In this document: positions 1 through 64,000 of the stretch, in pieces
Layout: each line of letters opens with the position of its first letter
Position numbering within the stretch: the first letter of the stretch is position 1
Sequence record: PZ445527.1
From: a phage
Strand: one strand, 5' to 3'
Length of the DNA stretch: 64,000 nt
Notes under the pieces: generated by a model
What the model saw: the letters and a program-made list of their open reading frames with translations, nothing else
What the model was told of the DNA's origin: nothing
Database searches by the model: none
Made by a program: the position numbers and the translations under genes

Positions 1-37
1 TTCCTCGATTAATAATTCATTTACTTTCTCTCTCATA

Positions 38-241
38 TTAGATACTCTCACAACTAAGGTGGAAACATTCGTAAGCATCCCCAGTAAACTCTTTATCTTG
101 TAATAAACACTTAGCCTGGTCTTCCGGTACTCCAGCATCTAATAATTGTTGTTTACTTGGCTTTTCAGCAAATACCTTTACAAAATACTCGCCATCCTGA
201 TTATACTCATTTATATCTCTAGTAAGGACATATACTTGCAT
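38..241 (-). CDS. hypothetical protein (67 aa)
   Basis: ORF on the transcribed minus strand with an ATG start; no recognisable motif. Confidence 0.5.
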   Translation of the reverse strand: MQVYVLTRDINEYNQDGEYFVKVFAEKPSKQQLLDAGVPEDQAKCLLQDKEFTGDAYECFHLSCESI

Positions 242-258
242 TTAAAGTTCCTTGAAAA

Positions 259-290
259 CATAAAAGGCCAGAACAATTAAGTCCTGGCCT
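259..290 (-). terminator. rho-independent terminator
   Basis: Minus strand GGCCAG-12 nt-CTGGCC hairpin followed by TTTTAT, just after the stop of the 298.. ORF. Confidence 0.6.
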
Positions 291-297
291 CCTAAAA

Positions 298-669
298 TTA
301 ATGAAGTTGTTTACCACTTCTTAACATAGTGGCCGTTTCCATAAGACCTAGCGTAGCATCACGCTTATTGATCTGTTTACCAAGTTCATCAGTACGTTTA
401 CTGATGTAAGCATTAATAGCCATATTCATAGCTGTAGCGAGATCTTCTTTGGTTATCTCTTCATCGTCTAAAGCTAATTTAGCCAAAGAATCAAATGTGC
501 TAGAGAGTCCTATAAGATCTGAGGTTTCTCCAGCCAAAATAGGATTAATATTATCTACTGTTACTTCTAGCATGGAGTTGACAATATCTTCACCGTCTAT
601 TAGACCAGTTTCAATATTACTCTCCCACTCCTTCATCTGCTCCAATAATGGATTTTTCTTTTCTGTCAT
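298..669 (-). CDS. hypothetical protein (about 123 aa; the ORF is open to 735)
   Basis: Track ORF 298..735. The internal ATG at 669 (MTEKKNPLLEQ) reduces overlap with the upstream ORF. Acidic helical protein. Confidence 0.5.
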   Translation of the reverse strand: MTEKKNPLLEQMKEWESNIETGLIDGEDIVNSMLEVTVDNINPILAGETSDLIGLSSTFDSLAKLALDDEEITKEDLATAMNMAINAYISKRTDELGKQINKRDATLGLMETATMLRSGKQLH

Positions 670-1078
670 GGTAGAGGTTTCCTGTGTCAGTCGGTAAGAA
701 GGATGATTGCGTTTTAGGTGGATGTTGCTTAGCAATCCAGTTAAGAATCAGCACGCGACTAGGAACAATATCGGTGTTATACCAAAAATCGTGAACCCAT
801 TGACGAGCGTCTTCAAACTTACCAAATTTATATGCTTTCTTAAACAATTCAAATCCAAAACAATCTGGTGTAAAGTCTACTTCGCGATATTGAATTACTT
901 TAGAACCAGTTAGGTCTTGGATCGCTGCATTAATTTCTGTATGTGAGAATTTTGTTTCATGAAACTTATTAAAGAATCGGTAGTTGAAGCGTCCGTTCGT
1001 TTCGACAAACAACTGGATGAAAAGATCGTTAAATTGGTTATCAAACCAGTAATTCTGTAGTTGTTGTAGTGCTGTCAT
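617..1078 (-). CDS. hypothetical protein (153 aa)
   Basis: Minus-strand ORF with an ATGA-type junction to the upstream gene. The C-terminal tail overlaps the next ORF. Confidence 0.5.
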   Translation of the reverse strand: MTALQQLQNYWFDNQFNDLFIQLFVETNGRFNYRFFNKFHETKFSHTEINAAIQDLTGSKVIQYREVDFTPDCFGFELFKKAYKFGKFEDARQWVHDFWYNTDIVPSRVLILNWIAKQHPPKTQSSFLPTDTGNLYHDRKEKSIIGADEGVGE

Positions 1079-1275
1079 TTACGAACCCCGTTAATCGCCA
1101 TAATGATGCCTTCGTACATAAAAGGAAGTAGCCCAGAAGTATAGAATATACTTTCCGTTATTCCTAGATGTCGAAAAAGTACATTAAATAACGCTGTTAG
1201 AAATACAATCTGAGGCAATAATACAAAATACTCAGTTACAATCTTTGGTGCCTGATAAACAAGACGTTTTATCAT
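1075..1275 (-). CDS. small membrane protein (66 aa)
   Basis: Minus-strand ORF with two hydrophobic segments and AAGGAG upstream. Confidence 0.5.
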   Translation of the reverse strand: MIKRLVYQAPKIVTEYFVLLPQIVFLTALFNVLFRHLGITESIFYTSGLLPFMYEGIIMAINGVRK

Positions 1276-1378
1276 TGTTTTTAAGTCTCCTTATTACTTT
1301 GGCCTGCTCCACAATAATGAAAACTGCGAGCACTAATAGTGCTATTAGCCCCGCAGTAATTGGTACTAAATCAATCAT
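1232..1378 (-). CDS. possible small single-pass membrane protein (48 aa, not in the ORF track)
   Basis: ATGA overlap with the stop of ORF 1375..1719. Sequence MIDLVPITAGLIALLVLAVFIIVEQ is one TM helix. Confidence 0.3.
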   Translation of the reverse strand: MIDLVPITAGLIALLVLAVFIIVEQAKVIRRLKNNDKTSCLSGTKDCN

Positions 1379-1719
1379 GGGAGACGCCATACGTAATTAG
1401 CTGTCTGTAGGACCATAGGAGTACCATTATGGTGCATTACTACAGACGTTGGAGAGTAACTATTCGCCAGTTCTGTACGAACCATCTCACGTTCTTCTCC
1501 AGTTTCAATATTTTTAACAACCACCTTCATTTTGAGAGGTGTCAGTTCAGAGAGCGGTTTCCAAGAGTCCTCAATTTCAATTCCTACCTTTTTCTCAATT
1601 AACATGAGAACTTCTAGTGTATCATCTGGAATACTAATATTATTATTTACAAACTGTAACAGCTCATGCAAAGTATTTAATTCGTTGAAATTAAGTTTCA
1701 TCTTTAAGAATATCCTCAA
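1375..1719 (-). CDS. hypothetical protein (114 aa)
   Basis: Minus-strand ORF in a tightly packed gene chain. Confidence 0.55.
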   Translation of the reverse strand: MRIFLKMKLNFNELNTLHELLQFVNNNISIPDDTLEVLMLIEKKVGIEIEDSWKPLSELTPLKMKVVVKNIETGEEREMVRTELANSYSPTSVVMHHNGTPMVLQTANYVWRLP

Positions 1720-1936
1720 TCATATCACAGGACTGTTGCAATTCGTCAGCAATGCGCTTAACATCGGTCTTCGTCACTTTACCGATTAACATCACTAGTA
1801 GCATAGAAAATATAACAAGGGGAACTGGAATAACAAATAATGCTACCTTAACTACATTCTTTGGTGCCCATGTATGGTATTTAGTAACTAGAACTCCCAC
1901 CACGATTAGATAAAATGCTAGAATAAACATCATCAT
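1691..1936 (-). CDS. small membrane protein (81 aa)
   Basis: Minus-strand ORF with two predicted TM helices and an overlapping junction. Confidence 0.5.
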   Translation of the reverse strand: MMMFILAFYLIVVGVLVTKYHTWAPKNVVKVALFVIPVPLVIFSMLLVMLIGKVTKTDVKRIADELQQSCDMIEDILKDET

Positions 1937-2214
1937 TTTTTAATCTCCGTAATTATCTGTGCACGCATTACTTTATTAGGTAATTTTGTATTCCCAGCTA
2001 TTGCTTCAATATTATTTAGTTTTTCTTTAAGAATATCTGAGCGTCTTTGTGCTAATTCAATATCTTGCTCTTGCTCTAGTAACCGGTGGTGTAGCCCATC
2101 ATTAGTAATGAGCATACTTTCCATGTTTTTTCGTGCGTTTACAATCCCAATAACTCCACCAATCGCTACTAGCGTAGTAAGAACCAGTAACCCAATAAGA
2201 ATTTCAATCAACAT
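1933..2214 (-). CDS. membrane-anchored coiled-coil protein (93 aa)
   Basis: N-terminal TM helix (LIEILIGLLVLTTLVAIGGVIGI) followed by a helical domain. ATGA overlap with the downstream ORF. Confidence 0.55.
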   Translation of the reverse strand: MLIEILIGLLVLTTLVAIGGVIGIVNARKNMESMLITNDGLHHRLLEQEQDIELAQRRSDILKEKLNNIEAIAGNTKLPNKVMRAQIITEIKK

Positions 2215-2378
2215 TAAATGTCCTTACATTTTTCATTGTTTGGAACTAGTTTACACATCTCCACATTTAACTCGTGGATAGAATTGTCTAGTTCTTCTAA
2301 ACGTGTGTGAAGAAAAACTATACTATATATTAACACTCCTAAAAGGAGTGACAGCATAAAAATGGATAGTCTTTCCAT
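2214..2378 (-). CDS. small membrane protein (54 aa, not in the ORF track)
   Basis: TAATG junctions at both ends. Sequence MERLSIFMLSLLLGVLIYSIVFL is a TM helix. Confidence 0.4.
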   Translation of the reverse strand: MERLSIFMLSLLLGVLIYSIVFLHTRLEELDNSIHELNVEMCKLVPNNEKCKDI

Positions 2379-2656
2379 TATTTCTTACCTTTCAGTTGTT
2401 TAACTTCACGCTCAAAGCTAGCTGCACGGCGTTCTGCCACTGCTTGATGCTCCTTAGCAAAGCGTGCCTCTTGTTTTGCTAAGTTAAAGGCCATAGCGTT
2501 CTTGTTAAGAGAATCATACATCTTCTTCATCGCCGGAATAGACATTTTCATCAGTTGCCCCTCAAATCCTTGCATGTCGAGGAGAATTGCTAATACATTG
2601 GCCATTTCAGTCTTGGTAAGGTTAGAGGCGTCGAAGTCTTTAGTCATGTTTTCCAT
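2378..2656 (-). CDS. hypothetical protein (92 aa)
   Basis: Track ORF 2378..2674. The first ATG lies in the conserved promoter leader, so ATG 2656 after GAGAGAGGAAA is the likely start. Confidence 0.55.
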   Translation of the reverse strand: MENMTKDFDASNLTKTEMANVLAILLDMQGFEGQLMKMSIPAMKKMYDSLNKNAMAFNLAKQEARFAKEHQAVAERRAASFEREVKQLKGKK

Positions 2657-2688
2657 TAGAATTTCCTCTCTCATTAATTTATGAACTT

Positions 2689-2717
2689 ATTATACAGAAT
2701 TTTGAGGTTTAAAGCAA
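2689..2717 (-). promoter_or_regulatory. T5-type early sigma70 promoter (TTGCTT-17-TATAAT)
   Basis: Exact hexamers and 17-nt spacer read on the minus strand, followed by the conserved AT-rich leader and RBS. Confidence 0.75.
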
Positions 2718-2734
2718 CTGAATTTTTTAATTAC

Positions 2735-3166
2735 TTACCAATCGTTAACAACACCAGAGAACTCAGAAGCAAAAACTTTCTCAAATTTTTCTGCAATTTC
2801 AGGATGATCCTTACAGATCAACTCAATACATGCTTCTGGAGTCATTCCTTCGTCTTCAGGATCACCATAATACTTGTCCCAAAGATCGTCAGGGATGATG
2901 TGCTCTGCCAAATCTTGGAAAGAGATTAGCTGATAACGTTCTGCTTCCTCAGGGATAAGGATTTCACAAAGATCTTTATCTATATCACTACGGTAATCAG
3001 CAATTAGCAGGGCATTGCAAGCATGACACTCCCAAACCATCAAGCGTTCAGAAATAGAATTAGACTTATCCTGAATGTAGGACTGAAACAGGGTTCGAAA
3101 AGTAGCTTTAACTTGTTCAAACTTATCTGCTGCTGCAAAAACTAGAGCTTTATCAACTTTGTTCAT
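2735..3166 (-). CDS. hypothetical protein (143 aa)
   Basis: First ORF after promoter 3197..3225, with RBS GAGAAGGAAA. Confidence 0.6.
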   Translation of the reverse strand: MNKVDKALVFAAADKFEQVKATFRTLFQSYIQDKSNSISERLMVWECHACNALLIADYRSDIDKDLCEILIPEEAERYQLISFQDLAEHIIPDDLWDKYYGDPEDEGMTPEACIELICKDHPEIAEKFEKVFASEFSGVVNDW

Positions 3167-3196
3167 TTTGTTTCCTTCTCATCAATTTATAAAGTA

Positions 3197-3225
3197 ATTA
3201 TACAGAAACTTAGGCATTTTAGCAA
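3197..3225 (-). promoter_or_regulatory. T5-type early promoter (TTGCTA-17-TATAAT)
   Basis: Hexamers and spacer read directly; leader is TTATAAATTGATGAG. Confidence 0.75.
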
Positions 3226-3341
3226 ATAAAACTTTTAATTAAAATGCCTAATCCTGTACTAATAGCAATACAAATGATTATAAGTATTGCTACTGCTTGT
3301 ATGACTCGTTTAATGATAACCTCAGCTATATACTTAGACAT
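3219..3341 (-). CDS. possible small membrane protein (40 aa, not in the ORF track)
   Basis: MSKYIAEVIIKRVIQAVAILIIICIAISTGLGILIK has one TM helix. It overlaps the end of the phosphoesterase gene by 8 nt. Confidence 0.3.
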   Translation of the reverse strand: MSKYIAEVIIKRVIQAVAILIIICIAISTGLGILIKSFIC

Positions 3342-3855
3342 TTAACATCCAGCTAGTTTTATCATGGGAAGTATACTTACCACTCATGATGTCTTCCAGG
3401 CGTACTGGTGATTTTGCATACTCTACACAAACGTTAATATAACGAGGGTCTCCCATTAACTCAAAGTGAGTATGCCCATGTAAGTTCTTTTTACCCCTCA
3501 GCTCCTCTGGATGTACTGGAGCATGGGAAAGCCAAAAGTTTTTATACTTAACTAGGGATTGTACATTATCTACTACTCCTACTAAGTCTTTGAAAGATAA
3601 CCCTTCTCGTTCTAAGTCGTGGTTCCCCAAAACTAATATAGTTCTAACATTGCTAAAGAGTTTTTCGAACTTTTCCAAACCATTTCTAGATACAAATGCA
3701 TCTCCTAAAATATAAAATACTGTACGCTTATCTTTCATGGATGTAATAGTATCCATAATAAATTCATCATGCTCTTCCATAGTAGAGAAGATTGGTCTGA
3801 ATTTAGTAATATTTGCATGTCCTAAATGGAGATCACTCCAAAAGCAAACTTTCAT
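3334..3855 (-). CDS. calcineurin-like metallophosphoesterase (173 aa)
   Basis: Metallophosphatase motifs SDLHLGH, GDAF, GNHD and GHTH in the canonical order. Confidence 0.8.
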   Translation of the reverse strand: MKVCFWSDLHLGHANITKFRPIFSTMEEHDEFIMDTITSMKDKRTVFYILGDAFVSRNGLEKFEKLFSNVRTILVLGNHDLEREGLSFKDLVGVVDNVQSLVKYKNFWLSHAPVHPEELRGKKNLHGHTHFELMGDPRYINVCVEYAKSPVRLEDIMSGKYTSHDKTSWMLNV

Positions 3856-4730
3856 TAAAGGATCCTCTGTACACCACAGCTATTATTTTTGTCAGTGGTA
3901 AATGCTGTGATTTTGCCAGTTTCATCATTAACCTGCGCAACCGTCAACTGCCCGTTGAAAACACCGCCAGTATCAAGATAAACACGGTTTTTATAAAGAA
4001 GTGGGTAAGGTACTCCAGTATGCCCGTGAAACACGAAATCTATCCCTTTAACTTCTGGCACTTCCACCATATATTCTTCTTTAAATCCTGCATAACGCTG
4101 GAAATAGGGGTGTTCCTCAACATTTTTAGACAAGTGGAAGCCTATTTCTTGGATTACATCTCGATCCCATAAATATGGTTCAACATGGTATCCAGGAGGG
4201 TCATGTGGGTCTTCCTTAGCTGCTTCTACTTGTGCAATAAGGTTATCCCATACTGGGGTTTCAACTTCGTTACCACATTCTTTGTACATAAAAGGTACAC
4301 CACCATGAACAACACCATATTTCTTGCCACGATGTTTAACAGTTAGGAATACTGGCATTTTTTCAGCCATGTCTTCGGCAATATTTTTAATGGTATCTGC
4401 ATCTAGTTCATTCATAGCCCACATACCACCGTTATACATCCAGTTAGCCCAATCTCCTACAATCATAAACTGGTCATGATTTCCACGAACGCTACAGAAA
4501 CGTGGATTATACAGGAATTTGGCTAAAACTTGTAGGTTCTGCGTGCCTCGATCAATTAAATCTCCCACGCATACAACGCAATCTTTCTTGCCGTTATAGC
4601 CAGCTAATTGTAGTGCATCTTCTAGCAAATCGTTGCATCCATGAATATCACCAACAAAGAATAAGTTAACATCATCAGGTACTACTAGTGTTTTATGTAC
4701 ATTAAATTCTTTTTTCATAATTATTCCCAA
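3855..4730 (-). CDS. serine/threonine protein phosphatase (PPP / lambda-phosphatase family)
   Basis: Motifs GDIHG, GDLIDRG and GNHD. The start may be ATG 4718 rather than 4730. Confidence 0.8.
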   Translation of the reverse strand: MGIIMKKEFNVHKTLVVPDDVNLFFVGDIHGCNDLLEDALQLAGYNGKKDCVVCVGDLIDRGTQNLQVLAKFLYNPRFCSVRGNHDQFMIVGDWANWMYNGGMWAMNELDADTIKNIAEDMAEKMPVFLTVKHRGKKYGVVHGGVPFMYKECGNEVETPVWDNLIAQVEAAKEDPHDPPGYHVEPYLWDRDVIQEIGFHLSKNVEEHPYFQRYAGFKEEYMVEVPEVKGIDFVFHGHTGVPYPLLYKNRVYLDTGGVFNGQLTVAQVNDETGKITAFTTDKNNSCGVQRIL

Positions 4731-4966
4731 ATAACATTTAAAATAGTTGTACCATAGTTATTCGATAGTTTGAGAGTATAACCCTCTTTATTGAGGGCTT
4801 TTATAGCCTCATAACTAATTTCGTCACGATTAAGCTGTACAAAGGAACCTCCAATCTCGACAGAAGATACTATCCTCCGCTTAACCCATCTATACGTTTT
4901 CTTTCGGCTCTTAAGGAGTGCAGCTCTATTAACCCTAGCTAAATGTTTTGCTTGCTCTGCTAACAT
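4721..4966 (-). CDS. hypothetical protein (81 aa)
   Basis: First ORF after promoter 4994..5022, with RBS TAGGAGG. Confidence 0.6.
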   Translation of the reverse strand: MLAEQAKHLARVNRAALLKSRKKTYRWVKRRIVSSVEIGGSFVQLNRDEISYEAIKALNKEGYTLKLSNNYGTTILNVIWE

Positions 4967-4993
4967 TTAATCCTCCTATCAATCTATATAAAT

Positions 4994-5022
4994 ATTATAC
5001 CAAAATTTTTAGCAAAAAGCAA
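4994..5022 (-). promoter_or_regulatory. T5-type early promoter (TTGCTT-17-TATAAT)
   Basis: Hexamers and 17-nt spacer read directly. Confidence 0.7.
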
Positions 5023-5023
5023 G

Positions 5024-5057
5024 TAAAATAAAAGCCTGATCCGCTAAGATCAGGCTT
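5024..5057 (-). terminator. rho-independent terminator
   Basis: AAGCCTGATC-6 nt-GATCAGGCTT stem followed by TTTATTTT on the minus strand, after the thioredoxin-like gene. Confidence 0.75.
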
Positions 5058-5063
5058 GGTTTA

Positions 5064-5360
5064 TTAATCCTCTGGATTATCATCCAGGAAATTTTTAATA
5101 GCTTCGTGCATAGTTTCCTTACGAAGCTGACGTCCAATCAAAATATGGTTAGCTTCTACTCGACCATTAGGTAAGCGATCTGCCAGAACTACTACAGGTA
5201 CTTGACGTACACCAAATTTCTGCATTAATTCTGTATTATCAGTCTCTTTATGGACTTCCAAGTTATAGTCATTGACTACTTTATCAAATACTGGCTCGAA
5301 AAGAGCACAAGGACGACACGTGGAACCTTTTAATAAATAAATAATTTTGCTCATATACAC
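5064..5360 (-). CDS. thioredoxin/glutaredoxin-fold protein (98 aa)
   Basis: CxxC redox motif (CRPC) near the N-terminus, of thioredoxin-fold size. Confidence 0.6.
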   Translation of the reverse strand: MYMSKIIYLLKGSTCRPCALFEPVFDKVVNDYNLEVHKETDNTELMQKFGVRQVPVVVLADRLPNGRVEANHILIGRQLRKETMHEAIKNFLDDNPED

Positions 5361-5367
5361 TCCTATT

Positions 5368-5907
5368 TTACTTGTTAAGCTCTTCTAAATCTGGTATATA
5401 TCCAAGAAACTCCTCAATTAAAGCGTACTCCCCAGCAATCTCCTGTCTAGACTTATTCGCTAAGTCTACTGCCAGAGCTAAGTCTTCATAATTGAAGGTT
5501 CCTTTCATACGTTTTCGGCCTGTTTCATCCGTAATTTGAACTCTCCATTTCTGCCTATCTTTAGCCCACATAACATTTGCATATCCAGATTTGGACTTTC
5601 TATGCTTCTTATTACGACAATTTTGTGGTTTAGATGCAGAACGTAAGTTTTTCCATCGGTTATTTTGTGGATTTCTATCTATGTGATCCACAAATTCAGG
5701 TATATATCCTTCCATATATAGGAAGGCCCATCTATGGGCTCCCTGCCTCTCCCCTTCCACCATTATCATTATGTAATCATTGTTATATAGAGTTCCAGCT
5801 TCCATTCCCCTCTTTACATACTGATTATTACCATCTATCTTCCAGGTAAATATCCCGGTTTCTGGATTATATTCTAGTAATTCTTTTAGTCTTTCTTGAG
5901 TGATCAC
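5368..5907 (-). CDS. HNH homing endonuclease (MITQERLKEL family, copy 1)
   Basis: GTG start. HNH_3-like DHIDRNPQNNRWKNLR followed by an AP2-like DNA-binding half. Paralogous to 29152..29694 and 55085..55615. Confidence 0.8.
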   Translation of the reverse strand: MITQERLKELLEYNPETGIFTWKIDGNNQYVKRGMEAGTLYNNDYIMIMVEGERQGAHRWAFLYMEGYIPEFVDHIDRNPQNNRWKNLRSASKPQNCRNKKHRKSKSGYANVMWAKDRQKWRVQITDETGRKRMKGTFNYEDLALAVDLANKSRQEIAGEYALIEEFLGYIPDLEELNK

Positions 5908-6308
5908 AATTTATTAATGGCCTCTAAGAAGTTTTTCATGCACTTAACAGTTGCGGTGCTGAGGTCTAGAGTAGTTCCTAAACATTCTGTTAATGCTGCC
6001 TGGTAAGGCGCTTTTAAACGCCCTTCAGGGACTTCTACCTTTTTGTAGGTTTTATTCTTTACTTTATCTAGCATAGCTTCAAGAACATTGAGAGGCAACT
6101 TCGCACCCTCAATATTCACACCAAGCATTTCGGTCAGCATGTTATTAAGATCAATACGAGTAAGTTTCTTGCCTTTAGACATAGTAGTTCCTGCCTTCTT
6201 CTCAAGTTTTTTACGCTCTGGTGAATCGAGGTCACGTAATGCGATGTTCAACTCATATGGAGCCATGTTATAATGTTCCGCCATTTGAGTGTAGAAACGA
6301 TCAGACAT
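5904..6308 (-). CDS. hypothetical protein (134 aa)
   Basis: First ORF after promoter 6342..6370, with RBS AAGAGAGG. Confidence 0.6.
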   Translation of the reverse strand: MSDRFYTQMAEHYNMAPYELNIALRDLDSPERKKLEKKAGTTMSKGKKLTRIDLNNMLTEMLGVNIEGAKLPLNVLEAMLDKVKNKTYKKVEVPEGRLKAPYQAALTECLGTTLDLSTATVKCMKNFLEAINKL

Positions 6309-6341
6309 AGTATATACCTCTCTTAACTAATTTATGTATAT

Positions 6342-6370
6342 ATTATATAATAACTAGGGCTAAAAGTCAA
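6342..6370 (-). promoter_or_regulatory. T5-type early promoter (TTGACT-17-TATAAT)
   Basis: Hexamers and 17-nt spacer read directly. Confidence 0.7.
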
Positions 6371-6383
6371 CTACTTTTTTATC

Positions 6384-6800
6384 TTAATCTACTGCATGTA
6401 TAAATCTTTTCCTAACTAGATACATAGTTATTGGGTAAATTGAGTACATAAGTATAGGGGAGAAAAGGGTGAAATACGCTGTAACTCCCCCAGCTAACAT
6501 CAAAGGTATTAATGCTAGAGTAAGGGCCATAAGAATCATACCGAATGAAACAGCCAAAGCTATGGATATAGGATTCTCTAGTTCCATCCATAACCAACAA
6601 TATTTCGTATCTCTGTGGCAATTGCATTTACAAACGCCGAATAAACCCATAATTATATACTCTAGTCCGTGAATAACCTTTATTAATAAGCTATTTCGGG
6701 TAGTTAATGCAATGATAGTAAAGACTATCATTAAAACGAATACTACTAGACTTATTTTCCAAATACCTAGCAGCATCATAGTGAATAGTTCTGCAAACAT
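6384..6800 (-). CDS. multi-pass membrane protein (138 aa)
   Basis: Four hydrophobic segments. The competing overlapping ORFs are short and low in complexity. Confidence 0.55.
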   Translation of the reverse strand: MFAELFTMMLLGIWKISLVVFVLMIVFTIIALTTRNSLLIKVIHGLEYIIMGLFGVCKCNCHRDTKYCWLWMELENPISIALAVSFGMILMALTLALIPLMLAGGVTAYFTLFSPILMYSIYPITMYLVRKRFIHAVD

Positions 6801-6842
6801 GGCTTTCTCCTATCTTCAAAAGTTATTAAAGCCCCCTTTGCC

Positions 6843-6867
6843 TAAAAAGGCGGGAGTATTCCCGCCG
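6843..6867 (-). terminator. rho-independent terminator
   Basis: GGCGGGA-4 nt-TCCCGCC stem followed by TTTTT on the minus strand, after the endolysin gene. Confidence 0.8.
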
Positions 6868-6875
6868 TATCTTAC

Positions 6876-7289
6876 TTAAATCAATTCTATATGTGGGCCA
6901 TCAAAAGTACCACGTTGGATTTCATCCTTATAACTTCCGTTCTGGTTCCAATCACCACCCCATCTAATCTTTACCCCTAGCTCTTCTGCTGCCTTAAAGA
7001 AGGCATCTGCCACTAATTTGAATGATTCTAAATCATTCCAATCAATCTTCCCATTTTTAAGAGGAGCAAAGTCAACGGCCAGCCCTTGTACGTGTTTTGA
7101 CTTGCTCGGGTCTTTTAAAAACGAGGTTCCATTCTTAATATTTTGGGCGCTTTGTTCTAAGGAACGTAATCCTTCTGTAATTGTAAAATCATATGGGCTT
7201 AATTCTAAAGCTCTATGAGTTACTCTTACTAAATCTGGATGAACACCCTTTAATCTATCTAAACTTCTTTTACTAAATTTAAAACTCAT
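6876..7289 (-). CDS. lys: endolysin, L-alanyl-D-glutamate peptidase (M15 family; T5 Lys type)
   Basis: The 137-aa sequence MSFKFSKRSLDRLKGVHPDL...HVQGLAVDF...DGPHIELI is recognised as the T5 endolysin, with Zn ligands H..D..H. Confidence 0.92.
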   Translation of the reverse strand: MSFKFSKRSLDRLKGVHPDLVRVTHRALELSPYDFTITEGLRSLEQSAQNIKNGTSFLKDPSKSKHVQGLAVDFAPLKNGKIDWNDLESFKLVADAFFKAAEELGVKIRWGGDWNQNGSYKDEIQRGTFDGPHIELI

Positions 7290-7942
7290 ATTGACCTACC
7301 TAAAGACCTCTGTTGTGGGGAACAGAGCTTTGCTAAATATTCCTTGAACTGTTCAGAATCAGCTGTATCTACCGGATTATCTTTCCAAGCAATACCAATG
7401 TACCCAGCATAGATATTTTTTAGATTGAAGTATGGACAAGTGTATATGTAATTAAAAGTAATGTTTTTAAACGCAGGTATATTTAACCCCATATATTTAT
7501 TTACTCTTACACTTAAATCCGATGCGTAGTTAAAGCCCTCTAAATGACGTCTGTATAATTCAGACGTTTTATTTACCGCTTTATCGGCCAAGTCAGCCCT
7601 ATCTAATTGCGCATTACTTTCCCATGCAATAATATTGGAATAATCATTGATAGCATCTGGTTTATACTTGACTACAAAAACAGCATCTGCACCCGTCTGA
7701 GAGAAGAGAACCATGCTCTTTTCCCTCGCCACATTAGGGAAGTTATCTATCCTCTGGGTTTGTAAATCCTGTAAAACTGCAGACGTGGAAAAAGTCTTTA
7801 AGAATGACATCACTTCACTAGTATTACTAACGAATAAGAAAATAATGACAGCAACTAAGATAGTTAGCAGACGTTTAAGAAGCGATGCTGGGTCTTTCGC
7901 TTCTTGGAGCAGTACTGTTAATAATTGTAAGAACTTTTCCAA
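7286..7942 (-). CDS. hol: holin (218 aa from a TTG start)
   Basis: The track ORF runs to 7996 but would cover its own promoter. GGAGG plus 7 nt plus TTG at 7942 gives 218 aa with an N-terminal TM helix. ATGA overlap with lys. Confidence 0.75.
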   Translation of the reverse strand: MEKFLQLLTVLLQEAKDPASLLKRLLTILVAVIIFLFVSNTSEVMSFLKTFSTSAVLQDLQTQRIDNFPNVAREKSMVLFSQTGADAVFVVKYKPDAINDYSNIIAWESNAQLDRADLADKAVNKTSELYRRHLEGFNYASDLSVRVNKYMGLNIPAFKNITFNYIYTCPYFNLKNIYAGYIGIAWKDNPVDTADSEQFKEYLAKLCSPQQRSLGRSI

Positions 7943-7967
7943 TTTGTAACCTCCTCTAACCAGTACC

Positions 7968-7996
7968 ATTATACTAATTTTGGAGGAAAATTTCAA
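7968..7996 (-). promoter_or_regulatory. sigma70 promoter of the holin-endolysin operon (TTGAAA-17-TATAAT)
   Basis: Hexamers and 17-nt spacer read directly, immediately upstream of the GGAGG RBS. Confidence 0.7.
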
Positions 7997-8057
7997 TGGG
8001 TTTTTAAATGTTATACTTGGAGCACAAAATTATGTCGTTGTCAAGAAGAATTTTAGA

Positions 8058-8090
8058 TAAAAGAAAAGCCAGGGTACTTAACCCTGGCTT
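8058..8090 (-). terminator. rho-independent terminator
   Basis: AGCCAGGGT-5 nt-ACCCTGGCT stem followed by TTTTCTTTT on the minus strand. Confidence 0.8.
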
Positions 8091-8098
8091 AAAATTAC

Positions 8099-8698
8099 TT
8101 ACTCTTCGTTGCGCTCCTCGGATTGAGGTAACTGCGCTTTATTATATTGCTCAGATCGATATTTTGCCAAGATTTCAATACGTTTATGGATTTCCTTGCT
8201 ATCTAGATAGATATTTTTGTTGTCTTTTACCATCTCGTCGATTTCATCTATTGAGAAGAACGGATAGTAGACATCTAGCATCATATCTTCTACGAACTTG
8301 TTGTAAGATTCATAGGCTTTCTTGATTTCTTGACCTTTCTCACAGAACCCGCCAGAGAACGTGTGTCCCATTAGCGTAGCATGTGGATGTACTACCCATC
8401 CATGACAAGATAGGAAAATTGTGCAGTAAGCAGAAGCACTAGGACCAATCAGGTGTCCTATAACTGTTCCACGGCAATTAGCAATTAAGTTAGATAACTG
8501 TGCAGCGGTATCAACATAGCCACCAGGGCCATTAATCATCAGATTAATTTCATCGTCCTCATTTGCCTGCATAAGTACCATTGATAAATCACGGTATTCA
8601 TCCGGCGGACCAAGTTCTTCATCAAAGAAAAAGGTATACTCGTTAGATTGGCGAATAGAGTGGAACAGGTTAGTCTTTTCTTCTTTTTTATTAGTCAT
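8099..8698 (-). CDS. ClpP-like serine protease (199 aa)
   Basis: ClpP/crotonase-like block INLMINGPGGYVDTAAQLSNLI with downstream Ser and His segments. Confidence 0.6.
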   Translation of the reverse strand: MTNKKEEKTNLFHSIRQSNEYTFFFDEELGPPDEYRDLSMVLMQANEDDEINLMINGPGGYVDTAAQLSNLIANCRGTVIGHLIGPSASAYCTIFLSCHGWVVHPHATLMGHTFSGGFCEKGQEIKKAYESYNKFVEDMMLDVYYPFFSIDEIDEMVKDNKNIYLDSKEIHKRIEILAKYRSEQYNKAQLPQSEERNEE

Positions 8699-8710
8699 AG
8701 CGATCCTTGA

Positions 8711-9463
8711 TTATCCAACTAGTGGTTCTAGCTCTAAGTCACAGAAGTTATACACTTCTAGTTTAAGGTTATTGATACCATCGAATTTATTAACTAATTC
8801 ATGAGTAATATATTTTGCAGGAATACCACTTTCAGATGGATGATCTGATTTAATAGTGAACTTCTGCTCAGCGGGCACTACATTTACTAGTAAAGAATCC
8901 ATATCTAAATGGTTTGTTTCTCTGAGTAACTCTCCTTCATTGGGGAATCTCACATCTGTTATTACGGCGACATCTGGGTCGTCTTTAGCGATGGATTGCT
9001 CCAGAATTATGAGCCAAATGCGTTCATGTACTAGCTGCCTTCCTAGCTCTGTTCCTACGAGCTGTAACATTTTTCTCGGAGAAATAAATAAACTATAAAG
9101 TCCATCTTCTTTATTCTCTGAGATAAGTTGTTGAGGATTAAGATATTTTTCCTCAAAAATAGGCCAAACGTACGAGAAGTCCTCAAACTTATCGATACCA
9201 TATTTAAACCATACGTCTCTAGCTCGCTCCAATTGATATTGTGTGACCGTAAACCATTGGTCAATCTCTTTCCCCCTGCGCTCTCCTAGAAACTCTGGAG
9301 TTACCCCGAGGATTACGGATGCAAGCTCATAAACTGGTTTAGCAAAACTGTAACGACGTGGTAAACACGTTGGATACGTGTCATTACACCAATCGATAAT
9401 TAATTTTGCAACGGTATCTTTTCCTGCACCTGCCTCGCCATGTAAACCTACTAATACTGACAT
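8711..9463 (-). CDS. dnk: deoxynucleoside-5'-monophosphate kinase
   Basis: 250 aa with P-loop GEAGAGKDT. Size and position match the T5 dNMP kinase. Confidence 0.8.
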   Translation of the reverse strand: MSVLVGLHGEAGAGKDTVAKLIIDWCNDTYPTCLPRRYSFAKPVYELASVILGVTPEFLGERRGKEIDQWFTVTQYQLERARDVWFKYGIDKFEDFSYVWPIFEEKYLNPQQLISENKEDGLYSLFISPRKMLQLVGTELGRQLVHERIWLIILEQSIAKDDPDVAVITDVRFPNEGELLRETNHLDMDSLLVNVVPAEQKFTIKSDHPSESGIPAKYITHELVNKFDGINNLKLEVYNFCDLELEPLVG

Positions 9464-9816
9464 TAATCTTTCCTATTGTTAATGGGTGGATAGTAAATTA
9501 AGCAACGTTTTTCTTGTAAATCTTGGCGATAGAAGCAAACCATACTAGTCAATCGTGAGATATATGAATATTCTGCCTCCCGACATTTTGCTAACATATT
9601 CCAATCTTTATATGGTACAACAACTACTACACCATCTTCGCCATTTGTAGCTAATTTCTTTTCGAATTTGAAATCAAAGCTACAAGGCTGAAGTCCTTTA
9701 GGCCAATCTACATGAGCTGTTGGTAGCTCATGTGTAGGTTCTGGCTTTACTTCTTGTGCACAGCCTGTGATTGTGATTGCGGCTGTGAGCAGTATTCCAC
9801 ACTTCCAGTTAAACAT
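9463..9816 (-). CDS. outer-membrane lipoprotein, candidate o-spanin (117 aa)
   Basis: Signal peptide plus lipobox LLTAAITITG|C. The start is embedded in the 3' end of the upstream TM/coiled-coil ORF. Confidence 0.5.
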   Translation of the reverse strand: MFNWKCGILLTAAITITGCAQEVKPEPTHELPTAHVDWPKGLQPCSFDFKFEKKLATNGEDGVVVVVPYKDWNMLAKCREAEYSYISRLTSMVCFYRQDLQEKRCLIYYPPINNRKD

Positions 9817-10190
9817 GCTAATCTTTCCTCGAACTCCTTACTCTGCTTTTTAGCAATTAATGTAACCAATCCAGGCTTTGCAGCTATAATATCTTGACGA
9901 CTAAGTGCTTTATCAAGCTGGGAGATCTTCTTATCAAGATCTTGTTGGGAAATATTATGGAAAGTGAAATATTGATTCATACGTGTTTCACGTTGTTCAC
10001 TTTCAACTTTAATCTTGTTTAAGGAAGTTTCTAGAGTAGAGATCTTTTTAGTAGCTACTGCAAGATCACCTGATAGAGTCTCAACCTTATTAACTAAGTG
10101 ATAAGCACCGAATCCGATGCCTATCGCTAGACCTGCTCCCAGGATATACCATTTACCTTGCCATAGAGAACTAATAAAGTTTTTTATCAT
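9747..10190 (-). CDS. type II membrane coiled-coil protein, candidate i-spanin (147 aa)
   Basis: N-terminal TM helix (WYILGAGLAIGIGFGAYHLV) followed by a heptad-rich periplasmic domain. It overlaps the lipoprotein ORF by 70 nt. Confidence 0.5.
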   Translation of the reverse strand: MIKNFISSLWQGKWYILGAGLAIGIGFGAYHLVNKVETLSGDLAVATKKISTLETSLNKIKVESEQRETRMNQYFTFHNISQQDLDKKISQLDKALSRQDIIAAKPGLVTLIAKKQSKEFEERLACLTGSVEYCSQPQSQSQAVHKK

Positions 10191-10867
10191 CTTTTCATAT
10201 TCCTGAATGACGTAACCGTATCAAATCCATGTGCTGCTAGGCGGTCTTTATCAGAAGTGGTAATAATATCTGGTTCTCCTGTTCCAAGTACACCCCAAAT
10301 ATACTGCTCGATTCTTTGGTGCAGCCGATATAGGTTAGGTTCCACACTCTGCCACGGAATACCTGATAGGTGTAGACGCGGATTAGTTATAACCTTGAAG
10401 TATTTATTGTTATCTTTATCATTTGGAACTAATGAATCTAGAACTGCTAACGGTACTCTTAACTCAGTTAAGGCTTCTTCAGCTTTGGGGGTAACTTCTT
10501 CTTGCCATGCTAAGATAGACTCTTTTGGCTTCCCCCTATTTATGTCTAGCAAAGAAAACCCTGTTGACCATCCCTTCTCCTCCAAAATTTCTAACGCCTC
10601 GTCCAAACTGAAGGTTTTTACTTGGGTATCCAGTACATCAATGTGGTATAACCAGTAAATCTCCCCAGCTAGGAAGAAAGGCAAAATTTTAAAGTAGCCA
10701 ATCTTTCCCTCAATACGAGCAATCCTACGTTCTTGCATGATCATATAGTTGTCATCATCTGGGGCTTTTATTGTTAGCTCTTCAGTTTTACGTTCCCAAA
10801 CGCGATCGGGGTCGAACAAACTGTTCTGCAAATCATACACATCTACGAATTTAGAGATGATTCTCAT
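10187..10867 (-). CDS. hypothetical protein (226 aa)
   Basis: First ORF after promoter 10899..10927, with RBS AAGAGGA. Confidence 0.6.
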   Translation of the reverse strand: MRIISKFVDVYDLQNSLFDPDRVWERKTEELTIKAPDDDNYMIMQERRIARIEGKIGYFKILPFFLAGEIYWLYHIDVLDTQVKTFSLDEALEILEEKGWSTGFSLLDINRGKPKESILAWQEEVTPKAEEALTELRVPLAVLDSLVPNDKDNNKYFKVITNPRLHLSGIPWQSVEPNLYRLHQRIEQYIWGVLGTGEPDIITTSDKDRLAAHGFDTVTSFRNMKR

Positions 10868-10898
10868 ATTTAATCCTCTTGCCTCAATCTATGAATAT

Positions 10899-10927
10899 AT
10901 TATACAAAAGTTTGGGCATCTATGCAA
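10899..10927 (-). promoter_or_regulatory. T5-type early promoter (TTGCAT-17-TATAAT)
   Basis: Hexamers and 17-nt spacer read directly. Confidence 0.7.
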
Positions 10928-10941
10928 CTAAAATTTTATTA

Positions 10942-10978
10942 CAAAAATAGCCCAGTCGCAAAAGTGCAGGCTGGGCTT
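10942..10978 (-). terminator. rho-independent terminator
   Basis: AGCCCAG-15 nt-CTGGGCT stem followed by ATTTTTG on the minus strand. Confidence 0.65.
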
Positions 10979-11021
10979 TGTCATTATTTGCTTTTGCTAG
11001 TAAGTTGACTTAGTGTCAATC

Positions 11022-11366
11022 TTATGTAATATTAGTTTCTCTAGCTTTGCGTAGTACCCCTGCATTTCTCCATAACTTAATATCGTCTACTGTTTCTTTA
11101 TAAGGAGCTATGGTAAAACCTAGTGGGCCAGCACTAAATAATCCTAAGAATCCTATTGCACGCATATAGAATAAACATTCTTCGCCTGTCATTTCTTCAA
11201 CTGCTTTTCTTTGTTTTTCGTTTTCAAACTCGTGATCCTTGTTGTCTATACGAAGGTGTTTAATGAACCATTCAGCAGAATATTCATCTAAGTGTCTAAG
11301 TATGGCTACTGCATACCCAGCACCAATTAAAAACCAAGTGGTAACAAGAATTAATACTATAGTCAT
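11022..11366 (-). CDS. membrane protein (114 aa from ATG 11366; the ORF is open to 11402)
   Basis: GGAG plus 5 nt plus ATG at 11366. N-terminal TM helix IVLILVTTWFLIGAGYAVAIL. Confidence 0.55.
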   Translation of the reverse strand: MTIVLILVTTWFLIGAGYAVAILRHLDEYSAEWFIKHLRIDNKDHEFENEKQRKAVEEMTGEECLFYMRAIGFLGLFSAGPLGFTIAPYKETVDDIKLWRNAGVLRKARETNIT

Positions 11367-11476
11367 ATCATCTCCAGTTAAGGTCAGCGACCAACTCACC
11401 ACTTACCGCACTAAGGGGCACGACTCCCTTATCCGTAACAGTTGCAGGTGACGCAACTCGGTCCTACGCGAGTTCT

Positions 11477-11761
11477 TTAAGTATTCTGCATTTCTGCTTT
11501 AAATTTTCTCATATTACGGGTTTTTCGGTAATAGAAAAATACAGATGTTGGGCCTAAAAGAATGTCTATAATAAATATTGCAGATCTAGCACACCTGAGC
11601 AACGTTTTATCATCAAGAGGTGCTAGGTCTGATGGACGTGTTTTATGTACAACATATAAGATCACATCTTTATTCTTGGAGATGAATAAATCATCTATTA
11701 GACTATAAATAGCAACCACAGAGCCGATGACGAACCAAAGAGCAAATGGAGAAACAATCAT
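11477..11761 (-). CDS. membrane protein (94 aa)
   Basis: Two hydrophobic helices; ATGA overlap with the upstream ORF. Confidence 0.55.
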   Translation of the reverse strand: MIVSPFALWFVIGSVVAIYSLIDDLFISKNKDVILYVVHKTRPSDLAPLDDKTLLRCARSAIFIIDILLGPTSVFFYYRKTRNMRKFKAEMQNT

Positions 11762-12054
11762 TTCAGATCCTTTTCATTAATTAAAATATTTGTAAATAAT
11801 GGAGTATTTCCTAAACTCATAGTAGGTCCAAATGTTTTCATAGCTACCCATAACTGCATAGTAATCATGCCATCTTTAATTTCTGGATCTTTATACTCCT
11901 CGATACGTTTTTTAGCAAAGGCAACTACATCTGGAGTGCTGCCATTCTTTATAACATGATCATGCCAAAATTGTGCATCCTCACTACGCAGGAATGTTAA
12001 GATGTCCTTAGTTGCTGGAATCTGCACTGTGCTATTGATGTTTAGCTTTTTCAC
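11758..12054 (-). CDS. hypothetical protein (98 aa)
   Basis: Minus-strand ORF in an overlapping chain. Confidence 0.55.
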   Translation of the reverse strand: MKKLNINSTVQIPATKDILTFLRSEDAQFWHDHVIKNGSTPDVVAFAKKRIEEYKDPEIKDGMITMQLWVAMKTFGPTMSLGNTPLFTNILINEKDLK

Positions 12055-12451
12055 GTTCTTCTCTCCGACGTTTGCATTCTTTCATCATATGAGCTGCTAC
12101 TACTTCATGGTAGTAGTCATTAATGTTATCTTCTGGCAAGAAATGCTTAATAGTCTCTAGCTGACAAATAACTCGATGAAGATGATTATTTGGTAGACAC
12201 AATTTCATACCTGCAACAAATCCAGAGAAGCCTGGAACACTGAACATGGGTTGGGCTTCTACTCTACCTTCAGAGTTGATATTAAGCTCAATTGAGATAC
12301 CCATTTTCATGCTATAAAGCTGGCAGTATTCCCCATTACCAGATCTTGACCAAATAGTGAAGTCTTCATCAATTTGATCTTGGATTTCTGTAATTGCAAA
12401 TTTAATTCTAGGATCTAAATTATTCATCTTCACCTTCAAAGTCGCAATCAT
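12032..12451 (-). CDS. hypothetical protein (139 aa)
   Basis: Minus-strand ORF in an overlapping chain. Confidence 0.55.
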   Translation of the reverse strand: MIATLKVKMNNLDPRIKFAITEIQDQIDEDFTIWSRSGNGEYCQLYSMKMGISIELNINSEGRVEAQPMFSVPGFSGFVAGMKLCLPNNHLHRVICQLETIKHFLPEDNINDYYHEVVAAHMMKECKRRREEREKAKHQ

Positions 12452-12722
12452 AACGACAAGTAAAAGAACTAGAGCTATTAGTACGTTGAGTAGTTATCTC
12501 ACCGCGTTTGCTAATGGTAATAGCTGGTGTAGAGAAATTTTTGTTAGTGTATACCTCTACTTTACCATTACGTTCCCTAACATCACGAACTTTACCATAC
12601 TCGGTAATAATACCATTCTGTTGTACCCTAACATTCCCATTTTTCATAAAAACTTTGGTAGATGCTAGAGAACCGAAACTAACTGCTGAAACCATCAGTG
12701 CAATAATAAACTTATTCATCAT
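12420..12722 (-). CDS. secreted protein with signal peptide (about 100 aa)
   Basis: The track ORF extends to 12830 across the upstream gene. ATG 12722 gives MMNKFIIALMVSAVSFGSLAS, a signal peptide. Confidence 0.5.
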   Translation of the reverse strand: MMNKFIIALMVSAVSFGSLASTKVFMKNGNVRVQQNGIITEYGKVRDVRERNGKVEVYTNKNFSTPAITISKRGEITTQRTNSSSSFTCRYDCDFEGEDE

Positions 12723-12993
12723 GGTCTTCCTCATTGCAGTCACGGCATACATCATAATCATTGAAGGAATGTTCGTGGGCTTCACACCACCAAGAACAAG
12801 AATCACAGAGGAATATTTCGGTTTTCTCAAGTGCTTGGCCTAAAAGATCATCAGCTTCCTCAGCAGTAATCTTCAATCCACATACATCTGCCACACGTTC
12901 TTTAATTAAGCGACCTGCCTCATGGTAAGACATACAGGTTCCAACAACACTATGCTCGACAACGTGAATAGCACAGTCTAGACGAGTTTTCAT
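12712..12993 (-). CDS. Cys-rich putative zinc-binding protein (93 aa)
   Basis: First ORF after promoter 13024..13052. Cysteine pairs CDSCSWWC and CRDC. Confidence 0.55.
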   Translation of the reverse strand: MKTRLDCAIHVVEHSVVGTCMSYHEAGRLIKERVADVCGLKITAEEADDLLGQALEKTEIFLCDSCSWWCEAHEHSFNDYDVCRDCNEEDHDE

Positions 12994-13023
12994 TTCAAAC
13001 CTCTCTCATCAATTTATAAATAT

Positions 13024-13052
13024 ATTATAACAAGAAAAGAGAGGTTTAGCAA
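13024..13052 (-). promoter_or_regulatory. T5-type early promoter (TTGCTA-17-TATAAT)
   Basis: Hexamers and spacer read directly; leader ATATTTATAAATTGATGAGAGAGG. Confidence 0.8.
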
Positions 13053-13069
13053 ATGAATTATTTCAGAAA

Positions 13070-13417
13070 TTAGTCGTAGCACCACCATAACCCACGCTTA
13101 CGCATGTCATGATCGCGATTATAGTCGTAATTTTCTGGATCTTTCATCACGCGGTGGAGTTCTTGACGATTCCCTTGACGAACCATTTTATTAGAATGCC
13201 ACTTAACATTCTTACTAATGGAATTCCAGTTATAACCATCCTTTTTCTCATTACGAATGGTTGCTTCCTTCATTTCTTTTTTGATGTCGTCCCAGGATTT
13301 AGCATAAGTAACACGAATCCAGTAGCCATTTTCTTTTAGGAAAGAATATTCTTGAGAGAATTGTTCTTTAGACTTCCACCACTGATCACCAGATTGTTTA
13401 CGATAAGTACGGCTCAT
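13070..13417 (-). CDS. hypothetical basic protein (115 aa)
   Basis: Minus-strand ORF with RBS GGAGGT 6 nt upstream of the ATG. Confidence 0.55.
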   Translation of the reverse strand: MSRTYRKQSGDQWWKSKEQFSQEYSFLKENGYWIRVTYAKSWDDIKKEMKEATIRNEKKDGYNWNSISKNVKWHSNKMVRQGNRQELHRVMKDPENYDYNRDHDMRKRGLWWCYD

Positions 13418-13493
13418 ATTACCTCCATTAAGTCTTTTAAACTAACCTAATGTGGATGAATTTTGTTATACATATATTATGTACCTTTATACA

Positions 13494-13528
13494 GAAAAAC
13501 CCCAGACTACTTATTCAATAGCTGGGGT
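13494..13528 (-). terminator. rho-independent terminator
   Basis: CCCCAG-16 nt-CTGGGG stem followed by TTTTTC on the minus strand. Confidence 0.7.
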
Positions 13529-13538
13529 TTGTTATTAA

Positions 13539-13850
13539 TCACAGATCGGGGCGCTTATCTTCTAAACAGTCCGAGCTAATATCTTCTCCGAATCCTACGA
13601 AGCCATCAAATTCATTTGAAATATCCGTAATCATTGCTTCCATTTTCCTAATCTCCGAGGTTTTCATCCCTGCTTTACTATTCTTAAAGTGTTTGCGAGG
13701 ATTCCCGCACATCCAACAAGAACAGATACAAGGAGTAGTAGTGATAATACCTAACCGTTTAGGGCTTTCTTCATGCGGGAAGACTGTCCAATATTTCTTG
13801 CGGTTGTTCTTCACACGTTGCCGGTGATGACGTCTTAATGCTCGATCCAC
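13539..13850 (-). CDS. hypothetical basic Cys-rich protein (103 aa, GTG start)
   Basis: AGGAG plus 6 nt plus GTG. Arg/Lys-rich N-terminus with a CICSCWMC cluster. Confidence 0.5.
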   Translation of the reverse strand: MDRALRRHHRQRVKNNRKKYWTVFPHEESPKRLGIITTTPCICSCWMCGNPRKHFKNSKAGMKTSEIRKMEAMITDISNEFDGFVGFGEDISSDCLEDKRPDL

Positions 13851-13931
13851 ACATTTCTCCTAAAACTTGGGAGATAAATGGAGTTTGCTCGACTACCTTA
13901 CGTAGTTCGTAGAAACCGTATCCAAGCCCCA

Positions 13932-14300
13932 TTACATCGCCTGAGTAAATGTACGACTAATAACGTCGTTCTGCTGTTCACGCGTCAGTGCGTTAAAACG
14001 CACAGCATAACCAGAAACACGAATGGTTAGCTGAGGATATTTTTCAGGATGTTTCTGAGCATCCAAAAGCTGGTCACGACTTAACACATTGACATTTAGG
14101 TGTTGACCCCCTTCAATTTGAGGGGCGACTTCCACCTTGACTTCACGAAAGGATTCGGGGTCAAAGTGAGGTGTGATACCTTCTAGATCCTCAACTAGAA
14201 CTTTTTGTTTAAGTTCACCATCTTTAGAGTATAATTGAATAATCTGATTATTATGAACAATATTAATTACGCCAGATTTAAGATTTTGATATGCTTTCAT
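13932..14300 (-). CDS. grcA: autonomous glycyl-radical cofactor, GrcA/YfiD-like (122 aa)
   Basis: The C-terminal 60 aa ([57 protein letters not shown]) is near-identical to E. coli GrcA as recalled, including the RVSGYAV glycyl-radical motif. Confidence 0.85.
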
Positions 14301-14665
14301 TAGATCTCCCTGATGTTAGAATTTGGCTCAGCTTTTTGTTAACCCAGAAGCAAGATAAAAACTGGAAGGCAGGCTTGCTTTTCTCTTAACCACTAGGCTA
14401 CTTTTGGGTGCTAGCATTCCGGTGAGATTGATGGTCTCGGTTAAGAAGAAAAACACGGGACTTCTGTTTTAACGTCGTGCTCCCGGATTGATGCGACTAC
14501 GTGATTGCTCGCGCTAAGACAATGGCTATCTAAAGTCTTAGCTTCTACATTTATACTCCTGGATAGCATGGAGTTGCAGTCTACTTCCTGCTGTCACGCC
14601 CGGTCATTTATAGAATGTGGACTCTCTTCTCAGCAAGTTCTGGCACTATGGCCTGATCTTCTGTT

Positions 14666-14740
14666 TGGTAGTTAGTAGTGGAATCGAACCAGGTTCCACG
14701 GTTTACAAGACCGTTGCATCGCCAGCAATGCTTTAAGAGC
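14666..14740 (-). tRNA. aberrant tRNA-Thr(UGU)-like gene (probable chimera or pseudogene)
   Basis: Good D arm (GCAT/ATGC), anticodon arm (ACGGT-CTTGTAA-ACCGT) and GGTTCGATTCC box. The 3' T-stem and acceptor strands do not pair with the 5' half. Confidence 0.35.
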
Positions 14741-15132
14741 TATCGTTGTCTTGTTGAAACTCTATTTCTGGCCCTATGCGTAGAGGTCATAGAGTGGCAG
14801 TTAGGGCAGAGAATCTTTAGATTTTCTGGAGAACAGTTAGTTGCATCTCCATCTATATGATCTACCTCAGTTAAAACTGCTCCGTCAATTGGATGTTTCC
14901 CATCCCAACCACATACTTCACAAGCAGTACCACGAGTATCCCACAGCCACTTCCTAACAAAAGGTTTTAATTGTGCAGCTTTACCAGTATAACCAGGTTC
15001 TTCACCTGCCAGCCACTTTAATACTTTTTGCTTTGTCTGGTACTCCTGCTGACAAGCAGGACCACAATACTTACCTGCGGAACCTCTACTTTTAGGTTTT
15101 GTGATTCCGCAATTTAAACAAGTAAACTCCAT
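14740..15132 (-). CDS. HNH endonuclease (130 aa)
   Basis: C-terminal HNH motif VDHIDGDATNCSPENLKILCPNCH plus N-terminal Cys4 pairs. The stop codon abuts the tRNA-like gene. Confidence 0.8.
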   Translation of the reverse strand: MEFTCLNCGITKPKSRGSAGKYCGPACQQEYQTKQKVLKWLAGEEPGYTGKAAQLKPFVRKWLWDTRGTACEVCGWDGKHPIDGAVLTEVDHIDGDATNCSPENLKILCPNCHSMTSTHRARNRVSTRQR

Positions 15133-15145
15133 GTTGCTTCCTATT

Positions 15146-15304
15146 TCAACGGGATTTCTTTTTCAATAACAAGGGCTTATCAGTCATAACTGTCATTGCC
15201 ATTTGTTGTAGAAATTCAAAGGTGAAGGCTACACGTTCTTCACCAATCTCTACTTCTACACGTTTCTTTTGTTTGTCAACCTTTAATTTTAGGCTATCAG
15301 CCAT
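15146..15304 (-). CDS. hypothetical small protein (52 aa, not in the ORF track)
   Basis: ATGGCTGA overlap with the upstream stop. The frame is open down to the RBS of the HNH gene. Confidence 0.4.
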   Translation of the reverse strand: MADSLKLKVDKQKKRVEVEIGEERVAFTFEFLQQMAMTVMTDKPLLLKKKSR

Positions 15305-15518
15305 CTTCGGATTCTCGTTGCTCGGCTACTGCTAGCCAGTCTGGTAAAAGAAACTTAGTACGAAACTCTTCATACGTTTCTTCTGGATAAAAGCTAAAAC
15401 CCCCTTTCTCATCATTCAAGATAACAGAGCCGTCAGTTTGTTCATATGCTCGATATGTTTCTCCAATAATGATAACTCGCTTATCAGTACTTTTATTACG
15501 AAACTCAAAAACGTGCAT
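15297..15518 (-). CDS. hypothetical protein (73 aa)
   Basis: Minus-strand ORF directly downstream of tRNA-Gly. Confidence 0.5.
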   Translation of the reverse strand: MHVFEFRNKSTDKRVIIIGETYRAYEQTDGSVILNDEKGGFSFYPEETYEEFRTKFLLPDWLAVAEQRESEDG

Positions 15519-15534
15519 AACGTTTCCTTAAAGT

Positions 15535-15610
15535 TGGAGCGGCTAGAGGGAATCGAACCCTACTCAGCGAGGCTTGGAAGGCCTGCGACACAACCCGTGT
15601 GCTTAACCGC
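15535..15610 (-). tRNA. tRNA-Gly(UCC)
   Basis: Manual cloverleaf: acceptor GCGGTTA/TAGCCGC, anticodon loop CTTCCAA, T loop TTCGATT, encoded CCA. One T-stem mismatch and a short D loop. Confidence 0.7.
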
Positions 15611-15618
15611 TTATTGTT

Positions 15619-15692
15619 TGGCAGGGGATATTGGATTTGAACCAATGATCTCGACTTCAAAGGCCGTTGTGCTAACCGTTACACTACTCTCC
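15619..15692 (-). tRNA. tRNA-Gln(UUG)
   Basis: T arm CATTGG-TTCAAAT-CCAAT, anticodon loop CTTTGAA, encoded CCA. The acceptor stem has two A:C mismatches. Confidence 0.55.
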
Positions 15693-15699
15693 AATTGTT

Positions 15700-15775
15700 T
15701 GGCTGGAGTGCCTGATTCAATCCCAGGCACCTTCGGAGTCAGAGGCCGACGACTTGACAATTGATCTACACCTCA
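15700..15775 (-). tRNA. tRNA-Gln(CUG)-like
   Basis: 76 nt fits standard numbering: acceptor TGAGGTG/CACTCCA, anticodon loop CTCTGAC, encoded CCA. The T loop GATTGAA is atypical. Confidence 0.5.
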
Positions 15776-15784
15776 AGAATACTA

Positions 15785-16021
15785 TTAACTAGATGCTGGT
15801 TCTGCTGGCTGAGATACAGCAGGCTGTTCTAATGTATCTGGTGCTGATACAGAGAAAAGAGCTTGTAATGCTGCAATATCACGCTCGTAAGTTTCAATAC
15901 GAGTAGTAAGAGTATCTACCATCTGTTTATGATAGGCTAAGTTATTCTGAGATTCATCTCGAAGGGTTTGCAGTTCTGCAAGACGTGTTAACATAATTTC
16001 ACTAATTAAAGCATTACTCAT
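15785..16021 (-). CDS. hypothetical coiled-coil protein (78 aa)
   Basis: Minus-strand ORF overlapping the upstream ORF by 8 nt. Confidence 0.5.
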   Translation of the reverse strand: MSNALISEIMLTRLAELQTLRDESQNNLAYHKQMVDTLTTRIETYERDIAALQALFSVSAPDTLEQPAVSQPAEPASS

Positions 16022-16211
16022 TTGTTTCTCCTAAATTTTCCGGTTCTTCTAAACGTTTGCCTTCATGATCTACTCGAATAACTCCGCATCCTTCGCAAAT
16101 CACAACTGCACCATAACCTTCTTTGACTTCAGCTTCTGTAATCAAACCAGAAAGATCACCAGTATCTCTGCCCCACATATCAATGGAGCATTGTTTGCAG
16201 AAATCAGCCAT
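16014..16211 (-). CDS. zinc-ribbon protein (65 aa)
   Basis: CxxC...CxxC pairs (CKQC, CEGC). Confidence 0.5.
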   Translation of the reverse strand: MADFCKQCSIDMWGRDTGDLSGLITEAEVKEGYGAVVICEGCGVIRVDHEGKRLEEPENLGETNE

Positions 16212-16236
16212 ATTTTATTTCCTATTTAAGTTAATT

Positions 16237-16313
16237 TGGGGTGGCTAGTGGAACTCGAATCCACATAGGCCTGATTCACAATCAGGATCATTAACCAATT
16301 ATGATATAGCCAC
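16237..16313 (-). tRNA. tRNA-His(GUG)
   Basis: Clean cloverleaf: GTGGCTA/TAGCCAC, D stem TCAT/ATGA, CCTGA-TTGTGAA-TCAGG, GTGGA-TTCGAGT-TCCAC, encoded CCA. Confidence 0.9.
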
Positions 16314-16424
16314 AATTGAAAACTCGCAGGGTTAGCGAAACCATCCTCAATTAGCATGTTCTAGAATACTAATCAAGTTATCTCCTATTGCACGCAGCTC
16401 AAGACGAGTACGAATTTTCAATTG

Positions 16425-16531
16425 TGGCGGCTCTCAGAAACTCTTCTATTCTAGCCTCAGAAGCTTACCCCCGAACGCATGTCGGGAAAGTCTTTCCAAG
16501 CGCATCAAATAGCACCGTTACACTTTGAGCC
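16425..16531 (-). ncRNA. 107-nt structured RNA with a tRNA-like GGCTC/GAGCC terminal stem and encoded CCA
   Basis: No cloverleaf can be drawn. Internal hairpins GGAAA-GAC-TTTCC and CTTCT-11 nt-AGAAG. It sits in tRNA-gene spacing between tRNA-His and tRNA-Ser. Confidence 0.4.
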
Positions 16532-16679
16532 ATTGATGTATCAAGGAATAGAAGGACTTGAACCTTCATGAGTTAGACCATTTAACTCAACCGCTTTTTA
16601 GGGTATATTTCTAGGAGTGGATGTTCCTAGTAAACCTATTCGGCAGTCCCGTCTACCAATTCCGGCATATTCCAAGATT

Positions 16680-16774
16680 TGGAGGTAGGTAAGGGGATCG
16701 AACCATTACACCGTATCACTACGGTCAACCGATTTCAAGTCGGAGTCCATCGCCAGCCGTTGGATTGACCTACC
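16680..16774 (-). tRNA. tRNA-Ser(UGA), class II
   Basis: Acceptor GGTAGGT/ACCTACC, anticodon loop CTTGAAA, variable arm ACCGTA-GTGA-TACGGT, T loop TTCGATC, encoded CCA. Confidence 0.85.
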
Positions 16775-16786
16775 TTATAAATTGTT

Positions 16787-16871
16787 TGGTGGGTTAGGAG
16801 AGACTCGAACTCTCACGCACTTAAGCAAGGGCTTCTAAGACCCTCGTGGCTACCAATTACACCACTAACCC
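16787..16871 (-). tRNA. tRNA-Leu(UAG), class II
   Basis: Acceptor GGGTTAG/CTAACCC, 3-bp D stem, AGGGT-CTTAGAA-GCCCT, GAGAG-TTCGAGT-CTCTC, encoded CCA. Confidence 0.9.
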
Positions 16872-16877
16872 CTAATT

Positions 16878-16952
16878 TGGTGGACAGTAGGAGAGTCGAA
16901 CTCCTCACTCCTGAGTGCAAGTCAGGTATTTTCCCAGATAAACTAACCGCCC
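16878..16952 (-). tRNA. tRNA-Ala(UGC)
   Basis: Acceptor GGGCGGT/ACTGTCC (with G:U pairs), CCTGA-CTTGCAC-TCAGG, AGGAG-TTCGACT-CTCCT, encoded CCA. Confidence 0.9.
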
Positions 16953-17191
16953 AAATTCTTTAATTTACTAAGGCTATTAGCTCGGCGTAACTACAGCACC
17001 TTCGCTTCAAGCGGAAGGAACCGCGTCATCTCGCAAACCCAATACACTATTCAGTTGCCGCTGAATCTAGTGGACTAATCTAGAACTTCTCCCGAGTCGT
17101 AGGGATCGTGCTTTTTGGCAGCCAGTCCTAGGTCGAGCTAATACCTTAGTGAATTATGATGAGGATTTCTCCCATATCAATTTATATAAAT

Positions 17192-17220
17192 ATTATAACA
17201 AGAAATTAATCATCAAGCAA
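17192..17220 (-). promoter_or_regulatory. T5-type early promoter (TTGCTT-17-TATAAT) driving a leader RNA and the Ala-Leu-Ser tRNA cluster
   Basis: Hexamers and spacer read directly. No long ORF lies downstream, only a 9-codon mini-ORF and structured RNA. Confidence 0.75.
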
Positions 17221-17238
17221 TTGAGTTTTTCTTGAAAT

Positions 17239-17314
17239 TGGTAGCGGGTTCCAGTACTGCCCTGGACTTACTTAGCTTATGAGACTAAGAAGAACTCTAT
17301 GCCTTCCACCCGCA
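17239..17314 (-). tRNA. tRNA-Met/Ile2(CAU)
   Basis: 76 nt: acceptor (T)GCGGGT/ACCCGC(T), TTAGT-CTCATAA-GCTAA, T stem TCCAG/CTGGA with a non-canonical loop GGCAGTA, encoded CCA. Confidence 0.6.
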
Positions 17315-17320
17315 ATTGTT

Positions 17321-17445
17321 TGGTTATTCTAGACAGGATTCGAACCTGTTATCACTTGTGCGGACTTACGAGAACCATTCTTTCACTCGAATCGAACGAG
17401 CTTCTGCCCTAGCCAAGCTGGTTTCCCCATCAACCACGCTAGAAT
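17321..17445 (-). ncRNA. oversized (about 121-125 nt) tRNA-like gene with a nested extra T-arm
   Basis: Perfect acceptor ATTCTAG/CTAGAAT, D arm TGGT-10 nt-ACCA and T arm ACAGG-TTCGAAT-CCTGT enclose about 67 nt, including a second CTCG-TTCGATT-CGAG hairpin. Confidence 0.35.
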
Positions 17446-17567
17446 GTTTGATTGTTTTCAGTGCAAGAGTCCGAGTCTTGGACACGACCGTTTCGCAAGT
17501 ACATAGGCAGCTTATCATGAGTCAGCACTTCCGAATTGCTAGCCCCGTGTTCTGCACTGAAATTTTA

Positions 17568-17915
17568 TTAGTTTAACCGTAAAGTATTATCTAATTCACC
17601 ATTAATTGTTCGGCATTCCTCTGGAATTGCTGGTGTGGCCTTGTATTCCCACCACTCAGCACCATCATATTCCCCACGTTCTAGCCAAGTTCCGTCGGCA
17701 AACCATACATTACCATAAAGTAATTGTCCACCGTATCCAGAATCATACTCAAAGTCTAGGTTATCAAGAAAATCCTCAATATCTTCTTCTGTATAGCCTA
17801 AAGGTAATACCCAAACTTTTTTATCCCCATAATACCCGAATTCTATTTTAATACACTTAATTTTAGAATTGGTATTTTTTAAGGCAAGTAACAACTCTTC
17901 TTTAGCATTACGCAT
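17568..17915 (-). CDS. hypothetical protein (115 aa)
   Basis: Minus-strand ORF between tRNA genes; acidic and Trp/Tyr-rich. Confidence 0.55.
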   Translation of the reverse strand: MRNAKEELLLALKNTNSKIKCIKIEFGYYGDKKVWVLPLGYTEEDIEDFLDNLDFEYDSGYGGQLLYGNVWFADGTWLERGEYDGAEWWEYKATPAIPEECRTINGELDNTLRLN

Positions 17916-17940
17916 AGTATATTCTCATACTGAATTAATT

Positions 17941-18017
17941 TGGCGCGACTGATGGGATTTGAACCCACATTCCCTCCCGTGATAGGGGAGTACCATTACC
18001 AAGCCAGCCACGGTCGC
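17941..18017 (-). tRNA. tRNA-Asp-type with anticodon AUC (A34)
   Basis: Acceptor GCGACCG/CAGTCGC, CTCCC-CTATCAC-GGGAG, GTGGG-TTCAAAT-CCCAT, encoded CCA. The loop differs from the Asp CTGTCAC loop only at position 34. Confidence 0.7.
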
Positions 18018-18026
18018 ATAATTTAT

Positions 18027-18212
18027 TTACTCAGCTTTGAGTTTTTCAATAGCTGCATTAAGTTCTTTAAGAAACTCTTTTCGTACATTAAGACGATTGA
18101 GACTTACTAGTATATCATGTTTAAGTTCTTCGATGTATTTCTTCTCAACTTCAATATTGTTGATAGTGCTATCACGATGAACTTCTAGCTGCGCAATCAC
18201 ATTCTTGGACAT
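18027..18212 (-). CDS. hypothetical coiled-coil protein (61 aa)
   Basis: Minus-strand ORF between tRNA genes. Confidence 0.45.
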   Translation of the reverse strand: MSKNVIAQLEVHRDSTINNIEVEKKYIEELKHDILVSLNRLNVRKEFLKELNAAIEKLKAE

Positions 18213-18314
18213 GCTTGTTTCCTCAGTTATTAATGAAAATGGTATCTGTGGCTGAATTAGATGTCAGCAATGATAGCTGGTTGGCTACCGGTTTACTTAA
18301 CTCTACACAGAATT

Positions 18315-18397
18315 TGGCGGGCCGTGTAGGATTCGAACCTACGTTGTCTTTCGACACGGATTAACAATCCGCCGCCAAACCGCTTGGCTAACGACCC
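18315..18397 (-). tRNA. tRNA-Asn(GUU) with a long variable region (83 nt)
   Basis: Acceptor GGGTCGT/ACGGCCC, D arm GCCA-AGCGGTT-TGGC, GCGGA-TTGTTAA-TCCGT, 13-nt variable region GTCGAAAGACAAC, GTAGG-TTCGAAT-CCTAC, encoded CCA. Confidence 0.75.
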
Positions 18398-18552
18398 TAA
18401 AAAATTTATATTGCTGACTAGGGTTTTCACCTAGACGGAGTTAGCACCGTAGCGTGTAGCGGCATACCTCTCCAAACCGTGCCTCATCTTTCAATTACGG
18501 AGACAGTGTTCCTACGCGTGCCTGAATTGATTTAACAATTCTTTCAGCAAAT

Positions 18553-18628
18553 TGGACGACCGCATGAGGATTGAACTCACATAAAAAGGATTTGCAATCC
18601 TTCGCCTAAGCCATTCAGCCAACGGTCG
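18553..18628 (-). tRNA. tRNA-Cys(GCA)
   Basis: Acceptor CGACCGT/GCGGTCG, AAGGA-TTGCAAA-TCCTT, GTGAG-TTCAATC-CTCAT, encoded CCA. The 5' 14 nt overlap the end of ORF 18615..18806. Confidence 0.85.
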
Positions 18629-18806
18629 ATTTATCTTGTTTTTCGAGATCTTCAAACTCTAAATCATTGAAGTTCCCTAGAGTACGGGTATAGAACCCAT
18701 CCCCTGCGTCATAGCCTGATTTACCACAATCACACATTTTAAATTCGCGCAGGTGTGTGAAAACATGTTCAGAACCACAACACTTAAATCTAACTAATCG
18801 TTTCAT
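18615..18806 (-). CDS. zinc-finger protein (63 aa)
   Basis: First ORF after promoter 18835..18863, with CC...CDC cysteine pairs. The stop lies inside tRNA-Cys. Confidence 0.55.
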   Translation of the reverse strand: MKRLVRFKCCGSEHVFTHLREFKMCDCGKSGYDAGDGFYTRTLGNFNDLEFEDLEKQDKSTVG

Positions 18807-18834
18807 TAGCTTCTCCAGTTCAATTTATGTAATT

Positions 18835-18863
18835 ATTATATAGAACTTTTGGGAACTAAGCAA
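18835..18863 (-). promoter_or_regulatory. T5-type early promoter (TTGCTT-17-TATAAT)
   Basis: Hexamers and 17-nt spacer read directly. Confidence 0.75.
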
Positions 18864-19128
18864 CTACATTTTTTAAGAATTTGATGCCTTTCTTTTTCTT
18901 CTTATATTTCCACGTTAATGGATTCTGTCGATTATGAACGCTTGAGATCTTTGTCTCGTCAAAGTTCTTCAATATCATGTAATCACAAGATAATTGTTCT
19001 AGTGGAATGTGATCACCGTCAAAAGCGTATACATAAGGCTGTTGACTAGCACGATAATGATAGACTTTGTTAATTCTACGTTTCAGCGACTTATCCGCGC
19101 AGTAAATAAAGAAGTTTTAAGGGTGCAT
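18856..19128 (-). pseudogene. ORF interrupted by an in-frame TAA after codon 3
   Basis: AAGGAG-ATGCTG-ATG CAC CCT TAA, then 86 further sense codons open in the same frame (NFFIYCADKSLKRRINKVYHYRASQQPYVYAFDGDH...) before the terminal TAG. No alternative start follows the stop. Confidence 0.5.
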
Positions 19129-19145
19129 CAGCATCTCCTTCAATT

Positions 19146-19229
19146 TGGTGCATCGTGCTGGATTTGAACCACCAACCCCGAAGGGCACGGATTTACAGAC
19201 CGCTGCAATAGCCATTCTGCCAACGATGC
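19146..19229 (-). tRNA. tRNA-Tyr(GUA), class II
   Basis: Perfect acceptor GCATCGT/ACGATGC, anticodon loop CTGTAAA, variable arm CCC-TTCG-GGG, T loop TTCAAAT, encoded CCA. Confidence 0.85.
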
Positions 19230-19292
19230 ACATTTAAAAGTATTCAAATACTAGTTTAAACACTTTTAAATATGTTTCCAAATTAGATAACT

Positions 19293-19321
19293 ATTATACC
19301 AAGTTTTAAGGCACTGAGCAA
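19293..19321 (-). promoter_or_regulatory. T5-type early promoter (TTGCTC-17-TATAAT) upstream of tRNA-Tyr
   Basis: Hexamers and spacer read directly. The -35 box is embedded in the 3' arm of a 12-bp hairpin (GCACTGAGCAAG...). Confidence 0.65.
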
Positions 19322-19357
19322 GTCAGATTTTGAAGAACTTGCTCAGTGCTGTATTAG

Positions 19358-19642
19358 TTAGTCGAACTTAGGAGTGACAGATAAGGAGAACGGAAGTTCA
19401 AAAACTTCTTCACCCTCATTACTAACGGTAACTACACGACCTTTAAGTTCAGACATTAAAATATCAATATCAGCTTTTGCATCTGGAGCCATGCCAGCTT
19501 CAATACATTTAGCTTTAACTTCCGGTAAAAGCTCTACGTTATAGAGATAGAGCCACTCAATCTCACCTTCCCAGTCTTCCCAGTCTTCCCAGGATTTGCA
19601 GATTGCACTTTCAATACCAGTTGCTACAACACGATTTTGCAT
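19358..19642 (-). CDS. hypothetical acidic protein (94 aa)
   Basis: First ORF after promoter 19673..19702, with RBS GAAGGAG. Confidence 0.6.
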   Translation of the reverse strand: MQNRVVATGIESAICKSWEDWEDWEGEIEWLYLYNVELLPEVKAKCIEAGMAPDAKADIDILMSELKGRVVTVSNEGEEVFELPFSLSVTPKFD

Positions 19643-19672
19643 TCGTTAACTCCTTCATCAATTTATATAACT

Positions 19673-19702
19673 ATTATACCAGAAATTTAAAGCAAAAGGC
19701 AA
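19673..19702 (-). promoter_or_regulatory. T5-type early promoter (TTGCCT-18-TATAAT)
   Basis: Hexamers read directly; 18-nt spacer. Confidence 0.65.
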
Positions 19703-19732
19703 GTACATTTTTAAAAATTCTGTTTGGAGGAG

Positions 19733-19939
19733 CTAAACTCCAGATTCTTCTGCCAAGTCTAGACTAATAAGAGTTATAGCCATAATTGCTGCACCGTGTT
19801 CTTTTTCTCCGGTGTTTTTAGCAGAGTCTATAATATCCTTAATCTGTTCGTAATAACTTTTTACTTCTTGTTCAATGCCTGCCTCGGCTATCATGCCTTT
19901 AGTCATGAGTCGTTGCATGGTAATTTCAGTATTAGCCAT
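19733..19939 (-). CDS. hypothetical protein (68 aa)
   Basis: Minus-strand ORF with an ATGGCTAA overlap with the upstream small ORF. Confidence 0.5.
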   Translation of the reverse strand: MANTEITMQRLMTKGMIAEAGIEQEVKSYYEQIKDIIDSAKNTGEKEHGAAIMAITLISLDLAEESGV

Positions 19940-20099
19940 GTTGTTTCTCCAGTTTCATTTTTAATAGTTTACAAATGAAATCAACGTCTTCATCCGTGCC
20001 TAGATCTCTATCTTCAAGGGTTGCCTTGAAATTTTTTGTTAGTTCCATAAGAATAACTTCCCTGGAACGACGTGTTGGCGGGGGTGGATGTCTATACAT
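19932..20099 (-). CDS. hypothetical small protein (55 aa, not in the ORF track)
   Basis: AAGGAAATAAG-ATG directly downstream of tRNA-Met. The frame is open to the overlap with the next gene. Confidence 0.4.
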   Translation of the reverse strand: MYRHPPPPTRRSREVILMELTKNFKATLEDRDLGTDEDVDFICKLLKMKLEKQHG

Positions 20100-20114
20100 C
20101 TTATTTCCTTAATT

Positions 20115-20189
20115 TGGTGGGTCGGAGGAGAATCTAACTCCTACTCGTTAGCTTATGAGGCCACCGCTTTAACTTTAAGCTACCGACCC
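20115..20189 (-). tRNA. tRNA-Met(CAU)
   Basis: Acceptor GGGTCGG/CCGACCC, D arm GCTT/AAGC, anticodon loop CTCATAA, AGGAG-TTAGATT-CTCCT, encoded CCA. Confidence 0.75.
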
Positions 20190-20195
20190 TATGTT

Positions 20196-20284
20196 TGGCG
20201 GAAGAAGTGGGAATCGAACCCACAAGGCTATATTTCAAACCGACAGATTAGCAATCTGCTGCAATACCGTTATGCTATTCTTCC
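20196..20284 (-). tRNA. tRNA-Ser(GCU), class II
   Basis: Perfect acceptor GGAAGAA/TTCTTCC, GCAGA-TTGCTAA-TCTGT, long variable arm, GTGGG-TTCGATT-CCCAC, encoded CCA. Confidence 0.85.
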
Positions 20285-20298
20285 GAATTTATAAATAT

Positions 20299-20327
20299 AT
20301 TATATTAGAAATTTAGCTTCATAGCAA
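20299..20327 (-). promoter_or_regulatory. T5-type early promoter (TTGCTA-17-TATAAT) for the Ser/Met tRNA pair
   Basis: Hexamers read directly. The -35 box and part of the spacer lie inside the last codons of ORF 20305..20823. Confidence 0.7.
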
Positions 20328-20823
20328 GAAAATTTTTCAAGTTTTCGGTAGACATCTCATCCACATCTACAGGAGAAACAAATCCATTTAATTGTCTAGC
20401 AAATTTTTTACCAGCAGGATCATTATCCCCAACAGCTACCAATTTAAAAGGTAGTAATTTCAATTGCTTTAATAGCGCTTTTCCTGGAGAAGAACCCAAC
20501 ATTGCCAAGGCTGGATAACCAGCGTTATGTAACGCAACTGCCTTAAATACAGATTCAGCAATCAATACCACTTTTTCATCTCCATTGAGAGTTTCTAGTC
20601 CCCATACACACTGTGTAGTAGAATAAGTAAAATATCTAGCTTCAAAGGGGCACTTACCATGACCTTTTGGAGCAGAAGGATTATAAGTCTGATAGCCTCT
20701 CAACATCCCAGAGAAGTCATACAATGGGACTGTTAGCCATCCTTCCGGGCTTAACCAGCAATGATATTTATCTGTATCAAACCCTCTAGATAAGAGATGT
20801 TCTGTTAGTTCATCAACAGTCAT
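20305..20823 (-). CDS. Toprim-domain protein (172 aa)
   Basis: Toprim-like signature: conserved Glu (LIAESVFKA) and DxD (AVGDNDPAGKKFA). Confidence 0.6.
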   Translation of the reverse strand: MTVDELTEHLLSRGFDTDKYHCWLSPEGWLTVPLYDFSGMLRGYQTYNPSAPKGHGKCPFEARYFTYSTTQCVWGLETLNGDEKVVLIAESVFKAVALHNAGYPALAMLGSSPGKALLKQLKLLPFKLVAVGDNDPAGKKFARQLNGFVSPVDVDEMSTENLKNFLAMKLNF

Positions 20824-20859
20824 ATTTGATCCCCTAGTTAGTTGTATAAATACATTATA

Positions 20860-20896
20860 CAGAAAAGCCCTGCGCTCTCCAGTGAACGCAGGGCTT
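20860..20896 (-). terminator. rho-independent terminator
   Basis: AGCCCTGCG-12 nt-CGCAGGGCT stem followed by TTTTCTG, then a TATAAT -10 box. Confidence 0.8.
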
Positions 20897-20919
20897 ACTT
20901 CGAATATTACGTGTGGGTA

Positions 20920-21867
20920 TTACTTGTTACGCATATCCATAATCATTTGGCCATCGTAACCAGTGCCAACCACAGTCTGCGGTACACCACCTTGATACTT
21001 CTGAGCACGAATCATTTCAACTTCTAGTTGCTTCCAGCGAATCATCTCAGGAGTAATGGTACGTTGCAGAGCGGCGTTAGCTTCAGCTTCTTTCTTAGCT
21101 GCGTACAGTTTAGCATCTGCATCACGTTCGTTTGCAATAGCTTGGTTGTTACGAGCTTCACGATCTGCTTCTGCTTGTTTAACCTTCTGCTGTGCTTCTT
21201 GTTCAACACGAGCCAACTCAGCTTTCGCAGCATTAACTTGTTCTTCACGAACTTTGGTATTCTGTACCTGTTCCATGATTACAGGCGGCAAAGTAATATC
21301 CTGAAGGAACACTTGCTTAACTGTGTAACCATAAGGGCGTGCATACTCTTCAACTTCCTGTTGAATTGCAGTTTGCAATTGAGCCTGAATTTTAGCATCA
21401 AACAAATCTTGTGCTTTAGGTACAGACTTACCAAACTCACGAATAGTAGACAGTAATTTTTCAGTTACATACTTGTCTAGTGCCTGATCCTGAGTACCTG
21501 CATTAATACGGTTAATCGGTGCCTTAGAACCATCAAACTGCAACATAACAGTCAGGTCAACAGTGGATTTAAACTTATCCTGACTAGGAACCTGAAGTTT
21601 ATCTAATTTTACAGCAATATCTTTTGTACTGAAAGTATCGAAAGATGCAAACGGGTTTACAATATGGAAACCAGGTAATACTGGATTAGGGTCTACTTTA
21701 CCAAGAAATGTTTGGGTTTTAACCGTACCATCAGAAACAATAGTATATGAATTAAAAGCTAGGATTAAACCTGCTAAACCAACTACAGCACCAATACCCC
21801 AACGTTTAATAGTACGGATTACTTTCTGCTCAGAAGTCAGTTCTTTCATATTTTTAGTAGCAAACAT
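20920..21867 (-). CDS. SPFH/band-7 (prohibitin/HflC-like) membrane protein (315 aa)
   Basis: N-terminal TM helix, an SPFH-like core and a long Ala/Glu/Gln coiled coil. Strong E. coli-type codon bias. Confidence 0.7.
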   Translation of the reverse strand: MFATKNMKELTSEQKVIRTIKRWGIGAVVGLAGLILAFNSYTIVSDGTVKTQTFLGKVDPNPVLPGFHIVNPFASFDTFSTKDIAVKLDKLQVPSQDKFKSTVDLTVMLQFDGSKAPINRINAGTQDQALDKYVTEKLLSTIREFGKSVPKAQDLFDAKIQAQLQTAIQQEVEEYARPYGYTVKQVFLQDITLPPVIMEQVQNTKVREEQVNAAKAELARVEQEAQQKVKQAEADREARNNQAIANERDADAKLYAAKKEAEANAALQRTITPEMIRWKQLEVEMIRAQKYQGGVPQTVVGTGYDGQMIMDMRNK

Positions 21868-21901
21868 ATATTTCCTTTGTTTTAGTTACAGTTAATAAAA
21901 T

Positions 21902-21976
21902 TGGCCGAGGTGACAGGATTCGAACCTGCATAAAGGAATTTAGAAGACTCCTGCCTCTCCCTTAGACTACACCCCG
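21902..21976 (-). tRNA. tRNA-Arg(UCU)
   Basis: Acceptor CGGGGTG/CACCTCG, GGAGT-CTTCTAA-ATTCC, GCAGG-TTCGAAT-CCTGT, encoded CCA. Confidence 0.85.
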
Positions 21977-22626
21977 TTTAAGTATTTTTAAGAACTCTCG
22001 TAAAAACTCTTAAAAATACAGACGATACCGGGAGAGTCATAAGTCTCACTCATTAAGTATTTCAAGACAAAATACAGTAACGTCTATTATTTTCCAGTTT
22101 AAGTCAGGGTGACTTAGTGGTTATGTCCTGCGGTATATTGAGGACTCGGTTAGGCTTGGGGTCATGACTTCCCGCCTTTTGCTGCTACTCAACAGGAGTT
22201 ATCGCGAATTACCTGTGCTATTGTGCACCATTAGTGACATCTCTCATGCCAGCATTTCCCACTTTGTGGATAGCTTGAAAAACTACTCCGATACGGAGAA
22301 AGAACTTCACTATCCTAGAATACCTTCTAAAGTTCTTCTTTAGCCTGGACATAGTTAAATCGTAATAAAACTATTCAGCAGACCGGTTGGTTAGTCTGGA
22401 ACCAACTACCGCGTGGTTTAGGCAGTGCGCAACTAACCTCGGAAGCTTTTACGTTAAAAGCACCAGTTATCCAGTTCTTACCGACCGTAGGATTCGAACC
22501 TACATCTTCCACCAGTTACGGCTTGATAATACCAATTATACTAGGACGGCAGTGTTACTACATAAGTGATTTCCACACCCCACTATTTATAAATTAGAAA
22601 AGAATTACTCTCTAATTTATGAATAT

Positions 22627-22655
22627 ATTATACAGAATTTATAAGCATTTAGCAA
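22627..22655 (-). promoter_or_regulatory. T5-type early promoter (TTGCTA-17-TATAAT) driving a 640-nt non-coding transcript and tRNA-Arg
   Basis: Hexamers read directly. The leader has GAGAG but no ORF follows. Confidence 0.75.
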
Positions 22656-22663
22656 ATGAATTT

Positions 22664-23098
22664 TTAGAAAAACTCGCTAGCAATCAAGGCGGCTGTTTTA
22701 CCATCATAACGCCCTGTAAACTCTGCCTTAATAGTTTTCATTAAGAGAGCTTTGGTAATACCTGGGTTTAGCTTAACCAATTCTGCAAAGTATTTACGAA
22801 TTTCAGTTTCAGTTAACTGTTGCAGTGCATAATCATGCTCTAAACGCGCTAAAAGATCTAAGTATTCAGCATCAGGGGTATAGTCAACATTCGATTTTTC
22901 AGCAGCAATCCGTGTATTCTCAATTGCTTTGAATTGTGATTTCAACCAGTTAGTAAACTCCAGCTCAGTTACGCAATCTTTATCAATACGTTGCAGGTCT
23001 CCTAGAACCGTACTTAGATGCTTAACTGATACAGCGTCACCACTTTTGCGAGCAGCTTCAATCAACTCTCGCAGTACATAAAGCATATTCATGCCCAT
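22664..23098 (-). CDS. hypothetical protein (144 aa)
   Basis: TAATG junction with the upstream small ORF. Confidence 0.55.
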   Translation of the reverse strand: MGMNMLYVLRELIEAARKSGDAVSVKHLSTVLGDLQRIDKDCVTELEFTNWLKSQFKAIENTRIAAEKSNVDYTPDAEYLDLLARLEHDYALQQLTETEIRKYFAELVKLNPGITKALLMKTIKAEFTGRYDGKTAALIASEFF

Positions 23099-23268
23099 TA
23101 TTTCATCCCCAATGCTTGGTTGAAAGATTGTTCCGTCATAACTGCTGAGACTTTGGCGAAATCAAACTTTTTAGGGTTAGTAGTGATCTCAGCAACGTTG
23201 GAAGTTTTAACAGTTTTCGTAGTACGAATACCGCGAGTGTTAACACCAATGACGATCAAGTTTTTCAT
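23098..23268 (-). CDS. hypothetical small protein (56 aa, not in the ORF track)
   Basis: First ATG after promoter 23300..23328 and RBS GAGAGGAAG (MKNLIVIGVNTRGIRTT...). The plus-strand ORF 23120..23332 is its shadow. Confidence 0.55.
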   Translation of the reverse strand: MKNLIVIGVNTRGIRTTKTVKTSNVAEITTNPKKFDFAKVSAVMTEQSFNQALGMK

Positions 23269-23299
23269 ATTTCGCTTCCTCTCATTAATTTATGAAAGT

Positions 23300-23328
23300 A
23301 TTATACAGAAGTTTAAGTATTTAAGCAA
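23300..23328 (-). promoter_or_regulatory. T5-type early promoter (TTGCTT-17-TATAAT)
   Basis: Hexamers and spacer read directly. Confidence 0.75.
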
Positions 23329-23336
23329 ATAAATTT

Positions 23337-23786
23337 TTAAGTTTTAGTGACAACAGGCTTATAAAATGTATGTCCCTTAATCTTAGTTGTTTTCTTAAAC
23401 TTCTTTGTCCAGTACGGTTTATCTTTACCACTATGGAAGTATAAAGCTCCATGTGTAGGATCTTGTGGTAAATCAACGTAGTATATCACTCTAGCTAAAT
23501 TCTTGGCGGTTTTCCAAGCCTCATCGGTTTTATCAACTTTTGGTCTCTTAGATACCCAAGAGAACTGGTTAGACTGATATACTACTTTACAGTAGGAATC
23601 TGGGAATTTACCGGAGTTTACACGGTTTTTAGTAACATGTGCAATCGCCGTCATTCCCTTTATGCCCTCACCACGACTTTCGAAATAGATATTTTTAGCA
23701 ATGCAATCTATTTCTTTTGCATCGTGCGATGCCTGACTACTAAAGCTGAAGGTAAGGGCAGCTACTAAAAGCAAAGCTGCCTTCAT
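23337..23786 (-). CDS. SleB/CwlJ-type cell-wall hydrolase with signal peptide (149 aa)
   Basis: Signal peptide MKAALLLVAALTFSFSSQA, then a Hydrolase_2-like block CIAKNIYFESRGE...AIAHVTKNRV...VVYQSNQFSW. Confidence 0.75.
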   Translation of the reverse strand: MKAALLLVAALTFSFSSQASHDAKEIDCIAKNIYFESRGEGIKGMTAIAHVTKNRVNSGKFPDSYCKVVYQSNQFSWVSKRPKVDKTDEAWKTAKNLARVIYYVDLPQDPTHGALYFHSGKDKPYWTKKFKKTTKIKGHTFYKPVVTKT

Positions 23787-23798
23787 TCTTTTTACTCC

Positions 23799-24620
23799 TT
23801 AAAATAGATCATATTCTAATCTATTGGGATTTTCTCGGTATCCATAAGACGTAAGAGTACCCCTCATATACTCTGCGTCAACAGGATTAGATGTTACTAG
23901 AACCACTTTTAGTGGTCTTTGACCTAAAAATAGTATATGATCTAATAAGTCTTTTCCTTGTACCTCTGGATCTCCTAAATCTGAGTCCATAAATAAATAG
24001 GATCCTGTGAAACTAAATATATCTGATAGTTCCAGCGCACCTATAACTGTACGACAAATAATGGACATTTCAGGTAGATCTCTAACATCGTCTATTAGAA
24101 TATTGGTCTGCTTCCCAATTTCTGCATTACATAAACCATTTACTAGTTTTTCTCTTTCCCCTTTAGCTTGTTCGAAAGTGGTGAAGCCAGGAGATACGAA
24201 AAACTTTCCACCTAATGTAATGCTATACACAAAACCCTCTGGGAGTAGTTCTACACCTACGGTTTTATTAGTATTAATCCTATTTAACTTAAAATTTGTC
24301 TCTCTTAGATTAATAATTCTGTTATCCCACGGTATAGTATTTATATGGTCGATCATATAAGGCGGCTCTTCACCATAATGGAGCAACCACGCTATTCGGT
24401 GTCCATAAATAATTGTGGGTTTATTATCTAAGAGCAAACTAACTCTGATGTACCCATCAGAGTTCTTACTACATATTTCTCTCCCAGCATATAGGGTGTG
24501 CCAAGTTTTATTCTTGTATTTATTAGGCTTATAAAATAATTTACCGGTATAAGGATTATACTCTATAATTTCTCGAATATAATCTATATATGGTAGTATT
24601 TGTTTTTGTAATTTACCCAT
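23799..24620 (-). CDS. HNH homing endonuclease fused to a receiver-like C-terminal domain (273 aa)
   Basis: The N-terminal half has an HNH_3-type motif (IDHINTIPWDNRIINLR). The C-terminal 90 aa has a DxDLG-type block (LFMDSDLGDPEVQGKDLL). Confidence 0.65.
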   Translation of the reverse strand: MGKLQKQILPYIDYIREIIEYNPYTGKLFYKPNKYKNKTWHTLYAGREICSKNSDGYIRVSLLLDNKPTIIYGHRIAWLLHYGEEPPYMIDHINTIPWDNRIINLRETNFKLNRINTNKTVGVELLPEGFVYSITLGGKFFVSPGFTTFEQAKGEREKLVNGLCNAEIGKQTNILIDDVRDLPEMSIICRTVIGALELSDIFSFTGSYLFMDSDLGDPEVQGKDLLDHILFLGQRPLKVVLVTSNPVDAEYMRGTLTSYGYRENPNRLEYDLF

Positions 24621-24650
24621 AATAGCCTCGTTTCATCAATTTAAAAATAT

Positions 24651-24679
24651 ATTATACAGATAACTTAGTAAATTAGCAA
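24651..24679 (-). promoter_or_regulatory. T5-type early promoter (TTGCTA-17-TATAAT)
   Basis: Hexamers and spacer read directly. Confidence 0.75.
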
Positions 24680-25062
24680 ATACATTTTTAAATTGTGAAA
24701 CTAGTAAACCGATAAACAGCCTAGAGGCGCCACAGGCCATATCTTACGAGCCATGTACCTTTGATCTAGGGTTTGAATCATCAACGAATACTTTGCATCT
24801 TTTAGCTTTAGAAGTTTAGAAGTTTGAGTTCTTTAAACTTTTCAGCTTTCATACTTAAATGTTGATCTTTGAAGTTGTGTCGGTAATATCAACGACGCTT
24901 TGTTTTTACGTGTCAGATTAAGTGTCTGATGTAATAAACATAATCTCCAATAGATTATACTTTATAGTATGGTCAGCGGTCTTATTTAACCTCGTATTTC
25001 AACCGCTGCTGCGAGGTAAGATGCTTGGGCTTTCGTCTACCGATTTACTAGCTTTTAAATTA

Positions 25063-25701
25063 TTACTCTACTTCAATGAAGGTAGAGGCGTTAGACTCGG
25101 ACAGAACAAAGTCAACATTTGTTGCAAAGTCCTGATATTCCTCGTCATGCTGTTTAATCAGCTTCTCCAGCTCCAGCGGATCAATCAAGAATGGAGTATT
25201 CTTGAGTTCCAACAGGTTGAGCTGCATTTTAACTTCATCTTCGGAAGTTTTCTTATCGCGGGTAGCCATGCTATCCTGCAAACGCTCATATTTAGCATCA
25301 AACTGTGCTTTCTGCGTATTAAACTTAACTGTAGCGGCATGGAACTGCTTACGCATGTTAGCCAGCAGCTGAGCTTTAAGCTCCATAGAACGCTTAGCTT
25401 CAATTGCTTCCGCAACAGTCATCTTACGAGAGCCAATCTCAACGATTGTTTCCGCATTGCTTTTAATCAGAGCAGCTTTGATACGATCACGCTGGGACAT
25501 CATATCCAGCAGAGACTGGAAATCAGTCTTAATACGGGTAGACAGATCAGCTACTTCGATTGCAGCGCCAACTACAACCTGGTTTTTATCCTTACCTTCA
25601 CCAACAGCGATCAGAAGCTGTTGTTCAGTAGCTTTACGGATTTTAGCTTCCAGAGATTTGATGGTTGCCAGAGCACGAGTTTTAGAAATACGAGTAGTCA
25701 T
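25063..25701 (-). CDS. hypothetical coiled-coil protein (212 aa), codon-optimised
   Basis: The minus-strand ORF is preferred over the 270-aa plus-strand shadow ORF because its composition is protein-like and its codon use is biased. Confidence 0.65.
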   Translation of the reverse strand: MTTRISKTRALATIKSLEAKIRKATEQQLLIAVGEGKDKNQVVVGAAIEVADLSTRIKTDFQSLLDMMSQRDRIKAALIKSNAETIVEIGSRKMTVAEAIEAKRSMELKAQLLANMRKQFHAATVKFNTQKAQFDAKYERLQDSMATRDKKTSEDEVKMQLNLLELKNTPFLIDPLELEKLIKQHDEEYQDFATNVDFVLSESNASTFIEVE

Positions 25702-25754
25702 TATTTGCTTCCTTATATGAAGTTTGAGATTTGAATTTGTTTAAAGTTGGTCTA

Positions 25755-25937
25755 TTACAGACCAATTGCCAGCAGAGTGCGTAGAACAGTATCGTTACTG
25801 TTATCAATTTTAGGATTAGCACGATTTAGCAGATCAAAGATCTTCTGGACACCTGATTGACGTTCAGCCATACGACGGCTACCCAGATTACGAGTAGCTT
25901 TCTTACCATTTTTACGAACATTTTTAGATACTGGCAT
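25755..25937 (-). CDS. small basic protein (60 aa)
   Basis: First ORF after promoter 25978..26007, with RBS AAAGGAAAA. Confidence 0.55.
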   Translation of the reverse strand: MPVSKNVRKNGKKATRNLGSRRMAERQSGVQKIFDLLNRANPKIDNSNDTVLRTLLAIGL

Positions 25938-25977
25938 ATTTGTTTTCCTTTTATTGTTCTCTCAAATTTATGAATAT

Positions 25978-26007
25978 ATTATACAGAATTTTGGGGGCCG
26001 GAAGCAA
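25978..26007 (-). promoter_or_regulatory. T5-type early promoter (TTGCTT-18-TATAAT)
   Basis: Hexamers read directly; 18-nt spacer. Confidence 0.7.
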
Positions 26008-26008
26008 A

Positions 26009-26710
26009 TCAAATTTTCATTTTTTCGATCATAGCTGCAACACAATAGCTCTCAACTAAGGCATCGAATGCTGGGTCATGTTTAACTGGGTAGATCCCAT
26101 AACGAATGGTGTCCATCTTCTCCATTTTAGCTTTTGCCCAGCTAATCCCCTCTGCTTCTAGGTCTTTGTAGTTATAACCAGCCTGCATCCAGAGATTGCG
26201 GAGAGATCGAACATTACCCAAGTTCCAGAATTTCCACGGAACTATTTCTTCATTGGTTCCAGCATGGAAAGTGTTTGCAGAGTAGATAGTCATATCAAAC
26301 TCTGGGCCGTTGCCATAATACAAAGCATTCTCTCCTAGAGCCAACTCCATAATATTTTGAGCCATAGAGTAAGCAGCATAGTTAGAGCCGAGTTTATTAG
26401 TACAATGATGTTTACCGTTTTGGAATGCAATCAGCTTTGGATTACGTTCGTTCATAGCTTCCATAATGTGGAGAGCAGACGGACTATTTTTAGCTTGATC
26501 CATCCAGAATGCTAGAGTAGATGCTGTAACTTTAGCACCAGAATTAAACTGATCTTGCACATCCAAAGTAACAAATACTAGATCAGGATCTTTATCAATT
26601 CCGTGCATAGCCACAAAAGCGAAAGAAGGCATTGCGATATGAGTAGTACCACAATCTCCTGGAGTTCCTAGAGATTCAATATCTAGCATACCAAATGGTT
26701 TTACTTTCAT
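26009..26710 (-). CDS. DEDDh-type 3'-5' exonuclease (233 aa)
   Basis: Exo I motif MLDIESLG and a C-terminal H-x4-D (KHDPAFDAL), consistent with the DnaQ-like fold. Confidence 0.6.
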   Translation of the reverse strand: MKVKPFGMLDIESLGTPGDCGTTHIAMPSFAFVAMHGIDKDPDLVFVTLDVQDQFNSGAKVTASTLAFWMDQAKNSPSALHIMEAMNERNPKLIAFQNGKHHCTNKLGSNYAAYSMAQNIMELALGENALYYGNGPEFDMTIYSANTFHAGTNEEIVPWKFWNLGNVRSLRNLWMQAGYNYKDLEAEGISWAKAKMEKMDTIRYGIYPVKHDPAFDALVESYCVAAMIEKMKI

Positions 26711-26738
26711 AACTTATCCTTTATTGTGTAGAAAACTA

Positions 26739-26960
26739 TTAAAGAGCTGTCTCTTTAATAGACTCCCACTTCTTGGGGTCTTTAAAACCAGGAAGCATAC
26801 CCTCACTGACATCCCAGTTCTCCTCCACATAGAGGTCCTCTAAGTCTAACTCATCTACTGCTAGATCCATTACCTCATGACTAGAAAGTCGTGTATAATC
26901 CCTAGCTGACTTATGGGTACTAGCACGGTTAAAATCATTCTTTGCTACAAAATTACGCAT
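26739..26960 (-). CDS. hypothetical acidic protein (73 aa)
   Basis: Minus-strand ORF after terminator 26970..26993. Confidence 0.5.
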   Translation of the reverse strand: MRNFVAKNDFNRASTHKSARDYTRLSSHEVMDLAVDELDLEDLYVEENWDVSEGMLPGFKDPKKWESIKETAL

Positions 26961-26969
26961 AGTTTCTCC

Positions 26970-26993
26970 AAATAAGAGGGGCTTTCGCCCCCT
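26970..26993 (-). terminator. rho-independent terminator
   Basis: AGGGGC-GAAA-GCCCCT stem followed by CTTATTTGG on the minus strand. Confidence 0.6.
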
Positions 26994-27001
26994 GATTTAA
27001 A

Positions 27002-27217
27002 TCACTTGCCCAGCAGTTTAAGGATATTTTCCATAATAGTTTGGGCAGATTTTTCACTCTTGTTGGTTTCAGCCAACTTTAAAGCGAGTTCTTCCTGCTG
27101 TTTCTGAATATCCGCAGCAATTTTTTGATCAGCCTCAATACGAGCTTGAAGCTCATCAGTGATAGTGGTAAAGGAAGCAACGATTTCAGTAACAGAACGT
27201 GGTTTCTTAGAGAACAT
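27002..27217 (-). CDS. hypothetical coiled-coil protein (71 aa)
   Basis: Minus-strand ORF with helical heptad composition. Confidence 0.5.
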   Translation of the reverse strand: MFSKKPRSVTEIVASFTTITDELQARIEADQKIAADIQKQQEELALKLAETNKSEKSAQTIMENILKLLGK

Positions 27218-27280
27218 AAAAATATCCTTGATTAGTTAGAGAATTAGTAGATTCTAGGGGCAGAAGCCCCTATTTATCTA

Positions 27281-27796
27281 TTACTTCGCTTTACGTTTAC
27301 GAGCTGGTTTAGCAGATTTACGAGCAGAATCACCCGTGAACTTAATGCCTACACCGTAACACAGAGCACGAACATTATCTTTACTATACTCTACGCCAAA
27401 GATATTTGGCTTAACAGAACCAAACTGTCCACGAGTATCACGCAATACATCTGCCGTTGGTTTGCGTTTCTGGTTAACTGCTTTCTCGTAATCTTTCATG
27501 GCCATGCCATTACGAGGGAACAATTCTGCTCCAGCATTGAAACTCAGTGCTACGGGAACAGATTTGTGACCGTAACCCTGTACATAGGTCACAAGGCGGG
27601 TTACAGAACGAGTAGCATTCTTAGCCTTCGGCTTTTGACGAATCGGAGCCGGACGATTCAGTGCCTGTGCAGCTTGAGCATCAGTAGGGTGCTTGCGCAG
27701 GTGGCGTTCCAGACGAGCTTTGCGGTTAGCCTCAGTCTGAGGGAAAGTTTTAACTGTAGTAGCTGCTTGAGTTTTTGCGTTTTTCTGCTTAGCCAT
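27281..27796 (-). CDS. highly basic putative nucleic-acid-binding protein (171 aa)
   Basis: First ORF after promoter 27835..27863. Lys/Arg-rich termini and optimised codon use. Confidence 0.6.
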   Translation of the reverse strand: MAKQKNAKTQAATTVKTFPQTEANRKARLERHLRKHPTDAQAAQALNRPAPIRQKPKAKNATRSVTRLVTYVQGYGHKSVPVALSFNAGAELFPRNGMAMKDYEKAVNQKRKPTADVLRDTRGQFGSVKPNIFGVEYSKDNVRALCYGVGIKFTGDSARKSAKPARKRKAK

Positions 27797-27834
27797 TATT
27801 TGTTTTCCTTTTTGTTTATCAATTTATGAAGTAT

Positions 27835-27863
27835 ATTATACGGTAATTTGAAGCGTTTAGCAA
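27835..27863 (-). promoter_or_regulatory. T5-type early promoter (TTGCTA-17-TATAAT)
   Basis: Hexamers and spacer read directly. Confidence 0.75.
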
Positions 27864-27871
27864 ATGAATTT

Positions 27872-28321
27872 TTAATTTATTAACTGTAAGCTTCTTTTAA
27901 TTTCAGACCTTACCTGCATCAAAAGAACTCCTAAAGTATTGTCCCCGATGCCTCGGCAAACACCCCAATATGTATCTCCCCAGGTATTTCCTTCGATCAA
28001 AGTTGCATTTTTTGTTGCTAACAGTTTGTCCCTCAAATCAGGGATTGCAAACTTTAACCGTAAAAGCTCTAGCATTACGTCATCTTTTACCTTATCCCAG
28101 TCAGAGCGCAGAGTTAATTTACGTCCCCTACGTTTGGCAACTCCTGCATTTAGGGAGCGCAGTACATGAGCTACATCATCTTTTTGGTCGGATTTCATAG
28201 CCTGAAAAGCATGTTCTACAGTATCAGCATGCCATATCTCATTTAGATATTCGAAAGTAATTGGTGATAAATAAAAGTTAGATAAAAAACTATAAGTACC
28301 TTTAAATTCAGTAATCTTCAT
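27872..28321 (-). CDS. NADAR (YbiA/DUF1768) domain protein (149 aa)
   Basis: Family hallmarks YSFLSNFYLSP...VEHAFQAMK...GNTWGDTYWGV. Confidence 0.75.
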   Translation of the reverse strand: MKITEFKGTYSFLSNFYLSPITFEYLNEIWHADTVEHAFQAMKSDQKDDVAHVLRSLNAGVAKRRGRKLTLRSDWDKVKDDVMLELLRLKFAIPDLRDKLLATKNATLIEGNTWGDTYWGVCRGIGDNTLGVLLMQVRSEIKRSLQLIN

Positions 28322-28602
28322 TTTTTACGCCCCGCATCTTTAGCCTCCTCGGCTGTATAGATATACTGATAAGCCCCTTTGGAGTAGGCTGGAGCAGTAC
28401 ACATTTTCTTACGCTCAATCTCTTCTTGAGCTTTTCTTTCGCGTTCAGCTAATTCTTCATCCAGATAAACTAAACGTTGTTCTGGAGGAGGTGGAAGACG
28501 TGTTTCTGGCTCACCAATATTAGCCTTTCTTATTTGACGAGGTGATTGTGCACGTTTTCTCAACGGTTTAAATCCTAATGAATTTGAGTTATAAATTCGC
28601 AT
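28318..28602 (-). CDS. hypothetical basic protein (94 aa)
   Basis: First ORF after promoter 28630..28658, with RBS GAGGAGGG. Confidence 0.55.
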   Translation of the reverse strand: MRIYNSNSLGFKPLRKRAQSPRQIRKANIGEPETRLPPPPEQRLVYLDEELAERERKAQEEIERKKMCTAPAYSKGAYQYIYTAEEAKDAGRKK

Positions 28603-28629
28603 AAAGCCCTCCTCACTTTCAATACGAAT

Positions 28630-28658
28630 ATTATACTAAATTAGAGGGCTTTAAGCAA
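28630..28658 (-). promoter_or_regulatory. T5-type early promoter (TTGCTT-17-TATAAT)
   Basis: Hexamers and spacer read directly. Confidence 0.75.
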
Positions 28659-28678
28659 GAAGATTTTTAATTTATTTA

Positions 28679-29155
28679 TCACATCTCGGCAAGTTCTTGC
28701 TCAGTAATAACAGTATTACATAATGCGTCAACTTCTTCATTACCTCTAATACCTGAGTGCCCTTTAACCTTAATAAAGGTAGGGTTAGTATTATGAAAAT
28801 TAATATACTGTTGGGTTAGTTTAAATGCTTCTTGCCATAGTTCTAAATTGAGAGGAGCTTCACCATCTCCCTTCTTCCAGCCTTTCTTCTGCCAAGACCA
28901 CATCCAGCTTTCCATACCATTTTTACAGTATGCAGAATCAGTGTAGATTATAACTGGACGTTTATCATTCTTAGTAGCCCAGCGCAGAACTTCAACAATA
29001 GCTGTAAGTTCCATTTCATTGTTTGTGGTTTTTGGACTGAAACCCGACTTAGAACCCAAACGTTCGTCATTAGGATCATAAACTACGAAACCCCAAGCAC
29101 CTAAACCAGGATTACCTTTACAAGCCCCATCTGTATATATATGAAATGTACTCAT
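28679..29155 (-). CDS. rnh: ribonuclease H (RNase HI type, 158 aa)
   Basis: RNase HI motifs IYTDGACKGNPGLGAWG, NNEMEL, YTDS and a C-terminal GN..D. Confidence 0.85.
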   Translation of the reverse strand: MSTFHIYTDGACKGNPGLGAWGFVVYDPNDERLGSKSGFSPKTTNNEMELTAIVEVLRWATKNDKRPVIIYTDSAYCKNGMESWMWSWQKKGWKKGDGEAPLNLELWQEAFKLTQQYINFHNTNPTFIKVKGHSGIRGNEEVDALCNTVITEQELAEM

Positions 29156-29694
29156 TTATTAAGTTCCTCTAAAATAGGGGGTGGTTTTGTGGAATCAAAA
29201 GTTTCTATAACAGCGTTTTTACCGTGTAACTGTAGACGAAGTTCATTGGCACATTGAATGGCGGATTCTAGGTCTTTGTACTCAAAATAACCACCATATA
29301 CTGACTTTTTATCGGAGTCTCTAACATGTACTTGCCATTTCTGATTTTGCCTATTCCAGCTAATTCCTAGATAACCAGATTTACTTCTAGTGGTTTTATT
29401 TCTCTGATTCTCTTGGTAATTAGATTTCCTGAGATTAATCCATCTATTATCATCTCGTATGCGGTTTATGTGGTCTACCATTTCCGGTAGATAGCCTTCC
29501 ATATAGAGAAATGCTAGCTGATGCGCATAATATGGATTTTTATCCACGGATATAGTTATATATCCGTCTTTTCTTAGATGACCAGCAATACTTCCTATTT
29601 TTCCGTTTCTACCCCTGACTCCCGTCCTTCTAGTAAATATTCCGGTATCGGGGTTATAATCGAATAGTTCTTTTAATCTTTCTTGTGTGATCAT
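29152..29694 (-). CDS. HNH homing endonuclease (MITQERLKEL family, copy 2)
   Basis: Same N-terminus, HNH motif (VDHINRIRDDNRWINLR) and C-terminal ...EELNK as copies 1 and 3. ATGA overlaps on both sides. Confidence 0.8.
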   Translation of the reverse strand: MITQERLKELFDYNPDTGIFTRRTGVRGRNGKIGSIAGHLRKDGYITISVDKNPYYAHQLAFLYMEGYLPEMVDHINRIRDDNRWINLRKSNYQENQRNKTTRSKSGYLGISWNRQNQKWQVHVRDSDKKSVYGGYFEYKDLESAIQCANELRLQLHGKNAVIETFDSTKPPPILEELNK

Positions 29695-30074
29695 TCATCT
29701 AACCATCCTATGTCTATACTAAGTAATGCTTTTATTCCTGTAATACCTGTACCATAGGTATTATATCGAATAGCACTTCTGCTCTTTACTTCAAGTATAT
29801 TTTCATACTCTGTATTTTCTAGAATTTCTGTAGATATACCTAAATATCCTGATTGATCTTCCTCGTCCCAACCCATATCTTCTAGAAGATTTAGACGTAA
29901 TTCTACCTTCTCATCTCCATTGCCTACAGAGTAGTAGTCTTCTAAAGTCCTGAATTTAGAAGTGATAGAGTCTAGTATTAATAATATCTGTTCCTTAGTA
30001 ATAGTTTCTTTATCACCCTGTAAGTAATTGGAGTAATTCAGAAGGGCTTGTTCTAATTCAATTTCTTTACTCAT
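29691..30074 (-). CDS. hypothetical acidic protein (127 aa)
   Basis: First ORF after promoter 30116..30145. Confidence 0.55.
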   Translation of the reverse strand: MSKEIELEQALLNYSNYLQGDKETITKEQILLILDSITSKFRTLEDYYSVGNGDEKVELRLNLLEDMGWDEEDQSGYLGISTEILENTEYENILEVKSRSAIRYNTYGTGITGIKALLSIDIGWLDE

Positions 30075-30115
30075 TTTATTATCCTTTTGTACTTATTGAG
30101 TATATTATATTTAAA

Positions 30116-30145
30116 ATTATACCTAATAAGCAGGTACAATTTCAA
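30116..30145 (-). promoter_or_regulatory. sigma70 promoter (TTGAAA-18-TATAAT)
   Basis: Hexamers read directly; 18-nt spacer. Confidence 0.55.
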
Positions 30146-30149
30146 ATAT

Positions 30150-30170
30150 AATAGCCCCGAAAGGGCTATT
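30150..30170 (-). terminator. rho-independent terminator after thyA
   Basis: TAGCCC-TTTC-GGGGCTA stem followed by TTATATTT on the minus strand. Confidence 0.6.
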
Positions 30171-30174
30171 TGAG

Positions 30175-31014
30175 TTAAGAAGACATCTTAGCTTTAAGAG
30201 CTGGGTGAGGATCATACCCCTCCAAATGGAATGACCAAGCTGCCGTATTATTTTCTAGTAAGTCGTAAAGATCTACAAATTCTGGCATTACTAGAGTCGG
30301 TAAAGGACGAGGTTTACGTTTTACCTGTTCTTCTACCTGTTCCATGTGGTCATTATAGATATGAGTATCGCCGCCACTAAAGATAAGGTAGCGAGGTTTT
30401 AATCCTGTCAGTTTTGCTAATATATGCGTTAATAAAGCATAACTAGCAATGTTGAAAGGTAAACCGAGGAAACAATCCACAGAACGTTGTGTCCATTTAA
30501 GATCTAGGTATCCATCGTTACTTACATAGCACTGGAAGCCGTAGTGACAGGGTGGTAATGCCATTTTATCAAGTTCAGCTACGTTCCATGCAGATACTAG
30601 GTGTCTGCGACCATGTGGGTTATTTTTGAGTCCCTCAATAAGTTCTATAATCTGATCTCGTCCACCAAAGTTGCGCCATTGTTTACCATATACTGGCCCT
30701 AGATTACCTTTGTCATAACCCATACTTATGGCTTGGTCTTCGTAGTTTGGAGTCCATATAGTCCATTGCCCCTCATCACACCCAAAAGTGAATACACGTA
30801 GATCATGAAGATTTGTGGAACCAGACAAGAACCATAAAAGTTCTCCTACTACTGATTTCCAGGCCAGGCGTTTAGTAGTTACAGCCGGGAACCCTTCACG
30901 TAGATCGAACTTAGCATAGGAATCAAAAATTGAAACTGTGCCTGTTCCTGTACGGTCATTACGGGGTTCACCTAGTAAAATTACATCTGTCAAAATTTTT
31001 AAGTATTGTTGCAT
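30175..31014 (-). CDS. thyA: thymidylate synthase (279 aa)
   Basis: MQQYL...RNDRTGTGT...LPPCHYGFQCYV (catalytic Cys)...DTHIY motifs. Confidence 0.92.
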   Translation of the reverse strand: MQQYLKILTDVILLGEPRNDRTGTGTVSIFDSYAKFDLREGFPAVTTKRLAWKSVVGELLWFLSGSTNLHDLRVFTFGCDEGQWTIWTPNYEDQAISMGYDKGNLGPVYGKQWRNFGGRDQIIELIEGLKNNPHGRRHLVSAWNVAELDKMALPPCHYGFQCYVSNDGYLDLKWTQRSVDCFLGLPFNIASYALLTHILAKLTGLKPRYLIFSGGDTHIYNDHMEQVEEQVKRKPRPLPTLVMPEFVDLYDLLENNTAAWSFHLEGYDPHPALKAKMSS

Positions 31015-31547
31015 TAATAAGTAACCAATTCCTGTACAAATCGCAGGCTGTTATCACTGTTTGCGCCAACTGCATAGACTAATCGAGTGGATTCATAGTT
31101 ATAATCCAGTATCATACTATCTAGGTGTGTATCTGCCTCTAGCTTCTGTTCGCTAAAGATTGTAGATACAAAAGCACTTTCAATATGCCCATGTTGGTAC
31201 ATTTCTAGAAGAAGACTAGCTCCACCTAGAACTACTGTTTGCTGATCTTTTAGAAAGGTAGGTAATGTATCACCTATCATTGATATGGGAGTGTAAATAT
31301 CGTGTGTAATATCGTCTGGCAGTGGACGATCAGCACGAATAAATAGGTCAGAAGCTCCAATCATACGTTCCCTAACGGTATATGGAAGAGCTAAATAAGT
31401 ACCCGCACCAATGATGATATTATCGGGATTCAACACGTCCAGTTGGGAATAGAAAGCATTCAGCTCTTCCTTGAAGGAGCCCCAAGGAAGCTTACCCCGG
31501 AGGCCGAACTCCCCATTCGGCCCAACTGCATACATTGCTGTAATCAT
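31014..31547 (-). CDS. frd: dihydrofolate reductase (177 aa)
   Basis: N-terminal DHFR signature with GKLPW; sits between nrdB and thyA with overlapping junctions. Confidence 0.8.
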   Translation of the reverse strand: MITAMYAVGPNGEFGLRGKLPWGSFKEELNAFYSQLDVLNPDNIIIGAGTYLALPYTVRERMIGASDLFIRADRPLPDDITHDIYTPISMIGDTLPTFLKDQQTVVLGGASLLLEMYQHGHIESAFVSTIFSEQKLEADTHLDSMILDYNYESTRLVYAVGANSDNSLRFVQELVTY

Positions 31548-32689
31548 AGGAAATCTCCAAATTCATTACCCAAATCTTTCAGGGTATCCATAGACGTTTC
31601 TGTGACTTGACCTACACGGTAGGCTGCACCAATCTGGATTTCTTGTGGAGCAGGCTGTAGAGAGGTAGTATCCAACCAGTTCATGATCCACGGAATAGGG
31701 TTTTTGGTGATTACTGGTAAGTGACTAGGCCATTCTACACCAATGTGCATAAATGCATTACGCCCCACAAAGTACAGATATTCTTCTAGAAGTTCTGCAT
31801 TCAAACCAATCAGACTACGACCTTTGAAGATGAAATGACCCCATTCAATTTCAGTTTTCAGAGTTTTCAGGAGCTGTGCTGGTGCTTTAGCCACTGCTTC
31901 ATCTACCAGATCTTTGTCAAACTGCTGGAACATAATCTGGATGATTGTTTTAGACATCTGCGTGTGAAGGGCCTCATCCTTAGCAATCAACTGCAGATTT
32001 TTAGCAATACCTTGCAGAATATCGTTCTCTGCTAACGCAAAGGTACATGCAAAGGATGCGTAGAACTGCATTGCTTCCAGACCGTAGATTGCAAAATAAG
32101 CATCTAACAGTTTAGCCTGAGTTTCACGCTTAACTTCAGGGAACTCAGTTTCTGGGTATGTATTGTCACCACGATGATCACGTACTGCGATGAAATACTG
32201 ACCTAACTGGTACAGTTCATCAAATAGTTCAACAGAATCTGCGATACGTGCAAATGCTTCTTGGTTTTTAGTTACAGAATCAATAAATTCTGCCGGATCA
32301 GTCAACACATTACGAATAATATTGCTATAGGCACGACTATGCAGGTCTTCAAAGTAGCTCCACTGTTTTAGCATTCCTTCCAGTTCAGGGCGGCTTACAA
32401 GCGGCATAATAGCTGCTTCAGGTGCGCGACTAATGAAAGAATCTGTTTGGGTCTGCCATGCTAAGTTCAGGAGTGTAATTTCCTGAATTTCACGAGGGAG
32501 GTTAGGCCATTGTTTCTTATCAGCCTCTAAACTGATTTCTGTCTCAGTCCAAAATTGAGAGCGTTGCAGAAGTGCCAGACGCTCTAATTCTGGATGTGCT
32601 ACGCGTACATAATCTGCGATACCTAGAGAATCGCCCAGGAAAAGATCAGCGTTAGTATGATCCCAATTCAGGTTTAGTAAAGTAGTCAT
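31544..32689 (-). CDS. nrdB: ribonucleotide reductase class Ia beta subunit (381 aa)
   Basis: Di-iron ligand pattern (E..H in FEDLHSRAY and KDEALH) and an acidic C-terminal alpha-binding tail. Confidence 0.9.
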   Translation of the reverse strand: MTTLLNLNWDHTNADLFLGDSLGIADYVRVAHPELERLALLQRSQFWTETEISLEADKKQWPNLPREIQEITLLNLAWQTQTDSFISRAPEAAIMPLVSRPELEGMLKQWSYFEDLHSRAYSNIIRNVLTDPAEFIDSVTKNQEAFARIADSVELFDELYQLGQYFIAVRDHRGDNTYPETEFPEVKRETQAKLLDAYFAIYGLEAMQFYASFACTFALAENDILQGIAKNLQLIAKDEALHTQMSKTIIQIMFQQFDKDLVDEAVAKAPAQLLKTLKTEIEWGHFIFKGRSLIGLNAELLEEYLYFVGRNAFMHIGVEWPSHLPVITKNPIPWIMNWLDTTSLQPAPQEIQIGAAYRVGQVTETSMDTLKDLGNEFGDFL

Positions 32690-32720
32690 TGATTTTCCTC
32701 TTTCTCACTATTTCAGGAAT

Positions 32721-32749
32721 ATTATAGCAAATCAGATAGCGATTAGCAA
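32721..32749 (-). promoter_or_regulatory. T5-type early promoter (TTGCTA-17-TATAAT) for nrdB-frd-thyA
   Basis: Hexamers and spacer read directly. Confidence 0.75.
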
Positions 32750-32755
32750 GTAAAA

Positions 32756-33247
32756 TTATAAACTATCAAGCTCCAATAGTTTAGCATCACGCCATTCTAT
32801 AGCATCCTCTAATTCTTTAAATGTTTTTGTATATTTTACGCCTTTACGAGCTATCTGGACTTGATATGATCCACTAGCTTTTTGATGAATATTTTTAATA
32901 CCTAGCTTATTGTCTTTATGCGCCCCGACATTCTTTCCGTTACTGAATCTATCAGAAGCTACTAGGTTAATAGCTCTATTATCATGTCGTATTCTATTAT
33001 CGTGGTCTACTTCAGGTGGCAGATACCCATGAATTTTAGCAAAGATTACCCTATGGGCTAAGTAGGGGTATCCTTTAATATTTAATACTATATATCCTGT
33101 AGATTTATCTAAGGAGCCTGCTGGTTTTCCGGCATATTTGGTATTAAATGTTTTATTATCTCTAGGTCTATGAGTCAATATTCCAGTATATGGATCATAA
33201 TCAAATAATTTAGCTACCTCTAGATGATCTTCTAATGTTTTTGACAT
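32756..33247 (-). CDS. HNH homing endonuclease between nrdA and nrdB (about 163 aa)
   Basis: HNH_3 motif VDHDNRIRHDNRAINL plus an AP2-like C-terminal half. The track ORF starts at 33262, but MSKTLEDH at 33247 is more likely. Confidence 0.8.
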   Translation of the reverse strand: MSKTLEDHLEVAKLFDYDPYTGILTHRPRDNKTFNTKYAGKPAGSLDKSTGYIVLNIKGYPYLAHRVIFAKIHGYLPPEVDHDNRIRHDNRAINLVASDRFSNGKNVGAHKDNKLGIKNIHQKASGSYQVQIARKGVKYTKTFKELEDAIEWRDAKLLELDSL

Positions 33248-33311
33248 AATTATAATTTCCAACCAATTAGTATAAAAATAAGAGGGTTATAATTAACCCT
33301 CTTTACTAGTT

Positions 33312-36300
33312 TTATAAGGTGCAGCCACCTGAAGAACATCCTGTAGTTTCTCCAGCTCCTCCACCATTCGCAGTGTTAAAGTTAGCATAATACCAGGTTT
33401 TTATACCATACTTAACCGCAGTCATAAAGTCACGAACTACTACTGGGCCAGGGATGATTTCATTCTCGAATTTAGAGTAATCATAATACATCTGGAAACT
33501 TGATGACTGACTCAAGAATTTTTGGTAAACGGCGTTCCACTTGATCCACTCAATACGATCTACATCATAGGCCAGTTTATAGCTCATGAGAGTATCCCAA
33601 TCAGTTGCACCTGGGGCAATTGCAATTACTTTATTCACTGCACTACCCTTGATAGATACAATCTTACGAGGTGGTTCAATAGAGTTAGTAACGCCTAACA
33701 GAACAGAGGAACTTTCTCCCGGCATCTGCGCAGTCAGAACAGAGTTACGCATACCGTATTTCAGAATGTCTGCACGCAGAGATTCCCAATCCATTTCTAG
33801 ACCTACGGATACCAGCTCATCAACAGTTTTCTTATACGTGTCGATTACCAGAATTCCTTTGGATGGTTTAGTACGATTAAACCATTCACATGCACCTTGT
33901 TCTTTAGCCAGACGTACAGAGGCTTTATGTAGGAAGTAAGACAGTTTTTCAGCTTCACGATGAATCCAGTTACGTGCTTCAACGCCTTCATAAGCCAAAC
34001 CTTCCGCCGCCATTGCACCTGCTGCGTTCATCAGACCAATACCAACATTACGACGTTTCTTAGCCGTATATTCCATAGTTGGGAACGGATAATCCTGAAT
34101 TTCAATGATGGTATCAACGAATTTCAGGAGGATGTAGCAAGTTTTCTCCCACTCAGCCAGAGATTCCATGCGTCCTAGTACAACACCACCTAAGTTACAC
34201 AGAGATACTTCACCAATATCCTCTGGCTTCATTTGATCAAGCTGCTCTTTTGTCTTATACAGCTCTGTGATATGATGGAACGGGCGTGTAGGCTGAGTAA
34301 TTTCTACACAGTTACCCGCTAAAATGCCATTAAATACACCTAAGTTTAATTTAGGTTCTGTAAAGCAATAAGTATCACTAATACGACCAGTAAACTCAAC
34401 GTTAGTTACAGTTACAAAACGGGTTGCGTCTCTATTGGGGCGTGTTAGGTTTAAGAGTTTCTCTTTATCCAAAGAGAGTCCTAAATCTTTAAGTTTCCAG
34501 AAGCCACTACTCCCCACAATAAGCCTACTAGTCTCCTTGCAGTGGTATAGTTTACTAGTACCAGTACCATCTGGTAACTCGTGGTCACCTTCTTTGCGTC
34601 CTAAAATAATCTTGCTAGTAACCCCCAATTCTAGTAACAAATCCTTCACTTTACTTAGAAAATCAGGCTCTGCCGAAGCAACCACAATACTAGGAGTTGT
34701 GCCATTTTTCTGTATGCAGCCATCTGCATCTAAATATCCCTCTAACCATTTGATACGGCTATCAATAGTATACTCTGGGCCAGGTACAAAATACTTCGGC
34801 ATTAAATCAGACTTAACAATATAGCTCAGTCTACCTGTGCTGTCCAGTAATCCACTTCCCTGAATTTCTGCGTCAATTTTATCCACTAATGGTAGTTTGC
34901 CACCTTTTTCATAGAAGTACAGCTTAGGTTCTCCATGTCTTCCATAAGTTCCATCTCCAGTGAAGAAACCGTTAGTATAAGGAGATTTTAGTACCATATT
35001 TCCATGATCTACAATAGGATTACTAAATTTAGGCATTTTCATACCTACTTGCAAGTCTACTGCTCGTACCTCTTCTAGCCCCTGTTTGAAAGAGGTACGA
35101 CGATCCTCTCTGACATATTTGGGCTGGTGGTAGAACTTATGATAAAGAGTAGATTCAATAGTAGATCCATCAGAGAATGTGATTTTTATCAACTCCTGAG
35201 CTTCCCCAGTTTTAGTAGGGATAACTGTTGACCATTCTTGTCCGTTCCAAATCTCTACTTCTTTACCAACTAAATCAATAATCTCTATGTTACCATTTTT
35301 GGTTAAAATTTTTGTTTCTGGAGCTACACAAAGGTTTGTCATACGGATTGGATCAAGGAAGTTACCGTGACGATTAGATTCCCCGATGTGGTGCGCATAC
35401 ATACGTCCTGTTTCCATTCGGATACGTAGCCAAGTATCTAGGATTTCTTTTGCAGAGACTTTAGGAGCTGCTGGAACTGTTTTTCCTTCGTGGTCGATCT
35501 TTGTAAGAGATGCCACACGTTTCTCCGCTGCCACGTAGATTTCTTCAAATTTAGCCTCGTCATCACTATAAAACGCTTCATGAACTTCTGGAGCATAGAA
35601 GTATGACATTAGCGTAATATCTTCATTTTTCAGATAACGTTTTAACAAAAGATTGTTGAAGCTCAGAGAATAATCCATCTTATCAATTTTATTCTCGTCT
35701 GTAGCACGTTGTTGCTTAACCTGCATCAACTGAATGATTTCAGGGTCAAAGTATGGATAAGACACTGTAGCAGAACCACCACGAGTTTGCTGAGTATTGG
35801 CCTTTACTGAGCGATCAATGTGTCGATAATATGGCAGTTTTCCGGAATGCGGGAATGCCCCATTTCGCACCGGATCAGCAATTGATCTGCTTTCAAGATG
35901 ATACCCGATTCCCGCTCTGGCTGCAACCATTTTGAAGACGATGTGCTCGGCGGTGTCGATTGAATCCAACGTGTCAGTGGAATCCACGAGGCAGCAACTA
36001 GCAAATCCACGGTCACTAGAGCGCAGACCAACCAGTGGCGGCGTAGGAACGTTGATTTTGTGGAGCGACATTGCGTTGTAGAGGTCGATTGCATCTAGAA
36101 TTGTCCAGTTAGGTTGAGATAACATCGCCATTGCCATACCCATGTAGGCAAACTGCGGAGTTTCATAAATTTCACCAGTGGCTATGTTGCGGCGGGAATA
36201 CTTATCAAAGAACTGCTTCAGTCCACCACTAGTAAAAAGACGGTCACGATCATGGTCGATAACCTGATTCAGAGCTTCAAATTGCTCATCGGTAATCCAT

Positions 36301-36659
36301 GCACTCATGTCTTCCCATGCACCTACGCTAACCATGTGGTCATGGAAGAAGCGCAGAGAAGGTGGTTCGAAGGAATCATAAAGGCGTTTACGCATTTGCG
36401 CAAGACGTAATTCCTTTGCTGGCACATCGTATGCTGGGTTATCTTTGATAAGGCTTTCAGCAGCCTTAATTAATGCGTCCATCAGAGTGTCGGAATCTAC
36501 AACCCCTTTAGGCAGAGTTTTTTGAGCAGCCATAGTAATGGCTGACCAACTTACATCAACTGTTTTGCAACCATACTCTGCCCAACCATTGAGTTTTTCA
36601 GGAGCAAAGTCTTCTACAGTACCGTCACGTTTAATTACTTTTTCAATGCGATGGCTCAT
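33312..36659 (-). CDS. nrdA: ribonucleotide reductase class Ia alpha subunit precursor containing an intein (1115 aa; about 775 aa after splicing)
   Basis: ATP-cone (VIKRDGTVEDF), RNR barrel motifs and a C-terminal CSSGGC redox pair. Start at ATG 36659 after AAGGAAAA; the track ORF extends to 36764 across the promoter. Confidence 0.9.
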   Translation of the reverse strand: MSHRIEKVIKRDGTVEDFAPEKLNGWAEYGCKTVDVSWSAITMAAQKTLPKGVVDSDTLMDALIKAAESLIKDNPAYDVPAKELRLAQMRKRLYDSFEPPSLRFFHDHMVSVGAWEDMSAWITDEQFEALNQVIDHDRDRLFTSGGLKQFFDKYSRRNIATGEIYETPQFAYMGMAMAMLSQPNWTILDAIDLYNAMSLHKINVPTPPLVGLRSSDRGFASCCLVDSTDTLDSIDTAEHIVFKMVAARAGIGYHLESRSIADPVRNGAFPHSGKLPYYRHIDRSVKANTQQTRGGSATVSYPYFDPEIIQLMQVKQQRATDENKIDKMDYSLSFNNLLLKRYLKNEDITLMSYFYAPEVHEAFYSDDEAKFEEIYVAAEKRVASLTKIDHEGKTVPAAPKVSAKEILDTWLRIRMETGRMYAHHIGESNRHGNFLDPIRMTNLCVAPETKILTKNGNIEIIDLVGKEVEIWNGQEWSTVIPTKTGEAQELIKITFSDGSTIESTLYHKFYHQPKYVREDRRTSFKQGLEEVRAVDLQVGMKMPKFSNPIVDHGNMVLKSPYTNGFFTGDGTYGRHGEPKLYFYEKGGKLPLVDKIDAEIQGSGLLDSTGRLSYIVKSDLMPKYFVPGPEYTIDSRIKWLEGYLDADGCIQKNGTTPSIVVASAEPDFLSKVKDLLLELGVTSKIILGRKEGDHELPDGTGTSKLYHCKETSRLIVGSSGFWKLKDLGLSLDKEKLLNLTRPNRDATRFVTVTNVEFTGRISDTYCFTEPKLNLGVFNGILAGNCVEITQPTRPFHHITELYKTKEQLDQMKPEDIGEVSLCNLGGVVLGRMESLAEWEKTCYILLKFVDTIIEIQDYPFPTMEYTAKKRRNVGIGLMNAAGAMAAEGLAYEGVEARNWIHREAEKLSYFLHKASVRLAKEQGACEWFNRTKPSKGILVIDTYKKTVDELVSVGLEMDWESLRADILKYGMRNSVLTAQMPGESSSVLLGVTNSIEPPRKIVSIKGSAVNKVIAIAPGATDWDTLMSYKLAYDVDRIEWIKWNAVYQKFLSQSSSFQMYYDYSKFENEIIPGPVVVRDFMTAVKYGIKTWYYANFNTANGGGAGETTGCSSGGCTL
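34311..35330 (-). mobile_element. intein (340 aa) with a LAGLIDADG homing-endonuclease domain, inserted in the NrdA catalytic N-L-C-x-E loop
   Basis: N-terminus MTNL|CVAPETKILT, C-terminus GILAGN|CVEITQPT. Dodecapeptide motifs NGFFTGDGTYG and LEGYLDADGCIQ. Confidence 0.85.
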
Positions 36660-36697
36660 TTGGTTTTCCTTTTTATAGTTATCAGGATTTAAGGAAT

Positions 36698-36726
36698 ATT
36701 CTACATTATTATTGGTCATTAGGCAA
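36698..36726 (-). promoter_or_regulatory. sigma70 promoter of nrdA (TTGCCT-17-TAGAAT)
   Basis: Hexamers and spacer read directly, between the terminator and the nrdA RBS. Confidence 0.6.
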
Positions 36727-36742
36727 ATAAAATTTTCTGATA

Positions 36743-36774
36743 GAAAAGGCCCGAGTATTTTCATACCCAGGCCC
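36743..36774 (-). terminator. rho-independent terminator
   Basis: A 10-bp stem GGCCTGGGTA/TACTCGGGCC (two G:U pairs), loop TGAAAA, followed by TTTTCT. Confidence 0.7.
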
Positions 36775-36803
36775 TCTGTGTTGTCAGTCTAGTTTTTGGC
36801 CAC

Positions 36804-37001
36804 TTAAGTTCTCAGCAGAATATCTATCGAGGTACTTAGTTCACTATAATTGAAGGGCCGATTTGGATTTGAGGTTACAATTTTCCACGCTAGGGTAGTC
36901 TTAGGACTTTCTTCCCCTTCCTTACGTGTAATCATATTAGCAGCGCTCAGTGAAGTACGATGTATTTTAGTTTTTCGGTGTAGATGTACAACGTCTCCCA
37001 T
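36804..37001 (-). CDS. hypothetical small protein (65 aa)
   Basis: ATG 37001 lies 2 nt after the phoH stop, with AAGGTG as RBS. The track's 88-aa version overlaps phoH. Confidence 0.45.
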   Translation of the reverse strand: MGDVVHLHRKTKIHRTSLSAANMITRKEGEESPKTTLAWKIVTSNPNRPFNYSELSTSIDILLRT

Positions 37002-37002
37002 A

Positions 37003-37755
37003 TTACACCTTCCCCATGTCTTTAAAAATATCGTAGAATGCTTTAGACTCAGCAGAACGAACGTTATCAATTAATTCGATCATTGAGAATGGAGCATTTT
37101 CATATTTCTCATAAACTTCCATAAGAAGTGCTAGACCTGAGTCACCTTTAATGTCTTTCTGAGCTATATCCCCGCAGATAATCAAACGGCAGTCTTGTCC
37201 TACACGAGTTAGGAGACAAACCATTGCCTCAACGGAAATATTCTGAGCTTCATCGACAATTACATAGGAGTTGTTGAAAGTTCTGCCACGAGCATGTTCT
37301 ATAGCCAAAAATTTAATTTTCTGACGTTCGACATATCCCTTATAGGCATGATCACCGATGGCCCATTTCATACCATCAGCTATTGGCTCCAACCAAGGCT
37401 CTAGCTTTTCGGCTAGATCACCAGGAAGCATACCAAGAGACTTACCTAGAGGTTCATTAGGACGTACGAGAATCACTTGCTCAATATCTGAGTGAATGTC
37501 TACGAGTTCCTGAGCTGCAAGAACGGACGGAATAAAGGTTTTACCAGTACCTGGCTCACCGATACCCACAGTCACTGTGTTGTTCTTGATCATATTGATA
37601 TATGATTTTTGCTCGCGGTTTTTACCTACTAGGGATTTAGCAACTGGGTTAGCGTAATCATTAGAAAAATCAGCCTGAATTACGTTATTCTCATATTTGT
37701 TGCCACGCTTTCTTGAACCATTGCGGTTCTCTCTTTTTTGACGTGCTTTTCCCAT
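37003..37755 (-). CDS. phoH: PhoH-like ATPase (250 aa)
   Basis: Walker A GEPGTGKTF and Walker B VIVDEAQN. ATG 37755 is 8 nt after TAGGAG, whereas the GTG at 37764 abuts the RBS. Confidence 0.85.
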   Translation of the reverse strand: MGKARQKRENRNGSRKRGNKYENNVIQADFSNDYANPVAKSLVGKNREQKSYINMIKNNTVTVGIGEPGTGKTFIPSVLAAQELVDIHSDIEQVILVRPNEPLGKSLGMLPGDLAEKLEPWLEPIADGMKWAIGDHAYKGYVERQKIKFLAIEHARGRTFNNSYVIVDEAQNISVEAMVCLLTRVGQDCRLIICGDIAQKDIKGDSGLALLMEVYEKYENAPFSMIELIDNVRSAESKAFYDIFKDMGKV

Positions 37756-37830
37756 AAATAACACTCCTATAGTGTACTTCGCTTCTAACAGAGGATCAAC
37801 AAAAGATCTTGTTTATCAACTTACAAATAT

Positions 37831-37859
37831 ATTATACCAGTATATACAGTAAAAAGCAA
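37831..37859 (-). promoter_or_regulatory. T5-type early promoter (TTGCTT-17-TATAAT) for phoH, leftward arm of the divergent region
   Basis: Hexamers read directly; about 70-nt 5' UTR. Confidence 0.7.
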
Positions 37860-37904
37860 CTACAATTTTAAATAAGCCTATGATATTGCATTTAAATAAA
37901 AAAT

Positions 37905-37933
37905 TTGCTTGCTTATAGAGGTAGAAATATGAT
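37905..37933 (+). promoter_or_regulatory. sigma70 promoter (TTGCTT-17-TATGAT), rightward
   Basis: Hexamers and spacer read directly in the AT-rich divergent region. Confidence 0.5.
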
Positions 37934-38030
37934 ACTAGATAATCATTTATTTATATGTAAAAATACTATGCTGTATAGCATCAATAAAAATTGATAAAAA
38001 TCAAAAGTCAAATAGTATTAGAAAAATGTA

Positions 38031-38059
38031 GTTGACGTATGGGGTGGAATTATGTATAA
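38031..38059 (+). promoter_or_regulatory. sigma70 promoter (TTGACG-17-TATAAT), rightward
   Basis: Hexamers read directly, 22 nt upstream of the AAGGAG RBS of ORF 38082. Confidence 0.7.
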
Positions 38060-38081
38060 TATGTGAATTAAGGAGAATTTA

Positions 38082-38747
38082 ATGGTAAGAAAGAAAATAA
38101 CTACAGAAGATGTGAACTTAGCACTTGCTCCCAGAGGAATAATTATGCTAAGCACGTATATATCAGCTAAATCCAATGCTATATTTAAGTGCTCTAATGG
38201 GCATAGTTGGGAGGCTAGAGTAGATAATGTAAAAGGTGGGAGAGGTTGCCCTTATTGTGCTAGTCGTACTTTAGATCTTAAAGAGGTAAATGAATCCTTA
38301 GCTGCTCGTGGAATAAAGATGGAAGGTAAATACATCAATTCTAAGAGTAAAATTATGTTCAGCTGTGAGAATGATCATAGGTGGGAGTCTACCCTTGATA
38401 GTGTTAGAAATCATAATTCTGGTTGTCCTATATGTTTATTAGAGAAGGATAATTATCCTACTAACGTATATATTTTAGTAAGTAGTATGGGAACCAAAAT
38501 AGGGATGTCTAGCAGAACTAAAGATAGACTCAGAGATATTAAAACTTCTTCTAACATACATGATTTAAAAATATTTAAGGAATATAGCTTTTCAGATAGA
38601 TCAAAAGCTGTGCGTATTGAAAGAGAAGCCCATTTACAGTTTAAGGAATATAATTGTCAGTACAAAGATTTTGATGGTGCTACAGAATTTTTTAGTATTG
38701 AGCCAGAAGTAGTAGCAAGGTTTATTGAGGAAATAATTAATGAATAA
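38082..38747 (+). CDS. T5orf172 (GIY-YIG-related) domain protein with two N-terminal zinc ribbons (221 aa)
   Basis: Duplicated C..H...C..C modules (CSNGHSWE...CPYC, CENDHRWE...CPIC), then VYILVSSMGTKIGMS...RLRDI...GATEFF. Confidence 0.7.
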   Translation: MVRKKITTEDVNLALAPRGIIMLSTYISAKSNAIFKCSNGHSWEARVDNVKGGRGCPYCASRTLDLKEVNESLAARGIKMEGKYINSKSKIMFSCENDHRWESTLDSVRNHNSGCPICLLEKDNYPTNVYILVSSMGTKIGMSSRTKDRLRDIKTSSNIHDLKIFKEYSFSDRSKAVRIEREAHLQFKEYNCQYKDFDGATEFFSIEPEVVARFIEEIINE

Positions 38748-40587
38748 AGATGAATTGATTAGAAACTGCAAAGAAATTATTGAGGGTTCTGCTGATGAAG
38801 AGCTTCTCTTTAATAATGCGAATAAACCCTCTGAGCGTTTCCCTACACAAAGGGATATGCTTGCAGGGGAATTGAGTAAATATCTGATTCTAGAAGAAAT
38901 GCCAATTCAGATTCGAAATGCTCATATGATTGGAGATATTCATTTCCATGATGCTGACTATGCTGCATTAGGCATGACTAACTGTTGCCTAGTAGCCCTG
39001 GAAGATATGTTGAAAAATGGTATGAAAGTTGGTAATGCTGAAATTAGTACACCAAATTCTATTACTACTGCGGCGGCTATTACTGCTCAGATTATCACTC
39101 AGGTTAGCTCCCATCAGTATGGTGGTACTTCTGTAGATCGCCTTGATGAAGTATTAGCCCCTTATGTTCGTAAGTCCTATGATAAAAATCATGCGTTTGC
39201 AAAACGTTGGACTAAGGATGAAGCTAAAGCATCTGTAATGGCTACGGAGATGACTGAAAAAGAAGTCTATGACGCTTGCCAGGGTTTAGAATATGAAATC
39301 AATACCATGTTCAACTCTAACGGTCAGAGTCCATTTATTACCTTTGGTTTTGGTCTAGGAACTTCTTGGGAAGCACGTCTAGTACAGAAAGCAATACTGA
39401 AAGTACGCATGGATGGTTTAGGTATCAATAAACGTACAGCTATCTTCCCGAAACTGGTATTTGTACTTCGTGATGGCGTAAATATGAAACCAGGGGATGT
39501 TAATTATGACATCAAGAAGTTAGCTATGAAATGTACTGCTGAACGTATGTATCCAGATTATATCAGCTATGATAAGGTTGTGGAAGTTACTGGAGACTAT
39601 AAAGTTTCTATGGGCTGCCGTTCATTCCTAGCTGCTGCAGAAGATGGTGAAACTGCCGGTCGTAATAACTTAGGTGTTGTTTCTGTAAACTTGCCTAGAA
39701 TTGCTATCGAAGCTGAAGGAAATATTGACCTATTCTTTGATTTGCTTGAGCTACGTGTAGATACAGCATTAAAAGCGTTGGAGTGGAGAGTTGATCGCTT
39801 AAAATACATTCAAGCTAAAGCTGCACCCATCCTCTATATGTCAGGAGCCTTTGGATTACGCTTAGGGCCTGATGAATATGTATTCGATCATTTCTATAAC
39901 CGTGCTTCTGTATCTCTAGGGTATATTGGTTGCCATGAAATGCTACAGTTCATGTTTGGCAAAGATGTAGACACAATGTCCGAGACCTGCATCAAGTTTG
40001 TTCAGCGTGTATTGCAGTACATGCGGGATAGAGTCGATCAGAAGAAGGAAGAAACTAAGTTAGGTTATAGCCTGTATGCTACACCATCAGAGTCCCTATG
40101 TGATCGCTTTTGTCGTCTAGACCGTGAATATTTCCCGGAGCATGAAGATATTCTGTCCAAAGGATACTACACTAACTCTCACCACCTTGATGTGGAACGT
40201 AAAGTTGCCCCTAACGTGAAATTTGATTATGAATCTAACTTTACTCCGATTGCTTCTGGTGGGTGTATCTCTTATGTAGAACTACCAGATATGAAACGAT
40301 TCCCGGATGCACTGGAATGGGTTATTAATTATGCTGCTAGTAAGGTTCATTACTTCGGTATTAATACTCCAGTGGATTCCTGTGGTAAATGTGGATTCTT
40401 AGGTGAAACAGTAGCATCCGAAGATGGATTCAAGTGCCCTATCTGTGGTAATCATGACCCTGAAACTCTTGAAGTAACTCGTCGAGTTTGTGGGTATCTT
40501 GGAAATCCAGGTGCTCGTCCGTTTAACCCAGGAAAACAACATGAGGTTATGGGCAGGGTGAAACATCAGGATATTCGAGCTAAATAA
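38740..40587 (+). CDS. nrdD: anaerobic ribonucleoside-triphosphate reductase (class III, 615 aa)
   Basis: C-terminal Zn site CGKCG...CPICG and glycyl-radical motif RRVCGYLG. Confidence 0.9.
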   Translation: MNKDELIRNCKEIIEGSADEELLFNNANKPSERFPTQRDMLAGELSKYLILEEMPIQIRNAHMIGDIHFHDADYAALGMTNCCLVALEDMLKNGMKVGNAEISTPNSITTAAAITAQIITQVSSHQYGGTSVDRLDEVLAPYVRKSYDKNHAFAKRWTKDEAKASVMATEMTEKEVYDACQGLEYEINTMFNSNGQSPFITFGFGLGTSWEARLVQKAILKVRMDGLGINKRTAIFPKLVFVLRDGVNMKPGDVNYDIKKLAMKCTAERMYPDYISYDKVVEVTGDYKVSMGCRSFLAAAEDGETAGRNNLGVVSVNLPRIAIEAEGNIDLFFDLLELRVDTALKALEWRVDRLKYIQAKAAPILYMSGAFGLRLGPDEYVFDHFYNRASVSLGYIGCHEMLQFMFGKDVDTMSETCIKFVQRVLQYMRDRVDQKKEETKLGYSLYATPSESLCDRFCRLDREYFPEHEDILSKGYYTNSHHLDVERKVAPNVKFDYESNFTPIASGGCISYVELPDMKRFPDALEWVINYAASKVHYFGINTPVDSCGKCGFLGETVASEDGFKCPICGNHDPETLEVTRRVCGYLGNPGARPFNPGKQHEVMGRVKHQDIRAK

Positions 40588-40594
40588 GCTAATC

Positions 40595-40628
40595 AGCCAG
40601 GTTGCTAGTCGACCTGGCTTTTATTTTA
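40595..40628 (+). terminator. rho-independent terminator after nrdD
   Basis: AGCCAGGT-9 nt-ACCTGGCT stem followed by TTTTATTTTATTT. Confidence 0.8.
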
Positions 40629-40629
40629 T

Positions 40630-40658
40630 TTGCTTTCAGCTAAAAATATATGTATAAT
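40630..40658 (+). promoter_or_regulatory. T5-type early promoter (TTGCTT-17-TATAAT)
   Basis: Hexamers read directly; leader AGATTTATAAATTTGAGAGGAG. Confidence 0.8.
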
Positions 40659-40686
40659 AGATTTATAAATTTGAGAGGAGAAGACT

Positions 40687-41067
40687 ATGAAAGTAAAACC
40701 CTATATAGTTGAGTCTACGTGCGGGAGTTTCCATCTAGGAGTGGATGATATTGCAGAAGCTATCTTTGCTGCTACAGGTGATTACTCCCATATAGGGGGT
40801 GCTGCATACCCCACCGTTATTGGTGATTGGGCGGAAACAAATCTAGATGTATCACCATATAGCTCACATTGCTTGTTTGATGAAGACAGAGATGAGGTAA
40901 AATGTAATCTTGAATTTGTATACAATAGAGTACTAAAAGTCTATCAACACAGTGTTGAGGGATATGAAGATATTACTGGAAGTATTAAACAATATCTTAA
41001 AGATGTATACTCTAATTTTTCTGATGAAGACCTGGAAACAGTTGCAGTGGAGTTTAATAATGACTAA
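40687..41067 (+). CDS. hypothetical acidic protein (126 aa)
   Basis: First ORF after promoter 40630..40658. Confidence 0.6.
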   Translation: MKVKPYIVESTCGSFHLGVDDIAEAIFAATGDYSHIGGAAYPTVIGDWAETNLDVSPYSSHCLFDEDRDEVKCNLEFVYNRVLKVYQHSVEGYEDITGSIKQYLKDVYSNFSDEDLETVAVEFNND

Positions 41068-41293
41068 GAATGTGAAACACCTTAAATATCGCTTAATCTA
41101 TAACGGACGTATGGAAACTGAAGAGCTAGCTCAATTAGCTATTAACTCTAGTGAGGTTATGGTGCGTGCGCTAGCAATTGAAAAGTTGCGTGCTTCTTAT
41201 GAAAGCCGTATTATGCAACTGGAGGAAACCCTTTATGGGCTTCTTGAATCAGAAGCTAAAAGCAACCCAGAGGATAGACCTACTAAGCAATAA
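41060..41293 (+). CDS. hypothetical protein (77 aa)
   Basis: ATG 41060 overlaps the upstream stop (AATGACTAA). The track's 113-aa version overlaps the previous gene. Confidence 0.5.
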   Translation: MTKNVKHLKYRLIYNGRMETEELAQLAINSSEVMVRALAIEKLRASYESRIMQLEETLYGLLESEAKSNPEDRPTKQ

Positions 41294-41347
41294 AAGGTAT
41301 GCATATTATGGAATAATTTTACCCCAAAACATTATCGAAGGATTTAA

Positions 41348-42187
41348 GTGAGGAACTGTACAGTGCGTAGATTAATTATTATTAGCGGTGCAGGTTTGAG
41401 CGTTGAAAGTGGTGTACGAGCCTTCCGTACTGATACTGCTAGTGGTAAAGCATTGTGGGATGATTATGACTTAGAAGAGGTATGTAATATTCATGCCTTT
41501 CGTGGTAATTTTTATCATAAAACCCATATGTTTTACAACAAGCGTCGTGAAGAGCTAAAAACTATTGAACCCAATCTTGCGCATCTTCGTATTGGTGAGT
41601 GGTATAAACAATACCCAGGTCAAGTAGTAAACTTGACTACTAACGTCGATGACCTTATTGAGCGTGCTGGCGTTCCGCATAGTGACATTCTACATATTCA
41701 TGGGTATTTAAAAGAGGTTGTTGTAGCTGACAGCTACAATAGCAGTAATAAACGAGTTATTGATGTTGGGTATAGCTCTATTGACCCAGATGATTATAAA
41801 TGGGTTAAACCTAATGTAATCTTCTTTGGTGAGCATGCTCCAGCGTACGCAGAAATGTACAATATTTTTGATGGTATTACCAGTCAAGATATGATCGTTG
41901 TAGTTGGTTGCTCTAACCAAGTAATTAACTTCTACTGGGAATTATTCCCTGTTCTTAATTTGACTGCTGCCAAATTAATGGTAGTTAACTACTATGATAG
42001 TGCCCTAGCGACAGAGCCAGGCTATCAAGGTATGACTCGTAGTGAGATGTACCAGCTGGAAGAACGCGGTATCCCTTACTGGAGTAAAGGGGCTGTAGAT
42101 GCCTTCAGTGACCCTGATTTTATTACTCGTGTAGAAGCTCATCTAGAGGGTAGACCTTATATGCCGGGGAAACAAATATGTCCATAA
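41348..42187 (+). CDS. Sir2-family NAD-dependent deacylase / ADP-ribosyltransferase-like protein (279 aa)
   Basis: Sirtuin motifs ISGAGLSVESGVRAFR, TTNVDDL and a catalytic His in LHIHGYL. Start is GTG 41348 or GTG 41363. Confidence 0.75.
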   Translation: MRNCTVRRLIIISGAGLSVESGVRAFRTDTASGKALWDDYDLEEVCNIHAFRGNFYHKTHMFYNKRREELKTIEPNLAHLRIGEWYKQYPGQVVNLTTNVDDLIERAGVPHSDILHIHGYLKEVVVADSYNSSNKRVIDVGYSSIDPDDYKWVKPNVIFFGEHAPAYAEMYNIFDGITSQDMIVVVGCSNQVINFYWELFPVLNLTAAKLMVVNYYDSALATEPGYQGMTRSEMYQLEERGIPYWSKGAVDAFSDPDFITRVEAHLEGRPYMPGKQICP

Positions 42188-42360
42188 TTAAATCTGTGTA
42201 TACACACCCTGATGATATATTTGTATGGGCGGATGGTAGTTGGTGCTATCGCTGTGAGCTGTGGGAAATGGACTATAAATCCGATGACTATGGTGTCATA
42301 TATGTTGATACGGTTGAGTATGATACGTTCTTAGAAAGGGACAAAAGTGGAAATAAGTAA
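42178..42360 (+). CDS. hypothetical protein (60 aa)
   Basis: Overlapping junctions with both neighbours. Confidence 0.45.
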   Translation: MSIIKSVYTHPDDIFVWADGSWCYRCELWEMDYKSDDYGVIYVDTVEYDTFLERDKSGNK

Positions 42361-42854
42361 TACTCCGATTATTTTTCTAGACATTGATGGGGTGCTCAAT
42401 TCGAGCATCTCCCACCATCATGCACCTGATGATGAAAAGATTTTCTTTGGAAGTGACTGGGTTTTCAAACCGCTTCTCAAGGCTTTTCAGGACTTTATTC
42501 GTCCTTCTCCGATAATGATTGTTGGAGTATCCTCATGGTTCTCTGTCAGGAATGAGGTGGAGAACGTTCACATTATGACCGGATTAGGTCTTATCGATCG
42601 TTTTCTAGGTACAACGGATTTTACAGGGGGGTGGATTATCTAGGGGTAATTCTGTTCTTCGTTTCGTTGAAAAGCATAAGCTCAAACATTGGTGTGTGCT
42701 GGATGATGCTGGTGCTATGATGTATCAGTATCCAACAGTTATAGTCAATGGTAGGACTGGGATAAATCTTCAAGATTTAAAAGCTGTTAGCTATATGCTA
42801 GAATTTAGCCCAGATCTTGAAATGTGTAAATCCTTACAACAATTTAAGGTGTAA
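42347..42854 (+). pseudogene. HAD-superfamily phosphatase-like gene disrupted by a +1 frameshift in a G6 run
   Basis: Frame A (IIFLDIDGVLNS, HAD motif I) stops at 42641..42643. The next frame continues GGLSRGNSVLRFVEKHKLKHWCVLDDAG to 42854. Deleting one G at 42626..42631 restores one ORF. Confidence 0.7.
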
Positions 42855-42856
42855 AT

Positions 42857-43285
42857 ATGTTCAATAATGTATTCTCTAAAGAAGCTAACCCAATTTTGGT
42901 TAACTTTTGGCGTACTCTTCCAGCCAACCTATACAATGAGGCTATTAATGCTCTGAAAATATGGTGTGAGAATAATGAAATCTCCTTTGCTTTTAAAGGT
43001 GAGATTGAAGAGGCTCCGTGTATTGGTTTAATTGTGCAGGTGGAGGATGGTCTTGAAGAGATTGTCGGCTGGAAAGAGTTAGATGAAATGGGCTTGGTTT
43101 TTGCATTAAACTATAAGCTGTTTATGCCTAATAAACACCGTATTGTTGTTAATTATAAAACCAGTGAATCTCCTGGTTTTCAAGTTAATGAACGGTATGG
43201 TTGGTCTTACTCACCAGAAGAGGTAAATGATGGTATCCAAAAACTTCGCCGTTTTGGTTATCAAATTCCGGGTTTAACTGCCTAA
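42857..43285 (+). CDS. hypothetical protein (142 aa), paralog A
   Basis: Shares PCIG...W.EL..MGL..ALN..LF.P...Y.P......L.R.G...PGL with the next ORF. Confidence 0.6.
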   Translation: MFNNVFSKEANPILVNFWRTLPANLYNEAINALKIWCENNEISFAFKGEIEEAPCIGLIVQVEDGLEEIVGWKELDEMGLVFALNYKLFMPNKHRIVVNYKTSESPGFQVNERYGWSYSPEEVNDGIQKLRRFGYQIPGLTA

Positions 43286-43294
43286 GGAGGCACA

Positions 43295-43681
43295 ATGGAA
43301 CAAGTATATTGGCGTCAGATTGATCCTAGTTTAGTGAAGCGTGCAGAGAAGCTGCTACAACGTTGGTTGGGGGTAAGACAAGCCTCCTTCACTTTTCCGG
43401 AGCAGCAAACGGATGATCCCTGTATTGGTGTTTTCCTATCAGGCTACGCTAGGGAATTGGATTGGAATGAGTTGTCTGCTATGGGTTTAATTGTTGCACT
43501 AAATTTCTTTTTGTTCCATCCACGTGGTTTGGCCATATGTCGTGTGCCTGATGACGGTTGTTCGCCCCATCTTTTACAGGTGAAAGATGATACTTGGGAG
43601 TACACTCCAGATATTCTCAAAGAAGCCAAAGAACAATTGAATCGTGTTGGAATCTATGTTCCAGGCCTGAATGATGAATGA
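43295..43681 (+). CDS. hypothetical protein (128 aa), paralog B
   Basis: RBS AAGGAGG. Collinear similarity to ORF 42857..43285. Confidence 0.6.
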   Translation: MEQVYWRQIDPSLVKRAEKLLQRWLGVRQASFTFPEQQTDDPCIGVFLSGYARELDWNELSAMGLIVALNFFLFHPRGLAICRVPDDGCSPHLLQVKDDTWEYTPDILKEAKEQLNRVGIYVPGLNDE

Positions 43682-43704
43682 TTTTTATTAGCTGAACTCT
43701 AATT

Positions 43705-43732
43705 GCCGAGTCATTTTGGCTCGGTTTTCTCT
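43705..43732 (+). terminator. rho-independent terminator
   Basis: GCCGAG-9 nt-CTCGGT stem followed by TTTCTC. Confidence 0.6.
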
Positions 43733-43772
43733 ATGCTCAAAGACACTGGTAGCAGCCCCTGGAAAAATCTAC

Positions 43773-43801
43773 TTGCATGATGCTCAAAATCTTGATATAA
43801 T
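43773..43801 (+). promoter_or_regulatory. T5-type early promoter (TTGCAT-17-TATAAT)
   Basis: Hexamers read directly. The leader has GAGAGA but no ORF for about 600 nt. Confidence 0.75.
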
Positions 43802-44395
43802 ATTTATATTGAATTGAGAGACATTAGTAAAAATTGATTTTGCTAATTTTTCTTAGTGAAGCTGACAAGGGATTTACGGCGAGAGGAATCGATGACCCGT
43901 AAATAGCTGCATAAGGTACGTTGCTAGAGCTTTACGAAAAAGTTTTTTCTTGTTTACAATCCGCGATACGGAACAGTTAGGCTGCCCCATTAAGGGTTGT
44001 TTTAACTATTACTAGTGTTTATATTGCATTAGTTAATCTTCAATTAAGTGATCTGTGTACCCTGAATTCGGAAAGGTAAATCCAAACCGTGCATATTTAG
44101 CTCGTTATATAGGCAGAGTTTTATATGGGGGTGCGAACGAAAAGAGCAGCGAATGGCGGCACGTACAGTAGTCACCTACCAATAGGATAGTGAGGACAAA
44201 TAGAATCGGCTTAGCGGCCAATGACCTAGGTTCTATTCTGTATATGAGCGAAGAGAGCACAGCACTGAGATATGATAACTTATTCATATTGTTTGATGAT
44301 AATTGATGTTTACGTAAATAGTAGTAATAGTTGTTCTATTCTTTCTGAATAGTCCTAAAGAAAAGATTTCGATTAACCAACACAGGAGTATTATT
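43802..44395 (+). other. about 600-nt non-coding, repeat- and palindrome-rich region (long 5' UTR, ncRNA or candidate origin)
   Basis: No credible ORF on either strand. Contains the hairpin ATTTACGG/CCGTAAAT, CGTAAATAG twice, the palindrome TTTACGTAAA and TTCTATTCT-type repeats. Confidence 0.5.
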
Positions 44396-47185
44396 GTGTT
44401 TTCTATCCTCCAAGGTCACGCCGGGTTTTCTCGTGATTTAGCAACAGGTATTTGGCGAGAAATCAAAGCGGAAGATTATACCTTTGCCAAGCGATTCTCG
44501 AAAGAGCATCCAGAAGGTAAACCAGCTTCTATGCCCTTCAAATTTGATGTAATAGAAGAGCACGACCCACAAAGCCTTGCAGAAATGTTACCACTTATGA
44601 GACGTTTAACGTCTGACCCTCATATCGTTGCGGTACGAGGTCGATGTCTTGCACCTAAAAATAATGTGCGACGTAAGAAAGATAACTTTAATGTATCTAA
44701 TCCTAGTAATATTATTGCTATGGACGTGGATGGTATCCTAGATACCGGTGGGTACGACAAATTTAACCTTGTTGGTATGGCCCGCCACATTATTAAGATG
44801 TTGAATAGTATTAGTGAGGATATGTTTCCTCTTGATGCAGGCTTTATAGCTCATGCATCGTCTTCGGCTGGGCTAAAACCAGGTATCCGAATGCACTTAA
44901 TGCTAGAATCTAACGTCAAGGTAACTCAGGGTCAGCTAAAGTTCTTATTTACATCTATCAATGATAGTAGTAAGCAAAAATTTGGTTTTGATATTGCCGA
45001 CCTAGCTTATTATTCATCTGTCCAGCTCCACTATTTTGCCAACCCCTTATTTAGCGATGGTATTGTTGATCCGTTTAAAGCGGAGAGTAAGCCACGTCTG
45101 GTGTATGTTAAAGGTTCGAAAGTAAATTTGCCCAATAATCTGGTTGACTATGAAACAACTAGAGGGGAGTTTAAAGAGGAATTCTACTCTTTACTCGATC
45201 AAATTAAAGGCAAAAAGATTGCTTCCGATAAAGTAGAAGAAACCATTAGCGAGTTAGAAGAGGCTGATGATGGAGTGTACTTGCGTATTATCCCCAAACT
45301 ATACCATAGAGCATTAGAGGATGGTGTTGATTTTGAATGGCTAGAACGTGAGATTAAACCAGCTTTATCTGAATATATTGCAACTAAAGATAACAGCCGT
45401 AATATTCAAGATTACTTTAATAACGGTCGTAAGCAGGCTCTCAAAGCGTTTGTTAATAATTCTAAACGTGAGATTCCATTAAATCTGAAAGGTGTTCCAC
45501 TTAAGAAATTAGAAGTGGATTCTCCACCAGAAGTTCCATACCTGAAGATTAACATTGTGCCCCCAAAAGGCCATATAACATTTGTTAAGGCAAGTCTTGG
45601 TACTGGTAAAACTACGGCAGTAACTAAATGGCTGGACGCAGGTGTTCTTCCGGGCAACTTTTTAGCAGTTACAAATACTAGAGCACTGGTATCTTCAAAT
45701 GCTAAGAAATTTAGTGCAGGACAATATGATAAGTCTGTAGATATGCTTAATTTTAAACGTGGAGCTATTGATCGTATGTCCACAACTATTCACTCTTTAC
45801 ATAAGTTCAAAAGTTTTATTGGGCAAATAGACACCATTTTTATTGATGAATGTGACGCTGTAATGAATGACCTATTATTCGCCCCAGTTGTTAAGCAACG
45901 TCGCGAGTGTATTCAAGTTCTACGTGACATCCTCATGACAGCTAAGACTGTAATCTTATCCGATGGTGATATTAGTGCGGAAACAATTGAAGCATATGGT
46001 TCTTTGATTGAGTTCGATAAACCAGTTGCATTCTATAATCATCACCGTAAGATGCTGTCAAAAGCTCATGCTTATGAGTTCCCTGATGAATCTAGTATTT
46101 GGGTTGCACTTCAGACCTCTCTAGAGATGGGTGAGAAATCTATTCTGGTATCTGATTGTGGGCCGGATGAACTGAATGAGAAGGGCATGGCGTTGCGTCG
46201 TAATACGGGTGCGTTAGTTAAGGAAATCCACTCAAACTCTACGTCTGATGTAGATATTCGACGTATTCTGGATTACACAACTAATGAGTTAATTGACCAA
46301 CAAATTGATTGCTTATTATGTAGTCCATCCGTAACGAGTGGTGTTGACTTCAACTATTTTGATAACGTATTCGTTATTACTAGAACCTCAAACCAAGCGC
46401 CAAACATGCGTTTTCAAGCAATCAGGCGCGACCGTGGTGCTCAGAATATCTATTATTTTATTGATAAATCCACTAGTGGGTTCTCTGCAGGTTCTGAACA
46501 ATATAATATTGATGAAGGTTGGCTGGAGTTAGCACAGCAATTATACGCACGTCGCAGAGAGCTGGAATCTAGGAACTATACTAGTACTTTACGTTATTAT
46601 TTGCTTGATCAGGGTGCAACTATTGATATTTTCAGCGAAAGCTGGGGAACTATTGAAGGTGCTGGTAAAGAGTACACAGAAGAGCGAATCAAAGCTATTC
46701 TGCACTCAACTCCTGATTATTGTGCTCCACGTCATGCGGATGCGTATGAAGCTAAACTACTTCTTGTCCGCTATTATCATCTTGAGTCTATTAAAGATGT
46801 AACAGTTGAGCATGTTGAACAATATATCAAAGATAAGCCGAATGATCGAGCTGCATTCTTCCATAAGATGCACGAGATGTTCTGGGAAGATATTAAGAAG
46901 TGTTCAAATGTGACCATTAAACCATTCATAGAAGCTCTGAAGGGTAAGAAGAAGGACTTCTTCCTTAAAACAGGTCAGAGTGCTAACCCAAAATATGCTA
47001 GAATGTATCTTGGTATGATGGGTATTGGTAAGGATATGAACACTGAAAATATTGTAGACTGGTACAGAACCTATTGTAAAATCGAGTGTATGCCAATTCC
47101 TTTCAAATTCATGACAGAGGAAGAGAAGGCTATGGCAGAAGAAGTAATGTCAGAGCTAGGTGCTAGAAATGACAGTGAAGAATAA
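44396..47185 (+). CDS. large P-loop helicase, putative replication-initiation / origin-binding protein (929 aa, GTG start)
   Basis: AGGAG plus 7 nt plus GTG. Walker A ASLGTGKTT and Walker B IFIDECDA, with an N-terminal domain of unknown fold. Confidence 0.7.
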   Translation: MFSILQGHAGFSRDLATGIWREIKAEDYTFAKRFSKEHPEGKPASMPFKFDVIEEHDPQSLAEMLPLMRRLTSDPHIVAVRGRCLAPKNNVRRKKDNFNVSNPSNIIAMDVDGILDTGGYDKFNLVGMARHIIKMLNSISEDMFPLDAGFIAHASSSAGLKPGIRMHLMLESNVKVTQGQLKFLFTSINDSSKQKFGFDIADLAYYSSVQLHYFANPLFSDGIVDPFKAESKPRLVYVKGSKVNLPNNLVDYETTRGEFKEEFYSLLDQIKGKKIASDKVEETISELEEADDGVYLRIIPKLYHRALEDGVDFEWLEREIKPALSEYIATKDNSRNIQDYFNNGRKQALKAFVNNSKREIPLNLKGVPLKKLEVDSPPEVPYLKINIVPPKGHITFVKASLGTGKTTAVTKWLDAGVLPGNFLAVTNTRALVSSNAKKFSAGQYDKSVDMLNFKRGAIDRMSTTIHSLHKFKSFIGQIDTIFIDECDAVMNDLLFAPVVKQRRECIQVLRDILMTAKTVILSDGDISAETIEAYGSLIEFDKPVAFYNHHRKMLSKAHAYEFPDESSIWVALQTSLEMGEKSILVSDCGPDELNEKGMALRRNTGALVKEIHSNSTSDVDIRRILDYTTNELIDQQIDCLLCSPSVTSGVDFNYFDNVFVITRTSNQAPNMRFQAIRRDRGAQNIYYFIDKSTSGFSAGSEQYNIDEGWLELAQQLYARRRELESRNYTSTLRYYLLDQGATIDIFSESWGTIEGAGKEYTEERIKAILHSTPDYCAPRHADAYEAKLLLVRYYHLESIKDVTVEHVEQYIKDKPNDRAAFFHKMHEMFWEDIKKCSNVTIKPFIEALKGKKKDFFLKTGQSANPKYARMYLGMMGIGKDMNTENIVDWYRTYCKIECMPIPFKFMTEEEKAMAEEVMSELGARNDSEE

Positions 47186-47402
47186 AAAATGGGAAACAAG
47201 GAAGCTTCCAGTAAAAGAACGTAAAGTTCCTGTTTATGATACTTCGGAAAAGCTATGTAGGGTGGTTCCTGCTAGACTAGCTGGCATCCCTAACATATCC
47301 GAGTGGTTACTTAAACAACGGAGGACTAACGTATCTCTTCGCATAGGGTTTGAGTTAGATAAAGTATATGCTGAACTTTCTTCTTTGCTCAAGGAACAAT
47401 AA
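47169..47402 (+). CDS. hypothetical protein (77 aa)
   Basis: ATG overlapping the helicase 3' end; TAATG junction to the next gene. Confidence 0.45.
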   Translation: MTVKNKKWETRKLPVKERKVPVYDTSEKLCRVVPARLAGIPNISEWLLKQRRTNVSLRIGFELDKVYAELSSLLKEQ

Positions 47403-47974
47403 TGTTTATAAGAATTCCTAAATTTCCTGACTATGCAGTGAATGAAAATGGAGAGGTGTATTCTTTTCTCTCCTACAAGTTTCTTACTCCAGGTCAAAAT
47501 ACTGCTGGGTACTTACAAGTTAATTTAATGAAGGACGGTCCCCCTATAAATATGAGGGTGCATAGGTTAGTAGCCTATTGTTTTGGACTACTTCCTGGGT
47601 TAGAATCAGAATTGGTAGTAGACCATATAAATGATGATAAGTTAGATCCTAGACTATCTAACTTGCAGGTATTAACCTACAGAGCTAATGCAATAAAATT
47701 TCATAATAAAAATTGGAGAGAACATCCAGATTTCCTAGTAGAAATTAAGAAATTAGAAAGTATGGGCATAACTAAAGCAGCTGCATCCTATAGGCGCAAG
47801 GCTATGCTTAAATACATTGTGGCTGTTCCCTCTAGTGATACTCTAACCTTAGAATTAATAGAATCTACATATCAGAAAACCAATTCTTGGAGAAAAACTG
47901 CTAGAGTGCTTGGATTTAAAAGCGCCCCAGCTATTCTTTATAGATATAACAAGCTGAAAGCAGCTTCTTTATAA
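47402..47974 (+). CDS. HNH homing endonuclease (NUMOD4 plus HNH_3 type, 190 aa)
   Basis: N-terminal IPKFPDYAVNENGEVYS and HNH motif VDHINDDKLDPRLSNLQVLTYRANA. Confidence 0.8.
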   Translation: MFIRIPKFPDYAVNENGEVYSFLSYKFLTPGQNTAGYLQVNLMKDGPPINMRVHRLVAYCFGLLPGLESELVVDHINDDKLDPRLSNLQVLTYRANAIKFHNKNWREHPDFLVEIKKLESMGITKAAASYRRKAMLKYIVAVPSSDTLTLELIESTYQKTNSWRKTARVLGFKSAPAILYRYNKLKAASL

Positions 47975-47980
47975 ATTTAT

Positions 47981-48009
47981 TTGCATAGTTCAAAAAATTT
48001 CTGTATAAT
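47981..48009 (+). promoter_or_regulatory. T5-type early promoter (TTGCAT-17-TATAAT)
   Basis: Hexamers read directly; conserved leader and GAGAGAGGAG RBS. Confidence 0.8.
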
Positions 48010-48040
48010 AGATTCATAAATTTGAGAGAGGAGTTTAAAT

Positions 48041-48745
48041 ATGGCCGGTTCTCGCAGAAAGAAACATATCCATGAAATCCCGGATGAAGTCTTTAAAAAA
48101 GTTATAGAGCATCTGGAGAACGGTGGTACTAAGAAAGCAGCATGTGAAATGCTCGGCGTATCATCCAATCCGACTATGGAAAGGATGATAGAAGAGTGGC
48201 AAGATCGCCAAATTCAAGTTGCCGAGATGAAGAAAAAGAAACGTGGTACACTCATTGAAGGTATTGAGTTGGCCAACGTTATTGAACAGTATCTATCTGG
48301 TGATTCTTTTGAAGAGATTGCCGATCGTAATTACCGCTCTGTAGCAATGGTTAAATCCGTTCTGGAACGCTATGGTGCTCTGCTTCGTTTGAACGATATT
48401 GTAGATCCATTGAATCCACCAATTATTCCTGATGATGCTGTAGCAGAAGAATTTGAGGTAGGTGAGCTTGTTTGGGTTCCTGGATACCAGTGTATCGGTG
48501 AAATCAAAAAAGCAATGGATAACCCTGTTGGTTGTTACCGTGTATGGCTTCTATCAGAAGGCAAACAACAGAACGTTCATTATATGAATTATGAATTAGC
48601 TTCTGTAAAGCATTTGGAAAAGCTAGGGGTAGACGTAAAATCTCTGGGGTATAAATGGTCCCGGGAAGAAGTTATCACACTGATTAACGAAGCTGTTAAG
48701 GCCGCCTTGAAACTTGATAAAGAAAAAGGAAAACGCCGTGAGTAG
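48041..48745 (+). CDS. putative DNA-binding protein with N-terminal HTH (234 aa)
   Basis: HTH-like block GGTKKAACEMLGVSSNPTMERMIEEW. First ORF after the promoter. Confidence 0.55.
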   Translation: MAGSRRKKHIHEIPDEVFKKVIEHLENGGTKKAACEMLGVSSNPTMERMIEEWQDRQIQVAEMKKKKRGTLIEGIELANVIEQYLSGDSFEEIADRNYRSVAMVKSVLERYGALLRLNDIVDPLNPPIIPDDAVAEEFEVGELVWVPGYQCIGEIKKAMDNPVGCYRVWLLSEGKQQNVHYMNYELASVKHLEKLGVDVKSLGYKWSREEVITLINEAVKAALKLDKEKGKRRE

Positions 48746-48974
48746 ACTAACTGATTTACTTAAAGATGGAGATGTAAAATATCTCCAACGGGATAGCTGG
48801 GAAAATAATAAAGAGTATACTGTACTATTGAAGTTTGACGTAGACAGTAATACTGTACGCCAATACGTGTGGATGCCTTCAGACACTACTCTGCTGCCTA
48901 GTGATGAAGAGGTTGAATTAACACTAGATGAAGCTCTAGCGGATGATTGGGAGATTGTTGAGCTAGATGTGTAG
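48738..48974 (+). CDS. hypothetical acidic protein (78 aa, GTG start)
   Basis: GTGAGTAG overlap with the upstream stop and AAGGAAAA RBS. The track's ATG 48714 lies further inside the upstream gene. Confidence 0.5.
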   Translation: MSRLTDLLKDGDVKYLQRDSWENNKEYTVLLKFDVDSNTVRQYVWMPSDTTLLPSDEEVELTLDEALADDWEIVELDV

Positions 48975-48993
48975 CAATTACCGAAAAATTTCA

Positions 48994-49022
48994 GTTGCTT
49001 AATCCTACAATTCTTGATATAA
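48994..49022 (+). promoter_or_regulatory. T5-type early promoter (TTGCTT-17-TATAAT)
   Basis: Hexamers and spacer read directly. Confidence 0.75.
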
Positions 49023-49080
49023 TATTCTCATAGTTTGAAAGAACTATTCTGTTTAATTCTTAATTAAGGAAATATAAAAT

Positions 49081-49491
49081 ATGACTACTCCAACTCAGTG
49101 GACTGATGAACTGTTCGAAAAAATGTCTTCCGAATATGTTGCTCGTATGGAGCAATTCCCAGAGGATGAACGTCCGAGTGTTAGCATGGAAATTGTTAGC
49201 GAAATTGCCCAGGAAAATGGTGTAACTCCGAACGGTTTTCGTATGAAGCTGACTAAAGCAGGTTTGTATATCAAGAAAGCTGCTGGTTCTACTTCTAAAT
49301 CTAGCGCATCTACTGGAGAAAAAGCTTCCGGTGGTTCTCGTACCTCCAAAGCCCAGGCCCATGCCGACCTTCGTTCAGCATTCTCTGACGCTGGCTTAGC
49401 ACCAGATTTTCTGGATGACGCAATTATCGACAAACTGACCGGTAAAGCGGCCGCTCATCTGGCAGAAGCAATCCGAGCTATCACTAAGTAA
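49081..49491 (+). CDS. codon-optimised putative DNA-binding protein (136 aa)
   Basis: One copy of the W-T-D/E-E...helix motif also repeated in ORF 52766..53533, plus a Ser/Lys linker. The antisense ORFs are shadows. Confidence 0.6.
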   Translation: MTTPTQWTDELFEKMSSEYVARMEQFPEDERPSVSMEIVSEIAQENGVTPNGFRMKLTKAGLYIKKAAGSTSKSSASTGEKASGGSRTSKAQAHADLRSAFSDAGLAPDFLDDAIIDKLTGKAAAHLAEAIRAITK

Positions 49492-49505
49492 TAGGGAGAT
49501 TATAC

Positions 49506-49793
49506 ATGAACAAACAAGAAATTATCTCCGCATGTGAAGCCTATAATGAATTCTATCTCCATTATGAGAAACTACGCCAAAAAGGTACTACGTATCTTCA
49601 GGGTACTATGGATTTTTCTGATAAGTACCTAAGTAAACGTTTTGCCCAGGAGCGTATCCGTCAACCAAAAGATGACGAAATTCTAGTGTTTAGTCGCACT
49701 AATGACAGCTTCCGTTTTATTCCTGTAGCGAAAGTTCGTCGTGTGACTAGCCTCCAATCAGAGTTAGATCGTGCTTCTCCAGTAGGCCGATAA
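49506..49793 (+). CDS. hypothetical protein (95 aa)
   Basis: RBS GGGAGA 6 nt upstream of the ATG; followed by a terminator. Confidence 0.55.
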   Translation: MNKQEIISACEAYNEFYLHYEKLRQKGTTYLQGTMDFSDKYLSKRFAQERIRQPKDDEILVFSRTNDSFRFIPVAKVRRVTSLQSELDRASPVGR

Positions 49794-49803
49794 GAAAACA
49801 ATT

Positions 49804-49826
49804 AGCCCCTATATGGGGCTTTTTGT
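49804..49826 (+). terminator. rho-independent terminator
   Basis: AGCCCC-TATAT-GGGGCT stem followed by TTTTGTG. Confidence 0.8.
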
Positions 49827-49843
49827 GTATTTGGGATATGTAA

Positions 49844-50152
49844 ATGAGCGAACAGGTAAATCAAAACTATGAGGGACACGTTGATGACCAGTCCATCATA
49901 CTTTGGGAGAAGGAGGGGGAACAAGTAAGATTAACAGTATCTGAATTTCGTGGGAATCTATACATGGGTATTCGTTACTGGCTTCTTGATATTAATGATG
50001 AGTGGTTTCCAACGAAATCTGGCTTCTCTTTTCCTTACACCCTAGAAACAACATCACAGCTTTTCTATGCGTTTACACAGATTCTTAGCGAATCTGAGGT
50101 TTTACATGAAGTACAGAAACGAGCTGAAGAACTCAAAGCCAAGAATGCCTAG
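49844..50152 (+). CDS. PC4-like ssDNA-binding protein (102 aa)
   Basis: PC4/YdbC-type core VRLTVSEFRGNLYMGIRYW...WFPTKSGFSF. A PC4-like protein is known in T5. Confidence 0.7.
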   Translation: MSEQVNQNYEGHVDDQSIILWEKEGEQVRLTVSEFRGNLYMGIRYWLLDINDEWFPTKSGFSFPYTLETTSQLFYAFTQILSESEVLHEVQKRAEELKAKNA

Positions 50153-50168
50153 TTCTTGGCTTTTTCTT
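50137..50168 (+). terminator. rho-independent terminator overlapping the stop codon
   Basis: AGCCAAGAA-7 nt-TTCTTGGCT stem followed by TTTTCTTT. Confidence 0.8.
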
Positions 50169-50179
50169 TATAAATGTAT

Positions 50180-50208
50180 TTGCTTTCAACTCAGTTTTGT
50201 TATATAAT
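50180..50208 (+). promoter_or_regulatory. T5-type early promoter (TTGCTT-17-TATAAT)
   Basis: Hexamers and spacer read directly. Confidence 0.8.
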
Positions 50209-50239
50209 ATTTATATAAATTAATGAGAGATATAAATAA

Positions 50240-51211
50240 ATGACTAATGTAAAAGAATTTATTAAACGCTGTCAAGAAGCATATTATCAAGGCATGTCTT
50301 TAATCTCTGATGAAGAATATGATCGTCTGGTAAAACGCTTCCCGTTAGAGGAAGAGATCGGGCCTAAGGGTGATATTCCACACCTATATCGTATGTATTC
50401 TTTACAGAAAGTTTATTATAATCGTGGGGATAAACCACCATTCAATCCTTTAGGTCAGGTGGAAACCGATAAGTTAGATGGTTGTGCAATTTCTCTGCTA
50501 TATATTAACGGTGAATTTGTTCAAGCATTAACCCGTGGTAACGGTATTCTGGGGAATGATGTCACAAGCAACGTAAGATTGCTGAACATCCCTAAAAAGA
50601 TTTCCCAAAAAGTACCTACCCAAATCACTGGTGAAGTTCTAATTACAAAGGAAGTAGAAAATAAACGTAACTTTGCCTCTGGTGCTATTAACCTCAAAGA
50701 TAGCAATGATTTTGTACAACGCATTGGAGAAGGCGGTTTAATTTTTGTTGCTTATGGTATCCAATGTTCTGCTGAATCTGTAGGTATTACAGAAGCATAC
50801 TTAAAAGATATGCTTTGGCTAGAGAATGAGAACTTCTTAACAGTTGTTAATGTACGTTCCTTCTTTAAATGGATTCCAACCGACGGTAAAGTTGTTCGTA
50901 TTAATGATAATAATAAATTCTTCCGCGAAGGGTGGACTAATAAATTCCCTCGTGGAGCATTCGCTATTAAAGAGGATGAAGAAGGCGAGATTACAACTCT
51001 TACTAAAGTTGAATGGGCGACAGGAGCGTCTGGTAAAGTAACTCCAGTTGGTTATTTCGAACCGGTAATTATTGATGATGCAGTTATTACAAAAGCCACC
51101 CTTAATAATGTAGATTATATTAAATCACTAGATTTAGAGATCGGATGTCAGATTAGAGTAGTACGTGCAGGCGGTGTGATACCAAAGATTGTGGAAAGAG
51201 TTTATGAATAG
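50240..51211 (+). CDS. ligA: NAD-dependent DNA ligase, N-terminal part (adenylation plus OB fold, 323 aa)
   Basis: Ia-domain start, KxDG adenylation motif (ETDKLDGCAISLLY) and OB-fold end VRAGGVIPKI. Stops before the Zn finger. Confidence 0.85.
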   Translation: MTNVKEFIKRCQEAYYQGMSLISDEEYDRLVKRFPLEEEIGPKGDIPHLYRMYSLQKVYYNRGDKPPFNPLGQVETDKLDGCAISLLYINGEFVQALTRGNGILGNDVTSNVRLLNIPKKISQKVPTQITGEVLITKEVENKRNFASGAINLKDSNDFVQRIGEGGLIFVAYGIQCSAESVGITEAYLKDMLWLENENFLTVVNVRSFFKWIPTDGKVVRINDNNKFFREGWTNKFPRGAFAIKEDEEGEITTLTKVEWATGASGKVTPVGYFEPVIIDDAVITKATLNNVDYIKSLDLEIGCQIRVVRAGGVIPKIVERVYE

Positions 51212-51845
51212 CGGAGTTTATCCACTGATAGTAAAAGGATATAAATATGTTGGCTATTCCAGAAATATTGATAGAAGGTTTAAGGAGCATACATATACTT
51301 ATGTTACTAATCTAGGTCATATAGACTCCCATATCCCGAGAAACTTACTAGGTGTACAGGTACAGAAGTCAGATATAAGCATAGAAATTCTAGAGTATAT
51401 TTCTCCGGAAGAGAGTACTGATGTATTTTTAAGGGCAGAAGATTTGTGGATACAGAGGATTTGTCCAGAGCTAAATACAAACGTTCCTTTATCTAACTTA
51501 GTCGAAGCAGTAGAATATTGTATTTCAAACCCATCTGAAACGTATAAATCAGCGGCCTCAAAGTTCAACATTACACCTAAAATGTTAGAGCATGTTGCCT
51601 CTGGAGGATATAACTCCTTAGGATGCATTTTATCAAGAAGTACTTTAGAACTATTTCGTAGTAAGAAATATAAAGAACTAATATTAGTACACGAAAATGG
51701 GGCTAGGTTTGTAGCGACGTCTTACCTTGAATTACATAGATTATCTGGGCTAGATAGGCATAGAATATCTGACCTACATAAAGGCAAGTACCCCACCTTT
51801 AAAGGGTGGACCCTTTTAACCCCATCTACCATATCGGAATTATAA
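51204..51845 (+). CDS. GIY-YIG homing endonuclease inserted between the ligase halves (about 213 aa)
   Basis: GIY-YIG core GVYPLIV..YKYVGYSRNIDRRFKEH. ATGAATAG overlap with the ligase-A stop. Confidence 0.8.
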   Translation: MNSGVYPLIVKGYKYVGYSRNIDRRFKEHTYTYVTNLGHIDSHIPRNLLGVQVQKSDISIEILEYISPEESTDVFLRAEDLWIQRICPELNTNVPLSNLVEAVEYCISNPSETYKSAASKFNITPKMLEHVASGGYNSLGCILSRSTLELFRSKKYKELILVHENGARFVATSYLELHRLSGLDRHRISDLHKGKYPTFKGWTLLTPSTISEL

Positions 51846-51853
51846 AGTGGTTA

Positions 51854-51882
51854 TTGACATTTTCGCCGCTTAGGTATATACT
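51854..51882 (+). promoter_or_regulatory. sigma70 promoter (TTGACA-17-TATACT)
   Basis: Consensus -35 box and 17-nt spacer. Followed by an RBS and an 8-codon mini-ORF (MARVSKVN). Confidence 0.65.
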
Positions 51883-51946
51883 ATTATCATTCAGTTGAGG
51901 GATAGAAAGTTATGGCGAGGGTAAGCAAAGTTAATTAAAATTGTAG

Positions 51947-51975
51947 TTGCTAAATGCTTAAATACTTGCTATAAT
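51947..51975 (+). promoter_or_regulatory. T5-type early promoter (TTGCTA-17-TATAAT) for the ligase C-terminal part
   Basis: Hexamers read directly; conserved leader and AAGGAAG RBS. Confidence 0.8.
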
Positions 51976-52005
51976 ATTTATATAAATTGATAAGGAAGAA
52001 ATTTG

Positions 52006-52773
52006 ATGAAAATCGAAATTCCAACACAATGTCCCTCTTGTGGTTCTAAGCTAGATCTTGTCAACGGACAATTATTCTGTCGTAATAAGTCCAACTGTCC
52101 AGCGCAATCAAGTAAGTTAATTGAGAACTTCTGTACAAAAATGAAGTTAAAGGGCTTTGGCCCAAAAACTATTGAGAAGCTGGAGCTGACGAAGATTTCA
52201 GAACTATTTTACCTAACCGAAGAAGATTTGGTTAGAGCCGTGGGTAGCAAGGTTGCCGCTAAGTTAATTAGCGAATTAAATACTAAAGTTCGCGGAGACA
52301 TTGACTTTGGTTCAGTTCTCGGTTCTTTAGGAATCCCTCTGATTGGAGAGGTTGCAGCAAAGAAATTATCCCAAAATTGCACTAGCTTCCACGATGTGAA
52401 GGCTGACGGCAAGGCTGGAGAAAACTATAAAGCCTGGCTAAATTCCCCACAAGGCAAGGATGTAATCGAATTACCGTGGAAATTCTCAAAGGGTGTTAAA
52501 GCTGACATCATTACTGATGGTCTAGTAGCTCAACCAAATGGAATCGCGGTATGTATTACCGGATCTTTGCAAGATTTTGCAAATAGAACGGATGCAACAA
52601 ACTATTTAGAAAGTCTAGGGTATACGGTTAAGAAATCCGTTACTAAAGACGTCAAATACCTAATCTGTGAGGATGAATCAAAACGTTCTTCCTCATCTTA
52701 TAAGAAAGCCGAAACGAATGGGATAGAAATCCTGTCGATTAAAGAACTATTGGAGAAAAATAATAATGTCTAA
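52006..52773 (+). CDS. ligB: NAD-dependent DNA ligase, C-terminal part (Zn finger, HhH, BRCT; 255 aa)
   Basis: CPSCGSKL...CRNKSNCPAQ zinc finger, HhH-like GFGPKTIEKL/GIPLIGEVAAKKL and a BRCT-like ICITGSL...KYLI. Confidence 0.85.
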   Translation: MKIEIPTQCPSCGSKLDLVNGQLFCRNKSNCPAQSSKLIENFCTKMKLKGFGPKTIEKLELTKISELFYLTEEDLVRAVGSKVAAKLISELNTKVRGDIDFGSVLGSLGIPLIGEVAAKKLSQNCTSFHDVKADGKAGENYKAWLNSPQGKDVIELPWKFSKGVKADIITDGLVAQPNGIAVCITGSLQDFANRTDATNYLESLGYTVKKSVTKDVKYLICEDESKRSSSSYKKAETNGIEILSIKELLEKNNNV

Positions 52774-53533
52774 ACTGAACTGGAACGTAGAAGGTGTAAC
52801 CGAGTCTCTGAAAGCAAAAGCCACTGCTCTGGGTGTTGCTGTAATCTCTCAAGAACAAGTAGCTGCTATCGCTGCTGAACTGGCCGCTGAAACTGGTAAA
52901 GATGTTACCGCTCGCTCTGTTGGCTCTAAACTGCGTAAAGAAGGTTTTGAAGTACAAAAAGCTAACGAAGTACAGAAATCCCCGTGGACTCCTGAGCAGG
53001 AAGCTGAACTGGTTGATTTCCTGAACGCTCATGCTGGTCAGTATACCTATGCTGAAATCGCTGCTGCTGTAGCTGGTGGTCAGTTCGGTGCTAAGCAGGT
53101 ACAGGGTAAGATTCTGAGTCTGGAAATGACCGCTTCTGTTAAACCAACCGAAAAAGCTGCTGCTGTTCGTTCCTTCACTCCGGATGAAGAAACTGATTTT
53201 GTTAATCAGGTTGTTGCTGGTGCTACTATTGAAGCTATCGCTGCTCACTTCGGTCGTAATATCAAGCAGATCCGTGGTAAAGCTCTGAGCCTGCTTCGTG
53301 AAGGTCGTATCGCTGCTATGCCGGTACAGGAAACCTCAAGTGCTAAAACTCGTGAAGATCTGTTAGAAGGTCTGGATCTGGTTAACATGACTGTTGCTGA
53401 GATCGCTGAGAAAACTGGTAAGTCTGAGCGTGGTGTTAAATCTATGCTGTCTCGTCGTGGTCTGGTTGCTAAGGACTATGATGGTGCCGCTAAGCGTGCT
53501 AAACTGGATGCAAAAGCTGCGGCTGCTGAATAA
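52766..53533 (+). CDS. abundant Ala-rich DNA-binding protein with four helix-turn-helix-like repeats (255 aa; possibly the T5 D5 equivalent)
   Basis: Four internal repeats ending VGSKLRKEGF, VQGKILSLEM, IRGKALSLLREGRI and VKSMLSRRGLV. Extreme gct/ctg/ggt/cgt codon bias. Confidence 0.65.
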   Translation: MSKLNWNVEGVTESLKAKATALGVAVISQEQVAAIAAELAAETGKDVTARSVGSKLRKEGFEVQKANEVQKSPWTPEQEAELVDFLNAHAGQYTYAEIAAAVAGGQFGAKQVQGKILSLEMTASVKPTEKAAAVRSFTPDEETDFVNQVVAGATIEAIAAHFGRNIKQIRGKALSLLREGRIAAMPVQETSSAKTREDLLEGLDLVNMTVAEIAEKTGKSERGVKSMLSRRGLVAKDYDGAAKRAKLDAKAAAAE

Positions 53534-53551
53534 TCTGGTAAATTAAACCTA

Positions 53552-53585
53552 AGGGGTGGGGGCTATGCCTCTACCCCTTTTTGCA
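53552..53585 (+). terminator. rho-independent terminator
   Basis: An 11-bp stem AGGGGTGGGGG/CCTCTACCCCT followed by TTTTTG. It lies inside the N-terminal extension of track ORF 53556. Confidence 0.8.
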
Positions 53586-53615
53586 TTTAGAAGGCACGAA
53601 AGCGTGCAAAGGAGA

Positions 53616-55088
53616 ATGACCTTGTTTAACGTGCAAGCTGTAGTGTTGAAGATGCTTCTAGCTTCCGAACAGAAGCAAATAGCATTGGAAACATTCTCAA
53701 AACTGCATAAAGATCATTTTAATGACGCTTTCTCCTCAATTTACCAAGCCGTCCAGAATTATTATAAAAAATATAACGCAATGCCGTCCATTGACGCACT
53801 TATGCTTGAGGCCAATAGGAACGCCCGCCTTTCTCAAGCTCTAGTCGTCTTAGCTAACACTCAAATTCCAGAAGTTAGCATGGAACAGGCACTTGAAGTC
53901 CTAGAGGCCGAGTATACACAGGATTTATTCCTGAAGCTTCTAGAAACAGACGTGCTTCAAGATTTAACAATGCTGGATCAGGGAGAAATTCTTAACCGAG
54001 TTGCCTCCCTTCACTTAAAATTAGAAGAGAAAGTAACGAATACTGGAAAAGTATTCAACGCAGATAACATGCGTATTTTCCAGAGAGAAGAAGATACCAA
54101 ACTGAACTTAATCGCTCTTGGTATTTGTAATGAGTTCGACGCTCAAATTGGTTTAGCTCGCACAGAAACGTTACTGCTTGGTGGTTGGCGTGGTACTGGT
54201 AAATCCATTATCTGTTCAAACATACAGGTTCAGCAATATTTGAATGGAGATATTGCTCCATACTTCTCAATTGAGATGAAAGAACATGAAGTATTTAGAC
54301 GTAATCTAGCCATGTTAGCTGGTGTATCAGCACTAGCAATGCGTAATAATACTCTAGAAGGCGCAGCTCTGTTGAGATTAGCCAGAACTAGAGCTAGGAT
54401 GTTTAATGGTGGTGAAGAGCTTTTCGATAACTTCGTTAAACAGTACACAATGGCTAAGATGAGTGATTTCTACGATATGGAAAGTAAGCTAATAGAAGGA
54501 TATGAGCTACATACTCCTATGATTATTGTTTATGATCCTGAGCTGTCTATTACAACAGTTGACGTAGAATTAAATAAATTAGTTGCTAGATATGGGGATA
54601 AAGTTACAGTAGCTTTACTGGACTATATTAACCAAACCCGACTTCCAGACTCTAAAACCATTGATATGTATGACTGGAAAGAACAGATGGTTGTTAGCTC
54701 GTCTTTCAAATCTATCTGCCAGAAACATAACGTGGCTGGTGTAGCCCCTTACCAGATTGATCAAGATGGTAGAACACGTATGTCAAAGGGGATTCTTGAT
54801 TCCGCAGACATGGCTGCTAATCTTAATGCTGCAAAAGCTGATAATGGTCAAGGTGCTATTATGTTTGACTTCGTTAAGACTCGTTCTTCTGATAGCGTGA
54901 AGTTTATGCCTAAAATGAACTGGGAAACCCTACGGATGGATAACACTACCAACCTAGCAATGGAAGATATATCTCAAATGGAAGCTGAGTTCGTTATCCC
55001 TATTGAGAAGGATAAGCCGGCTCAATCTAAACGTGCTAAGAAAGACAAAGCTGAAAATTCAACAGGTGAACAGGCCAGCGATATATGA
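53616..55088 (+). CDS. DnaB-like replicative DNA helicase (about 490 aa)
   Basis: Walker A GGWRGTGKS and a RecA-like core. The start is after the terminator: ATG 53616 or in-frame TTG 53622, 7 nt after GGAG. Confidence 0.75.
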   Translation: MTLFNVQAVVLKMLLASEQKQIALETFSKLHKDHFNDAFSSIYQAVQNYYKKYNAMPSIDALMLEANRNARLSQALVVLANTQIPEVSMEQALEVLEAEYTQDLFLKLLETDVLQDLTMLDQGEILNRVASLHLKLEEKVTNTGKVFNADNMRIFQREEDTKLNLIALGICNEFDAQIGLARTETLLLGGWRGTGKSIICSNIQVQQYLNGDIAPYFSIEMKEHEVFRRNLAMLAGVSALAMRNNTLEGAALLRLARTRARMFNGGEELFDNFVKQYTMAKMSDFYDMESKLIEGYELHTPMIIVYDPELSITTVDVELNKLVARYGDKVTVALLDYINQTRLPDSKTIDMYDWKEQMVVSSSFKSICQKHNVAGVAPYQIDQDGRTRMSKGILDSADMAANLNAAKADNGQGAIMFDFVKTRSSDSVKFMPKMNWETLRMDNTTNLAMEDISQMEAEFVIPIEKDKPAQSKRAKKDKAENSTGEQASDI

Positions 55089-55615
55089 TAACACAGGAAC
55101 GACTAAAAGAACTGTTTGACTACTCCCCAGAGACTGGGGAGTTTACTAGAAAAGTATCTAGAGGCAATCAGAAAGCTGGTAGTATTGCGGGTACTCTAGA
55201 TAGTGGATACATACGGATAAGGGTAGATAGAAAATTATACTTTGCACACCAACTAGCCTTCCTATACATGGAAGGATATATGCCAGAGGAAGTAGACCAT
55301 ATTAATCGAATTACTTGGGATAATAGATGGATTAATATTAGGCCATCCACCCGGCAAGAAAATAGCAGAAATAAAACAGCTAGAAGTAAATCTGGATACT
55401 TGGGAGTTTTCTGGTTTAAGCGGGATCACAAATGGCATGTAAGAGTAGTAAATTCTATGGGAGAAAAAGTTCACGGTGGGCTCTTTAATTACGCAGATCT
55501 AAAGCTTGCAGTCACTAAAGCCAATGAACTACGTCTACAATTACATGGAGAAAATGCTGTTCAAGAGATCTTTGATCCAACTAAGTATCCTTCACTGGAG
55601 GAGTTAAATTCATGA
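55085..55615 (+). CDS. HNH homing endonuclease (MITQERLKEL family, copy 3) between helicase and primase
   Basis: Same architecture as copies 1 and 2 (VDHINRITWDNRWINIR ...EELNS). ATGA overlaps on both sides. Confidence 0.8.
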   Translation: MITQERLKELFDYSPETGEFTRKVSRGNQKAGSIAGTLDSGYIRIRVDRKLYFAHQLAFLYMEGYMPEEVDHINRITWDNRWINIRPSTRQENSRNKTARSKSGYLGVFWFKRDHKWHVRVVNSMGEKVHGGLFNYADLKLAVTKANELRLQLHGENAVQEIFDPTKYPSLEELNS

Positions 55616-56502
55616 GTAGAATAACAGAATTACTTGATCTTAAGGGAATTGAGTATAAAGATACTGGTGGAGATATTTTAATCTGTTGCTTAAATCCAGA
55701 TCATGACGATAAACACCCAAGTTTGCGTATTGACCCTGAAACAGGTATTATGCACTGCTTGAGTTGTGGCTTCGGTAAAGGTATACCGAGCATTTACCAT
55801 TATTTTAATGAGACTCAGTACCGACAGTCCCCAAGACTATCGCAAGTACGTAAAAAGATTTCAGAGATTAGGAATGGATCAACGAATCTTGCAATTCCTG
55901 AATCTGCTTACCTTTTCGAAGGTGATTTCCGAGGTATAAGTTCTAAGACCTTGAAGAAATATTTTGCTTTCCAACACCAAGCAGACTGGGAAGGCAGAAT
56001 TGTATTCCCAATCACAGATGCTGTTGGACGCAATATCCTATTTTTGGGTCGTTCTATAAACAGTTCTGCCCCTCCTAAATACTTAGTAAAACCAAAACAA
56101 GTTTCACCCCCAATTTTTCCTGTACGATATAATACTCCAGTTCTTATTCTAGTTGAAGGCATCTTTGATATGCTGAACCTAGAGGATAATGGTATAGACT
56201 ATGCTTCTTGCTGCTTTGGTACACATCAGTTTACTTCGGATAACATTGCAGATAAGTTCAGTCCTTATATTATTGCCGGTGTAAAAGTTGTTGTTATCTT
56301 ACTAGATAATGATGCTTCTGGTAATAAAGCCGCACAAGCATTGGCCAAGCTAATTCGTACAAAAACACGTTTAACACCTGTAGTTGCTAACTTCTTACTT
56401 CCAGAGGGTAAGGATCCTGGTGATTTAAATAAAGAAGAAGTCGATACGTTAGCAAAACGTATTGAAATTTTAGTTGCTGAATCGCTTAAAGATTTGGTAT
56501 AA
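55612..56502 (+). CDS. DNA primase (DnaG-like; CHC2 zinc finger plus Toprim, 296 aa)
   Basis: Zn finger CCLNPDHDDKHPSL...HCLSCG. Toprim residues VEGIFDML and LLDNDASGNKAA. Confidence 0.85.
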   Translation: MSRITELLDLKGIEYKDTGGDILICCLNPDHDDKHPSLRIDPETGIMHCLSCGFGKGIPSIYHYFNETQYRQSPRLSQVRKKISEIRNGSTNLAIPESAYLFEGDFRGISSKTLKKYFAFQHQADWEGRIVFPITDAVGRNILFLGRSINSSAPPKYLVKPKQVSPPIFPVRYNTPVLILVEGIFDMLNLEDNGIDYASCCFGTHQFTSDNIADKFSPYIIAGVKVVVILLDNDASGNKAAQALAKLIRTKTRLTPVVANFLLPEGKDPGDLNKEEVDTLAKRIEILVAESLKDLV

Positions 56503-56503
56503 T
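56474..56503 (+). promoter_or_regulatory. sigma70 promoter (TTGCTG-18-TATAAT) inside the primase 3' end
   Basis: Hexamers read directly. The -10 box overlaps the primase stop codon. Confidence 0.55.
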
Positions 56504-56564
56504 ATATTGGTAAGTTAGAGAAGAAACATTGAAGTTATACTTACTTACCAAGAGGAGATTAAAT

Positions 56565-59132
56565 TTGAAAATCGCAGTAGTTGATAAAGCTCTAAACAAC
56601 ACTCGTTATGATAAACATTTCCAGCTATACGGCGAGGAAGTTGATGTATTCCATATGTGTAATGAGAAGTTGTCCGGTCGTTTGCTCAAAAAGCATATTA
56701 CTATCGGGACTCCAGAAAACCCATTTGACCCGAATGATTATGATTTTGTTATACTGGTAGGTGCCGAACCTTTTCTGTACTTTGCAGGTAAGAAAGGTAT
56801 TGGTGATTATACCGGTAAACGTGTAGAGTATAATGGATATGCTAACTGGATTGCTAGTATCAGCCCAGCCCAGTTACACTTTAAACCTGAAATGAAACCA
56901 GTTTTTGATGCAACAGTAGAGAATATCCACGATATTATCAATGGTCGTGAGAAGATTGCAAAAGCTGGTGATTACCGTCCTATTACTGGTCCTGACGAGG
57001 CAGAAGAATATATCAAGATGGTATATAATATGGTTATCGGACCTGTCGCATTCGACTCCGAAACCTCAGCACTATACTGTCGAGATGGTTATCTGCTTGG
57101 TGTTTCTATATCTCACCAAGAGTATCAGGGTGTATATATTGATTCTGATTGTCTCACAGAGGTTGCAGTATATTATCTCCAGAAAATTCTGGATAGTGAA
57201 AACCACACTATTGTTTTTCACAACTTGAAGTTTGATATGCACTTTTATAAGTACCACCTGGGACTTACTTTTGATAAAGCACATAAAGAACGCAGGCTCC
57301 ATGATACCATGTTGCAGCACTATGTTCTAGATGAACGTCGTGGTACTCATGGCTTGAAATCTCTAGCAATGAAGTATACCGATATGGGTGACTATGACTT
57401 CGAACTAGATAAGTTCAAAGATGATTACTGCAAAGCACATAAAATCAAGAAAGAAGATTTCACCTATGATTTAATTCCGTTTGATATTATGTGGCCTTAC
57501 GCTGCGAAAGATACAGATGCCACCATACGTTTGCACAACTTCTTCTTACCAAAGATTGAGAAGAATGAAAAACTTTGCAGTCTGTATTACGATGTTTTGA
57601 TGCCTGGTTGCGTATTCTTGCAGCGTGTTGAAGATCGTGGTGTACCTATTTCTATCGATCGTTTAAAAGAAGCTCAGTATCAGTTAACCCATAATCTGAA
57701 TAAAGCCCGTGAGAAACTGTACACTTATCCGGAAGTTAAACAGCTAGAACAAGATCAGAATGAAGCGTTTAACCCGAACTCTGTTAAGCAACTTCGTGTT
57801 CTTCTGTTCGATTATGTTGGTTTGACTCCAACTGGTAAGTTAACAGATACTGGGGCAGATTCTACGGATGCAGAAGCTCTGAATGAACTGGCTACGCAGC
57901 ATCCAATTGCTAAAACTCTACTAGAGATTCGTAAGCTGACTAAGCTGATCTCTACTTATGTTGAGAAGATTCTACTGAGTATTGATGCAGATGGTTGCAT
58001 TCGTACTGGTTTCCATGAACATATGACTACTTCTGGTCGTCTGAGTTCTTCTGGTAAACTGAACCTGCAACAGTTGCCCCGCGATGAATCTATTATCAAG
58101 GGTTGTGTAGTAGCTCCTCCAGGATATCGTGTAATCGCATGGGACTTAACAACTGCGGAAGTTTATTATGCTGCTGTTCTATCTGGGGATAGAAATATGC
58201 AACAGGTATTTATCAACATGAGAAATGAACCTGATAAATACCCAGACTTCCACTCTAACATCGCACACATGGTATTTAAGCTCCAATGCGAACCTCGTGA
58301 TGTTAAAAAGTTATTTCCAGCTCTGCGTCAAGCAGCTAAAGCAATCACCTTTGGTATTCTGTATGGTTCTGGCCCAGCTAAAGTAGCTCATTCTGTTAAC
58401 GAAGCTCTTCTGGAGCAGGCTGCTAAGACAGGCGAACCGTTTGTAGAGTGTACTGTTGCAGATGCTAAAGAGTACATTGAAACTTACTTCGGTCAGTTCC
58501 CGCAGCTTAAGCGTTGGATTGATAAGTGCCACGATCAGATAAAGAATCATGGATTTATCTACAGTCACTTTGGTCGTAAACGTCGTCTGCATAATATCCA
58601 CTCCGAAGACCGTGGTGTTCAGGGTGAAGAAATCCGTTCTGGATTTAACGCAATCATTCAGTCTGCTTCTTCTGATAGTCTCCTTTTAGGTGCTGTAGAT
58701 GCAGATAATGAGATCATTTCTCTTGGCCTAGAACAAGAGATGAAGATTGTTATGCTGGTTCATGACTCCGTAGTTGCTATTGTTCGTGAAGACTTGATCG
58801 ACCAATACAATGAAATCCTGATTCGTAATATTCAGAAAGACCGTGGTATCAGTATTCCTGGCTGTCCGATTGGTATTGATTCAGATTCTGAAGCTGGAGG
58901 TTCTCGTGACTACTCTTGTGGTAAGATGAAGAAACAGCACCCATCAATCGCTTGTATTGATGATGATGAATATACTCGTTATGTCAAGGGTGTATTACTT
59001 GATGCAGAGTTCGAGTATAAGAAACTAGCTGCAATGGATAAAGAGCATCCAGATCATAGCAAGTACAAGGATGATAAGTTTATTGCTGTATGTAAAGATT
59101 TGGATAACGTGAAAAGGATTCTCGGTGCTTAA
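56565..59132 (+). CDS. DNA polymerase, family A with 3'-5' exonuclease (855 aa, TTG start)
   Basis: AGGAG plus 7 nt plus TTG gives MKIAVVDKALNNTRYDKHF, recognised as the T5 polymerase N-terminus with 855 aa. Exo motif FDSET and Pol A motifs are present. Confidence 0.92.
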   Translation: MKIAVVDKALNNTRYDKHFQLYGEEVDVFHMCNEKLSGRLLKKHITIGTPENPFDPNDYDFVILVGAEPFLYFAGKKGIGDYTGKRVEYNGYANWIASISPAQLHFKPEMKPVFDATVENIHDIINGREKIAKAGDYRPITGPDEAEEYIKMVYNMVIGPVAFDSETSALYCRDGYLLGVSISHQEYQGVYIDSDCLTEVAVYYLQKILDSENHTIVFHNLKFDMHFYKYHLGLTFDKAHKERRLHDTMLQHYVLDERRGTHGLKSLAMKYTDMGDYDFELDKFKDDYCKAHKIKKEDFTYDLIPFDIMWPYAAKDTDATIRLHNFFLPKIEKNEKLCSLYYDVLMPGCVFLQRVEDRGVPISIDRLKEAQYQLTHNLNKAREKLYTYPEVKQLEQDQNEAFNPNSVKQLRVLLFDYVGLTPTGKLTDTGADSTDAEALNELATQHPIAKTLLEIRKLTKLISTYVEKILLSIDADGCIRTGFHEHMTTSGRLSSSGKLNLQQLPRDESIIKGCVVAPPGYRVIAWDLTTAEVYYAAVLSGDRNMQQVFINMRNEPDKYPDFHSNIAHMVFKLQCEPRDVKKLFPALRQAAKAITFGILYGSGPAKVAHSVNEALLEQAAKTGEPFVECTVADAKEYIETYFGQFPQLKRWIDKCHDQIKNHGFIYSHFGRKRRLHNIHSEDRGVQGEEIRSGFNAIIQSASSDSLLLGAVDADNEIISLGLEQEMKIVMLVHDSVVAIVREDLIDQYNEILIRNIQKDRGISIPGCPIGIDSDSEAGGSRDYSCGKMKKQHPSIACIDDDEYTRYVKGVLLDAEFEYKKLAAMDKEHPDHSKYKDDKFIAVCKDLDNVKRILGA

Positions 59133-59622
59133 TTTCAAATTGCCCGTCTATGCGTTACGGGCATTTGTATCAATTGAGCAAGAAGGTGATTATTCCGTAA
59201 TTACAACAAGATATAATAAATATGTCCTAGATAACAGGAAGTTGCCTGGCACTTTTTCTCAACGTAGACTTATTCTATTTGAGAAACGGAAAGAATTACC
59301 ATACAAGCTCTATCCTATTAGAGGTAGAATATCAATGTTGTCTCAATTAGTTGGGTCAAAGCGTAACCAATTTATAGATTCTGATGGAAATCTTATTAAT
59401 TGGAAGAAAACTACGTTCTACGATGTTGTCACCTCTAAAGTTTTGCATTCAGCTAGAATTTATAATGGAAAATACCAATGCTATGTGGCTAAAGTCCCTT
59501 ATCCATTTGTATTATCCTATGTTCCAGCTTATATAAGCTATATTCTGGTAAATAATAGCCCTGTTATTTATCAAGTCCATCAAGAGGAGCCTGAAATTCC
59601 TAGACTTAGAATAAAATTATGA
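59125..59622 (+). CDS. hypothetical protein (165 aa, GTG start)
   Basis: GTG overlapping the polymerase stop, with AAGGA RBS. ATGA overlap to the helicase gene. Confidence 0.5.
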   Translation: MLNFKLPVYALRAFVSIEQEGDYSVITTRYNKYVLDNRKLPGTFSQRRLILFEKRKELPYKLYPIRGRISMLSQLVGSKRNQFIDSDGNLINWKKTTFYDVVTSKVLHSARIYNGKYQCYVAKVPYPFVLSYVPAYISYILVNNSPVIYQVHQEEPEIPRLRIKL

Positions 59623-60971
59623 AGGTTGTTATATCTAATAAAGCCTATTTCAAGCCCGATGATGAACTTTGGGATTATTGTAGTAAGCAAACCACTTATC
59701 ACATAGAGACAATGACTAGTAAATACCCTATTATGTATAAGAATAGTGGTGTTGTTGCCAAAGAGATTAAGTGGATTCCTATTACGCGTCTGGACTTATT
59801 AGATGCTAAAGGAATAAAATACGAATTAGTCGATAAACGCACATTAGCTCCGGTAGATATACCAAAACCGTCGTTTAAACTGCGTGAAGAAGATCAGCTT
59901 CCAATATACGAAGAATGCGATGATACCTGTATTATTAATGGTAAGCCTGGGTTTGGTAAAACTATCCTAGCACTTGCACTTGCGTATAAATTTAGTCAGA
60001 AAACTTTGGTAATCTGTACAAATACATCCATTCGTGAAATGTGGGCGGCAGAAGTTCGTAAATGGTTTGGGTTTGAACCAGGCATCATAGGTTCTGGAAA
60101 GTACAATATTGATCCACCCATTGTGGTTAGTAATATTCAAACAGTGAATAAACATGCGAATAATCTTTCTAAAGTATTCGGTACTGTTATAGTTGATGAA
60201 GTTCACCATTGTGTGGCTACAACTTTCACTAACTTCCTAGAAATATCATGTGCTCGCTATAAAATTGGACTATCCGGTACACTAAAACGAAAAGATGGTC
60301 TACAAGTTATGTTCAAAGATTTCTTTGGATATAAGATATTTAGCCCACCGGTTAATAATACTGTTGCACCTACAATCCATAGGTACTCCGTGCCTGTTGA
60401 GCTATCAGGAAACCAAAACGTACCGTGGGCATTACGTGCTAACGATGTGTATAACCATCCTGAATACCGAGAGACTATTATAAACCTAGCACATCTATAT
60501 GTGAATATGGGGCATAAAGTACTCATTGTAAGTGATAGAACAGAGTTAATCCAAACAGTACTAGAAGCACTATCTCAGCGAGGCGTCACAACCTATGAGA
60601 TTATTGGCGCAACCCCCCTTGATGATCGATTAAAAATTCAGGAAGATATAGCAAAAGGTGGCCCTTGTGTACTTGCAGCAGCTCAAAGTATCTTCTCTGA
60701 AGGTATTTCCCTTAATGAGCTATCTTGTTTAATAATGGGAAGCCTCATTAATAATGAATCTCTCATTGAACAGCTTGCAGGCCGTGTTCAACGTATTGTC
60801 GATGGTAAACTCGACCCTATTGTTGTAGATCTAATTATGAAAGGTGGCACTGGACTAAGACAGGCTTCTGGGCGTATGGCAGTATATCGTAACAACGGGT
60901 GGAAAACTATTACTATGACTCCGGAGAAAGCAGTTCAATTAGCTAAAATTGCATTTGGCAACAGCTTATAA
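59619..60971 (+). CDS. D10: SF2 DNA helicase, T5 D10 type (450 aa)
   Basis: Motif I GKPGFGKT, motif II VIVDEVHH and motif VI QLAGRVQR. Confidence 0.8.
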   Translation: MKVVISNKAYFKPDDELWDYCSKQTTYHIETMTSKYPIMYKNSGVVAKEIKWIPITRLDLLDAKGIKYELVDKRTLAPVDIPKPSFKLREEDQLPIYEECDDTCIINGKPGFGKTILALALAYKFSQKTLVICTNTSIREMWAAEVRKWFGFEPGIIGSGKYNIDPPIVVSNIQTVNKHANNLSKVFGTVIVDEVHHCVATTFTNFLEISCARYKIGLSGTLKRKDGLQVMFKDFFGYKIFSPPVNNTVAPTIHRYSVPVELSGNQNVPWALRANDVYNHPEYRETIINLAHLYVNMGHKVLIVSDRTELIQTVLEALSQRGVTTYEIIGATPLDDRLKIQEDIAKGGPCVLAAAQSIFSEGISLNELSCLIMGSLINNESLIEQLAGRVQRIVDGKLDPIVVDLIMKGGTGLRQASGRMAVYRNNGWKTITMTPEKAVQLAKIAFGNSL

Positions 60972-60983
60972 ATGATGTATAAT
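60955..60983 (+). promoter_or_regulatory. sigma70 promoter (TTGGCA-17-TATAAT) with an orphan leader
   Basis: Hexamers read directly. The conserved leader and GAGAGAGAAAG are followed only by the hairpin TTCGGA-12 nt-TCCGAA, with no ORF. Confidence 0.6.
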
Positions 60984-61054
60984 ATATACATAAATTTGAG
61001 AGAGAAAGTTTCGGATTGATAAGAAAGTCCGAAGCAGAAAAATAAAAATTTTAG

Positions 61055-61084
61055 TTGCTAAATTCTCTCGAAATCTAGTATAAT
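61055..61084 (+). promoter_or_regulatory. T5-type early promoter (TTGCTA-18-TATAAT)
   Basis: Hexamers read directly; leader ATATACATAAATTCGAGGAG. Confidence 0.7.
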
Positions 61085-61191
61085 ATATACATAAATTCGA
61101 GGAGAAAACAAAAATTAAATTCTTCGATTATGAAAAGCTATACTTACTAGCTAGAGGAAATTCCGACTTAATTATTAGGCTATTCAAAAGA

Positions 61192-61476
61192 ATGCTTACA
61201 GAGCCTGATGCTCACCAATTATTGGTCGGTTCCTCATTCATTTTGAATGAATCAACAATAGTTGATAATCCAAATAAATTGTCTAATAGACAACTGGCAG
61301 AATATCTAGGAATTTTAAGTCTACGAAATTATGCCGAATACAAGTTTACAAACGATCCTAGTTTGGACATACAATATGTTCCAGTATGGATACCACGTTT
61401 AGTAATCGACACTAACCCACTAATCGCAATTAACAAATCGAAATTAATCTTTAAAGAGGAAATAAAATATGGCTAA
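61192..61476 (+). CDS. hypothetical protein (94 aa from ATG; the frame is open upstream to an ATT at 61114)
   Basis: The track ORF starts at ATG 61192. The same frame is open from the GAGGAG RBS and contains only an ATT (61114) at RBS distance. Confidence 0.5.
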   Translation: MLTEPDAHQLLVGSSFILNESTIVDNPNKLSNRQLAEYLGILSLRNYAEYKFTNDPSLDIQYVPVWIPRLVIDTNPLIAINKSKLIFKEEIKYG

Positions 61477-62242
61477 GTCTTGGGGCGAAACTACTGGCGG
61501 TTCTAACGATAAAATCGAATTCCTGAAGTTCAACAACGGTATCACTCGTGTTCGTATCGTTTCTGGTGTTCTTCCACGTTATGTCTACTGGCTGACTAAT
61601 AAAGAAGGTAGCGTAGCTCCTTTTGAATGTCTCCGTTTTAACCGCGACAAAGAGAGCTTTGTTCGTGGTAAAGCTGATCCAGTTCATGAGATGGGCTTCT
61701 TTGAGAAAGAGCTGGATAAAGATGGTAATCGAGTTCCGCTGAAACCGAAGAAAAACTATATCGCTTTTGTTATCGACCGTTCTGATAACAAACTGAAAGT
61801 AATGGAAGTCAAAGCTACTATTCTGAAAGGCATCCAGTCTATCATGAAGCAGTTGAATCTGGCAACTCCGTTTGATATTGATATTTCTATCGAGAAAAAA
61901 GGCAAAGGTTTCGATACTGAGTATGATGTACAGCAGATTGCTGCTATGCAGTTCCAGATTAAGCTGCAAGATCCTAACAGTGCAGAGTCTAAGCAATATG
62001 CTGCGGATGTAGATCTGATCGGTGAAGCTATGTGTGATGAAGATGGCGACATCATTAAGTTCGAGAAAGTTCCTTCTCTGGAACAAACCTATCCGGTCCC
62101 TACCTATGAAGAGCAGAAAGAAGCAATTCAAGCCTTCATGGAAGGTCGTGAGAATAAAGATGATGATGCCAAATCTGGTAACAGCAATGCTGGTTCCCAG
62201 AAAGGTATTGACCAAGAAGCTGCAAGCGATCTGGATGACTAA
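61469..62242 (+). CDS. putative ssDNA-binding protein with an acidic C-terminal tail (257 aa), codon-optimised
   Basis: Position between the D10-type and D12-type genes, acidic tail ...EAASDLDD, strong codon bias. The 275-aa antisense ORF is a shadow. Confidence 0.55.
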   Translation: MAKSWGETTGGSNDKIEFLKFNNGITRVRIVSGVLPRYVYWLTNKEGSVAPFECLRFNRDKESFVRGKADPVHEMGFFEKELDKDGNRVPLKPKKNYIAFVIDRSDNKLKVMEVKATILKGIQSIMKQLNLATPFDIDISIEKKGKGFDTEYDVQQIAAMQFQIKLQDPNSAESKQYAADVDLIGEAMCDEDGDIIKFEKVPSLEQTYPVPTYEEQKEAIQAFMEGRENKDDDAKSGNSNAGSQKGIDQEAASDLDD

Positions 62243-62249
62243 TAAATAG

Positions 62250-62273
62250 AGGGGCTTCGGCCCCTTTCTTTTT
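62250..62273 (+). terminator. rho-independent terminator
   Basis: AGGGGC-TTCG-GCCCCT stem followed by TTCTTTTT. Confidence 0.85.
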
Positions 62274-62278
62274 AACAT

Positions 62279-63256
62279 ATGAGAATATTATTTAGTGCTG
62301 ATCATCATATTAAGCTGGGCCAAGATAAGATACCCAAAGAATGGCAGAAGCGTCGCTTCCTGATGCTAGGAGAACGGTTAAATGATATATTCCATAATCA
62401 TAACTGTGATCTTCATATTATTGGTGGTGATTTATTTGATCATTCCGACCCGTCGTCGGAAGAAGTAGAACTTCTAGAAAAATTTATGTCTAGGCTAGAT
62501 CATATAGGAATGGTATTTACAGGTAATCATGAATTAATAACTAAAACTATTTCATGTCTGTACCATTATGCGGGAGTTATTAATAAAGTAACTAGTGGGA
62601 AGTGGGAAGTAATTACCAAACCATATCGTTCCCTTGAATTTGATATTGTCCCATATGATGAGATTCATAAACCCAAGTGGAAACCTGCTGAATCAAAACT
62701 ATGTTTCACGCATGTTCGTGGTGAAATCCCTCCACATGTAAAACCAGAAATTGATCTAACTAAGTACAACTGTTATGATACTGTAATTGCTGGAGATTTA
62801 CATTCTTATACTAATAGCCAGACTATCGGATCTACTAGACTTCTCTACCCAGGGTCTCCATTAACTACATCGTTCCATAGAGAACGCACAAAAGGTACAA
62901 ATGGTTGCTTTATCATTGATACCGATACATTAAAAGTAGAATGGATTGAACTAGGTGATTTACCACAACTGATTCGTAAAACAATCGGAGCAGGTGAAGA
63001 AATGGAACCTAGTGATTATGATCGTGTAGTCTACGAAGTTACTGGTGACGTTGTTCAATTAAAGTCTATCAAAGACTCTGATTTATTAGATAAGAAGATT
63101 AACCATCGAGTTACTAAAGACGCTAAGTTAAATCTTGTTGATCTTGATATGTTGGGCGAACTTGAACTTTACTTCCGTGAAGTCGAGAAGCTATCTCAAG
63201 GCGACATTGATAGAATCTTGGCTAGAGCTGCGAAATATGTCAAAGATTACAATTAA
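62279..63256 (+). CDS. D12: SbcD/Mre11-like nuclease subunit (T5 D12 type, 325 aa)
   Basis: Metallophosphoesterase motifs SADHH, GGDLFD, TGNHE and GDLH. Confidence 0.75.
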   Translation: MRILFSADHHIKLGQDKIPKEWQKRRFLMLGERLNDIFHNHNCDLHIIGGDLFDHSDPSSEEVELLEKFMSRLDHIGMVFTGNHELITKTISCLYHYAGVINKVTSGKWEVITKPYRSLEFDIVPYDEIHKPKWKPAESKLCFTHVRGEIPPHVKPEIDLTKYNCYDTVIAGDLHSYTNSQTIGSTRLLYPGSPLTTSFHRERTKGTNGCFIIDTDTLKVEWIELGDLPQLIRKTIGAGEEMEPSDYDRVVYEVTGDVVQLKSIKDSDLLDKKINHRVTKDAKLNLVDLDMLGELELYFREVEKLSQGDIDRILARAAKYVKDYN

Positions 63257-64000
63257 GACACTAAAATTTAGTAACGTTATGTCTTACGGTAAGGACATCG
63301 TAATTCATTTCGATAAGAATCCAGTTACTCAACTAATTGGTGGCAATGGGCTAGGGAAATCCACCATCGCTACTGTTATCGAGGAATTGTTTTATAACAA
63401 GAACTCTCGAGGTATCAAGAAGGATGCTCTATTCTCTTGGAATGCCCCTAAGAAAGAATATGATATGCACGCTTATTTCTCGAAAGATGATGATGAGTAT
63501 GAATTGCATAAAGTAGTTAAATCAACTGCTAAGGTTACACTCATTAAGAATGGAGAAGATATTAGTGGGCATACGGCAACCCAAACATATAAGATGATTG
63601 AAGAAATTATGGGTGGTGACTTTCAAACGTTCACCAAACTGATTTATCAATCAGTGGGTTCCAACCTAGATTTTCTAAAAGCAACAGATGCAACACGTAA
63701 GGCTTTTCTTGTCAACTTGTTTAATCAAGAACAATACAAAGAAATGTCGGAAACTATTAAGGCTGACCGTAAAGAAATAGCAAATACCTTAAATAATTTG
63801 CAGGGCCAAATGGCTGTAATTACGAAAATCCTTAATGGAAAAAATAATCTAGGAACTTTGCAGGAACCTGTAGAAGTACCGGAGTTTGATGAAGAGCCAT
63901 TAGCACAAGAACTTACTGAATCGAAAATTAAGGCGGCATTAGCCAAGTCTCAAGAGGCTAATATTACTAAGTTGCGTAATTTGGACAAAGCTGTACAAGT
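63237..64000 (+). CDS. D13: SbcC/Rad50-like ATPase (T5 D13 type), 5' partial, runs off the window
   Basis: ATG 63237 overlaps the D12-type 3' end. P-loop GGNGLGKST. The frame is open to position 64000. Absent from the ORF track because it has no stop. Confidence 0.75.
   Translation, partial: MSKITIKTLKFSNVMSYGKDIVIHFDKNPVTQLIGGNGLGKSTIATVIEELFYNKNSRGIKKDALFSWNAPKKEYDMHAYFSKDDDEYELHKVVKSTAKVTLIKNGEDISGHTATQTYKMIEEIMGGDFQTFTKLIYQSVGSNLDFLKATDATRKAFLVNLFNQEQYKEMSETIKADRKEIANTLNNLQGQMAVITKILNGKNNLGTLQEPVEVPEFDEEPLAQELTESKIKAALAKSQEANITKLRNLDKAVQ

Follow-up and report, generated by a model that had tools for sequence, protein, structure and literature searches.

RNA I and RNA III, two small RNAs encoded beside the tRNA genes of T5-like phages, have long been annotated without a proposed role or maturation route. 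We asked how these RNAs and the adjacent tRNA-His might be separated from a shared transcript in one such phage (sequence record PZ445527.1), of which a stretch of 64,000 nucleotides, referred to here as the window, was analysed. The region of interest was 98% identical to T5 over 461 nt, and 431 phage records matched it. All genes in its rnaI, rnaIII and tRNA-His part were found on the minus strand, and the segment is the rnaI-rnaIII-tRNA-His portion of a polycistronic stable-RNA/tRNA operon of a T5-like phage, transcribed from that strand.

In the T5 RefSeq record the order on the transcribed strand is rna1 (144 nt), rnaI (107 nt), a 4-nt gap, rnaIII (106 nt) and tRNA-His (78 nt), and alignment of the window with T5 placed T5s02 (rnaI), T5s01 (rnaIII) and T5t07 (tRNA-His) exactly at 16425-16531, 16315-16420 and 16237-16314, respectively. 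The 107-nt unit, which the original prediction had tentatively linked to stable RNAs of about 100 nt in the T5 tRNA region, proved to be T5 rnaI, identical at 106 of 107 positions with one substitution, while RNA III was identical to its T5 counterpart at 106 of 106. The spacer CAAU (16421-16424), which follows the CCA of RNA I and precedes the annotated RNA III 5′ end, corresponds to the T5s02-T5s01 gap. The tRNA-His (GUG; tRNA score 58.6 bits) was placed by ARAGORN at 16237-16313, and T5t07 adds U-1 (16314) to give 78 nt; its acceptor stem is GUGGCUA/UAGCCAC, followed by C73 and an encoded CCA. Upstream, the tRNA-like stable RNA RNA1 (T5 rna1, T5s03; 16532-16675 by the T5 annotation) abuts the 5′ end of RNA I and gave a weak RF00005 match (22 bits, 16543-16612), and the transcription unit starts with RNA2H (T5 rna2H, T5s04; 16972-17143, also by the T5 annotation), ahead of which a promoter-like site lies on the minus strand at 17180-17153.

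The rnaI and rnaIII genes are thus already known and publicly annotated, and the helix analysis described below is an incremental addition. In the T5 RefSeq record (NC_005859/AY692264) both carry the label misc_RNA, "stable RNA with unknown functions"; the same features with the same 4-nt gap are annotated in DT57C, and DT571/2 is also annotated with rnaI and rnaIII. The T5 and DT57C records and the window agree in genes, order, lengths (107 and 106 nt) and gap, with no substantive difference, and the T5, DT57C and DT571/2 records carry no annotation of the helix, its conservation or a processing enzyme. Rfam returned no family for RNA I or RNA III, at the gathering threshold or at E <= 10. 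No ORF longer than 46 aa overlaps either RNA, so a coding reading was rejected. Separately, many GenBank records place "hypothetical protein" features over the RNA I and RNA III genes, and these are spurious. A full-text literature search returned no paper on the sequence, ends or processing of T5 RNA I/III; work of the 1980s lies outside its coverage, and we do not claim priority. One possible source, FEBS Lett 1983;158:123, was set aside, as that article deals with the two T5 tRNA-Ser genes.

We then characterized the two RNAs on either side of the spacer. RNA I is located between RNA1 and RNA III/tRNA-His, as in T5 and DT57C, and reads 5′-GGCUC...GAGCC-G-CCA-3′ on the minus strand, in agreement with the terminal helix, discriminator and CCA that had been predicted for it. 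As had also been anticipated, no cloverleaf could be recovered: neither ARAGORN nor Rfam (Infernal) found a tRNA in 16425-16531, even at E <= 10. The consensus fold is instead an irregular rod built from five helices, at 1-5/99-103, 13-15/91-93, 20-25/81-86, 29-38/70-78 and in an apical hairpin, and it ends in a discriminator and CCA (NCCA). Among 19 distinct RNA I sequences, 91% of cells were paired and eight pairs showed compensatory change, compared with 35-48% pairing in slid controls, and the terminal helix itself varied in a compensatory manner (GGCCC/GGGCC in Sugarlandvirus, GGGCC/GGCUC in DU_PP_V). Assignment of RNA I to the tRNAs (RF00005) was rejected, given a covariation-supported rod and no D, anticodon and T arms. 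RNA I resembles tRNAs and other RNase P substrates in its 5-bp terminal helix, discriminator base, encoded CCA and 5′ end abutting the preceding RNA, but differs from tRNAs in its rod-like architecture, which escapes ARAGORN and Infernal. Given the acceptor-like helix and the NCCA end, RNase P probably generates the RNA I 5′ end. One relative ends RNA I in UCA rather than CCA. Scans of metagenomes and IMG/VR with an invariant RNA I 20-mer identified T5-like contigs only.

RNA III was predicted to carry three hairpins on a 12-bp terminal stem that leaves a 2-nt 3′ overhang (z = -2.85), with TTCTAGAA as the apical loop of the middle hairpin. The 92-nt segment that had been regarded as a spacer closed into a rod is neither spacer nor rod; it is the body of the annotated rnaIII. 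Across 26 haplotypes, RNA III showed a mean pairwise identity of 98.9% with eight variable sites, equal to tRNA-His, indicating that it is as constrained as the neighbouring tRNA; RNA I was 94.2% identical with 24 variable sites.

The three RNAs are tied together by an inverted repeat. We confirmed that GCCACAATTGAAAA (16309-16322) matches the reverse complement of 16415-16428 at every position, and a repeat finder extended the match to 18 nt with one mismatch. Since this mismatch is a U·G wobble in the minus-strand RNA, pairing continues to 20 bp, and the 14-bp repeat forms the core of a helix that pairs 16428-16409 with 16309-16328 and contains two G·U pairs. The 5′ arm (16409-16428, minus strand) comprises the RNA I discriminator G with the CCA (16428-16425), the spacer CAAU and the first 12 nt of RNA III; the 3′ arm (16309-16328, minus strand) comprises the last 14 nt of RNA III, U-1 and nucleotides 1-5 of tRNA-His (GUGGC, 16313-16309). 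Read on the minus strand, the arms thus contain what the original prediction had assigned to them, the encoded CCA in one and the 5′ acceptor nucleotides of tRNA-His in the other. Within the 64-kb window, no other perfect inverted repeat reaches 14 nt with a loop of 150 nt or less. A first-order Markov window is expected to contain about 0.095 such repeats, and at least one appeared in 6% of simulated windows; the repeat by itself is of marginal significance, and it is the comparative evidence that makes the case solid.

To this end, helices were compared in 16 distinct versions from Tequintavirus, Epseptimavirus, Sugarlandvirus, Hongcheonvirus, Enterobacter phage KKP_3711, Pectobacterium phage DU_PP_V and Erwinia phage KEY. 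Standard pairs filled 97.8% of the helix cells, and 13 of the 20 pairs showed compensatory changes, so that the complementarity, whose covariation among T5-like relatives had been proposed as a check, is conserved. None of 500 shuffles matched the observed values, and sliding the partner strand by one to three columns reduced pairing to 32-44%. In the core, for example, Sugarlandvirus replaces C-G by A-U and A-U by U-A, DU_PP_V replaces U-A by G-C, and L041 replaces G-C by A-U; the core reads CCAAAUUUGA/UCAAAUUUGG in Sugarlandvirus compared with CCACAAUUGA/UCAAUUGUGG in T5, CAAGUG/CACUUG in DU_PP_V and CAAUUA/UAAUUG in L041. The helix measured 19-21 bp in relatives, except for L041, where 14 bp are followed by a mismatch and four more base pairs. 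Two limits apply to these counts: the CCA/UGG part of the complementarity would be imposed anyway by the separate constraints on RNA I and on tRNA-His, and the covariation in the inner 10 bp is found mostly between unalignable interiors, representing independent solutions rather than traced substitutions.

The helix was also retained where its neighbours were rearranged. Erwinia phage KEY retained it without RNA I upstream, and two Klebsiella phages retained it despite an insertion of about 140 nt that displaces tRNA-His. The idea that the stem is a bridge specifically to RNA I was accordingly abandoned.

What lies inside the helix was far more variable. In relatives drawn from IMG/VR, metagenomes and GenBank phages, the interior between RNA I and tRNA-His differed widely, from 25 to 144 nt: the T5-type RNA III of 106 nt; a 63-nt RNA in S147 and L022; interiors of 117-144 nt in KKP_3711, CRW-SP5, L014, L040, Sugarlandvirus, KEY and DU_PP_V; and, in L041, a 25-nt hairpin alone (6 bp, one mismatch, 4 bp and a GCAA tetraloop). 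The helix remained about 20 bp long whatever the interior, from the 25-nt hairpin to 144 nt, and every interior type, when cut at equivalent positions, was predicted to fold with a 2-nt overhang on a 12-bp stem. Across at least three Demerecviridae lineages, the conserved element is the helix and not its contents. A view of the interiors as unrelated cassettes was softened, as the 117-144-nt types form one divergent family, and since the L014 3′ hairpin is similar to the one in T5 RNA III, this group and T5 RNA III are probably distant homologues.

At least three mutually unalignable interiors and the bare hairpin share the exact same junction in close relatives. Mosaic exchange at the RNA I/tRNA-His junction is real, and it is compatible with a function at the RNA level. 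The same pattern could also be read as a sign that the inverted repeat acts mainly as DNA, delimiting a hot spot of recombination or homing for exchanged small inserts, with CAATTG as the target. The T5 tRNA region is rich in HNH homing-endonuclease genes, and the core is palindromic both in T5 (CAATTG) and in Sugarlandvirus (CAAATTTG), as such a reading would have it. However, the palindrome is lost in DU_PP_V (CAAGTG/CACTTG) and in L041 (CAATTA/TAATTG) while pairing is kept, and CAATTG was rejected as a sequence-specific DNA site; because relatives change the core and still pair, the palindrome appears incidental and the complementarity is what is maintained. Likewise, the inner arms vary with the interior type and always pair. 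The non-Watson-Crick cells gave a strand signal, with 29 G·U and one A·C on the transcribed strand, as expected for RNA but not for DNA, indicating that the helix is an RNA helix on that strand. We consider a mainly DNA-level role quite improbable.

We next examined the RNA helix in the context of the precursor. The duplex between the two arms had a predicted energy of -28.9 kcal/mol, and in the 295-nt precursor its pair probabilities were 0.77-1.0, with the CAAU spacer nucleotides paired at a probability of at least 0.998. The minimum free energy (MFE) structure of the precursor contained the helix (z = -4.6), as did those of five homologous precursors. Enforcing the acceptor stem of tRNA-His changed the predicted energy from -99.9 to -90.4 kcal/mol, a cost of 9.5 kcal/mol, and the RNA I terminal helix ran into the long helix with no unpaired nucleotide in between. 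Because the acceptor stem is this costly and a linker is absent, the uncut precursor would offer neither a folded tRNA to RNase P nor a single-stranded site to RNase E. The stem had been proposed as a processing platform for RNase III or RNase E; its RNase III form is supported by the 20-bp length, the covariation and annotated RNA III ends lying 2 nt apart, whereas the RNase E form is disfavoured by the missing unpaired linker.

These features were compared with the published rules for E. coli RNase III, whose substrates have about two helical turns (~20-22 bp) and are cut on both strands to leave 2-nt 3′ overhangs (PMC1540722). The 20 bp of the window helix, including its two G·U pairs, reach this two-turn length. 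Placed at the annotated ends of RNA III and following these rules (PMC1540722), the candidate cuts would fall at 16420/16421 in the 5′ arm (CAAU|UGA, minus strand; the annotated 5′ end in T5 and DT57C) and, with a 2-nt stagger, at 16314/16315 in the 3′ arm (CAAU|UGUGG, minus strand; the annotated 3′ end). As 16420 pairs with 16317, the RNA III ends (16420 and 16315) would leave a 2-nt 3′ overhang, an argument that is circular if the annotated ends were themselves deduced rather than mapped. The enzyme needs 11 bp or more from the scissile bond to the helix end, G-C or C-G at proximal-box positions 2 and 4 (pb2 and pb4) inhibits it, and a single set of pb and db is enough to specify a site (PMC1540722). 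On the RNA III side, 12 bp separate the cut from the helix end, and in L041 there are 11 positions and then the GCAA loop. The outer side offers 6 bp beyond the cut plus the two staggered pairs; since these 6 bp fall short of the 11 bp of one pb+db set, the 3′-arm cut may be inefficient. Given the annotated ends, the inner pb4 and pb2 are U-A and A-U, and the outer pb4 and pb2 are both A-U; on neither side is there thus an antideterminant, and the Sugarlandvirus, DU_PP_V and L041 versions likewise lack G-C or C-G at pb2 and pb4. At the remaining proximal positions on the RNA III side, pb1 is A-U and pb3 is G-C, compared with the optimal G-C and A-U. The annotated ends of RNA2H were also staggered by 2 nt inside a longer helix (repeat I7), although this helix gives no covariation evidence either way because its arms are invariant in 26 of 27 variants.

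The principal alternative is that the helix does no more than close RNA III and shield it from exonucleases, and that the usual tRNA enzymes separate the RNAs: an RNase P cut at tRNA-His would generate the RNA III 3′ end as well, RNase E or some other endonuclease acting on single strands would cut after RNA I, followed by exonuclease trimming, and pairing into CCA and GUGGC would be a by-product of CCA/UGG complementarity. The abutment of the RNA III 3′ end on tRNA-His is what an RNase P product would show, the inner 12 bp do belong to RNA III and covary with the interior type, and the CCA and the tRNA-His 5′ end are constrained independently. What this alternative does not account for is the outer part: the outer 8 bp are kept by compensatory changes that include the spacer (CAAU versus AAUU, with matching changes in the 3′ arm), and the helix persists in L041, where only a tetraloop hairpin is left to be closed. 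The intact helix is also predicted to outcompete the acceptor stem that RNase P needs, by the 9.5 kcal/mol given above, and it leaves no unpaired nucleotides for RNase E. We regard a simple closing stem as unlikely. In contrast, cleavage of the helix by host RNase III, separating RNA I, RNA III and tRNA-His, is the reading we infer to be the probable one, with a reasonable degree of confidence.

In such a model, the discriminator and CCA of RNA I, the spacer and the first 12 nt of RNA III would pair in the precursor with the last 14 nt of RNA III, U-1 and tRNA-His 1-5, and the resulting helix of about 20 bp would carry the rest of RNA III, its variable domain, at the tip. While intact, the helix would sequester the 5′ acceptor strand of tRNA-His and leave no single-stranded gap among the three RNAs, presenting a two-turn duplex instead. 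RNase III would then cut both strands after CAAU with a 2-nt stagger. This would free RNA III in a closed form with protected ends, its 12-bp terminal stem bearing a 2-nt 3′ overhang. RNA I would be left with a 4-nt CAAU trailer, which 3′ exonucleases may trim to the encoded CCA, and its 5′ end would be supplied separately, probably by RNase P as proposed above. The tRNA-His would retain a 1-nt leader, and the residual 6-bp duplex (-9.3 kcal/mol) would be displaced by its own 7-bp acceptor stem. In Sugarlandvirus the equivalent cut geometry would give a 3-nt leader on tRNA-His, and there RNase P would still be required.

Another function for structure ahead of tRNA-His would be transcription termination or attenuation, and a consensus scan did flag the last RNA III hairpin together with UUUUCAAUUG as terminator-like (16339-16323). 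Yet the scan turned up three such sites where chance alone would give 1.5, the U-run is paired within the long helix and is not conserved in the other interior types, and tRNA-His follows immediately. Since no promoter-like site of its own was found on the minus strand in 16314-17153, termination here would silence tRNA-His, while the T5 tRNA-His is annotated as functional and became an effective amber suppressor after an anticodon swap. A terminator or attenuator is very improbable.

Compared with characterized systems, the helix appears to fall within a familiar class, that of RNase III processing stems in stable-RNA precursors. The flanking stems of E. coli 16S and 23S rRNA and the R1.1-type sites of T7 are likewise long-range or hairpin duplexes of about two turns that are cleaved in both strands, leaving a 2-nt 3′ overhang, and such stems likewise release the enclosed RNA and leave short tails for exonucleases (PMC1540722; rRNA operon, PMC4810235). 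The T5-like helix differs from them in enclosing a small RNA of 25-144 nt and in having its outer part built from the functional ends of the neighbours, the CCA and the 5′ strand of a tRNA acceptor; and cleavage of the T5-like helix is a prediction. Two aspects of the helix stand out: it is assembled from its neighbours' functional ends, and it stays constant while its contents diversify. Within the coverage given above, the literature search returned no account of such an arrangement.

A further parallel comes from phage T4, whose tRNA cluster encodes two small stable RNAs, species 1 and 2. According to PMC4810235, a role of RNase III in T4 tRNA synthesis was reported by McClain (1979) and in related studies. 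The T4 operon is similar in carrying small stable RNAs of unknown function and, as far as those citations go, in its use of host RNase III in maturation; species 1 and 2 differ from RNA I and RNA III in showing no sequence relationship to them (no Rfam family).

Altogether, the observation behind the original prediction is real and its interpretation was about half right. The outcome is a tidy maturation model for two old orphan RNAs rather than a new kind of system. It opens the biogenesis of RNA I and RNA III to direct tests, since it names one enzyme and two predicted cut sites and allows clear compensatory mutants. A broader and doubtful proposal, which we advance only tentatively, is that the helix may serve as a conserved RNase III "excision socket" in the Demerecviridae tRNA operon, through which fast-diversifying small structured RNAs of 25-144 nt, the RNA III family and unrelated replacements, would be expressed. 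A narrower and equally tentative variant confined to T5 would have RNase III, not RNase P, set the unusual 5′ end of tRNA-His, U-1, at a position where E. coli encodes G. Several of the interiors carry palindromic apical loops, such as UUCUAGAA and CUGAUCAG. In practical terms, a socket of this type would be a natural design for freeing a defined small RNA from a polycistronic transcript. If the socket proposal is true, a fixed socket whose interior is swapped or remodelled among close relatives is what would be expected of RNAs engaged in conflicts specific to the host, perhaps by acting as decoys for its nucleases or defence systems.

We identified a candidate second RNase III-like site, besides the helix of RNA I and RNA III, at RNA2H (T5 rna2H; 16972-17143, minus strand). 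We found that this RNA, with flanks to 16966 and 17150, is enclosed by a longer helix, in which one arm reads ACUAAGG followed by UAUUAGCUCG and the other CGAGCUAAUAgCC followed by UUAGU. The annotated ends of RNA2H lie within this helix with a 2-nt stagger, suggesting that it may be cleaved in an RNase III-like manner. The helix arms showed no variation in 26 of the 27 variants, and a promoter-like site (17180-17153) is located immediately upstream of RNA2H.

The long helix pairs the RNA I-RNA III junction with the RNA III-tRNA-His junction. In Enterobacter phage KKP_3711 (L005, 795-803), the RNA I homologue ends in GAGCC-G-UCA, not CCA, and the U of this UCA end is still paired in the helix, as U·G. 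In Klebsiella phages pzk-kv23 and DevonBitter (L043 approximately 680-820 and L045 approximately 670-810), tRNA-His does not adjoin the 3′ arm of the helix; between them lies an insertion of about 140 nt, with an ATTTGG repeat at both junctions. T5-type tRNA-His has the acceptor stem GUGGCUA/UAGCCAC as in E. coli, with C73 and with U, not G, at position -1. Sugarlandvirus tRNA-His (Klebsiella phage Roth37, L044 679-755, and other loci) begins with GGGAUAU and carries U at -1 and U73 before CCA; neither type encodes the canonical G-1. Moreover, palindromic apical loops were identified in the excised RNAs, namely UUCUAGAA in the middle hairpin of T5-type RNA III (16360-16367) and CUGAUCAG in the 3′ hairpin of the 117-144-nt family that occupies the same junction (L044 and L048), which could support loop-loop (kissing) dimerisation.

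RNA1 (T5 rna1; 16532-16675, minus strand) resembles a class II tRNA that has degenerated, and it matches RF00005 only weakly (22 bits). Its D arm, GCCGGAAUUGGUAGACGG, is tRNA-Leu-like, its T arm is GAAGGUUCAAGUCCUUC and its acceptor stem is GGAAUA/UAUUCC; it also carries an insertion of about 65 nt, and CCA is absent. A further tRNA at 22479-22550 (minus strand), unreported by ARAGORN, was identified by Rfam with 35.5 bits (gathering score 29). Many deposited T5-like genomes carry one to three "hypothetical protein" CDSs across RNA I, RNA III and tRNA-His (equivalent to 16226-16569), which are probably spurious because the ORFs there are all at most 46 aa long and run through the RNA genes.

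The tRNA-Asp gene (17941-18017, minus strand) has the anticodon AUC, while its T5 counterpart has GUC, the remaining gene being 98% identical between the two. A34 is unusual for tRNA-Asp. Colicin E5-type anticodon nucleases recognise G/Q34-U35 in their targets, so that the A34 tRNA-Asp could be an escape variant from these enzymes.

Follow-up and report, generated by a model that had tools for sequence, protein, structure and literature searches.

What does the promoter at the head of the Ala-Leu-Ser tRNA group of this phage transcribe before it reaches the first tRNA? The DNA analysed here, which we refer to as the window, is a stretch of 64,000 nt, and over approximately 15.6–22.5 kb its minus strand is densely packed with tRNA genes, as called by ARAGORN and Rfam. 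A megablast search with positions 16600–18700 matches 481 phage records, all of them T5-like Demerecviridae, with hosts in Escherichia, Salmonella, Shigella and Klebsiella. Judged by these matches, the window comes from a T5-like phage (Demerecviridae) and covers its tRNA gene region. The sense strand of the flagged element, as of all features described below, is the minus strand.

The segment is almost certainly the RNA2H gene of the T5-group phages, as indicated by alignment. A sensitive blastn search with the element matches 531 phage records, 425 of the 531 at a coverage of at least 80%, all T5-like, and one match, the BF23 tRNA-region record AJ604530, carries the feature "rna2H: RNA 2H". 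That feature (4056–4227) is a misc_RNA described as a "stable RNA with unknown functions", with promoter P13b 21 nt upstream and tRNA-Ala 19 nt downstream. The T5 st0 genome (AY692264) has its RNA2H feature at 31811–31982, also a misc_RNA behind P13b and before tRNA-Ala. The corresponding 172 nt of the window (16972–17143, with the ends as deposited and neighbours alike in both phages) align over 172 of 172 nt to each, with 98.8% identity to T5 (at most four substitutions) and 95.3% to BF23, and the window element scores 223 bits against a covariance model of RNA2H. The claim in the initial annotation that the promoter drives a structured non-coding RNA and not a protein thus agrees with what is annotated as RNA2H in T5 and BF23.

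The window copy has P13b upstream and the closing helix in common with T5 and BF23, as well as the gap of 19 nt between the deposited 3' end and tRNA-Ala(UGC) (16878–16952; ARAGORN and Rfam), the first of the co-transcribed Ala-Leu-Ser group. It differs in its upstream neighbours, as the window has a tRNA-like remnant where T5 and BF23 have tRNA-Lys/Val, and in its leader hairpin, where a 1-nt indel in a short rearranged stretch gives rise to a 9-codon ORF. As an annotated object RNA2H is thus not new; what we describe below (its fold, its pattern of core and arms, and its distribution) adds to it and does not make it a new type of element. Both its status as a 'stable' RNA and its mature ends rest on the annotation of the GenBank depositors, and full-text literature searching, mostly directed at T5, found no open-access paper that discusses it. 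The T5 tRNA region has for decades been described as containing abundant "stable RNAs of unknown function", which nearly all modern annotations ignore; in most of the more than 500 T5-like records RNA2H is either left blank or overlaid by a spurious protein.

The promoter that had been read as TTGCTT-17-TATAAT is present at 17192–17220, with the −35 element TTGCTT at 17220–17215, a 17-nt spacer and the −10 element TATAAT at 17197–17192; the identical sequence, to which it aligns, is the early sigma-70 promoter annotated as P13b in T5 and BF23. A generic sigma-70 scanner does not list the P13b site because TTGCTT agrees with TTGACA at just three of six positions. By analogy with T5 early promoters we take A 17185 to be the start of transcription. 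In relatives a paralogue of the promoter, together with the first bases to be transcribed, precedes the ligase B gene, and the Klebsiella and Providencia matches to our query correspond to nothing other than this paralogous promoter.

Comparison with relatives defines a 5' leader of 38 nt (17148–17185) containing a hairpin at 17178–17158. The relatives form this hairpin as GAUGAGGA-GAAA-UCCUCAUC, and in four of them a structured insert of about 85–90 nt replaces the hairpin loop, with one compensatory change. In the window the hairpin is disturbed by the 1-nt indel and the leader fold is weak (z = −0.5). The 9-codon ORF that had been placed after the promoter does exist (17175–17146, inside the 5' hairpin), but it is not conserved: it is specific to the window, has no Shine-Dalgarno sequence, and both the ATG frame and the peptide differ in T5, BF23 and Stitch. 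From this comparison the mini-ORF is best read as an accident of the 1-nt indel in the leader hairpin, and we reject a leader peptide or small protein, as the ORF is not conserved in frame and has no ribosome-binding site. That the 9-codon ORF, or the 'hypothetical proteins' that annotation pipelines call on the opposite strand, are genuine is scarcely credible. Many records do annotate a hypothetical protein across the match, but no ORF of 30 aa or more is found over the RNA2H element on either strand, its alleles differ in length by 1, 23 and 26 nt (none divisible by three), the frame of the mini-ORF varies between phages, and substitutions follow the pattern of a paired RNA. RNA2H acts as RNA, and nothing conserved is translated from it.

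Folding provides further insights into the element. The 239-nt stretch at 16953–17191 folds to −76.2 kcal/mol (z = −4.5), and none of 200 shuffled sequences folds as well. Its ends had been described as paired with a single bulge, and this closing helix, which we call P1, is present: the 5' strand AAGGUAUUAGCUCG (17134–17147) and the 3' strand CGAGCUAAUA-G-CCUU (16970–16984) form 14 pairs around a bulged G 16974, of which 13 are invariant, with 99.8% of cells paired, as seen in sequence, fold and alignment. The whole extended P1 is about 18 bp long, with one bulge. By repeat counting alone this terminal stem does not exceed chance, as perfect inverted repeats of at least 10 bp situated 40–260 nt apart number 12 in the window and 17.2 ± 4.2 in Markov shuffles. 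Within P1 a nearly invariant 5' junction strand, ACCUAGGACUGGCUGCCAAAAAGCACGA (17106–17133), leads to a variable arm H2, here UCCC-UACGACUC-GGGA (17090–17105), for which three unrelated forms occur, all of them hairpins. It is followed by hairpin H3, UCUAG-AUUAGUCCA-CUAGA (17066–17084), with a 9-nt loop and 100% of cells paired, and by hairpin H4, UUCAG-CGGCAA-CUGAA (17050–17065), with 98.9% of cells paired and no compensatory change; the H4 loop varies and its top pair is broken in two sequences. A second conserved junction strand, UAGUGUAUYGGGUUU (17035–17049; a single variable column, U/C), connects H4 to the second variable arm H5 (16985–17034), a long irregular hairpin of about 20 pairs with the apex CCUUC(C)GC-UUGAA-GCGAAGG. 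H5 stacks straight on P1, and its base forms with P1 a 13-bp coaxial stack carrying a 3' GCC. The three inner hairpins of the initial annotation are all found where it had placed them. RNA2H is an independently folding RNA of about 172–180 nt, in which P1 and the junction strands carry H3 and H4 together with the replaceable arms H2 and H5.

Is this structure maintained by selection? We aligned 47 copies, taken from GenBank phages, from IMG/VR and from metagenomes and representing 38 distinct sequences, and tested on them a structure made up of P1, H2, H3, H4, an H5 that stacks on P1, and one candidate loop pairing. Over 50 pairs (1898 cells) 99.0% of cells are standard pairs, as against 93.4% with shuffled partners and 29–43% with slid partners. 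Twelve pairs are changed on both sides, in 105 cells, which none of 500 shuffles attains, although the diversity of the sequences is shallow, with effectively two or three alleles per arm and thus few independent events behind the counted cells. Covariation of the internal helices is accordingly found in the 38 distinct sequences. The three H2 forms, of 16, 38 and 41 nt, are mutually unrelated and closed by the same four base pairs, and in seven sequences this base has changed from UCCC/GGGA to UUGC/GCAA, with two compensatory pairs. In SB13 and SE7, H3 has changed from UCUAG/CUAGA to UCUGA/UCAGA, two adjacent pairs going from AG/CU to GA/UC. H5 occurs as two unrelated alleles (about 37% identity) in one pairing register; eight of its pairs have changed in a compensatory manner, among them those at the base, where GCG/CGC has become GUG/CAC, and compensations within an allele occur in BF23, SB9, JNwz02 and SelmaRatti. 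With 13 of its 14 pairs invariant, P1 gives no covariation signal in either direction, and its pairing is a prediction from thermodynamics and from the deposited ends.

The core of the RNA (P1, both junction strands, H3 and H4; 114 positions) behaves differently from the arms. Between T5 and five Epseptimavirus-type sequences the core is identical at 112–113 of 114 positions in four and at 105 of 114 in the fifth, SB13, as against 25% identity for H2 and about 37% for H5, although the core invariance could partly stem from recent common ancestry or from recombination between conserved blocks. The flanking DNA, including tRNAs, is 76–96% identical between T5 and Stitch, and the RNA2H core is conserved above several of the neighbouring tRNAs. 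The arms are also exchanged separately, as L017 and IrmaTschudi join a T5-type H2 to a Stitch-type H5. From these comparisons RNA2H has the appearance of a functional RNA whose specific, invariant core is held by scaffold arms, and we are highly confident that it is a discrete, structure-constrained non-coding RNA.

One part of the core, the segment GGACUGG (17128–17122), has two possible partners, the H3 loop and AGUUCUAG (17088–17080). The two pairings are mutually exclusive, both are kept in 99–100% of the alignment, and neither has a compensatory change. The pairing with UUAGUCC in the H3 loop would form a pseudoknot that is 100% kept, with two one-sided consistent changes. As the linkers are one nucleotide, the full 7-bp form is sterically doubtful, and we keep the pseudoknot as a weak candidate. 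The minimum-free-energy helix CUAGGACU/AGUUCUAG excludes H3 and is 99% kept, and it loses one pair in both of the phages in which H3 has been repaired by compensation. A conformational switch between H3 and this long-range helix is possible. A further predicted helix, P2 (GCAC/GUGU), is invariant and hence uninformative for covariation.

Mutually exclusive pairings of GGACU, a 5' leader position and a complex junction with invariant unpaired strands would suit a regulatory leader, that is, a riboswitch, an attenuator or a leader-peptide device in which the mini-ORF or a ligand sets the read-through into the tRNAs. We nevertheless find this very unlikely. No terminator-like site on the minus strand, such as an attenuator with an intrinsic terminator would have, is listed in 16953–17191, no sequestered ribosome-binding site is seen downstream, the mini-ORF is neither conserved nor preceded by a Shine-Dalgarno sequence, and the downstream gene varies between phages. 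Nor does the RNA belong to a described family: of the 4227 models of Rfam 15 none reaches its gathering score and none gives a credible match at E ≤ 10, whether on 8.5 kb or on the 246 nt of the element by itself, in searches that extended to 64 kb, and the permissive hits are noise (snoZ105 at 16 bits, a plant-virus pseudoknot at 13 bits and HIV SL3 at 16 bits). Riboswitches, 6S RNA, Y RNA/YrlA, self-cleaving ribozymes, tmRNA, RNase P RNA and GOLLD/ROOL were each considered and rejected, with no match to their Rfam models.

A tRNA or tRNA-like RNA was rejected similarly, as ARAGORN and the Rfam tRNA models find nothing in 16953–17191 even at E up to 10; the 3' end of RNA2H reads ...AGCC and is followed by U in the DNA. 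To look for mimicry of a host RNA, we searched 5,426 complete E. coli genomes with RNA2H by blastn, and no match was returned at E up to 1. A scan for the core pattern through the 185,579 bacterial and archaeal species genomes of GTDB gives no match at the stringency used, and scans of IMG/VR and JGI metagenomes return only T5-like contigs, plus two chance matches (L040 and L043). The covariance model detects no paralogue in the window, in the Klebsiella, Yersinia and Mydovirus tRNA regions or in T4; its sole match outside the window in this search is the true RNA2H of phiR2-01. RNA2H can also be missing, as the natural relative SHSML-45 has none, and two viable T5 mutants, delta29191-32442 and delta30661-38625, have deletions that span its position (PMC11464382). 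RNA2H is dispensable on laboratory E. coli.

This dispensability, the shuffling of RNA2H modules among phages and the character of the region, a mosaic of homing endonucleases, tRNA-like RNAs and remnants, might suggest that the element is an evolutionary relic or selfish passenger, either a degenerate tRNA-like gene or the remnant of a mobile element that hitch-hikes in a recombination-prone tRNA region. We think this improbable, as RNA2H has no tRNA features and has a strong promoter of its own, compensatory changes maintain its helices, replaced arms hold their pairing register, and its core is better conserved than several neighbouring tRNAs.

How might RNA2H be released? The primary transcript would run from P13b, a strong early promoter for host RNA polymerase, through the 38-nt leader, RNA2H and an AU-rich linker into tRNA-Ala-Leu-Ser, the linker being a stretch between P1 and tRNA-Ala (16953–16969) that appears single-stranded from its sequence and contains no terminator-like site. 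RNA2H would be cut out of this transcript and accumulate with its ends locked in P1, an excision that we regard as on balance likely, and RNase P would act 19 nt further downstream, at tRNA-Ala. The ends as deposited (5' U 17143 and 3' C 16972) are both inside the extended P1 and show a 3' stagger of two pairs, which by analogy is suggestive of the geometry of an RNase III cut. In RNase III stalks, such as the stems of rRNA operons and the sites in T7 early mRNA, a long helix is formed from the sequences that flank a structured RNA. The deposited ends of RNA2H resemble these in lying within a flanking helix with a two-pair 3' stagger, if the analogy holds, but P1, with its bulge, is limited to about 18 pairs. 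The same ends would fit equally well a route in which RNase P or RNase E makes the 5' cut, RNase P cleaves at tRNA-Ala, and a 3' exonuclease trims the RNA and stops at ...GCC.

The overall explanation that we favour, and consider to have a good probability, is that the segment is the RNA2H gene and encodes a processed stable RNA with a trans-acting accessory role. In this model the invariant core would offer a protein or nuclease a specific recognition surface, in host take-over or counter-defence, and would be held in place by the scaffold arms. The trans-acting component is the tentative one, proposed from the pattern of conservation and held with less than even confidence; we favour it because the core is invariant while the arms can be swapped and yet are always paired.

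An alternative is that RNA2H acts in cis as a leader or insulator of the operon, with a fold that shields the 5' end, denies loading to Rho, prevents misfolding of the tRNAs and offers sites for RNase III, P or E, the released RNA being a by-product. We rank this second to the trans-acting role and regard it as possible though doubtful. RNA2H always comes right behind its own promoter as the first element of an untranslated or tRNA transcript, what separates the tRNAs of this region is either a folded RNA or a short ORF with a ribosome-binding site, P1 stacks on H5 beside the AU-rich linker and the 5' end of tRNA-Ala, and the RNA is dispensable and has no known trans target, all as a cis-acting block would have it. 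However, a generic buffer with freely drifting arms has no need of unpaired junction strands that are 98–99% identical, and other T5 promoters of the region work without such a block. Furthermore, RNA2H precedes the Ala-Leu-Ser tRNAs in the window, as originally described, but is not tied to them: in L017, L029, L050 and L052 it is kept although an ORF, and not a tRNA, comes next, and the leader is exchangeable. With the trans-acting role ranked first and the cis-acting one second, the relic, the regulatory leader and the coding sequence are all unlikely.

Since recent work has established phage tRNA clusters as counter-defence loci, acting against PARIS, retron Eco7 and Schlafen nucleases, with T5 tRNAs studied against these, the non-tRNA RNAs among phage tRNAs are obvious candidates for counter-defence. 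For the PARIS defence, the only fragment of the deleted T5 region that had an effect was that of tRNA-Lys (PMC11464382). A more specific proposal, which we offer as speculation and think rather improbable in this full form, is that the RNA2H core (P1 and the junction strands, possibly with a switch between H3 and the long-range GGACU pairing) binds and neutralises a specific host protein or nuclease and matters only in natural hosts that carry this factor, and that tRNA arrays harbour a phage toolkit of protein-targeting RNAs, to which two unrelated closed spacers (B and C, below) and the remaining T5 stable RNAs would also belong. If this is true, a host-specific target would explain both the strict conservation of RNA2H and its dispensability in laboratory strains, and the significance of RNA2H would rise sharply, given the work with T5 tRNAs on PARIS, retron Eco7 and Schlafen nucleases. 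The covariation-backed fold, the conserved core that can be mutated, and the natural arm swaps and losses supplied here make the question of function directly testable.

Two more spacers with paired ends, at 17456–17562 and 18411–18550, had been reported, and both are real structured modules. Spacer B (17456–17562), which has a stem of UUUCAGUGCA (17562–17553) and UGCACUGAAA (17465–17456) and is unannotated in T5 and BF23, is 91–99% identical in 220 T5-like records and folds with z = −2.7. Its conservation begins exactly at the stem and it is always followed by RNA2, and its upstream neighbour varies between an ORF, tRNA-Lys and tRNA-Arg. Spacer C (18411–18550), between tRNA-Cys and tRNA-Asn, is a separate structured RNA family with no Rfam match, and is also present, always within a tRNA array, in Sugarlandvirus, phiR2-01 and the unrelated Mydovirus (Vequintavirinae). 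Its consensus fold has 39 predicted pairs, 11 of which show compensatory changes, including the terminal stem, which occurs as UUGCUGA/UCAGCAA (18550–18544 and 18417–18411 in the window), UUACUGA/UCAGUAA and UGUCUA/UAGACA. The question of covariation in terminal stems thus has a positive answer for spacer C, and for RNA2H, with its invariant stem, it is neither supported nor refuted.

The initial annotation saw in these elements a family of excised spacer RNAs. As a label for a class this is fair, as seven further non-tRNA RNAs are listed in the T5 and BF23 records: RNAI, RNAIII, RNAIV and RNAX ("stable RNA") and RNA1, RNA2 and RNA3 ("tRNA-like RNA"). The window contains RNAI, RNAIII, RNA1, RNA2, RNA3 and most of RNAX, and lacks RNAIV. 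Common descent is not borne out. The RNA2H model does not match spacer B or C and finds only RNA2H in the window, and the distributions of the three spacers differ, so that by sequence comparison the three share a design and not an ancestry. The annotated non-tRNA RNAs are like RNA2H in their genomic niche, their 'paired ends' design and their unassigned function, but by the covariance model they are not its homologues. RNAI and RNA3 end in GCCA/ACCA like a tRNA acceptor and RNA1–3 keep T-arm-like parts, whereas RNA2H is without tRNA features; it is also alone among the non-tRNA RNAs of the region in having its own promoter directly upstream.

Analogues are found beside tRNA genes elsewhere. 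GOLLD and ROOL are large, ornate structured non-coding RNAs beside tRNA genes in phage genomes, with no function assigned, but they are several-fold larger than RNA2H, for which the Rfam search gave no match to either. Closer in size are RNAC (species 1, 139 nt) and RNAD (species 2, 119 nt) of T4, stable RNAs of the tRNA cluster that are co-transcribed with the tRNAs and have no assigned roles (PMC3014915; PMC9697503). They resemble RNA2H as small stable RNAs in a phage tRNA cluster, but they are encoded at the cluster's 3' end and were classed as late, whereas RNA2H heads an early transcript. The RNA2H covariance model has no match in the T4 tRNA region and the folds of RNAC and RNAD differ from that of RNA2H; RNAC, unlike RNA2H, has a canonical T-arm (CCGGGUUCGAAUCCCGG) and is tRNA-derived. 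T4 RNAC also folds far beyond chance, with z = −4.6.

Two of the closed spacers flagged in the initial annotation, spacer B and spacer C, are distinct from RNA2H, the annotated stable RNA of T5 and BF23 that lies behind promoter P13b. Spacer C (18411-18550, minus strand) is a structured RNA of about 140 nt flanked by tRNA-Cys and tRNA-Asn, with copies in four sequences from other phages or contigs (L044, 2501-2631; L045 and L046, both 2501-2643; L053, 1501-1602). Its core, CGCGUAGG ... GGUAUGCCGCUACACGCUACGG ... CUAAC, is invariant, and 11 of its pairs covary; it is common to the tRNA arrays of T5-like phages, Sugarlandvirus and the unrelated Mydovirus (Vequintavirinae). Spacer C has neither an Rfam family nor an annotation; in BIS47 a 73-aa 'DNA ligase' CDS is annotated across it on the opposite strand, and in BF23 the gap between tRNA-Cys and tRNA-Asn is occupied by ORF trn 2.8 in its place. 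The closed module of spacer B (17456-17562, minus strand, 107 nt) is almost without variation across 220 T5-like genomes, and is always followed on its 3' side by the tRNA-like RNA2 while its upstream neighbours vary. It is likewise unannotated in T5 and in BF23, where it corresponds to a gap at 5826-5946.

In some T5-like phages (L031, 625-735; L049; L051; L052), but not in the window, a folded insert of about 85-90 nt sits in the loop of the hairpin in the leader between P13b and RNA2H. One compensatory change is seen, from GAUAUCAG/CUGAUAUC to GAUACCAG/CUGGUAUC, and the insert is a further exchangeable RNA module 5' of RNA2H.

Immediately 5' of the promoter (17228-17322, minus strand) there is a tRNA-like sequence, GCGGGUG...CCAGG-GCAGUAC-CUGG-A-ACCCGC-UACCA, in which a stem resembling an acceptor and a hairpin resembling a T-arm are accompanied by an encoded CCA. 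No tRNA is called in this interval (z = -0.8), and the sequence probably represents a degenerate tRNA. At this site T5 and BF23 instead carry tRNA-Lys and tRNA-Val, with RNAIV further upstream. The window's tRNA-Asp (17941-18017, minus strand) has the anticodon AUC, as opposed to GUC in T5 and BF23, and its acceptor stem shows two linked changes. A34 is unusual in tRNA-Asp, and could be linked to evasion of anticodon nucleases or could reflect a gene in decay.

A perfect 14-bp inverted repeat (16309-16322/16415-16428), the longest that the window contains in this class, prolongs the closing stem of RNAIII so that it takes in the 3' end of RNAI as well as the initial bases of tRNA-His. The three RNAs may therefore be matured in a coupled way.

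Upstream of tRNA-Arg (21902-21976), the segment 21977-22606 (minus strand) matches, at 97.5%, positions 155-784 of BF23 'RNAX', which is 784 nt long and recorded as a 'stable RNA with unknown functions'. As a large stable RNA adjoining a tRNA it is reminiscent of GOLLD/ROOL-type RNAs, although Rfam gave no match; the segment includes a weak hit to the tRNA model (22479-22550, 35.5 bits).

T5 misc_RNA features are rarely transferred to records annotated with T5 as reference. Among the matching phage records, automatic pipelines often cover RNA2H with 'hypothetical protein' genes, which frequently run on the opposite strand, and one adjoining ORF bears the label 'Rho-associated coiled-coil kinase 2'.

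Follow-up and report, generated by a model that had tools for sequence, protein, structure and literature searches.

The RNA gene considered here has the outline of a tRNA gene and a middle part far too long for one, and the question that it raises is what kind of RNA it encodes: a tRNA that carries an insertion or intron-like sequence, a fusion or nesting of two tRNAs, or a tRNA-derived RNA. The gene lies on the minus strand of a 64,000-nt stretch of phage DNA (sequence record PZ445527.1), the whole of which is called the window below. Its features are listed in the 5' to 3' order of the RNA, in which the window coordinate of any base equals 17446 minus its RNA position.

17568..17915, minus strand: upstream 115-aa ORF, a T5p065 homolog; the RNA gene starts 122 nt past its stop codon
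17325..17445, minus strand: complete gene for the tRNA-like RNA, orthologous to T5 rna2; 121 nt, counted from the start of the acceptor stem and including the discriminator
17439..17445, minus strand: acceptor stem, 5' strand ATTCTAG (RNA 1-7), partner 17326-17332
17419..17436, minus strand: D arm, 4-bp stem TGGT/ACCA (RNA 10-13 / 24-27) and 10-nt loop with GGGG
17414..17418, minus strand: helix X, 5' strand GCTTG at the anticodon-stem position (RNA 28-32), partner 17354-17358
17406..17410, minus strand: helix C, 5' strand A-GGG-C, partner 17361-17365
17403..17404, minus strand: helix A', 5' strand GA, partner TC at 17370-17371
17385..17401, minus strand: inner (second) T arm, 5-bp stem (G.U + CUCG/CGAG) and 7-nt loop TTCGATT; counted pairs are RNA 46-49 / 57-60
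17372..17380, minus strand: mini-hairpin GAA-TGG-TTC, 3-bp stem with the invariant GG at its tip
17366..17369, minus strand: GUAA bulge, 4 nt, between helices A' and C (RNA 77-80)
17361..17365, minus strand: helix C, 3' strand G-UCC-G (GTCCG); the outer end of the helix is an A.G pair
17354..17358, minus strand: helix X, 3' strand CAAGT (RNA 88-92)
17333..17349, minus strand: outer, canonical T arm ACAGG-TTCGAAT-CCTGT (stem RNA 97-101 / 109-113)
17326..17332, minus strand: acceptor stem, 3' strand CTAGAAT (RNA 114-120)
17325, minus strand: discriminator A, followed by ACCA
17324-17321, minus strand: ACCA after the discriminator, which the preliminary description had included in its span

The element and its identity with RNA2 of phage T5

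The 7-bp acceptor stem, the D arm and the canonical T arm that had been described are all present on the minus strand between 17445 and 17325. The seven acceptor pairs are all Watson-Crick, and the dinucleotide CG separates the acceptor stem from the D arm. The additional hairpin CTCG-TTCGATT-CGAG is likewise present, at 17400-17386. The distance from the D arm to the T arm is 69 nt compared with about 22 nt in the usual case, so that the oversize reported earlier holds, with a figure of 69 nt instead of about 67 nt. The strings CTAGGGC and CTCGTAA, which had been proposed as anticodon-like loops, do occur in the RNA, but neither of them is a hairpin loop: the GGG of the former pairs with UCC, and the C that opens CGUAA has an invariant G as its partner.

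Standard detectors fail on this element. Using default settings, ARAGORN called 12 tRNAs in the window, all on the strand of the element and between 15.6 and 22 kb, and the element was not among these calls. The Rfam tRNA model gave a partial match of 20.6 bits, below the gathering score of 29 bits. Rfam searches at E ≤ 10 with the region, the element alone and 19 relatives returned nothing beyond partial or whole tRNA matches. The single-sequence folding energy of the element was about that of a shuffled sequence (z = −0.38), and the case for a predicted structure rests on comparison with relatives.

In the record of phage T5 (AY692264), a misc_RNA named 'rna2' of 125 nt is annotated at 32962-33086, at the same site in the tRNA region. 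It differs from the window sequence at 8 of 125 nt, five of the differences falling within the 121 nt to the discriminator and three in the trailing bases, and several of them preserve pairing by means of G.U pairs. The RNA2 genes of T5, BF23 and Salmonella phage 5 (AY692264, AJ604531) are the same gene as that in the window, with the same length and with the same upstream ORF (the T5p065 homolog, which matches phrog_3972 and gave a negative Pfam search) and tRNA-Asp. The downstream side differs, since T5 has RNAIV there and the window has a different tRNA-like sequence. The best blastn match of the element with its flanks was Salmonella phage Kenya-K36 (97%), and the identity of the element to its counterparts in T5-like phages was 84-98%. 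By its sequence, then, the gene in the window is RNA2, the phage is T5-like and the locus is already known.

The annotation of this gene is scant. The label in the Salmonella phage 5 record AJ604531 reads 'RNA2: tRNA-like RNA with unknown functions', and the same record calls RNA1, RNA2 and RNA3 'tRNA-like', while RNAI, III, IV and 2H are called 'stable RNA'. Since 'stable RNA' is reserved for the latter group, RNA2 may have been predicted rather than isolated, as far as the labels in the T5 and phage 5 records can be taken as a guide. The T5 and phage 5 records give no structure, function or relatives beyond T5-like phages for RNA2, and in almost all other records the gene is left unannotated or is overlaid by 'hypothetical protein' features. 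No paper on RNA2 or its family was found in the literature searched, which did not include the original T5 stable-RNA papers.

Spread and fold of the RNA2 family

A blastn search with the 125-nt query matched 437 phage records, with a coverage of at least 80% in 418 of them. When the flanks were included in the query, many records matched only the unit of about 120 nt, the matches ending within a few bases of it and the flanks being divergent. RNA2 is, by these comparisons, conserved as a discrete unit and under selection. The weakest blastn matches were those in Pectobacterium phage DU_PP_V, Serratia phage Slocum, Salmonella phage EH2 and the T4-like Acinetobacter phages 133, Acj9 and ZZ1. 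The blocks common to divergent members (GAGGG, GGTTCGATTCC, TGG, CGTAA and TCCGCA) were converted into degenerate patterns, with which further loci were collected from IMG/VR, and a covariance model, R1, was built from 13 diverse sequences of the family.

The window RNA2 scored 128 bits with R1. Family members scored at least 45 bits over 105-130 nt, and ordinary tRNAs scored at most 41 bits in one search, with one at 44.5 bits in another; the matches of ordinary tRNAs span about 72 nt, as their alignment to R1 deletes the inner domain. A three-block pattern gave 49 metagenome loci, 48 of which were confirmed by R1. In the scan of bacterial genomes, one member locus was obtained among the matches listed after screening for a nearby outer T loop; it was confirmed by R1, and the 330-kb contig carrying it is probably a phage. 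Other members lie on jumbo-phage contigs of 300-570 kb and on many contigs of 50-200 kb. In total, the family comprises 66 distinct sequences. It spans unrelated groups of large phages, with a breadth and a fold that appear to be undescribed so far, and Rfam holds no family for RNAs of the RNA2 type.

Base pairs were counted in these 66 distinct homologs. In an alignment fitted to a model built on the proposed structure, and hence favouring that structure, 91.6% of the cells of the proposed pairs were standard, compared with 59% in shuffled sequences and 34-47% when the partners were slid. Changes on both sides were found in 29 of the 34 proposed pairs. All pairs covaried in the acceptor stem (7/7, with 91% of cells paired), the D stem (4/4, 95.9%) and helix X (5/5, 95.7%). 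The four counted pairs of the inner T stem also covaried (93.4% of cells paired) around a nearly invariant loop, and in the outer T stem four of the five pairs did so, the innermost G-C being constant (98.9% of cells paired). RNAalifold, to which the proposed structure was not supplied, recovered the acceptor stem, the D stem, helix X and both T arms, and it extended the inner T stem by a G.U pair, the fifth, which makes the inner T arm a standard arm of 5 bp and 7 nt.

The helix formed by positions 28-32 and 88-92 falls exactly at the anticodon-stem site of the tRNA frame. When the Rfam tRNA model was aligned to one relative (L242), it took helix X as the anticodon stem and placed 51 nt where five anticodon-loop positions are expected. 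We showed that the top half of RNA2 is that of an ordinary tRNA, with D and T arms of the usual kind, 7 bp in the acceptor stem and 5 bp in the anticodon stem, and that a conserved domain of about 55 nt replaces the 7-nt anticodon loop. Compared with canonical tRNAs (RF00005), RNA2 shares acceptor, D, anticodon-stem and T helices of standard length and a variable loop of 4-5 nt; it is also found in tRNA arrays, and some relatives pass the Rfam threshold over their whole length. It differs in the structured domain of about 55 nt, so that the anticodon stem closes this domain and not a canonical 7-nt loop with U33 and an unpaired anticodon. Like RNA2, tmRNA combines the top half of a tRNA with another structure in place of the anticodon arm; unlike tmRNA, RNA2 is only about 121 nt long and has neither a tag reading frame nor a pseudoknot ring. 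ARAGORN with the -m option gave 0 tmRNA genes, and no Rfam tmRNA match was found on RNA2.

Within the inner domain, the core of helix C pairs GGGY (37-40) with RUCC (81-84). Its G-C, G-C and G.U pairs are nearly invariant, its closing pair is U-A in 31 sequences or C-G in 13, and none of 5000 shuffles matched the observed Watson-Crick count. The position flanking helix C alternates between A.G and G.A. In helix A', the pair G42-C76 is G-C in 63 of 65 sequences, and N43-N75 (UA in 20, AU in 19, GC in 11, UG in 4 and CG in 1) is the top mutual-information pair outside the helices already assigned. As C76 is paired with the invariant G42, GUAA (77-80) forms a 4-nt bulge with a single nucleotide on the facing strand. 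This GUAA, a GNRA-type sequence, is invariant across the members found, including the blastn matches and those of a scan that did not require it. The stem of the mini-hairpin takes the forms GAA/UUC, GUA/UAC, UUA/UAA, CUA/UAG and AUA/UAU; its complementarity was above that of all 2000 shuffles, and 72% of its cells were paired in the model-fitted alignment.

From the supported pairs, helix X is followed in the inner domain by a small internal loop, and helix C by the GUAA bulge and the 2-bp helix A'. These lead into a three-way junction, which was shown to bear an arm of the canonical T type and a UGG-tipped hairpin of 3 bp. Two other pairings were tried. A UGG/CCG helix, which was part of the first model and was also drawn by RNAalifold, gave 11 Watson-Crick pairs against 11.3 expected, that is, no covariation beyond composition, and was therefore replaced by GGGY/RUCC together with the UGG-tipped mini-hairpin. 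A pseudoknot between AGAA upstream of the inner T arm and UUCU after UGG, which would be an alternative arrangement of the inner junction, was 58% paired and had weak, non-significant support (p about 0.06); a 2-bp version in another register was supported and corresponds to helix A'. The motifs CGUAA and GAAAG also match 16S h44 and the 23S L11-binding region; these matches were judged too short to carry meaning.

The same comparison bears on the origin of the locus. The preliminary description had allowed for two tRNAs fused or nested by recombination and for an assembly error. RNA2 is neither a recent recombination product nor an assembly error: relatives from very different phages keep the architecture with compensatory changes, and two ordinary adjacent tRNAs at the position of RNA2 were seen in no relative compared. 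A wider form of these ideas, in which RNA2 would be a defunct tRNA gene, a scar left by recombination or an artefact of assembly, or the region would be protein-coding, can draw on the homing endonucleases that shuffle the tRNA regions of T5-like phages, on the 50- and 86-aa ORFs that overlap RNA2 and on the hypothetical proteins placed there in several GenBank records. However, hundreds of genomes from phage groups unrelated to each other share the architecture and its compensatory changes, the overlapping ORFs lack conservation (the one in Slocum is annotated on the opposite strand), and the substitutions track base-pairing and not codon positions, so that this explanation is hardly credible.

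Intron, anticodon and operon element as alternatives

Having its extra domain at the site of the anticodon loop, RNA2 could be read as an intron-containing tRNA, namely a tRNA-Arg(CCG) whose anticodon loop is interrupted by a structured intron of about 48 nt and would read G-U-CCG-C-A after splicing. ARAGORN with introns allowed made no call at default stringency; at a relaxed threshold it returned tRNA-Arg(CCG) with a 48-nt intron at 33/34. Four of the 19 relatives exceeded the Rfam tRNA gathering score, over their whole length and with an insertion of about 51 nt. The nearly invariant UCCRYA would supply U33 with its U, the CC of the would-be anticodon pairs with GG in the insert as in anticodon-intron helices, and tRNA-Arg(CCG) is absent among the 651 tRNAs in member loci. 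Furthermore, the succession of helix X, GCU, helix C, GUAA and helix A' has a topology like that of a bulge-helix-bulge.

The resemblance to the bulge-helix-bulge pre-tRNAs of archaea and eukaryotes extends to several points: in both, extra sequence in the anticodon loop pairs with flanking loop bases and extends the anticodon stem, and unpaired stretches lie on opposite strands around a helix of 4-5 bp. A true bulge-helix-bulge, however, has two 3-nt bulges around a 4-bp helix, while the loops of RNA2 are 3x2 and 1x4 and its spliced loop would be non-canonical. We know of no splicing endonuclease in the hosts of RNA2 phages and, to our knowledge, there is no bacterial or phage enzyme that removes introns of this type. 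With 48-55 nt, the insert is far below the size of a group I intron (at least about 200 nt plus the core), and no intron family was matched in Rfam at E ≤ 10. Position 37 after splicing would be C or U, a pyrimidine unlike that position in real tRNAs, and the 'anticodon' is CCA (Trp) instead of CCG in 5-6 lineages, which would change the amino acid. Acceptor and discriminator bases are unconserved, the T4-like Acinetobacter members lack a proper acceptor stem, and default ARAGORN was negative even with introns allowed. Taken together, these points make an intron very improbable. Of the earlier idea of a tRNA with an inserted or intron-like element, the tRNA frame and the insert are thus retained, and removal of the insert as an intron is unsupported.

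The second alternative starts from the invariant GUAA. In the preliminary description, CGU was taken as a candidate threonine anticodon. In the scan without CGTAA as a search condition, three more lineages appeared, all of them with UGUAA, and no other variant was seen; since only C or U precedes GUAA, the motif is YGUAA, and both forms can be read as Thr anticodons. RNA2 might accordingly be a mimic of the tRNA-Thr anticodon, in which Y-G-U-A-A would represent CGU/UGU with A37 and A38 stacked on a 5-bp stem, and which would act as a decoy or regulator for ThrRS, the t6A enzymes or an anticodon nuclease like AriB of PARIS. In favour of such mimicry, the 3' strand of helix C follows directly after GUAA, as tRNA positions 39-43 follow positions 34-38, and tRNA-Thr is the nearest neighbour in 11 of about 62 slots against 7.6% of tRNAs, an enrichment that is partly due to related contigs. 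A CGU loop also occurs in the E. coli thrS operator. The PARIS nuclease AriB cuts E. coli tRNA-Thr(UGU), has a weak activity on tRNA-Thr(CGU) and is countered by T5 tRNAs (PMC12409363), which fits this alternative as well.

Against it, the first base of the 'anticodon' is paired with a G (G-C in 63 of 65 sequences, and the G is altered too in two of the three UGUAA lineages), and any nucleotide may precede the 'anticodon', so that no U33 is conserved. The sequence GUAA is of the GNRA type, and its conservation would be explained by a tertiary-contact motif of this kind. RNA2 is accompanied by genuine tRNA-Thr genes that have the same anticodons, and for this reason a replacement of tRNA-Thr(CGU) by RNA2 was also rejected. 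The outer frame is not closest to tRNA-Thr, and a similarity comparison gave no support for its recent descent from tRNA-Thr. Finally, the AriB recognition string UAAU is missing in the T5-type sequence, which has UAAG. The mimicry of a Thr anticodon is considered unlikely, and the CGU anticodon as such was not borne out, given the paired C, the lack of a conserved U before it, the co-occurring tRNA-Thr(CGU) genes and a frame that is not Thr-like.

Genomic context bears on a third alternative. At most loci, RNA2 lies on the same strand as the neighbouring tRNA genes and 0-10 nt from them, and thus occupies a tRNA slot. No promoter or terminator of its own was seen for the window RNA2. Both observations would suit a cis-acting element of the tRNA operon transcript, for instance a spacer with a processing or stabilising role that would recruit RNase P, and would leave RNA2 with no function as a free RNA. 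On the other hand, three members (L009, L095 and L250) lie more than 3 kb from any tRNA, the inner domain is conserved although it is dispensable for recognition by RNase P, and the strict invariance of GUAA, UGG, UCC and UUCGAUU exceeds the needs of a spacer. Such a cis-acting role is decidedly unlikely in our judgement. The context gave no protein partner either, as no recurrent protein family was found within 3 kb of RNA2 across 34 loci.

A proposed role as a tRNA mimic

The explanation that we favour, and regard as fairly probable when taken as a whole, is that RNA2 is a member of a non-coding RNA family that is tRNA-shaped and widespread in phages, and that it is a stable, non-decoding tRNA mimic that is processed like a tRNA and engages a tRNA-recognising factor. 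This comes close to the tRNA-derived RNA considered at the outset, as far as the tRNA frame and the insert with its T arm and GG-tipped hairpin are concerned.

As a non-decoding tRNA mimic, RNA2 would be cotranscribed with the neighbouring tRNA genes and excised by the tRNA maturation enzymes, RNase P acting at the 5' end and 3' trimming and CCA addition completing the other end. The inner T loop and the GG of the mini-hairpin may dock with each other in the manner of the T and D loops of tRNAs, which would give the RNA two 'elbows'; the bases of this proposed docking are invariant. Having no 7-nt anticodon loop, RNA2 should be unable to decode. Acceptor sequences and discriminator bases vary freely in the family, and CCA is mostly not encoded. 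In the T4-like Acinetobacter members, the acceptor and D stems are degenerate, and the inner domain and the T arm are kept. From the free variation of acceptor and discriminator and from these degenerate acceptor stems, aminoacylation is probably not needed. In the simplest reading, the conserved lower domain would be the functional part, and it may bind a host tRNA-recognising factor or a phage factor encoded elsewhere. Candidate partners would be a tRNA-targeting defence nuclease, a tRNA-processing enzyme or a tRNA-modifying enzyme.

Two kinds of known RNA invite comparison with such a mimic. The species 1 and 2 RNAs of T4 (rnaC and rnaD) are stable RNAs of 119-139 nt from a phage tRNA cluster; in rnaC, the T arm resembles that of a tRNA. 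They were rejected as homologs, as R1 matched only tRNAs in the T4 tRNA region and the order of motifs differs. The bacterial Y RNA YrlA is non-decoding, mimics the tRNA elbow with its T and D arms and is acted on by tRNA enzymes; its RNA ends lie in the stem that binds Rsr, and it has one elbow. No YrlA match (RF02553) was found on the RNA2 element in the Rfam search, and no gene for Rsr (Ro60) or other recurrent nearby protein family was linked to RNA2. The tRNA-like module of YrlA is the subject of PMC4201824.

A decoy function of RNA2 would be pure inference on our part. In its most specific form, which we put forward tentatively and consider rather unlikely, RNA2 would define a class of 'double-elbow' tRNA mimics widespread in large virulent phages (T5-like phages, T4-like Acinetobacter phages and jumbo phages), whose second T loop, GG hairpin and GUAA bulge would capture or neutralise a conserved host tRNA-recognising factor such as a tRNA-targeting immune nuclease. 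Phage tRNAs have recently been shown to counter tRNA-cleaving defences, for example PARIS and retron effectors, and a conserved non-decoding tRNA look-alike is an obvious candidate for a related role.

In conclusion, RNA2 is no oddity of T5, being a strongly conserved structured RNA common to large phages of unrelated groups. With the family model and its fold, RNA2 can be annotated correctly in hundreds of phage genomes. If the double-elbow proposal is true, these mimics would represent an RNA-based counter-defence that phages carry alongside their tRNA arrays.

Sequences and tRNA calls around RNA2

Directly downstream of RNA2 lay a second tRNA-like sequence, and further matches were found elsewhere in the window.

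17239-17313, minus strand, second tRNA-like sequence directly downstream of RNA2
16314-16680, minus strand, homologs of RNA1, RNAI and RNAIII, near-identical to the T5 misc_RNAs
17941-18017, minus strand, tRNA-Asp called by ARAGORN
22479-22550, minus strand, tRNA-like match to the Rfam tRNA model (35.5 bits)
15538-15611, minus strand, tRNA-like match to the Rfam tRNA-Sec model (30.9 bits)

The downstream sequence combined a 6-bp acceptor (GCGGGU/ACCCGC), a CUCAUAA loop (anticodon CAU) on a 5-bp stem and a 3' end of UACCA, while the D stem was absent, with GGAAGG at the expected place, and the T arm carried the non-canonical loop GGCAGUA. It was called by neither ARAGORN nor Rfam, and T5 has no counterpart at the corresponding site.

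The RNA1/RNAI/RNAIII stretch was flanked by tRNA-His and tRNA-Ser. RNA1 (144 nt) is, like RNA2, an oversized tRNA-like RNA, and a partial Rfam tRNA match (16543-16612) fell inside it. For tRNA-Asp, ARAGORN gave the anticodon AUC, whose wobble base is A. In the record of Salmonella phage 5 (AJ604531), this tRNA is described as reading GAU. The tRNA and tRNA-Sec model matches both lacked an ARAGORN call.

Protein annotations and reading frames over RNA2

In Serratia phage Slocum, a hypothetical-protein CDS (L004:1459-1638) overlies the RNA2 element on the opposite strand, and many further GenBank records carry such features; these are probably mis-annotations. Two ORFs in the window overlap the RNA2 gene.

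17316-17576, plus strand, ORF of 86 aa
17366-17518, minus strand, ORF of 50 aa

Both are mechanical ORFs, and no conservation was seen for either.

RNA2 relatives in other phages

An unrelated metagenomic phage contig (L256) with an RNA2 family member at 2639-2756 held another oversized gene, which differed from that member in sequence and is a separate gene.

L256:3514-3652, oversized tRNA-like gene of 139 nt, Rfam tRNA model (31 bits)

In the Acinetobacter T4-like versions, from phage 133 (L011), Acj9 (L013) and Henu6/ZZ1 (L005), the acceptor and D stems were degenerate and replaced by a GGTGGAAGG stretch. In phage 133, tRNA-Gly and tRNA-Cys directly abut the RNA2 element, one on each side; since the element lies directly between them, processing of these adjoining tRNAs would release it.
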